In this document: in pieces, positions 1-10,507 of the stretch
Layout of the letters: every line of letters begins with the position of its first letter
How positions within the stretch are numbered: the stretch's first letter is position 1
Virus genome (UHGV): UHGV-1707683
Direction: 5' to 3' (one strand)
Length of the DNA stretch: 10,507 nucleotides
DNA from: a virus
Made by a program: the position numbers and the translations under genes
The notes under the pieces: generated by a model
Told to the model about the DNA's origin: nothing
Database searches by the model: none
The model's input: the letters and a program-made list of their open reading frames with translations, nothing else

Positions 1-410
1 GTTTTGGTGACACTTTTTGTCACCAATGCAGTGACATTATCACCAGAGTAGTGACACCCTTCGATTTGCCATTCCTCGATGTTCTTGTTAGGCCCGATTT
101 GCTGGCCTTCGCGAAGGATTACCTTCATCGCGATAAGCTCATTCTTGGCCTTGTTTACCTTCTGTCTTGGCAGCCTGGTAATTTGAGCTAACTGACTATC
201 AGAGATGCGATCCATCTTTTTACCGTATCCGTATGTTTTACGGCATATGGCGTGGGCAACCTTACTCTGATTTTTTGTTAAATCTGCGCCGATAAGCTCT
301 TCATACAGGGCATTTGCAAGACGGGTATAACCATCTTCAACTTCTGTCACACGACGCTCCACAGGCCGTTGTGAAGGCCTTAAATGTGTTACGGTTGCAA
401 GATTACTCAT
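1..410 (-). CDS. O: Replication initiator protein O-like, N-terminal (iteron-binding) part; gene runs off the window start
   Basis: Minus-strand ORF absent from the supplied track because it is truncated by the window edge. ATG at 410..408; translation begins [114 protein letters not shown]. This aligns along its length with my recollection of the lambda O N-terminal domain (DDGYARL, GADLTKRQFKV, RKTYGWNKPMDRITDSQLSEITKLP, FGPNKNISEW). It lies downstream of cII as in lambdoid phages. Confidence 0.8.
6..59. repeat. Iteron-like repeats (GGTGACA / TGTCACC family) inside the O coding region; probable phage origin of replication, partial at window edge
   Basis: Direct reading: GGTGACA 6..12, its inverse TGTCACC 19..25, AGTGACA 30..36, TATCACC 39..45, AGTGACACC 50..58. 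In lambda the ori iterons lie within the O gene and are bound by the O N-terminal domain. Confidence 0.5.
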
Positions 411-549
411 GACCTTTCTCCTTCTGCATCAGCTTCACTTTTTCCAACTCAGCCCGGAATCGACCAGGCTGCTTGAAGCTGGACAGGAAGCGATCACGTA
501 GTATGTGTTTGTGAATTTTGTCCTGGTAAGGACTGAGTTGTTTTGTCAT
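403..549 (-). CDS. Hypothetical small protein (48 aa) between cII and O, overlapping the O start by 8 nt
   Basis: ATG at 549..547 preceded on the minus strand by AGGAG with a 5-nt spacer; translation [48 protein letters not shown]; TAA stop at 405..403 overlaps the O start codon. Not in the supplied track (under its length cut-off). No family recognised. Confidence 0.4.
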
Positions 550-581
550 AATGACTCCTGTGGATTGATCCAGTAATTCCC

Positions 582-878
582 TCAGAATTGCATATCAATT
601 TGCTTAAAATCCTCGGTGGCGGCCGGGGATTTTTTCTTTGTGATTTCATCAAGCGCATACTTAAAAGCCCTGCTAATCGGACTGATGTCTGATGCCATTC
701 CGAAAGCACACAGAACCGAAGCAATAAATCTCCAGTCCGTCCTGCTTATCTTCGATTCATGACAGCCAATCATCTTTGCCAGACCGCGCTGGGTAATAGT
801 TGACAGGTTGATGAGTAAATCTGTTTCTGCGCGATCAACGTCACGCTGTGATAGTTTGCTGTAACTTGTTTGTTCCAT
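582..878 (-). CDS. cII: CII-like transcriptional activator
   Basis: 98-aa ORF whose C-terminus ([20 protein letters not shown]) and central helix-turn-helix segment (SKISRTDW) match my recollection of lambda CII (TNKKRPAATERSEQIQMEF; KSQISRWKRDW). Gene order cro-cII-O is conserved. Confidence 0.75.
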
Positions 879-963
879 TTCTTAAGATTTCCAATAGTGA
901 ATAGTTAGTTGAAAGGTATGCGTGGAAACGCATATGGCCTTAGTTGGTCAGATATATTGGGAC

Positions 964-983
964 TCGCTTTGTCAGCGACGTAG
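964..983 (-). promoter_or_regulatory. nutR-like site: boxB-type RNA hairpin (minus-strand RNA CUACG-UCGCU-GACAA-AGCGA) between cro and cII
   Basis: Plus strand 964..978 is TCGCT TTGTC AGCGA; on the cro/cII transcript this is a 5-bp stem with a 5-nt loop GACAA preceded by CTACG. It is almost identical to the hairpin upstream of N (4519..4538). The location matches lambda nutR. Confidence 0.55.
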
Positions 984-1016
984 GACGAATGTCCATTGTG
1001 AAAATAGCGGTGTTAC

Positions 1017-1250
1017 TTATGCAGCCGATGCTCTACGCGATACGAACACTAGGTTTTCCTTTTTCACAGGTTTATAACCCGTGAAATTACGAGTAGCTTC
1101 TTCGATTGCATTCGCTTTATCAGGGGAAGCTCTTCGAAATCCATATGCAATCTGGTCAAGATAGCCAACTGAAGTTTTCGCTAATGCGGCGAGTCGCTTC
1201 CATTCCTCACTAGAAGCCTCTTTTCGCCAGCGTAGTAGTTCATTACTCAT
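1017..1250 (-). CDS. cro: Cro-position HTH regulator, YdaS/Cro-like family
   Basis: 77-aa ORF divergent from cI. ATG at 1250..1248 preceded on the minus strand by GGAGG (plus 1256..1260 CCTCC). The segment ASPDKANAIEEATRNFTGY resembles the conserved core of YdaS-type Cro-like proteins of E. coli cryptic prophages as I recall them. The symbol is given by position and function, not by similarity to lambda Cro. Confidence 0.6.
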   Translation of the reverse strand: MSNELLRWRKEASSEEWKRLAALAKTSVGYLDQIAYGFRRASPDKANAIEEATRNFTGYKPVKKENLVFVSRRASAA

Positions 1251-1363
1251 TAGTGCCTCCGTTTATCACACAGAACAACTTTACCATTTTGATAAATCAT
1301 CCGCAATGTAAATTTATCATATTGCGTATTTATCCATTTGCTAAATAGAGGGAAAATTGTGAG
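1251..1363. promoter_or_regulatory. Right operator/promoter region (OR with divergent PR and PRM) between cro and cI
   Basis: 113-bp AT-rich divergent intergenic region containing repeated 17-bp dyads of the form TTTATC-N5-GATAAA: 1262..1278 (TTTATC acaca GAACAA), 1280..1296 (TTTACC atttt GATAAA), half-site 1313..1318, 1329..1345 (TTTATC cattt GCTAAA). The same motif recurs at OL (4412..4453). Confidence 0.6.
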
Positions 1364-2068
1364 ATGGAAAACAAAGATATTCGCAAATCGAATCTGGCGT
1401 TTTTGCTAGATGAGCATAAAAAAATCGCGGGTAACACTAATGCAAGCTTTGCCGATAAGCTTGGGGTTAGCCCTTCTCAACTCACGCAAGTCTCCGGTGA
1501 AAAAAGCACTCGAAACATAGGGGATAAACTAGCAAGAAAATTTGAAGCCGCGCTTGGGTTACCTAATGGGTGGCTTGATTTGGTACATGATGTAACACCA
1601 ATTGCATCATGCTCAGATTCTTTAACTTTTGTCGGTCAGGTAAGAAAAGGGTTAGTGCGCGTGGTTGGTGAGGCAATTCTTGGTGTTGATGGTGCCATCG
1701 AGATGACCGAAGAGCGCGATGGTTGGCTCAAAATTTATAGCGATGATCCAGATGCCTTTGGTCTTCGTGTGAAAGGAGACAGCATGTGGCCCAGAATAAA
1801 ATCAGGAGAATATGTACTCATTGAGCCTAACACCAAAGTATTCCCGGGTGATGAGGTGTTTGTCAGAACCGTTGAAGGACACAACATGATTAAGGTTCTT
1901 GGCTATGACAGAGATGGAGAATACCAATTTACAAGCATTAACCAGGATCACAGGCCTATAACGTTGCCTTATCATCAAGTAGCAAAGGTGGAGTATGTAG
2001 CTGGTATTCTGAAGCAATCTCGCCATCTGGATGACATCGAGGCAAGGGAGTGGCTGAAAAGTTCGTGA
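1364..2068 (+). CDS. cI: CI-type prophage repressor (N-terminal HTH, C-terminal LexA-like S24 autopeptidase domain)
   Basis: 234 aa. N-terminal HTH (ASFADKLGVSPSQLTQVSGEKS); C-terminal domain with the Ser-Lys dyad context VKGDSMWPRIKSGEYVLIEP ... GHNMIKVLGY typical of LexA/CI family. Divergent from the cro-like gene across an operator-bearing spacer. Confidence 0.85.
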   Translation: MENKDIRKSNLAFLLDEHKKIAGNTNASFADKLGVSPSQLTQVSGEKSTRNIGDKLARKFEAALGLPNGWLDLVHDVTPIASCSDSLTFVGQVRKGLVRVVGEAILGVDGAIEMTEERDGWLKIYSDDPDAFGLRVKGDSMWPRIKSGEYVLIEPNTKVFPGDEVFVRTVEGHNMIKVLGYDRDGEYQFTSINQDHRPITLPYHQVAKVEYVAGILKQSRHLDDIEAREWLKSS

Positions 2069-2128
2069 CTTCATCGTCACATAGCTGGTAACCAGTGGCC
2101 AGAAGAAACGTTTGGGTGAGGAGGATAG

Positions 2129-2470
2129 ATGGCGTTCACTGACCTTGAATATCAAGCGGTCAAAAAAGAAGTTCACCAATTCATTGAAAGCATAAGGCCG
2201 CCTGAACATATCCGCAATGAACTGGATATTGTTTATAGCATCAATGACCAAACGATAGATATCGGCGAACAGCGCCCCGTGTGGCAGGGCAACCCAGGTG
2301 AAACAAACATCCTGCCATCAGCAAGAATCAAGTACATACGTTCTCTGGATAGATGGAAAATCTATTGGATGCGGAAGGATATGAAATGGCATCAGTACAG
2401 TACTGAACTTTCGCTGACTGATGCGCTTGAGCTTGTGCGTGCTGACCCGGATTGCTGCTTCTTCGGATGA
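2129..2470 (+). CDS. Hypothetical protein (113 aa), first gene downstream of cI; possibly a DUF3024-like small protein
   Basis: ATG at 2129 preceded by GAGGAGG. Contains WKIYWMRKDMKWHQY, which I tentatively recall as characteristic of an uncharacterised ~110-aa bacterial family; this is unverified. Confidence 0.5.
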   Translation: MAFTDLEYQAVKKEVHQFIESIRPPEHIRNELDIVYSINDQTIDIGEQRPVWQGNPGETNILPSARIKYIRSLDRWKIYWMRKDMKWHQYSTELSLTDALELVRADPDCCFFG

Positions 2471-2537
2471 GTGAAGAGACGTTTGGATGATGGATGGTCG
2501 CAGAGATGCGGCCTGATTCTAAAATAGGATATAAAAA

Positions 2538-2999
2538 ATGAGAATACTAGGTGTTAGAGCGGCGCCCAAAGTTACATCTTTTGTTGTATATTGCACTAAT
2601 GAGTCTGCACTCAAATGTGTTGATGTTATTAAAATACCTTCGACCTTAGACACACCAGAAAAATTAAAGTATGTGAGAAATAACATCCTCGACATTCTTA
2701 ATTTATATAATGTTGAATTAGCTGCCATACGCGTTACTGAATCAAACTCTGATAATCTTAGCATTGACCGCCTTTATATAGAAGCTGTTATTCAAGAAGC
2801 ATTTTCAAGCAGTGATGTAAGAAAATATTACACTATTAGAAAATCTGGCATGAAATCATCATTGAACCTAACAGAGATCGAGTATAAAGAAATATTGAAG
2901 TCACACCGCAATATAAATGGAATCGATAATTCTGGTTTTACAACTGAAACAAATGAAGCTGTTTTGGCTGCTCTATCTGCGGAGGTAAGGGGATGCTAA
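2538..2999 (+). CDS. Hypothetical protein (153 aa), AT-rich, translationally coupled to the downstream kinase
   Basis: ATG at 2538 with AGGAT upstream; the stop TAA 2997..2999 overlaps the kinase start ATG 2993..2995 (7-nt overlap). Asn/Ser/Lys/Ile-rich; no motif recognised. Confidence 0.55.
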   Translation: MRILGVRAAPKVTSFVVYCTNESALKCVDVIKIPSTLDTPEKLKYVRNNILDILNLYNVELAAIRVTESNSDNLSIDRLYIEAVIQEAFSSSDVRKYYTIRKSGMKSSLNLTEIEYKEILKSHRNINGIDNSGFTTETNEAVLAALSAEVRGC

Positions 3000-4039
3000 C
3001 TCCATACAAAAGAGCTGATGTAGAATTCGAATGGATTAGTGATCTAGAAGAACAGGGTTGTTTTTCAAAAGTATATCTGGCTCATGACAGACACCTAGCT
3101 CATGACTTGGTGATTAAAGAAATAGAAAAAAAAGAAAACACTAACCACGACGACTACTTTAATGAAGCAAGGCTTCTCTATAAACATGCACATCCAAATA
3201 TTGTGCAAGTTCAGTATGCTGCTCAATGTGAGAGCAATATCTATATAGCCATGCCATTTTATCATAATGGTTCGCTAAACCAATTAATGAAAAAAAATAA
3301 TCTTACAAGCAGGGAGATAATACGGTATTCCATTCAATTTTTAAGTGGACTTTATCATATACACTCAAAAGGTCTTATGCATTTTGATATAAAACCTAAT
3401 AACATTATGATATCAAACAGAAATGAGGCCATGCTATCTGACTTTGGATTATCTCAGTTAGTCAATGAGGAATCGAGAGCTGCGCCTGAGTTTGGATATC
3501 ATTTTCATGTGCCACCGGAATATTTTTCTTTATCAACAAATGATTATAATTTCACATATGACATATATCAGGCAGGATTAACCATATATAGAATGTGTGT
3601 TGGACATGATAATTTTGAAAGAGAAAGATCTGCATTTAGCACGATTGAACAACTCAGAGAGTCGATAATTAATGGCTGCTATCCATTAAAAGAGTATCCT
3701 CCCCATATACATAAAAAATTAATAACAATAGTGAACAAATGCATTCATGTAGATCCAAATGAAAGATATCAATCCGTACTAGATGTACTAAACGATCTCT
3801 CAGCTATAAGTGATGGCGTTCTTGACTGGCGTCTACAGATGACGAAACCAACTAACGGCACATGCGAATGGCAAAAAAAGTCTGGGGACGCTATACTGTC
3901 TATAGTTTTTGACGCAGAAAATTCGTCTACTACTGGTTTTCGTTTATACGATGATGGGCGGAAAAGGCGTGCTACGAACTTAACAATATCCTCAGGATGT
4001 ACCCCTACAAAACTGTATAGGTTATTAAAGGATAACTGA
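2993..4039 (+). CDS. Eukaryotic-like (Hanks-type) protein kinase, 348 aa, non-RD type with C-terminal extension
   Basis: GGAGG at 2981..2985 then ATG 2993. Kinase subdomain motifs read from the translation: beta-3 Lys in LVIKEI (about K42), alpha-C Glu in YFNEARLL, catalytic loop HFDIKPNNIM (D132, nt about 3380..3409), DFG in LSDFGLS (nt about 3440..3448), APE-like PPEY, subdomain IX DIYQAGLTIY. Glycine loop is degenerate (EQGCFSKVY). About 85 residues follow the catalytic core. Position and family are reminiscent of Stk of phage 933W (from memory, unverified). Confidence 0.85.
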   Translation: MLTPYKRADVEFEWISDLEEQGCFSKVYLAHDRHLAHDLVIKEIEKKENTNHDDYFNEARLLYKHAHPNIVQVQYAAQCESNIYIAMPFYHNGSLNQLMKKNNLTSREIIRYSIQFLSGLYHIHSKGLMHFDIKPNNIMISNRNEAMLSDFGLSQLVNEESRAAPEFGYHFHVPPEYFSLSTNDYNFTYDIYQAGLTIYRMCVGHDNFERERSAFSTIEQLRESIINGCYPLKEYPPHIHKKLITIVNKCIHVDPNERYQSVLDVLNDLSAISDGVLDWRLQMTKPTNGTCEWQKKSGDAILSIVFDAENSSTTGFRLYDDGRKRRATNLTISSGCTPTKLYRLLKDN

Positions 4040-4041
4040 TC

Positions 4042-4206
4042 ATGAAAAAGCGCGAGGAAGTAAGCAAGCTGCCTCGCAGACGTGATGCAGCATTAGCGGT
4101 TCCCTACAAAAAAGATGAGTTCATAAGCCCTTCTGATGACAAAAAATTTTCAAAGGCGAAAAGTTTTACATCTACATCTCTAAAAGATAAATACTTTAAA
4201 ATCTAG
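4042..4206 (+). CDS. Hypothetical small Lys-rich protein (54 aa) between kinase and terminator
   Basis: ATG 4042 two nt after the kinase stop; translation MKKREEVSKLPRRRDAALAVPYKKDEFISPSDDKKFSKAKSFTSTSLKDKYFKI; TAG stop at 4204..4206 abuts the terminator stem. Weak SD (AAGGA about 10 nt upstream). Not in the supplied track (under its length cut-off). Confidence 0.35.
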   Translation: MKKREEVSKLPRRRDAALAVPYKKDEFISPSDDKKFSKAKSFTSTSLKDKYFKI

Positions 4207-4230
4207 CCCGGCCTCAGCGCCGGGTTTTCT
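4206..4230 (+). terminator. Rho-independent terminator ending the cI-kinase (lysogenic) operon
   Basis: Stem CCCGGC (4207..4212) / GCCGGG (4219..4224), 6-nt loop, followed by TTTTCTTT (4225 onward). Confidence 0.7.
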
Positions 4231-4404
4231 TTGCCTCACGATCCCCCACCTAAAAAAACATAACTCATTGTATTTGTTGAAAAATAAATAGATACAACTT
4301 GCTAAACAACGCAATCCAGATCTCCCTCAAATCTCTTTATTTATCCTGTCGAATTCCTACAACAAAATAAAACACCATAAGAATCAATACGATATTTGAA
4401 AACG

Positions 4405-4460
4405 AAGAGAATTTATCATTTTGCTATTGCCATTAATTTATCATTCCGATAAAGTTCACC
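4405..4460. promoter_or_regulatory. Left operator/promoter region (OL/PL)
   Basis: Perfect 17-bp dyad TTTATC attcc GATAAA at 4437..4453 and a related site with TTTATC at 4412..4417, 25 bp apart. The motif is the same as in OR. A possible promoter lies on it: -35 TTGCCA 4427..4432 and -10 TAAAGT 4450..4455 (17-bp spacer). Lies upstream of nutL and N. Confidence 0.55.
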
Positions 4461-4518
4461 CATCAGCAGGACGCATTACTCACCAGGGCGGTGAATATAC
4501 AACGATTCGAATATGAAT

Positions 4519-4538
4519 CTACGGCGCTGACAAAGCGC
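4519..4538 (+). promoter_or_regulatory. nutL-like site: boxB-type RNA hairpin CUACG-GCGCU-GACAA-AGCGC upstream of N
   Basis: 5-bp stem GCGCT (4524..4528) / AGCGC (4534..4538), 5-nt loop GACAA, preceded by CTACG. It is near-identical to the minus-strand hairpin at 964..983, with a compensatory change in the outer base pair (G-C versus U-A). Geometry resembles lambda boxB (5-bp stem, GAAAA loop). Confidence 0.6.
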
Positions 4539-4703
4539 AATAACCAAAGTGAACTTTGGGGTGTGGTGAATGGTTCATGGACGGGAATATGTCGCACGTA
4601 AAGCGGCGAGGCCTGTGGGACTATTGCCGAATTGAAGTAGGCCGAAACAGGTCGAAATGGGTCTCCCACCTACCACACCACCAAAGTTCATCAGGAGGTC
4701 TAT

Positions 4704-5087
4704 ATGACACGCAGAACTCAGTTCAAAGGCAATTCACGTTCTCGTCGTCGTGAGCGTTTAAAGGCAAAGGCATTAGCTAACTGCGTACTGGCCCGCGAAG
4801 AAGCAATAAGTTCAGAAGTATTACACCGCCCTACTCTAAGCAGAGCGCAGATTCAGGCTAAAGGTACTCACGAAACGCCTGAGCGCATAGAAGACGCTAA
4901 GCCAATTAAGTTCATGGCACAGGACGTGATCTGGCAACAGAAAGAATACAGACGCAATCTGGAGCGAGCAGCCATTGTGTACGCGAATGAGTTTGGACAT
5001 AAGCAACCAGAAACTGGTGTATGTCTTCCAAACGTAGCCATTTACGCGGCAGGCTACCGGAAATCAAAACAACTGACGGCGAGGTGA
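4704..5087 (+). CDS. N: N-type transcription antitermination protein
   Basis: 127 aa; AGGAGG at 4693..4698 then ATG 4704. N-terminal arginine-rich motif (RRTQFKGNSRSRRRERLKAKALA) typical of lambdoid N proteins; first gene after OL/PL and the nut hairpin. The sequence looks to me like the N of Stx phages 933W/H-19B (recollection, unverified). Confidence 0.8.
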   Translation: MTRRTQFKGNSRSRRRERLKAKALANCVLAREEAISSEVLHRPTLSRAQIQAKGTHETPERIEDAKPIKFMAQDVIWQQKEYRRNLERAAIVYANEFGHKQPETGVCLPNVAIYAAGYRKSKQLTAR

Positions 5088-5148
5088 CTTGTGTTGGTCG
5101 CCAGAAAATGAGATTAGGCAGCAAACCACTTATTTGAGAGGAATTAAT

Positions 5149-5772
5149 ATGTCATCAATCCGCTTAACTACGAGAATGAAAGAGGAAATCGCTCGTAACG
5201 CTTTAATTAAGTCTGGGGTTTTCACTGAACTTGAAGAAGTAACAAAGTTAAAGAACCAGCTTGCACTTGACGCCAGAGTTATTGCGTTTGGCGGGAAAAA
5301 GAAAACCGAAGAAGTGGACCAGCTGGCATCAAAGTTAATGGCTGCAAGTGAGGAACTTCAAAAGCTGGGATGTTCATTTTACTCATGCGATGTCAGTTCA
5401 TGTTCGATTTATCTGACTGTATCTGGAAGAAGGGTTGGCTGGCATTCATACGGAAAAGACGGCAACGGTGAAGATATATTGCTCCCTACCCCCGACAAAG
5501 ATAAATGCATGTTTGACGCAGAACACAAAATAACAAAAAGGTTTGATGAAATCTGCGCATTGCAACAAAAACTTGAAGCCAGGAAAAAGGATATAGAATC
5601 AAACGTATGGGCTGCTTTGAACTCAGTCACAACAGTTAAGCGACTTATTGAAGTTTGGCCTGAAAGCAAAGAGTTGCTACCAAAAGAAGCAGATAAAGCA
5701 AGTGCAGCACTTCCTGCTTTACGGGTAGAAGATTTGAATAAGATGATTGGACTTCCTTCCGAGGCCGCATAA
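5149..5772 (+). CDS. Hypothetical protein (207 aa from ATG 5149; alternative TTG start at 5089)
   Basis: ATG 5149 preceded by GAGAGG; the track's longer ORF needs a TTG start one nt after the N stop. Predicted helical/coiled-coil-like segments; no catalytic motif recognised. Confidence 0.55.
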   Translation: MSSIRLTTRMKEEIARNALIKSGVFTELEEVTKLKNQLALDARVIAFGGKKKTEEVDQLASKLMAASEELQKLGCSFYSCDVSSCSIYLTVSGRRVGWHSYGKDGNGEDILLPTPDKDKCMFDAEHKITKRFDEICALQQKLEARKKDIESNVWAALNSVTTVKRLIEVWPESKELLPKEADKASAALPALRVEDLNKMIGLPSEAA

Positions 5773-5787
5773 TCGGCCTTTATTTTT
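5762..5787 (+). terminator. Rho-independent terminator (tL1-like) with the stop codon of the preceding gene in its loop
   Basis: Stem AGGCCG (5762..5767) / CGGCCT (5774..5779), loop CATAAT containing TAA 5770..5772, then TTTATTTTT. Confidence 0.65.

Positions 5788-10507: not shown

Follow-up and report, generated by a model that had tools for sequence, protein, structure and literature searches.

How far does the resemblance of this prophage to Stx2 phage 933W extend into its immunity region, and which protein would read the repeated dyads found there on both sides of the repressor gene? We addressed these questions in the window, i.e. the whole analysed stretch of 10,507 nt, which carries the early region of a lambdoid prophage with its + strand running in lambda's leftward direction. 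An earlier note had proposed that a family of 17-bp dyads, TTTATC-N5-GATAAA, is shared by OR and OL and sets the immunity specificity of the phage. Sequence comparison supports this proposal, as both the sites and the N-terminal domain of the repressor match those of phages with H-19B immunity. We consider it very probable (roughly 90%) that the dyads are H-19B-type operators recognised by a dimer of the 234-aa cI repressor.

Gene order and mosaic backbone

The genes and the terminator framing the two control regions are listed below.

582..878, - strand: cII (open reading frame and Pfam match)
1017..1250, - strand: cro-like gene, 77 aa (open reading frame; annotated as cro in BP-4795 and ST2-8624)
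1364..2068, + strand: cI repressor gene, 234 aa (open reading frame; Peptidase_S24 match)
2129..4206: DUF3024 gene, RuvC-like gene, stk kinase gene and a small ORF (open reading frames)
4205..4226, + strand: intrinsic terminator at the end of the cI-stk immunity transcript, upstream of OL, corresponding to 933W 'tM'
4704..5087: N (open reading frame and Pfam match)

The product of the cro-like gene matched a PHROG 'transcriptional repressor' family, and a Pfam search with it returned no match. The divergent cI and cro genes flank OR, which occupies the 113-bp spacer between them, and OL lies beyond cI and upstream of N, in the A/T-rich spacer that separates the terminator from N. Related dyads overlap PL as well as the putative PR and PRM, an arrangement typical of a lambdoid switch.

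The backbone is ~96–99% identical to phage 933W, with the match interrupted at 1027..1614 (cro, OR and the N-terminal part of cI) and across the OL spacer. We had initially assumed 933W immunity, given that stk, N and the cI C-terminus matched, and ruled it out because the match stops at 1027..1614 and at OL. Neither mark of the 933W immunity type, its 15-bp operators or its repressor N-terminal domain, has a counterpart here, no similarity to 933W being found over 1027..1614 or OL. These two segments are instead 100% and 97.6% identical, respectively, to the Stx phages BP-4795, ST2-8624 and Stx2a_WGPS9; for the Stx1 phage H-19B the corresponding values are 99.7% and 97.6% (module identities taken over window 1000..1640). 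The repressor DNA-binding domain and Cro are (near-)identical to those of H-19B, and the operators at OR and OL are the same. Judged from these alignments, the window carries an H-19B immunity module in a 933W-like setting, of the same immunity type as H-19B, BP-4795, ST2-8624 and Stx2a_WGPS9.

Phage 933W (Tyler et al. 2004; Koudelka et al. 2004; Bullwinkle et al. 2012, PMC3317979) is like the window in cII, the cI C-terminal domain, the stk cassette, nutL and N, whereas its operators are 15-bp dyads of unrelated sequence, e.g. CGTACTTTCAGTACG, three at OR and two at OL. Conversely, the window differs from H-19B and ST2-8624 in the cargo between cI and OL, where it carries the 933W cassette of DUF3024, RuvC-like, stk and small-ORF genes; the distance from the cI ATG to OL1 is 3073 bp, compared with 2422–2423 bp in those two phages. 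One base also differs in the OL3-OL2 spacer. The repressor and the OL1 dyad occur together across at least 25 cI-to-OL1 distances, ranging from 1327 to 3073 bp, that of the window being the longest; this linkage speaks for the operator reading.

As a mosaic, the region consists of H-19B-type sequence at 1027..1614 and ~4270..4460 within an otherwise 933W-like 542..5138, the 933W-like parts comprising DUF3024 and the RuvC-like gene in addition to cII, the cI C-terminal domain, stk, nutL and N. Within cI, the linker between the two domains holds the left recombination joint. Of 5,426 complete E. coli genomes, 29 contained precisely this mosaic, stk cassette included, whereas no phage-collection record contained it at a coverage of at least 80%.

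Operator sites and promoters

GenBank record GQ499358, the immunity region of ST2-8624 described as 'similar to bacteriophage H19-B', annotates seven repressor binding sites, OR0, OR1, OR2, OR3, OL1, OL2 and OL3. All seven recur unchanged in the window, and H-19B itself also has the three OL sites in identical form. They are listed here, unstranded, with mismatches counted against TTTATC-N5-GATAAA.

1262..1278: OR0, an extra fourth operator with the GQ499358 OR0 sequence; TTTATCACACAGAACAA, 2 of 12 mismatches
1280..1296: OR1 of GQ499358; TTTACCATTTTGATAAA, 1 mismatch; in the PR spacer, overlapping the -10
1305..1329: OR2 zone; GenBank register 1305..1321, AATGTAAATTTATCATA; dyad register 1313..1329, TTTATCATATTGCGTAT
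1329..1345: OR3 of GQ499358; TTTATCCATTTGCTAAA, 1 mismatch; overlapping the putative PRM -35 and spacer
4380..4396: OL3 of GQ499358, degenerate; AGAATCAATACGATATT, 5 of 12 mismatches
4412..4428: OL2 of GQ499358; TTTATCATTTTGCTATT, 3 mismatches; 2-bp overlap with the PL -35
4437..4453: OL1 of GQ499358; TTTATCATTCCGATAAA, a perfect dyad; in the PL spacer, overlapping the -10

The five dyads of the earlier note, with 2, 1, 1, 0 and 3 mismatches, all lie where it had placed them and coincide exactly with OR0, OR1, OR3, OL1 and OL2 of GQ499358, the perfect copy at OL among them. Its 25-bp spacing at OL was recovered from centre to centre, and a pattern search returned its half-site as an isolated TTTATC at 1313..1318. 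The count of three dyads plus a half-site at OR stands, but the annotation resolves OR into four sites, so that the cro-proximal dyad is OR0 rather than OR1 and the half-site falls within an added OR2 (1305..1321). Likewise, OL does hold fewer sites than OR, three against four, but OL3, which GQ499358 also adds, had been overlooked.

H-19B (Shi & Friedman 2001, Mol Microbiol 41:585; GQ499358) is therefore alike in its cro-OR-cI N-terminal module (99.7–100%) and in its four OR and three OL sites. One sentence of a review (PMC8065619, citing Shi & Friedman 2001) also gives H-19B four OR operators, and 933W the three and two mentioned above. That the repressor binds these sites is taken from the GenBank annotation and that review sentence. 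The dyads would be the operators of an already characterised immunity type, and as operators they add nothing new. The 2001 study by Shi and Friedman reportedly includes footprinting or binding data and functional data for H-19B.

The promoters to which the sites were related are the following.

4427..4455, + strand: PL, directed toward N; -35 TTGCCA (4427..4432), 17-bp spacer, -10 TAAAGT (4450..4455); from a promoter scan
1278..1306, - strand: putative PR; -35 TTGCGG (1306..1301), 17-bp spacer, -10 TAAAGT (1283..1278); from alignment with PL
1352..1357, + strand: candidate PRM -10, GAAAAT; from conservation

The scan predicted PL exactly over OL1 and OL2, and relative to this promoter OL1 is centred at about -17, OL2 at about -42 and OL3 at about -74. 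The putative PR scores below the threshold of the scanner; OR1 has the same geometry there as OL1 at PL, and OR0 would be centred near the PR start. On the plus strand of OR, no promoter exceeded the scanner threshold, and we favour a PRM with a weak -35, TTTATC, at 1329..1334 and a -10, GA(A/G)AAT, at 1352..1357, whose transcript would begin at the A of the cI ATG or close to it.

The minus-strand candidate that the scanner preferred in OR, TTAGCA-17-TATGAT (1344..1316), was rejected as PR, its -10 being absent at the equivalent place in the diverged relatives described below and the candidate having no parallel with PL. This candidate is made up of operator half-sites upstream of the putative PR, and may be either spurious or a second promoter.

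Natural variation and diverged relatives

About 50 IMG/VR loci with the same repressor N-terminal domain yielded 20 OR and 18 OL haplotypes. Variable columns accounted for 8 of 83 half-site positions and 31 of 85 other positions (Fisher p = 4e-5, indicative only, as the haplotypes are related by descent and the value overstates their independence). OR1, OR3 and OL2 are essentially invariant: the half-sites of OR1 do not vary across the 20 haplotypes, OR3 is nearly invariant, and OL2 is invariant in all 18 and identical in one diverged relative (L057). In OL1 only the N5 centre varies, and in OL3 only this centre and position 2 among the 18 haplotypes, which supports OL3 as a real, though degenerate, site. 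Invariant half-sites also lie outside the promoter hexamers while neighbouring bases vary, for example both OR3 halves and the left halves of OL2 and OR0. Among promoter elements, GA(A/G)AAT is kept in all haplotypes. A matrix of the 14 half-sites (T10/T11/T11/A12/T10/C14) has an invariant C6 and a nearly invariant A4, and the centres are A/T-rich (29 of 35 N5 positions).

Loci that share the repressor differ in the right half of OR0 (1275..1277; GAACAA, GAATAA, GAGCAA or GAGCGA) and agree in its left half. This right half, like OL3, matches the consensus weakly. OR0 may function essentially as a half-site, or phage lineages may differ in its strength.

Four further IMG/VR loci, L056-L059, served as diverged relatives, their repressor N-terminal domains being 54–65% identical to that of the window. 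They carry dyads of the type TTTAGC-N5-GCTAAA, at the same positions at OR and also at OL, where three dyads have centre spacings of 25 and 33 bp. These loci share with the window the layout OR1, OR2 (in the 1313 register), OR3 and OL1-OL3, together with a Cro of 78% identity, and an OR0 equivalent is absent from them. They differ in the putative cI recognition helix (SASQFSQLL, against SPSQLTQVS in the window) and in having G instead of T at half-site position 5 of the strongest sites. Their site at the OR3 position reads TTTATCG(A/T)ATTGCTAAA, and their counterpart of OL3, 33 bp from their OL2, reads TAAATCATT(C/A)TGCTAAA. They also carry a PR equivalent, TTGATT-17-TAAACT, and, at the place of the PRM -10, TGtGAGAAT.

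The four loci (~3900..4000 and the OL regions, e.g. 7200..7274 in L057) represent a sister immunity type. The Cro HTH stretch LAALAKTSVGYLDQIAYGFRR is identical in the window phage and these TTTAGC-type relatives, and partial cross-recognition by Cro or cI between the two types seems possible.

Register of OR2

The best-surviving alternative to the annotated layout concerns OR2. In this reading the fourth OR site is 1313..1329 (TTTATC-ATATT-GCGTAT) instead of the GenBank 1305..1321, giving OR centre spacings of 18, 33 and 16 bp in place of lambda-like steps of ~24 bp; the site would lie 33 bp from OR1 and share one base pair with OR3. The shifted register differs from the consensus at 4 of 12 positions, the annotated one at 8 of 12. 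In the relatives the site TTTAGCATTTTGCATAT occupies this very register, the centre-to-centre spacings being 33 and 16 bp, and nothing is present at the annotated one. The common variants (ATATT/AAAAT) lie in the N5 centre if the 1313 register is used, and at half-site positions 5, 7 and 16 in the annotated register. In addition, a PRM start at the cI ATG (1364) would centre the 1313 register at -43, the activating position of lambda OR2.

Against this, GQ499358 places OR2 at 1305..1321, possibly on the basis of footprints, and that register reproduces the 25-bp O1-O2 step as well as the -42 position of OL2 at PL. The whole-region conservation test hardly separates the two (p = 4e-5 versus 2e-4). 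A second record, KU238070, gives OR2 as 1308..1324, so that the annotations disagree with one another. Taken on their own, sequence and conservation favour 1313..1329; with the annotation weighed in, we place this register at slightly less than even odds.

The oR1-oR3 coordinates of KU238070 (1282..1298, 1308..1324 and 1331..1347) were left unused, as they are shifted by 2–3 bp from the symmetric register.

The repressor as the protein that recognises the dyads

The cI protein is a natural hybrid, its residues 81–234 being 95% identical to 933W cI and its N-terminal domain only 36% in the alignment. The C-terminal part contains an S24 peptidase domain (E = 3.8e-16). Pfam detected no HTH in the N-terminal domain, in line with a published remark that one clade of Stx-phage CI proteins 'lacks' an HTH by Pfam. 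The same domain matches PHROG transcriptional-regulator families and, weakly, the sequence of a solved phage CI N-terminal domain in the PDB. A single-sequence structure model contains five helices at low confidence (mean pLDDT 60), and the best matches of a fold search with this low-confidence model were all HTH domains of the XRE/Cro-C1 type, at E-values of 0.25 or worse. Given the PHROG matches, the helix pattern and the weak fold matches (cI residues 1–85, 1364..1618), the 'missing HTH' may simply reflect the detection threshold, and a divergent HTH of the XRE type is the most likely identity of the domain.

The lack of a Pfam HTH nevertheless lends something to the alternative that the dyads serve chiefly as binding sites for Cro, or for another regulator, with cI recognising something else. 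The Cro HTH stretch common to both immunity types also suits this alternative, as it fits a reading by Cro of the common core TTTA-C / G-TAAA. The substitution of T by G at half-site position 5 of the strongest sites, however, tracks the putative cI recognition helix and not Cro, and GQ499358 names the sites repressor binding sites. Moreover, the operators of lambdoid phages are common to cI and Cro. We regard recognition mainly by Cro or by another regulator as very unlikely, and recognition by the cI dimer remains the preferred reading.

Chance similarity and base composition

Both control regions are 67–71% A+T, and the repeats might in principle be chance similarities or promoter-related A/T-rich elements of such intergenic DNA. 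At up to 3 mismatches the window holds 14 matches against 7.95 ± 2.98 expected, an unremarkable count that lies within chance, and GATAAA overlaps the -10 TAAAGT at both promoters, so that part of the conservation could be promoter constraint. At up to 2 mismatches, by contrast, only five 17-mers occur in the 10,507 bp, four of them within two control regions of ~100 bp, and three such matches did not occur in any of 20,000 shuffles that kept the composition of the 113-bp cro-cI spacer. For OL, 1% of shuffles contained two matches at up to 3 mismatches. These statistics are partly circular because the consensus was derived from the same sites, and the independent evidence for the dyads is comparative. 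Half-sites off the promoter hexamers are invariant beside variable neighbours, the relatives alter the dyad coordinately at OR and OL, and GenBank labels the dyads repressor binding sites, and we consider chance or composition the least probable explanation, slighter still than recognition by Cro.

The fifth match at up to 2 mismatches (5779..5795), the only one elsewhere in the window, speaks on the side of chance; it overlaps the T-run of an intrinsic terminator (5761..5780) and was rejected as an operator. The hairpin of this terminator lies downstream of a 227-aa ORF, and a second terminator is found at 5907..5924.

Proposed action of the switch and comparison with lambda

In the mechanism that we propose, a cI dimer, with an N-terminal HTH and a self-cleaving C-terminal S24 domain, would recognise the 17-bp TTTATC-N5-GATAAA sites. 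OL1 would be bound between the -35 and -10 of PL and OL2 over the -35, a placement by which bound repressor would block transcription of N. OR1 would act in PR as OL1 does in PL, with OR0 covering the region of the PR start. The sites toward cI, OR2 and OR3, would probably first stimulate PRM and then shut it off, and conservation suggests that OR3, over the PRM -35, would mediate autorepression. Cro presumably uses the same sites. The sites fit the repressor N-terminal domain and bear no relation to the 15-bp operators of 933W; the phage would therefore have a separate immunity specificity despite its 933W-like C-terminal domain and neighbouring genes.

The general plan is that of lambda, in which cI and cro also diverge around OR, the operators are 17-bp partially symmetric sites, and OL lies upstream of N. 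As in lambda, O1 and O2 overlap the early promoter, the cI-proximal site overlaps the maintenance promoter, and the O1-O2 step is 24–25 bp. The window differs in operator sequence, in the extra OR0 over the PR start and in a C-terminal domain that is probably non-cooperative, and its OR2-OR3 spacing may be unusual. The shared C-terminal domain reportedly makes the 933W repressor bind non-cooperatively, and 'presumably' that of H-19B too (PMC3202840). With such a domain, occupancy may follow the intrinsic strength of each site.

A wider and tentative proposal, which as a whole we hold to be possible but rather doubtful, is that the annotated OR2 is off by 8 bp, that the real site is 1313..1329, and that the 33/16-bp layout is conserved in the wider repressor family that includes the TTTAGC-type relatives. 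With the reportedly non-cooperative 933W-type C-terminal domain, activation and shut-off of PRM would then be set by two abutting sites of different intrinsic strength and not by lambda-style cooperativity. Between the two immunity types, recognition by cI would differ (half-site position 5 being T or G), with the recognition helix of Cro unchanged.

The switch governs prophage induction and therefore Shiga toxin release in Stx phages of the H-19B immunity type. That the immunity is of the H-19B and not the 933W type predicts which superinfecting phages would be excluded and which repressor is in control. The remaining value of the locus lies in the true register of OR2 and in the use of four OR sites by a probably non-cooperative repressor.

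The cI linker and C-terminal stretch GEAILGVDG (residues ~104-108; 1433..1438 region of the window) contains a Leu-Gly dipeptide and is identical to that of 933W cI. The 933W repressor is said to cleave itself at Leu-Gly instead of the usual Ala-Gly.

What the first reader, a model, noticed from the sequence alone, without database searches (positions are those of the whole stretch)
2129..4230. Kinase cassette in the cI-to-N interval (the rexAB-equivalent slot): candidate prophage exclusion/abortive-infection system
Between the cI stop and the terminator at 4206..4230 lie four co-directional ORFs: 113 aa, 153 aa, a 348-aa eukaryotic-like kinase and 54 aa. They have no separate terminator, so they would be co-transcribed with the repressor in the lysogen. 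From 2520 to 4210 the DNA is conspicuously AT-rich: a sampled 60-nt line at 3301 has 19 G+C versus 29 in a cI line at 1681, which suggests horizontal acquisition. The kinase has intact catalytic motifs (VIK, HFDIKPNN, DFG, PPEY). In lambda this slot holds rexAB, and in Stx phage 933W a kinase (Stk) in the immunity region was reported to exclude phage HK97 by abortive infection (my recollection of published work). The flanking proteins have no recognisable function and may be undescribed partners or sensors.
Basis: partly seen in the sequence, partly recalled or inferred. Interest (0 to 1): 0.85.

Follow-up and report, generated by a model that had tools for sequence, protein, structure and literature searches.

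The report
Phage 933W Stk kinase exclusion cassette
This is the already-published Stk kinase cassette of Shiga-toxin phage 933W, which makes a lysogen abort infection by phage HK97; what is new here is that the kinase travels across many bacterial phyla with two uncharacterised partner genes.

Summary
It is not a new candidate. Window 1641-4280 is 99.4% identical to phage 933W. The kinase, the 153-aa protein and the 54-aa protein are 100% identical to 933W Stk, L0083 and L0081, and the 113-aa protein is 111/113 identical to L0084. Citing papers report that Stk is a tyrosine kinase co-transcribed with cI that aborts HK97 infection. The 113- and 153-aa proteins have been detected in lysogens. 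The four genes are two units. DUF3024 (113 aa) follows repressor genes in many phages without the kinase and stays in place when the kinase block is swapped out. The AT-rich block 2510-4203 is one exchangeable module. In 80 of 80 related loci from several phyla, and in a Bacillus phage, the kinase is preceded by an overlapping gene for the 153-aa protein. That protein has a RuvC fold, but invariant arginines replace two catalytic carboxylates. In 67 of 80 loci a ~55-aa ORF follows the kinase. I found no description of this trio. Verdict: already known, with a testable lead.

The parts
1277..1356 (.). OR-like operator / PRM region between the cro-like gene (1017-1250, - strand) and cI (context, not part of the cassette)
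   Evidence: TTTATCA/TGATAAA-type repeats at 1285-1297, 1312-1324 and 1326-1356 have partners at 4402-4456. The position matches oR/pM in the 933W annotation, but the sequence differs from 933W (no match between 1026 and 1641). The promoter itself is inferred.
1364..2068 (+). cI repressor (S24 peptidase C-terminal half); first gene of the lysogenic transcript
   Evidence: Pfam Peptidase_S24, E 3.8e-16. Only 164/234 residues match 933W CI. DNA homology to 933W starts at 1641, inside cI.
2129..2470 (+). 113-aa DUF3024 protein (933W L0084); a separate repressor-linked gene, not part of the kinase module
   Evidence: Pfam DUF3024, E 2.4e-31. PADLOC candidate PDC-S43, E 7e-42. 111/113 identical to 933W L0084. 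Detected as a protein in Phi24B lysogens (PMC3342100). Present in 144 phage records, against 41 for the 153-aa gene. Retained when the kinase block is replaced. G+C 0.459.
2510..4203 (+). Exchangeable AT-rich three-gene module (153 aa + Stk + 54 aa)
   Evidence: A prophage of E. coli 14EC017 matches the window at 539-2509 (98.9%) and 4204-5932 (96%) but carries two unrelated ORFs in between. G+C is about 0.35, against 0.44-0.46 in the flanks.
2538..2999 (+). 153-aa RuvC-fold protein (933W L0083) lacking the canonical catalytic tetrad; obligate upstream partner of the kinase
2993..4039 (+). stk: 348-aa Hanks-type protein kinase (residues ~12-270) with a conserved C-terminal beta-sheet/helix domain (~288-347)
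4042..4206 (+). 54-aa basic peptide (933W L0081); positionally conserved third gene
   Evidence: 100% identical to 933W L0081. Starts 2 nt after the stk stop. Homologues occur in Klebsiella and Proteus prophages with an invariant A-x-P-Y motif and a C-terminal FK. A 45-80-aa ORF starts within -12..+16 nt of the kinase stop in 67/80 loci, against 11-12% in controls. Cross-clade homology is not statistically demonstrable.
4205..4236 (+). Intrinsic terminator (933W tM; equivalent to the lambda terminator after rexB)
   Evidence: Hairpin at 4205-4226 with 8 pairs (6 G-C) plus a T-run. Annotated in 933W as 'tM; putative terminator for pM transcript'. Bases 4204-4240 match the lambda sequence annotated under rexB at 97% (H46).
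4402..4456 (.). OL-like operator repeats between the terminator and nutL/N (context: the far edge of the immunity region)
   Evidence: Repeat families D1 and I1 pair this stretch with 1277-1324. The region 4280-4463 has no match to 933W, whereas the flanks are 99% identical.

Best explanation
The interval holds the Stk abortive-infection cassette of Shiga-toxin phage 933W, carried here by a mosaic lambdoid prophage with a different repressor specificity. SHOWN, from sequence and citing papers: in the lysogen the repressor promoter transcribes cI, the DUF3024 gene and the three-gene block as far as terminator tM. Stk is a Hanks-type kinase reported to phosphorylate tyrosine. It has little activity in uninfected cells, is switched on when phage HK97 infects, and the infection then aborts. 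RECOLLECTION, not verified here: the trigger is HK97 gp41, and activated Stk phosphorylates many host proteins. It is translationally coupled to a RuvC-fold protein upstream and a ~55-aa basic peptide downstream, and this trio is one mobile unit found in many phyla. In the RuvC-fold protein, invariant arginines replace two of the four metal-binding carboxylates. I therefore think it is not a Holliday-junction resolvase. I propose it is the sensing or regulatory subunit, binding a phage DNA structure or a phage protein and releasing the kinase. I propose the small peptide holds the kinase in check or acts as a pseudo-substrate. DUF3024 is a separate repressor-linked accessory gene of unknown role.
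Against: I could not read the primary papers (Tyler & Friedman 2004; Friedman et al. 2011). If they show that stk alone on a plasmid excludes HK97, the partners are not essential for that phenotype. The R7=D7 and R65=E66 equivalence rests on a weak hhalign match (probability 1.8%) plus the secondary-structure register, not on a measured superposition. Invariant E68, E82, E87 and E140 could still form a non-canonical active site. The Pseudomonas clade (L020-L027) lacks the small ORF. A leave-clade-out HMM does not recover the window's 54-aa ORF (E 1.6, rank 3 of 154). The roles I assign to the partners are hypotheses with no direct evidence.
Confidence: 0.85

Rival explanations
1. All four ORFs form one four-component defence system, with DUF3024 as a partner or sensor of the kinase.
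For: All four are co-directional, lack an internal terminator and share the cI transcript. DUF3024 matches a PADLOC defence candidate, PDC-S43. The trio and DUF3024 co-occur again in Proteus penneri (L015).
Against: DUF3024 is absent from 79 of 80 kinase loci and from the Klebsiella, Proteus and metagenome contexts. It occurs in 144 phage records, against 41 for the 153-aa gene. It always sits right after a repressor gene, followed by different cargo. Its G+C is 0.459, against about 0.35 for the kinase block. It stays in place when the kinase block is replaced.
Confidence: 0.05
2. The 153-aa protein is a working RuvC-type Holliday-junction resolvase for phage recombination, as RefSeq and PHROGs annotate it, and merely sits next to the kinase.
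Against: The positions of catalytic D7 and E66 hold arginines: R7 in 79 of 80 aligned sequences and R65 in all 82. The D138 equivalent is not conserved. The NCBIfam RuvC score is 12.5 bits against a cut-off of 163. A family profile finds no RuvC in the PDB. The gene is expressed in the lysogen with cI, not with the recombination genes (PMC3342100). It is coupled to the kinase in 80/80 loci, many outside phages.
Confidence: 0.07
3. The kinase module mainly regulates the prophage's own lysogeny or induction, or host physiology or virulence. Phage exclusion would then be a side effect, as for the KKP kinase-phosphatase module of Pf prophages.
For: It sits in the immunity operon next to cI. A prophage kinase module controlling both lysogeny and defence is known from its title and abstract only (PMC11341870, listed). 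The cassette is common in Stx phages and is present in full in 223 of 5426 complete E. coli genomes.
Against: A prophage with the same cI, cro and operators carries different cargo in the slot, so the module is not needed for the switch. The module is widespread outside prophages and in non-pathogens, beside restriction, Wadjet, dGTPase/dCTPase and other defence genes. PMC3681748 reports, as data not shown, that the A/E-lesion phenotype of its etk wzc mutant was unaffected by absence of stk, and that Stk has limited activity in uninfected cells.
Confidence: 0.08

Closest known systems
Phage 933W stk operon (cI-L0084-L0083-stk-L0081-tM); Tyler & Friedman 2004, Friedman et al. 2011
   Same: It is the same DNA, 99.4% identical. 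Three of the four proteins are identical and the fourth differs at two residues. The gene order, terminator and position between cI and N are the same.
   Different: The host phage is heteroimmune. The N-terminal half of cI, cro, OR (1026-1641) and the OL region (4280-4463) do not match 933W. The left-arm genes beyond N are a different mosaic, and no phage or complete E. coli record covers 80% or more of the window.
Lambda RexAB
   Same: Both sit downstream of cI on the lysogenic transcript and end at a homologous terminator (H46). Both give abortive-infection-type exclusion of a heterologous phage (PMC3564112; PMC6356687).
   Different: There is no sequence relationship: none of the four proteins hits Rex in PADLOC or Pfam. 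The effector is a protein kinase; from my own knowledge, RexB is a membrane protein.
Single-gene kinase defence families: PD-T4-6 (PADLOC) and staphylococcal Stk2
   Same: All are Hanks-type kinase domains used for phage defence. The PADLOC PD-T4-6 models hit Stk residues 20-276 at E as low as 1e-37. Stk2 being triggered by a phage protein is my own knowledge (Depardieu et al. 2016, seen here only in the reference list of PMC9122126).
   Different: The match covers the kinase domain only. The Stk family has its own conserved C-terminal domain and an obligate RuvC-fold partner. The NCBIfam Stk1/PknB model scores 122 bits against a cut-off of 450.
MADS system kinase MAD6
   Same: It is the best PADLOC hit (mad6, E 6.7e-50) and the best NCBIfam hit (antiphage_MADS6, E 2.5e-35) to the kinase domain.
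   Different: The score is 122 bits against a curated cut-off of 460. MAD6 models are 612-659 positions long, against 348 aa here. No other MADS genes lie nearby.
RuvC Holliday-junction resolvase and RuvC-fold domains in non-nuclease proteins (TEFM, the RuvC/YqgF-like domain of Tex and Spt6)
   Different: D7 and E66 are replaced by Arg (R7 in 79 of 80 aligned sequences, R65 in all 82), and a distinct invariant constellation of R47, R78, E68, E82, E87 and E140 is present. There is no sequence-level link to RuvC.

Membership tests
933W Stk abortive-infection cassette | Kinase protein is Stk of 933W | tested here: met
   348/348 residues identical to NP_049482 / AAD25427.
933W Stk abortive-infection cassette | Operon layout cI - L0084 - L0083 - stk - L0081 - tM, between cI and nutL/N | tested here: met
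   Same order and spacing; L0083 and L0081 are identical and L0084 is 111/113 identical; the terminator lies at the annotated tM position.
933W Stk abortive-infection cassette | Intact kinase catalytic residues (VAIK Lys, HRD-type Asp, DFG Asp) | tested here: met
   K42, D132 and D150 are present and invariant in 40 homologues.
933W Stk abortive-infection cassette | Tyrosine-kinase activity and exclusion of HK97 by abortive infection | not testable with these tools
   Known only from papers that cite Tyler & Friedman 2004 and Friedman 2011. The primary papers are not held.
Lambda RexAB | Homology to RexA / RexB | tested here: not met
   No Rex family among the PADLOC or Pfam hits of the four proteins.
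Lambda RexAB | Located after cI on the PRM transcript, ending at the immunity-region terminator | tested here: met
   Window 4204-4240 matches, at 97%, the lambda sequence annotated under rexB (H46). There is no earlier terminator.
RuvC Holliday-junction resolvase (153-aa protein) | RuvC / RNase H-like fold | tested here: met
RuvC Holliday-junction resolvase (153-aa protein) | Catalytic tetrad D7, E66, D138, D141 (E. coli numbering; my own knowledge of RuvC, with the sequence checked against 1HJR) | tested here: not met
   ILGVR aligns with ILGID and AAI-R with FAI-E. R7 is R in 79 of 80 aligned sequences and R65 in all 82. The D138 equivalent is variable, and only E140 (approximately D141) is kept. 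Caveat: the register comes from a weak profile alignment plus the strand positions, not from a superposition.
RuvC Holliday-junction resolvase (153-aa protein) | Passes the curated RuvC sequence model | tested here: not met
   NCBIfam NF000711 scores 12.5 bits against a cut-off of 163. There is no Pfam hit. A family profile finds no RuvC chain in the PDB.
PD-T4-6 (PADLOC kinase defence family) | Match to the family's HMMs | tested here: inconclusive
   The best model hits at E 1e-37 (128 bits) over the kinase domain only. The family-specific C-terminal domain and the obligate partner genes are not part of that single-gene definition, which I know from memory.
MADS MAD6 kinase | Passes the NCBIfam equivalog cut-off | tested here: not met
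   122.1 bits against a cut-off of 460.
PADLOC candidate PDC-S43 / Pfam DUF3024 (113-aa protein) | Full-length match to the family model | tested here: met
   PDC-S43 E 7.2e-42 over positions 1-115 of 115. DUF3024 scores 108.7 bits against a cut-off of 24.9. A defence role for this family is only a candidate and was not tested.

The most novel reading that the evidence does not exclude
933W Stk is not a stand-alone kinase but the effector of an undescribed three-gene defence system that is widespread. Its parts are a RuvC-fold protein whose nuclease site has been rebuilt around invariant arginines, a Stk-type kinase with its own C-terminal beta-domain, and a ~55-aa basic peptide. The trio moves as one cassette between prophage immunity regions, defence islands and even Bacillus SPbeta-like phages. 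In this reading the pseudo-RuvC subunit senses phage DNA structures or trigger proteins and gates the kinase.
Probability: 0.4. Interest if true: 0.6.

Novelty: already known. Interest (0 to 1): 0.33.

Why it matters
As submitted, the finding rediscovers a published system, and its main value is as a correct annotation. The Stx-phage cassette is present in full in 223 of 5426 complete E. coli genomes, and this window shows it inserted into a second immunity type. The lead is more useful. The kinase has been discussed as a single protein, yet it is genetically locked to two uncharacterised partners in Proteobacteria, Bacteroidota, Ignavibacteria, a cyanobacterium and a Bacillus phage. That makes two questions directly testable: how a bacterial Hanks kinase is kept silent, and how a phage switches it on. 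It also suggests that the 'RuvC-like Holliday junction resolvase' label now spreading through RefSeq and PHROGs is probably a misannotation. Finally, the slot between DUF3024 and tM behaves as a cargo hotspot. Its other occupants include an unannotated 162 + 206-aa pair and, in Salmonella phage SE1, a ParA-like gene, and these may be worth screening for defence.

Tried and rejected
(1) Reading the primary papers. Tyler & Friedman 2004 (PMC415781), Tyler, Mills & Friedman 2004 (PMC524894) and Friedman et al. 2011 (DOI and PMID) are not held. The functional claims therefore rest on citing papers, and the gp41 trigger rests on my memory.

(2) Literature searches for a RuvC-plus-kinase defence pair, PDC-S43, DUF3024, and HK97 gp41 with Stk found nothing relevant.

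(3) phmmer with the 54-aa peptide found only the Proteus locus, and I first concluded the ORF was local. A positional test reversed that. However, a leave-clade-out HMM still does not recover the window's peptide, so cross-clade homology remains unproven.

(4) A 153-aa family profile searched against PDB sequences found no RuvC. Only the fold comparison made the link.

(5) Internal promoter upstream of the 153-aa gene, which would explain the much higher transcript level reported in PMC3342100. The consensus scan found no + strand site in 2400-2540, and overall counts were at chance, 10 found against 11 expected.

(6) A further conserved gene around the module: none, with at most 3 of 148 neighbours sharing a family.

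(7) Identity of the Stk C-terminal domain: no PDB chain aligns beyond the kinase domain, with at most 277 residues aligned.

(8) Source of the window: no phage record or complete E. coli genome covers 80% or more of it.

(9) The replacement cargo in strain 14EC017 has no Pfam or PADLOC hit.
Full report
**What is there.** The window is the early control region of a lambdoid prophage. On the - strand lie cII (582-878) and a cro-like gene (1017-1250). On the + strand lie a cI repressor with an S24 peptidase domain (1364-2068), four further ORFs, and then N (4704-5087). The four ORFs are 2129-2470 (113 aa), 2538-2999 (153 aa), 2993-4039 (348 aa) and 4042-4206 (54 aa). A strong hairpin with a T-run at 4205-4226 is the only + strand terminator-like site between the cI stop and N.

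G+C falls from 0.44-0.46 in cI and the 113-aa ORF to about 0.35 across 2520-4210. Operator-like TTTATCA/TGATAAA repeats occur both next to cI (1277-1356) and between the terminator and N (4402-4456). The cassette therefore lies inside the immunity region.

**It is the 933W stk operon.** Window 1641-4280 is 99.36% identical to phage 933W, and 4463-5138 is 99.26% identical. The 153-aa, 348-aa and 54-aa proteins are identical to 933W L0083, Stk and L0081. The 113-aa protein differs from L0084 at two residues. The 1999 GenBank record of 933W already annotates stk and 'tM; putative terminator for pM transcript' at the matching positions.

I could not obtain the primary papers, but papers that cite them agree on four points:
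- Stk is a eukaryote-like tyrosine kinase expressed by the prophage.
- It is co-transcribed with cI.
- It is activated by HK97 infection and aborts it.

These come from PMC3681748, PMC6356687, PMC8008677 and PMC3564112. That HK97 gp41 is the trigger is my recollection only.

Riley et al. (PMC3342100) detected the 113-aa protein (their P2 = NP_049484) and the 153-aa protein (P3 = NP_049483) by 2D-PAGE and mass spectrometry in Phi24B lysogens. They found cI-like, lysogen-restricted transcript profiles for both. The bases at 4204-4240 match the lambda sequence annotated under the end of rexB (H46), so the 'rexAB-equivalent slot' is literally true.

The full cassette is present in 223 of 5426 complete E. 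coli genomes and in 38 phage records.

**What differs from 933W.** Homology to 933W starts inside cI at 1641. The N-terminal half of cI (164/234 identical overall), cro, OR and the OL stretch 4280-4463 do not match. The same kinase cassette thus sits in a different immunity type. No phage record or complete E. coli genome covers 80% or more of the window, so the window is a new mosaic of known modules.

**The four ORFs are two units.**

*Distribution.* tblastn finds the DUF3024 gene in 144 phage records, but the 153-aa gene in only 41.

*Position.* DUF3024 always follows a repressor gene directly, and the cargo after it varies:
- a ParA-like gene in Salmonella phage SE1;
- other ORFs in a Morganella phage, where DUF3024 is only 33% identical;
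- a decayed copy in Stx2 phage 1717.

*Natural swap.* A prophage in E. coli 14EC017 has the same cII-cro-cI-DUF3024 stretch as the window (539-2509, 98.9%) and the same terminator-to-N side (from 4204, 96%). Between these points it carries two unrelated ORFs of 162 and 206 aa. Nature has therefore exchanged exactly 2510-4203. That block is the AT-rich stretch and holds the 153-aa gene, stk and the 54-aa gene.

**The kinase has an obligate upstream partner.** Starting from 153-aa homologues at 42-70% identity, every context examined had an overlapping 345-349-aa kinase gene next. These were Klebsiella and Proteus prophages with different backbones, a metagenome contig beside the Wadjet genes JetC/JetD, and further metagenome contigs. 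None of them had DUF3024.

For the reverse test I scanned one genome per species for Stk-family kinases. There were 252 relatives, and the best 80 were kept, at 36-57% identity. They come from Enterobacterales, Pseudomonas, Vibrionaceae, Burkholderiales, Sphingomonadales, Rhizobiales, Bacteroidota, Ignavibacteria and a cyanobacterium. All 80 have a 153-aa-family ORF directly upstream on the same strand (E 1e-33 to 1e-75), with its stop overlapping or abutting the kinase start.

Bacillus phage SPbetaL6 has the same layout, genes 73/72/71 of 167, 350 and 60 aa, with E 4e-30 and 2e-104 for the first two.

No other neighbour is conserved: at most 3 of 148 flanking ORFs share a family. The surroundings hold integrases, transposases, type I restriction enzymes, dGTPase, dCTPase, AriA, capP and a STAND NTPase.

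The partner family is discrete. It has 443 representative clusters at E <= 1e-3 among 1.84 billion proteins, and nearly all of the 150 best hits listed are ~150-165-aa stand-alone proteins.

A weak profile alignment, consistent with the strand positions, pairs ILGVR(3-7) with RuvC ILGID(3-7) and AAI(62-64) with FAI(63-65). This puts R7 at catalytic D7 and R65 at catalytic E66 (RuvC sequence verified against 1HJR).

Across 82 sequences from all these phyla:
- R7 is R in 79, K in one and a gap in two.
- R47, R65, R78, E68, E82, E87 and E140 are invariant.
- D52 is nearly invariant.
- The D138 equivalent varies.

**The small ORF.** Homologues of the 54-aa peptide follow the kinase in Klebsiella and Proteus prophages at 26-41% identity, with an invariant A-x-P-Y motif and a C-terminal FK. 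In the 80 distant loci, a 45-80-aa ORF starts within -12 to +16 nt of the kinase stop in 67 cases. The control rates are 12.2% at random anchors and 10.7% at the stops of other long ORFs.

Within clades these peptides are clearly conserved. Across clades they share a basic N-terminal motif with a near-invariant Arg, and a C-terminal aromatic motif. Two caveats apply. An HMM built without the enterobacterial sequences does not recover the window's peptide (E 1.6, rank 3 of 154 ORFs). The Pseudomonas clade also lacks the ORF. The third gene is therefore supported by position and motif, not by demonstrable homology.

PADLOC's PD-T4-6 and mad6 models and NCBIfam's MAD6, PknB and PglW models hit only the kinase domain, and all NCBIfam scores fall far below the curated cut-offs. 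The 153-aa and 54-aa proteins have no PADLOC hit. I found no paper describing a RuvC-fold-plus-kinase defence pair.

**How it most likely works.**

*Shown, or reported by others.* The cassette is transcribed with cI in the lysogen. Stk is quiescent until HK97 infects, then it is activated and the infection aborts.

*Inferred here.* Stk acts as part of a translationally coupled trio. I propose that the arginine-rich RuvC-fold protein is the sensing or regulatory subunit, binding a phage DNA intermediate or a phage trigger protein. I propose that the small basic peptide restrains the kinase or acts as a pseudo-substrate. These roles are hypotheses.

*Rivals.*
- A four-gene system including DUF3024: contradicted by distribution and by the natural swap.
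- A true resolvase that merely neighbours the kinase: contradicted by the active-site substitutions, the lysogenic expression and the 80/80 linkage.
- A module that mainly controls lysogeny or virulence: contradicted by the swap within an identical immunity region and by the module's wide occurrence outside prophages and pathogens.

**Verdict.** The residual interest lies in the conserved three-gene architecture and the pseudo-RuvC partner, which I could not find described and which simple deletions would test.

Noticed in passing
window 1026-1641 and 4280-4463: The repressor specificity determinants (N-terminal half of cI, cro, OR and the OL stretch) have no match to 933W, although the DNA on both sides is 99% identical. 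E. coli 14EC017 has the same cII-cro-cI stretch (539-2509, 98.9%). The stk cassette has therefore been recombined into a second immunity type, with one junction inside cI at about 1641.
   Followed up: partly
L013 3388-4493 (E. coli 14EC017, NZ_CP024134); same slot as window 2510-4203: Two overlapping ORFs of 162 and 206 aa occupy the slot between DUF3024 and the terminator in place of the kinase module. Neither has a Pfam or PADLOC hit. In Salmonella phage SE1 the same slot holds a ParA-like gene. The slot behaves as a cargo hotspot whose other occupants are uncharacterised.
   Followed up: partly
window 2471-2537 and about 2784-2864: Riley et al. (PMC3342100) report transcript levels of the 153-aa gene about five orders of magnitude above cI. 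The Stx2 converting phage I record (AP004402) annotates 'putative operators' and a 'putative maintenance promoter' inside the 153-aa gene. My consensus scan found no + strand promoter-like site in 2400-2540 or in 2784-2864. Whether a second promoter drives the module is unexplained.
   Followed up: partly
L096 2986-4744 (Bacillus phage SPbetaL6, OQ921346, genes 73-71): A Firmicute SPbeta-like phage carries the same trio of a RuvC-fold protein (167 aa), a Stk-family kinase (350 aa) and a small peptide (60 aa). All three are annotated as hypothetical.
   Followed up: partly
L009 1-4585 (metagenome contig SRR33270636_560192): The RuvC-fold/kinase pair lies directly downstream of Wadjet-type genes: an SMC-like JetC with SbcC_Walker_B, and JetD_C. 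This is a defence-island context with no prophage genes in view.
   Followed up: no
window 4204-4240: This 34-37-nt terminator stretch alone matches several hundred E. coli genomes that lack the rest of the cassette (817 genomes match any part of 2100-4240, but only 223 hold 80% or more of it). One of these matches lies in lambda under the rexB annotation. The terminator may serve as the conserved right-hand recombination anchor of the cargo slot.
   Followed up: no
window 5149-5769: The first gene after N encodes an Nmad5 (nucleotide-modification-associated domain 5) protein, E 1.1e-68. The matching position in 933W holds a different hypothetical gene, L0079.
   Followed up: no
window 6433-10319: The remaining left-arm ORFs look like ordinary lambdoid early genes: an AAA_24 ATPase (6433-7110), an Ead/Ea22-like protein (8882-9742), a DUF551 protein (9744-10319), and several ORFs with no Pfam hit (7110-7694, 8189-8671, 8671-8973).
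   Followed up: no
window 2538-2999, residues 89-92 of the 153-aa protein: The motif F-S-S-S contains two serines, S91 and S92, that are nearly invariant across 82 sequences from many phyla. In a protein locked to a kinase these are candidate phospho-acceptor sites. Nothing was tested.
   Followed up: no
L020-L027 (Pseudomonas and Geopseudomonas loci): This clade has the RuvC-fold/kinase pair but no small ORF starting at the kinase stop. Only unrelated 33-44-aa ORFs appear more than 100 nt downstream, in four of the eight loci. The third gene is either dispensable or replaced in this clade.
   Followed up: no

Follow-up and report, generated by a model that had tools for sequence, protein, structure and literature searches.

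The window, that is, the complete stretch of 10,507 nt analysed here (UHGV virus genome UHGV-1707683), is the immunity region of a lambdoid Shiga-toxin phage of the 933W type, and its positions 2100-4300 share 99.4-99.5% DNA identity with 933W, Stx2 phage 86, phi24B and many Stx-converting phages. In the record of 933W (AF125520), cII and cro lie on one strand and the genes and sites cI-L0084-L0083-stk-L0081-tM-nutL-N follow each other on the opposite strand. The plus strand of the window carries the cI repressor (1364..2068; Peptidase_S24 and HTH domains, 933W annotation), with which the lysogenic pRM operon begins, followed within the same operon by L0084 (2129..2470), a DUF3024 protein (Pfam DUF3024, E 2e-31), by L0083 (2538..2999), by stk (2993..4039), which encodes the 348-aa Hanks-type protein kinase known as 933W Stk (Pfam Pkinase, E 2e-46), and by L0081 (4042..4206), a basic ORF of 54 aa which starts 2 nt past the stk stop and was assigned by its position and the 933W annotation. 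A hairpin with a T-run at 4205..4226 (+) resembles an intrinsic terminator and corresponds to tM in AF125520; N is found at 4704-5087. This hairpin was the sole terminator-like site that a terminator scan detected on the plus strand within 1200-4800, and it is the predicted end of the cI-L0084-L0083-stk-L0081 transcript. Promoter-like sites within 1200-4800 occurred as often as expected by chance (10 found, 10.3 expected) and thus give no support for an internal promoter. As the GC content of L0083 (0.348), stk (0.354) and L0081 (0.376) lies at about 0.35, whereas cI (0.444), L0084 (0.459) and N (0.487) range between 0.44 and 0.49, the three genes L0083, stk and L0081 stand out in the window as a cassette.

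Several features around this cassette deserve mention. Only residues 81-234 of the cI protein encoded here align to the 933W cI (94.8%), and its DNA-binding N-terminus, the first 80 codons at window positions 1364-1603, is without a match in 933W. Four viral contigs (L043, L054, L066 and L075) carry an L0084 gene (99-100% identical) 5′ of the cassette and exhibit no cI match. As the cI N-terminus is mismatched in one case and a cI match is absent in the others, one and the same cassette is found following cI regions of differing immunity specificity, and a mosaic joint runs through cI. The early-left genes past N (5089-10322, +) are unlike those in the 933W annotation (L0079, ssb, cIII, kil, gam, bet) and include an ORF of 227 aa, a protein with a P-loop (6433-7113, GESGTGKST) and several further ORFs. 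L0084 matches PDC-S43 of PADLOC, a candidate single-gene defence family (E 7e-42), and co-occurs with the cassette solely in enterobacterial loci (e.g., L003, L090-L102). It was considered as a member of the module and rejected, as its GC content is normal (0.459) and it has no counterpart outside the enterobacterial loci; it may be a second, independent defence gene that is expressed in the lysogen.

L0083 extends from an ATG at 2538 to a TAA at 2997-2999, as the sequence-only reading had proposed. An AGGA resembling a Shine-Dalgarno sequence can be read directly at 2526..2529 (+), 8 nt 5′ of the ATG, and a GGAGG at 2981..2985 (+), within the final codons of L0083, represents the Shine-Dalgarno sequence of stk. 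The ATG of stk at 2993 lies within the junction ATGcTAA, so that the overlap of 7 nt between the two genes is present in the sequence; the conclusion once drawn from it, that both proteins are co-expressed stoichiometrically, does not follow, as an overlap by itself is no proof of stoichiometric expression. The description of the protein as rich in Asn, Ser, Lys and Ile holds roughly, with serine (15), isoleucine (14), asparagine (12) and lysine (10) being frequent among the 153 residues alongside leucine (15) and valine (13). That L0083 is not a chance frame is evident from three observations. When the 1.7-kb low-GC cassette was shuffled 2000 times, an open frame of 153 codons never arose (median of the longest frame: 66), all homologues share the start M-[RNK]-I-L-G, and a comparison with its relative in locus L079 yielded a pS of 0.68, a pN of 0.08 and a dN/dS of ~0.05, with the synonymous sites being close to saturation. 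L0083 is thus a genuine gene on which purifying selection acts strongly, and the coding signature that its presumed role called for is hence found. In the record of Stx2 phage I (AP004402), L0083 contains three annotated 'putative operators' as well as a 'maintenance promoter' (window ~2784-2864), in a region where the promoter scan yielded nothing above chance. The same record contains an antisense ORF (ORF-53; window 2519-2764, -) that crosses the 5′ end of L0083, and this frame of 81 codons appears to be a side effect of the coding frame.

The protein had been regarded as unrecognisable and free of any motif that could be placed, a view which cannot be upheld. L0083 is 100% identical to AAD25428, the L0083 protein of 933W (tblastn), and matches PHROG 3875 ('RuvC-like Holliday junction resolvase') along its full length of 153 residues (E 7.8e-91), and recent RefSeq records of E. 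coli label it 'RuvC family protein'. Its score against the RuvC family of Pfam (PF02075) amounts to 14.2 bits, under the gathering threshold of 22.2, and 22 of 39 family members gave weak matches to this model (best E 1.8e-4). An AlphaFold2 model built with 39 homologues (pLDDT 91, pTM 0.87) exhibits an RNase H-like fold with RuvC topology (beta1-3, helix A, beta4, helix B, beta5, C-terminal helices). A Foldseek search with this model against viral models, the check that had been suggested for the protein, returned exclusively RuvC-type resolvases of phages at 7-20% identity, and both RuvC and TEFM are among the structural matches of L0083. A search with the L0083 family profile against PDB sequences yielded nothing meaningful (best E 0.41, ALIX), so that the relationship to RuvC is visible by fold comparison only. 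PADLOC contained no family for L0083 at E values up to 0.1 and NCBIfam gave no usable match. A profile search of 1.84 billion representatives assigned 435 clusters to the L0083 family (E up to 0.001), and most of the 150 cluster matches listed are stand-alone proteins of ~150-165 residues. Natural fusions of L0083 homologues (in the following, gene A) with the kinase were considered and rejected, as the longer proteins are start-codon artefacts and P0219 (211 aa), in which RuvC-fold residues 1-73 are joined directly to the kinase from about residue 67, is a deletion derivative and not a functional fusion.

Although the fold is that of RuvC, the residues which RuvC requires for catalysis appear to be mostly lost. 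The equivalences between both families rest on low-probability hhalign alignments (2-10%) in combination with a matching order of secondary-structure elements, and they are given in the numbering of E. coli for D7, E66, D/H138 and D141. Since the RuvC homologues listed for the deep profile were all at least 84% identical, the profile-profile alignment remained weak (probability 10%). Across 190 full-length members of the L0083 family, the invariant or nearly invariant positions are G5, R7, P34, P40, L43, R47, A62, R/K65, E68, R78, E82, V84, E87 and E140, and the same set is kept by the most divergent members listed. In three alignments (Pfam HMM, hhalign against E. coli RuvC and profile-profile hhalign), R7 falls on D7 of RuvC and R65 on E66. 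R7 is found in 189 of the 190 members and an Arg or Lys at position 65 in every one of them. The profile-profile alignment additionally places the invariant E68 on the stacking wedge F69 of RuvC and R78 on the Arg of the QARG motif, and a manual alignment of the C-terminal helix equates E140 with D141 and the variable position 137 with D138. By these alignments only one of the four carboxylates of the catalytic acidic tetrad (D7, E66, D/H138, D141) would be kept, namely E140, and two would be reversed in charge. The Asp of the first strand binds both metals in RuvC/RNase H enzymes. The L0083 family furthermore has a median net charge of 0 (range -11 to +6) and a pI of 6.4, compared to +6 and 9.7 for enterobacterial RuvC, so that the basic DNA-binding surface as well as the aromatic wedge F69 of RuvC are both predicted to be absent. 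As D7 is replaced by Arg, E66 by Arg or Lys and F69 by Glu in a charge-neutral protein, the L0083 family is, to judge from its residues, a catalytically dead RuvC, i.e., a pseudo-nuclease. Four glutamates (E68, E82, E87, E140) remain invariant and make a non-canonical metal site conceivable.

If L0083 had a role connected to the kinase, the two genes should be conserved together, and this is what was found from both sides. Starting from the L0083 family with one genome per species, 39 loci were obtained from Gamma-, Beta- and Alphaproteobacteria, Bacteroidota, Firmicutes and Acidobacteriota, all 39 of which exhibit a Stk homologue (35-58% identical) at the end of the ORF. The more divergent members of gene A, collected from metagenomes, contributed 45 loci, with a kinase present in 42 of the 43 that offered downstream room. 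In the opposite direction, the best 80 of 259 viral loci with a matching kinase (37-100% identical to Stk) were inspected, two of which were set aside, one with the kinase at the contig end and one with a 5′-truncated kinase; all 78 usable loci contained a RuvC-fold gene ending at the kinase start. Among 60 non-redundant pairs, the junction between gene A and the kinase never fell outside -8 to +10 nt (-7 nt in the window). In total, at least 538 Stk-like kinases were counted. The linkage comprises ~160 loci in all, spans Proteobacteria, Bacteroidota, Firmicutes and Acidobacteriota, and is essentially obligate in both directions. As all other neighbours vary, including cI/Cro-type repressors, S24 peptidases, integrases, N proteins, capsid and portal genes, restriction-modification methylases, Old and AbiEii-like ATPases, the cassette is a mobile unit of prophages and defence islands.

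Some loci have suffered damage. The kinase is frameshifted or 5′-deleted next to an intact gene A in several of them (L014, 6465-7494; L076, L077, L080, L082, L129 and L131), with the kinases of L129 and L131 being 5′-deleted, and none of the loci examined combined a broken gene A with an intact kinase. This asymmetry corresponds to ~5 events and is not significant given the gene lengths (p ~0.16). In two contigs from human gut (L141 and L142), an IS110 transposase is inserted between gene A and the kinase (~1460-3300 in L142); these two, like L129 and L131, belong to the metagenome loci counted above as having the kinase. The genome of an E. coli O45:H2 strain (H25, NZ_CP031916) contains an IS3 element in the cassette region.

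The kinase of 933W is one of the classic abortive-infection genes of prophages. Stk of the window is identical to it over the entire protein (100%) and retains the conserved motifs K42, E58, HFD132xK134xxN137, DFG150-152 and PPE, together with a nearly invariant Y169 in the activation loop; its N-terminal 20 residues are conserved as well. The kinase domain is followed by a C-terminal domain of ~70 aa, a beta-meander with a helix, which was modelled with a pLDDT of 80 and for which no confident structural relative was found. A Stk-type Hanks kinase that is predicted to be catalytically intact thus sits between cI and tM in the lysogenic operon. Over its kinase domain Stk matches mad6 (E 7e-50) and PD-T4-6 (E 1e-37) of PADLOC, and stk occurs in ~4% of the complete E. 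coli genomes, including the Stx prophages of O157:H7. In later papers (PMC3564112, PMC3681748, PMC8008677 and PMC3430580, which refer back to Tyler & Friedman 2004 and to Friedman et al. 2011), Stk is described as a eukaryotic-like tyrosine kinase, and two of these sources (PMC3564112, PMC3430580) state that stk is cotranscribed with cI from pRM. PMC3681748 and PMC3564112 report little or no activity of Stk in uninfected lysogens, activation upon infection with HK97 and subsequent exclusion of this phage, and Friedman 2011, as cited in PMC3564112, PMC3681748 and PMC8008677, is the source for Stk being an abortive-infection kinase against HK97. The suspected defence-module context of the ORF is thereby borne out, the locus being the stk operon of 933W with a published abortive-infection kinase.

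A third coupled gene, which the sequence-only reading had overlooked, is probably part of the Stk unit. In most loci a strongly basic ORF of 50-72 codons (median charge +8) begins at the kinase stop or within a few bases of it, typically as ATGA (e.g., L006, 7490-7672; L135, 5515-5667). Outside of Enterobacterales these small ORFs form a family with the motifs L-[ST]-R in the N-terminus and G-[YF]-[IF] in the C-terminus. L0081 shares position, size and charge with this family. Its homology to the family was rejected for now, as it scored 1.2 bits in a leave-out HMM. The small basic ORF could be a substrate, a pseudosubstrate or a third subunit that binds nucleic acids.

Taken together, these observations suggest with a probability of about 0.55 that, in the Stk abortive-infection module of 933W-type prophages, L0083 is a subunit with a RuvC fold and no catalytic activity. 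The part of this reading in which L0083 is an obligate, non-nucleolytic protein partner of Stk is held with considerable confidence, and what has been treated as a single-gene defence by Stk is probably a unit of two or three genes. In the proposed mechanism the low-GC mobile cassette, which is here transcribed together with cI in the lysogen, would produce L0083 as a switch for the kinase. L0083, which would probably form a dimer as RuvC and TEFM do, would make direct contact with the kinase, would hold Stk silent in the uninfected lysogen and would provide or gate the surface that recognises a cue from an incoming phage. Infection, for example by HK97, would then release or activate the kinase, and the resulting phosphorylation would abort the infection. 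Candidates for the functional surface are R7, R65, E68 and E140, an invariant group of Arg and Glu residues where the active site used to be, and the conserved polar faces of helix A (K44, R47, N48, D52) and helix B (R78, E82, Q86, E87).

The direction of this regulation, with L0083 acting as an antitoxin-like clamp and sensor, has about an even chance of being correct, and the role of trigger sensor or regulator that the sequence-only reading had suggested is likewise an inference. The clamp-and-sensor direction is favoured because Stk is silent where gene A is co-expressed, because gene A lies upstream of the kinase and is coupled to it as would be expected for an antitoxin and, as a hint only (p ~0.16), because loci with a disrupted kinase keep gene A while the converse was not seen. 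By analogy, sequester-and-release, a recurrent design among abortive systems, would also fit such an arrangement. Against it stands that the C-terminal domain of Stk itself could be the sensor instead. The main rival turns the direction around and is itself rather unlikely: L0083 might be a positive scaffold whose RuvC-fold dimer joins two Stk molecules or recruits substrates, thereby enabling trans-autophosphorylation of the activation-loop tyrosine, in which case it would be needed for activation and not for restraint. RuvC and the RuvC-fold pseudo-nuclease TEFM, both found among the structural matches, are dimers, the invariant residues R78, E82, V84 and E87 lie on helix B, the element through which RuvC dimerises, and the activation-loop Y169 of Stk is nearly invariant; the obligate linkage and the coupling of both genes, in turn, would suit any stoichiometric complex. 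The upstream position of gene A and the disrupted kinases next to an intact gene A suit an inhibitor slightly better, and Tyler & Friedman 2004 reportedly found that recombinant Stk autophosphorylates on its own, which also counts against a scaffold. If so, gene A would be dispensable for catalysis, whichever way it regulates the kinase.

It is improbable that L0083 is a sensor of DNA structure, i.e., a dead resolvase that binds Holliday junctions or branched intermediates of an infecting phage and signals to the kinase, as the family is neutral to acidic (median charge 0, -11 to +6) compared to the +6 of RuvC, an invariant Glu stands in place of the wedge F69 and Arg/Glu pairs line the cleft; within the cassette, it is the small downstream ORF and not gene A that is basic. 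Database names such as 'RuvC-like Holliday junction resolvase' and 'RuvC family protein' as well as the four invariant glutamates might be taken to indicate an active nuclease, which would cut DNA as the effector by means of a non-canonical acidic site while the kinase serves as its sensor or regulator. However, with the first-strand Asp changed to Arg in 189 of 190 members, E66 to Arg or Lys in all, a Pfam RuvC score below the threshold (14.2 vs 22.2 bits) and a surface that is not basic, this appears very improbable; moreover, exclusion as described in PMC3681748 relies on the activation of the kinase Stk. Finally, L0083 could be an unrelated passenger that merely lies beside stk and does something separate, such as taking part in phage recombination, and the searchable literature indeed yielded no functional data on L0083. 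Yet adjacency and a junction of -8 to +10 nt persist in ~160 loci of at least four phyla where the other neighbours vary, L0083 shares the anomalous GC content of stk, and it is expressed in the lysogenic operon and not with the recombination genes; the linkage data nearly exclude this reading.

Compared to known systems, L0083 differs from the resolvase RuvC (PF02075; T. thermophilus 4ld0, P. aeruginosa 6lw3), to which it is 12-15% identical, by carrying Arg instead of D7, Arg or Lys instead of E66, Glu instead of F69 and a variable residue instead of D138, by being neutral and not basic, by adjoining a kinase and not ruvAB, and by falling under the Pfam threshold. Other pseudo-nucleases with a RuvC/RNase H fold, such as TEFM, the RuvC domain of Cas12k and the YqgF domain of Tex/Spt6, are related to it by fold and not by sequence; they have other partners, and none of them is paired with a protein kinase. 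PD-T4-6, Stk2 and mad6 of MADS are likewise Hanks-type anti-phage kinases, but the mad6 and PD-T4-6 models miss the C-terminal domain of Stk, and these systems are filed without a RuvC-fold partner. RexAB of phage lambda occupies the same position downstream of cI in the pRM transcript and shares no homology. Type II toxin-antitoxin systems and the AriA/AriB pair of PARIS also couple a small upstream partner to a potentially toxic effector with an abortive outcome; there is no homology to these either, and the inhibitor role of gene A is a proposed one. Unlike a labile DNA-binding antitoxin, gene A is predicted by its model to be a well-folded domain of 153 aa.

The locus itself is not new, as L0083 and stk of the window are 100% identical to those of 933W at the protein level, and the gene L0083, its automatic 'RuvC' label and the phenotype of Stk were already known. 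In the searchable literature, which does not include the two primary papers, the 933W Stk system is presented as the kinase alone, and neither a RuvC-fold partner nor the small ORF is mentioned. A search of this full-text literature yielded no relevant mention of L0083 and no RuvC-like partner of a defence kinase. Absent from it are thus the dead partner, its obligate tight coupling to a kinase clade, the occurrence in at least four phyla and the probable set of three genes. If the kinase needs a dead-nuclease partner and a small basic protein, experiments with one gene and the models of defence finders would be incomplete, and database names like "Holliday junction resolvase" would mislead. 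The module would then also be a tractable case of a nuclease fold being recycled as a regulator of a eukaryotic-like kinase. The strict linkage over at least four phyla provides a ready paired alignment, with roughly 100 natural pairs collected in this analysis, for predicting the interface of both proteins.

More tentatively, and with rather less than an even chance, the Stk system may be seen as a phylum-spanning three-gene cassette, in which a dead Holliday-junction-resolvase fold would have been co-opted to switch a eukaryotic-like kinase, a pseudo-nuclease-gated immunity without a described counterpart. In the boldest form of this idea, the dead RuvC may be a look-alike that detects recombination functions of the phage. 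The determinant of HK97 for its exclusion by Stk is reportedly 'orf41'. If orf41 encoded an Erf-like protein, the trigger would be a protein of recombination, and the module it sets off would contain a partner resembling a resolvase. In the genome of HK97 (L123, NC_002167; region 1787-3043), the unlabelled erf gene falls by gene order between Gp40 and Gp43 (kil), so that its product, an Erf-like annealing protein, would be gp41.

What the first reader, a model, noticed from the sequence alone, without database searches (positions are those of the whole stretch)
4519..4538. Matched nutL/nutR boxB-like hairpins with a compensatory stem change
Upstream of N (plus strand 4519..4538) the RNA would read CUACG GCGCU GACAA AGCGC. 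On the opposite transcript between cro and cII (964..983, minus strand) it reads CUACG UCGCU GACAA AGCGA. The loops and flanks are identical and the outermost stem pair differs by a compensatory G-C to U-A change, a hallmark of a selected RNA structure. Both are placed as lambda nutL and nutR are, which fits N-dependent antitermination with a GACAA loop rather than lambda's GAAAA/GAAGA. No clear boxA (CGCTCTTA-like) was seen.
Basis: partly seen in the sequence, partly recalled or inferred. Interest (0 to 1): 0.5.

Follow-up and report, generated by a model that had tools for sequence, protein, structure and literature searches.

The report
Known H-19B-type nutL/nutR boxB hairpins

Summary
CTACGGCGCTGACAAAGCGC lies at 4519-4538 (+) and CTACGTCGCTGACAAAGCGA at 983-964 (-). 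The shared 19-nt core occurs only at these two places, against 0 expected by chance. Each folds as a 5-bp stem with a GACAA loop.

The window is the immunity region of an H-19B/933W/HK97-type Stx phage.
- **nutR:** the stretch from boxA to boxB is identical to H-19B nutR, a site used in published N antitermination and footprinting experiments.
- **nutL:** window 4472-4538 is identical to a stretch annotated "nutL" in GenBank GQ499363. Its boxB equals the P22 boxB 15-mer of PDB 1A4T.
- **N protein:** the gene at 4704-5087 has a P22-like arginine-rich motif.

Across 334 related loci, 11 distinct boxB sequences keep 53 of 55 stem cells paired, with four pair types at the outermost position. Loop type (GACAA or GAAA) tracks the N arginine-rich-motif class without exception.

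- The terminator at 4205-4226 lies upstream of pL, so it is not a nutL target.
- nutR has a degenerate boxA (CGCUAUUUU). nutL has none.

Verdict: interpretation supported, already known, low interest.

The parts
4427..4455 (+). pL-like promoter (TTGCCA-17-TAAAGT). The inferred transcript start is near 4462 (ATCAGCAGG).
   Evidence: The ATCAGCAGGACGC start is shared with the P22-type and Sakai-type loci. Its likeness to the lambda pL transcript start is from my own knowledge.
4472..4538 (+). nutL as annotated in a 933W-like phage: upstream hairpin, spacer hairpin, UACG linker and boxB.
   Evidence: Identical to GQ499363 misc_feature 'nutL' (L002 3192-3258). The fold shows three hairpins.
4504..4519 (+). 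nutL spacer hairpin GAUUC-GAAUAU-GAAUC.
   Evidence: Fold. Relatives keep a hairpin here with other sequences, such as GUCGA-CUC-UCGAC in Sakai-type phages.
4524..4538 (+). nutL boxB GCGCU-GACAA-AGCGC.
   Evidence: Identical to the P22 boxB 15-mer of PDB 1A4T (PMC11480772) and to nutL boxB in P22-type loci.
4704..5087 (+). [quoted passage not shown]
   Evidence: PF25694 at E=2.3e-15. 97% identical to H-19B N. F7, G9, R14, R15 and R18 are invariant in the alignment with P22 gp24.
5761..5790 (+). Terminator-like hairpin with a T run downstream of N; a plausible tL1-type target of N-modified polymerase (inferred).
   Evidence: Further terminator-like sites lie at 5907-5924 and 5945-5964.
1316..1344 (-). 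pR-like promoter (TTAGCA-17-TATGAT) upstream of cro (1250-1017).
1001..1009 (-). Degenerate boxA of nutR, CGCUAUUUU.
   Evidence: Two mismatches from CGCTCTTTA, which is not significant alone (30 such matches against 31 expected). It sits where sibling phages have CGCTCTTTT or CGCTCTTTG. The H-19B nutR is described in terms of boxA, spacer and boxB in PMC3526286.
983..994 (-). nutR spacer hairpin GGAC-AUUC-GUCC.
   Evidence: Fold. It covaries in relatives (GGGC/GCCC, GGCC/GGCC). PMC3526286 reports two hairpins in H-19B nutR.
964..978 (-). nutR boxB UCGCU-GACAA-AGCGA.
   Evidence: Identical to H-19B. In H-19B the boxB loop G is protected by N plus NusA/NusG (PMC3526286).
879..963 (-). nutR-to-cII spacer holding the tR1 region, with hairpin UAUGCGU-UUCC-ACGCAUA at 934-917. 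Identifying this stretch as the Rho-dependent terminator overlapping nutR is an inference from the H-19B literature.
   Evidence: Sequence. H-19B nutR/tR1 is described in PMC3526286. A 'putative tR' is annotated at the same place in phage g341c.

Best explanation
The two hairpins are the boxB elements of the nutL and nutR sites of an H-19B/933W/HK97-type lambdoid Stx phage. After repressor loss, transcription from pL (rightward in the window) and pR (leftward) produces RNAs that carry a spacer hairpin, a UACG linker and a 5-bp boxB stem closed by a GACAA pentaloop. N is translated from the pL transcript just downstream of nutL. Its arginine-rich N-terminus binds the boxB loop. That loop is expected to fold like a GNRA tetraloop with the C flipped out, as in the P22 N-boxB complex. 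N then joins NusA (and NusG) on the elongating polymerase. The modified polymerase reads through the Rho-dependent tR1 region next to nutR and the terminator-like hairpins downstream of N. Shown here: the sequences, the folds, the positions, identity to characterised sites, and covariation. Shown by others for the identical H-19B nutR: N and NusA binding, and antitermination. Inferred for this window: the exact transcript starts, which terminators are overridden, and the three-dimensional loop fold.
For: The sites are exact, unique and on the transcribed strands, and both fold as stable stem-loops. N is encoded 166 nt downstream of nutL boxB. nutR is identical to H-19B nutR from boxA to boxB. 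That site supports N-dependent antitermination, and its spacer and boxB are protected by N plus NusA/NusG (PMC3526286 and PMC4499122). nutL is identical to an annotated nutL, and its boxB equals the P22 boxB solved with the N peptide (PMC11480772 and PMC12550061). In 334 loci with N homologues, nutL and nutR boxB travel with N across immunity regions of different length; the nutL-to-nutR distance ranges from about 1.3 to 3.6 kb. Eleven distinct boxB sequences keep 53 of 55 stem cells paired, against a shuffle mean of 38 and 0 of 20000 shuffles reaching 53. When the inner GCU/AGC was fixed and the outer two pairs left free, 7 of 7 combinations in nut context were paired, against 3 of 16 elsewhere (Fisher p=5e-4). 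G.U variants (UCGCU-GACAA-GGCGA and GUGCU-GACAA-AGCGC) fit an RNA helix but not a DNA palindrome. Loop type tracks the N arginine-rich-motif class without exception.
Against: No experiment exists on this exact window. nutL lacks any boxA within 2 mismatches, and the nutR boxA is degenerate, which departs from the lambda paradigm. The title of Neely and Friedman 2000 (reduced requirement for host factors) suggests this is characteristic of H-19B. The detail that boxA, NusB and S10 are dispensable is my recollection of the abstract; the paper could not be read here. The z-scores of the isolated 20-mers are modest (about -2.2), and the 91-nt nutR context is not unusually stable (z=-0.04).
Confidence: 0.95

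Rival explanations
1. The two copies are DNA-level inverted repeats, binding sites for a dimeric DNA-binding protein such as an operator, and not RNA structures.
For: Both are perfect 5+5 inverted repeats in the immunity region, near the operators.
Against: Each reads GACAA in the direction of local transcription, so they lie on opposite DNA strands, and both are downstream of the promoters rather than overlapping them. Relatives keep the stem through changes on both sides and through G.U pairs, which would be mismatches in DNA. The annotated OL and OR operators in the 933W-like record are different sequences located elsewhere. RNase footprinting of the identical H-19B nutR RNA shows protein protection at the RNA level.
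Confidence: 0.01
2. The hairpins are terminator, attenuator or RNA-processing hairpins unrelated to N. Their similarity would reflect a duplicated or recombined segment, with a neutral double change in the outer pair.
For: The flanks CUACG are identical, and lambdoid phages are highly mosaic. With only two copies, a single compensatory pair is weak statistics on its own.
Against: Neither hairpin is followed by a T run, and neither was called terminator-like. Similarity between the two sites stops outside CUACG plus boxB. Stem covariation across four N classes and strict co-variation of the loop with the N arginine-rich motif are not expected for a neutral duplicate. The identical H-19B site is bound by N and NusA.
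Confidence: 0.02
3. The sites are real nut sites, but only nutR is functional. nutL, which lacks boxA, would be a decayed relic.
For: nutL has no boxA within 2 mismatches: at the position where Sakai-type phages have GGCTCTTTA it has GGTGAATAT. The published H-19B biochemistry that could be read here uses nutR only.
Against: The nutL boxB is invariant in 112 of 121 H-19B-type loci and identical to the P22 nutL boxB. The nutL spacer hairpin is conserved, with loop variation only. The title of Neely and Friedman 2000 reports a reduced host-factor requirement for H-19B.
Confidence: 0.03

Closest known systems
nutL and nutR of Stx1 phage H-19B (Neely and Friedman 1998 and 2000; used by the Sen laboratory, PMC3526286 and PMC4499122), shared by 933W, HK97 and related phages
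   Same: nutR is identical from boxA to boxB. The nutL boxB, spacer hairpin and linker are identical. N is 97% identical with the same arginine-rich motif. The gene order cII-cro-cI...N is the same.
   Different: In the readable nutL segment, the upstream part has one base change (CGCATTACT here, CGCACTACT in H-19B). The N leader between nutL and the N start is a different cassette, of the 933W type. A stk kinase operon lies between cI and pL, as in 933W.
Phage P22 nutL boxB and the N (gp24) arginine-rich motif; NMR structure PDB 1A4T
   Same: The nutL boxB 15-mer GCGCUGACAAAGCGC is identical. The GACAA pentaloop is the same. The N motif is homologous (GNSRSRRRER here, GNAKTRRHER in P22), and the C-terminal LPxVAxYAAGxRKxxQxTAR tail is conserved.
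   Different: P22 has a canonical boxA, CGCTCTTTA, close to boxB and no spacer hairpin or UACG linker. P22 nutR boxB is CCGC-C-GACAA-C-GCGG with a C.C closing position. The central part of N is unrelated.
Phage lambda nutL and nutR
   Same: The logic and placement are the same: nutL between pL and N, nutR between cro and cII next to tR1, a 5-bp boxB stem with a GNRA-like pentaloop, and an N protein with an arginine-rich motif. These features of lambda are established knowledge.
   Different: In lambda the loops are GAAGA and GAAAA with the fourth base flipped out, whereas P22-type GACAA has the third base flipped out (PMC12550061). Lambda needs boxA with NusB and S10. Here boxA is absent at nutL and degenerate at nutR.
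nut sites of epsilon34/g341c-type and Sakai-type (VT2-Sa, Stx1 phage NC_004913) lambdoid phages
   Same: The architecture is the same: spacer hairpin, UACG linker, then a 5-bp boxB with inner GCU/AGC. The Sakai-type nutR flanks are nearly identical to the window's nutR.
   Different: Their boxB loop is a GAAA tetraloop, lacking the C. Their N motifs differ (GSAAGRRRERRAALQ and GTAASRRRARRANLQ). Sakai-type nutL keeps a good boxA, GGCTCTTTA.

Membership tests
Lambdoid N-utilisation (nut) site | Lies on the transcribed strand early in the pL and pR operons: nutL between pL and N, nutR between cro and cII. | tested here: met
   ORFs and Pfam identify N, cII and the cI-type repressor. The cro at 1250-1017 had no Pfam hit; it is identified by the H-19B cro annotation covering the matching region. 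The promoter-like sites are at 4427-4455 (+) and 1344-1316 (-). boxB lies at 4524-4538 (+) and 978-964 (-).
Lambdoid N-utilisation (nut) site | boxB: a short stem-loop with a purine-rich, GNRA-like loop. | tested here: met
   Both fold as a 5-bp stem plus GACAA, at -7.1 and -5.8 kcal/mol.
Lambdoid N-utilisation (nut) site | [quoted passage not shown] | tested here: met
   PF25694 at E=2.3e-15. The arginine-rich motif aligns with those of P22, epsilon34-type and Sakai-type N.
Lambdoid N-utilisation (nut) site | boxA (CGCUCUUUA-like) 5' of boxB. | tested here: inconclusive
   nutL has no match within 2 mismatches. nutR has CGCTATTTT with 2 mismatches, which is at chance level as a pattern (30 found, 31 expected) but lies where siblings have CGCTCTTTT or CGCTCTTTG. 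The H-19B system is reported to have a reduced host-factor requirement (title; details from my own recollection).
Lambdoid N-utilisation (nut) site | The stem is maintained by covariation among homologous sites. | tested here: met
   53 of 55 stem cells are paired in 11 distinct boxB sequences, with 4 pair types at position 1 and 4 at position 2; 0 of 20000 shuffles reach this. Unbiased outer-pair test: 7 of 7 against 3 of 16.
Lambdoid N-utilisation (nut) site | N-dependent readthrough of downstream terminators requires the site. | not testable with these tools
   Not testable for this window. It has been shown for the sequence-identical H-19B nutR in reporter and in vitro assays (PMC3526286 and PMC4499122).
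P22-type boxB (GACAA pentaloop recognised by a P22-like N arginine-rich motif) | GACAA pentaloop on a 5-bp stem, with sequence identity to the solved P22 boxB. | tested here: met
   Window 4524-4538 is GCGCUGACAAAGCGC, the 15-mer of PDB 1A4T. P22-type loci carry the same nutL boxB.
P22-type boxB (GACAA pentaloop recognised by a P22-like N arginine-rich motif) | The N arginine-rich motif is homologous to the P22 N peptide (NAKTRRHERRRKLAIERDT). | tested here: met
   The alignment places GNSRSRRRERLKAKALA against GNAKTRRHERRRKLA, with F7, G9, R14, R15 and R18 invariant. The P22 peptide sequence is from PMC11480772.
P22-type boxB (GACAA pentaloop recognised by a P22-like N arginine-rich motif) | GNRA-like loop fold with the third base (C) flipped out and contacted by N. 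| not testable with these tools
   Known for P22 (PMC12550061). Here it is inferred from sequence identity. Natural relatives lacking the C (GAAA loops) fit the view that the C is the extra-helical base.

The most novel reading that the evidence does not exclude
The one-base loop difference (GACAA or GAAA) may be a natural specificity switch. It separates otherwise almost identical nutR sites and tracks the N arginine-rich-motif class without exception in the surveyed loci. If so, H-19B/933W-type and Sakai/epsilon34-type N proteins would not cross-activate each other's operons when different Stx prophages share a cell. The epsilon34 genome paper only predicted a 'novel BoxB specificity'; I found no test of it in the searchable literature. 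My evidence shows co-variation only, not orthogonality.
Probability: 0.25. Interest if true: 0.4.

Novelty: already known. Interest (0 to 1): 0.1.

Why it matters
N-dependent antitermination at these sites is needed for delayed-early gene expression, and so indirectly for Q and Shiga-toxin expression after prophage induction. The sites are therefore biologically important. However, they have been mapped, annotated and used as a biochemical model system for more than two decades, so this finding adds no new biology. What this check adds is modest:
- A survey-scale demonstration of stem covariation in boxB.
- The strict pairing of loop type with N arginine-rich-motif class.
- A correction of which terminators nutL-modified polymerase can reach.

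Tried and rejected
- **MAFFT alignment of mixed boxB sequences:** tetraloop and pentaloop sequences were placed without a loop gap and the stems were misaligned. I counted pairs on a hand-registered table in Python instead.
- **PDB sequence search with N:** it gave only spurious RECQ5 hits, because the P22 N peptide chains are too short or divergent to be found.
- **The genome-contig scan:** it returned only 11 loci. Diversity came from four viral-contig scans and annotated phage records.
- **Rfam:** there is no nut or boxB family; the only significant hit was the cIII thermoregulator.
- **Primary papers:** Neely and Friedman 2000 and Cheeran 2007 are not held, so the dispensability of boxA, NusB and S10 rests on the paper's title and my memory of its abstract.
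- **A context filter for nut sites based on 'TACG' alone:** it picked up coding-region false positives. I replaced it with the test that fixes the inner stem and leaves the outer pairs free.
- **Rejected readings:** a DNA operator palindrome, an intrinsic terminator, and a neutral duplicated segment (see the rival explanations).
- **A boxA at CGCATTACT (4472-4480), the start of the annotated nutL:** it aligns with the conserved 5' end of pL transcripts (ATCAGCAGGACGC...) that P22-type and Sakai-type phages also have upstream of their true boxA. I do not regard it as a boxA.

Full report
**Observation.** The plus strand at 4519-4538 reads CTACGGCGCTGACAAAGCGC, and the minus strand at 983-964 reads CTACGTCGCTGACAAAGCGA, exactly as reported. 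The shared 19-nt core occurs only at these two places even when 2 mismatches are allowed, and none of 200 dinucleotide-preserving shuffles gave a match. Each 20-mer folds into a 5-bp stem with a GACAA loop, at -7.1 and -5.8 kcal/mol. They are the only 5-bp-stem GACAA hairpins in the window. The two differ only in the outermost pair, G-C versus U-A.

**Context.** The window is the immunity and early region of an H-19B/933W/HK97-type Stx phage.
- Reading leftward on the minus strand: cro (1250-1017, identified from the H-19B annotation) and cII (878-582, PF05269).
- Reading rightward on the plus strand: a cI-type repressor (1364-2068), a stk-type kinase (2993-4039) and N (4704-5087, PF25694, E=2.3e-15).
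- Promoter-like sites lie at 4427-4455 (+) and 1344-1316 (-).

One hairpin therefore lies in the pL leader upstream of N, and the other lies between cro and cII on the pR transcript.

**Identity with known sites.**
- The nutR region matches H-19B (AF034975) at 99.5% over 201 nt and is identical from the boxA-like element to boxB.
- Window 4472-4538 is identical to the feature annotated "nutL" in GenBank GQ499363, a 933W-like phage. H-19B nutL differs by one upstream base.
- The H-19B nutR/tR1 cassette is a standard substrate for N antitermination. PMC3526286 describes its boxA, spacer and boxB, notes two hairpins in the site, and shows that the spacer and the boxB loop G are protected by N plus NusA/NusG. 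PMC4499122 uses the same site.
- The nutL boxB equals the 15-mer GCGCUGACAAAGCGC solved in complex with the P22 N peptide, PDB 1A4T (PMC11480772). In that complex the C of GACAA is looped out of a GNRA-like fold (PMC12550061).
- The window's N has a P22-like arginine-rich motif and the conserved C-terminal tail.

**Anatomy.** Both sites share the plan spacer hairpin, UACG linker, boxB.
- nutL: GAUUC-GAAUAU-GAAUC (4504-4519), then UACG, then GCGCU-GACAA-AGCGC (4524-4538).
- nutR: GGAC-AUUC-GUCC (994-983), then UACG, then UCGCU-GACAA-AGCGA (978-964).

**boxA.** CGCTCTTTA has no match with 0 or 1 mismatch anywhere in the window. nutR carries CGCTATTTT (1009-1001), a 2-mismatch match that is at chance level as a pattern (30 found, 31 expected). 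It sits where sibling phages have CGCTCTTTT or CGCTCTTTG. At the position where Sakai-type phages have GGCTCTTTA, nutL has GGTGAATAT. This fits the reported reduced host-factor requirement of H-19B N (title of Neely and Friedman 2000). The details are from my memory, because the paper could not be read.

**Comparative test.** I collected 334 loci encoding four classes of N homologue.

| N class | nutL boxB | nutR boxB |
|---|---|---|
| H-19B type | GCGCU-GACAA-AGCGC | UCGCU-GACAA-AGCGA |
| P22 type | GCGCU-GACAA-AGCGC | CCGC-C-GACAA-C-GCGG |
| epsilon34/g341c type | CGGCU- or AGGCU-GAAA-... | UCGCU- or UAGCU-GAAA-... |
| Sakai type | UGGCU-GAAA-AGCCA | UCGCU-GAAA-AGCGA |

- The 11 distinct boxB sequences keep 53 of 55 stem cells paired. 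The outermost position shows G-C, U-A, C-G and A-U; the second shows C-G, G-C, A-U and U.G. No shuffle out of 20000 reached this.
- In a search that fixed only the inner GCU/AGC and left the outer two pairs free, 7 of 7 combinations in nut context were complementary, against 3 of 16 elsewhere (Fisher p=5e-4).
- Variants with G.U pairs argue for RNA pairing rather than DNA pairing.
- The spacer hairpin of nutR also covaries: GGAC/GUCC, GGGC/GCCC and GGCC/GGCC.
- The boxB pair stays with N across immunity cassettes of different size.
- Loop type never differs between nutL and nutR of one locus, and it tracks the N arginine-rich-motif class.

**Mechanism.** N made from the pL transcript binds the boxB loops on both nascent RNAs. 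With NusA and NusG it converts RNA polymerase to a termination-resistant form. On the right, this overrides the Rho-dependent tR1 region that overlaps and follows nutR (963-879, with a hairpin at 934-917). On the left, it overrides the terminator-like hairpins at 5761-5780, 5907-5924 and 5945-5964.

**Rivals.** The DNA operator palindrome, terminator or attenuator, neutral duplicate, and relic-nutL readings are each contradicted by strand orientation, absence of T runs, covariation including G.U pairs, conservation, and the published footprints.

**Verdict.** The elements are already known: the H-19B/933W-type nut sites with a P22-type boxB. Interest is low. The only mildly open point is whether the GACAA/GAAA loop difference, which tracks the N arginine-rich-motif class, makes the N systems of co-resident Stx prophages orthogonal.

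Noticed in passing
window 4550-4568 pairing with 4671-4690 (+): A long-range stem closes a roughly 140-nt structured domain of the N leader and ends 2 nt before the N Shine-Dalgarno sequence (AGGAGG, 4693-4698). Related loci carry at least five unrelated arm sequences that keep 8-9 of 9 pairs, and H-19B has a different internal cassette with the same stem. It resembles the lambda N-leader RNase III site (my own knowledge).
   Followed up: partly
window 5980-6038 (+): Rfam Lambda_thermo (the cIII thermoregulator element) matches at 88.5 bits, E=5e-21, at the start of the cIII-like ORF.
   Followed up: no
L083 (g341c) 4300-4500 and 2039-2052; L085 (Stx1 phage NC_004913) 4780-4935 and 2115-2270; loci L097-L254: Epsilon34/g341c-type and Sakai-type N proteins go with boxB hairpins that have a GAAA tetraloop at both nutL and nutR, whereas H-19B-type and P22-type N go with GACAA. 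No locus mixes loop types. The Sakai-type nutR is nearly identical to the window's nutR except for the loop C. The epsilon34 genome paper only predicted a novel boxB specificity (PMC2629481).
   Followed up: partly
L121, L124, L125, L130 (Salmonella Oslo-type phages), about 130-150 nt upstream of N: An N variant (motif ...GTSRARRRERLK...) has nutL GCUC-C-GUCAA-C-GAGC, with a C.C closing position, a GUCAA loop and a third stem pair changed to U-A. Its nutR is UCGCU-GACAA-GGCGA, with a U.G closing pair.
   Followed up: no
window 4205-4226, both strands: A GC-rich hairpin was called terminator-like on both strands. It lies after the small ORF that follows stk and upstream of pL, so it probably ends the cI-stk prophage operon.
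   Followed up: no
window 2993-4039 (+): A eukaryote-like Ser/Thr protein kinase (PF00069, E=2e-46; the stk of 933W-type phages) lies between the repressor gene and pL, in the position of lambda rexAB.
   Followed up: no
about 1.25 kb beyond nutR on the rightward transcript in at least 22 related loci (for example L004 3633, L009 3696); absent from the window: A further GACAA hairpin-like motif, UCCGC-GACAA-GUGGA, recurs at a fixed distance from nutR, probably inside a replication gene. Whether it is a chance coding-sequence feature or an extra N-binding site was not examined.
   Followed up: no
one Sakai-type relative among loci L175-L254 (rows GGATTGTCCCGCCGAAATGCGGGAACCA and CCTTATTCCCGCCGAAATGCGGGAATAC): One locus carries CCCGC-CGAAAU-GCGGG at both the nutL and the nutR position. 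It may be another matched boxB specificity.
   Followed up: no
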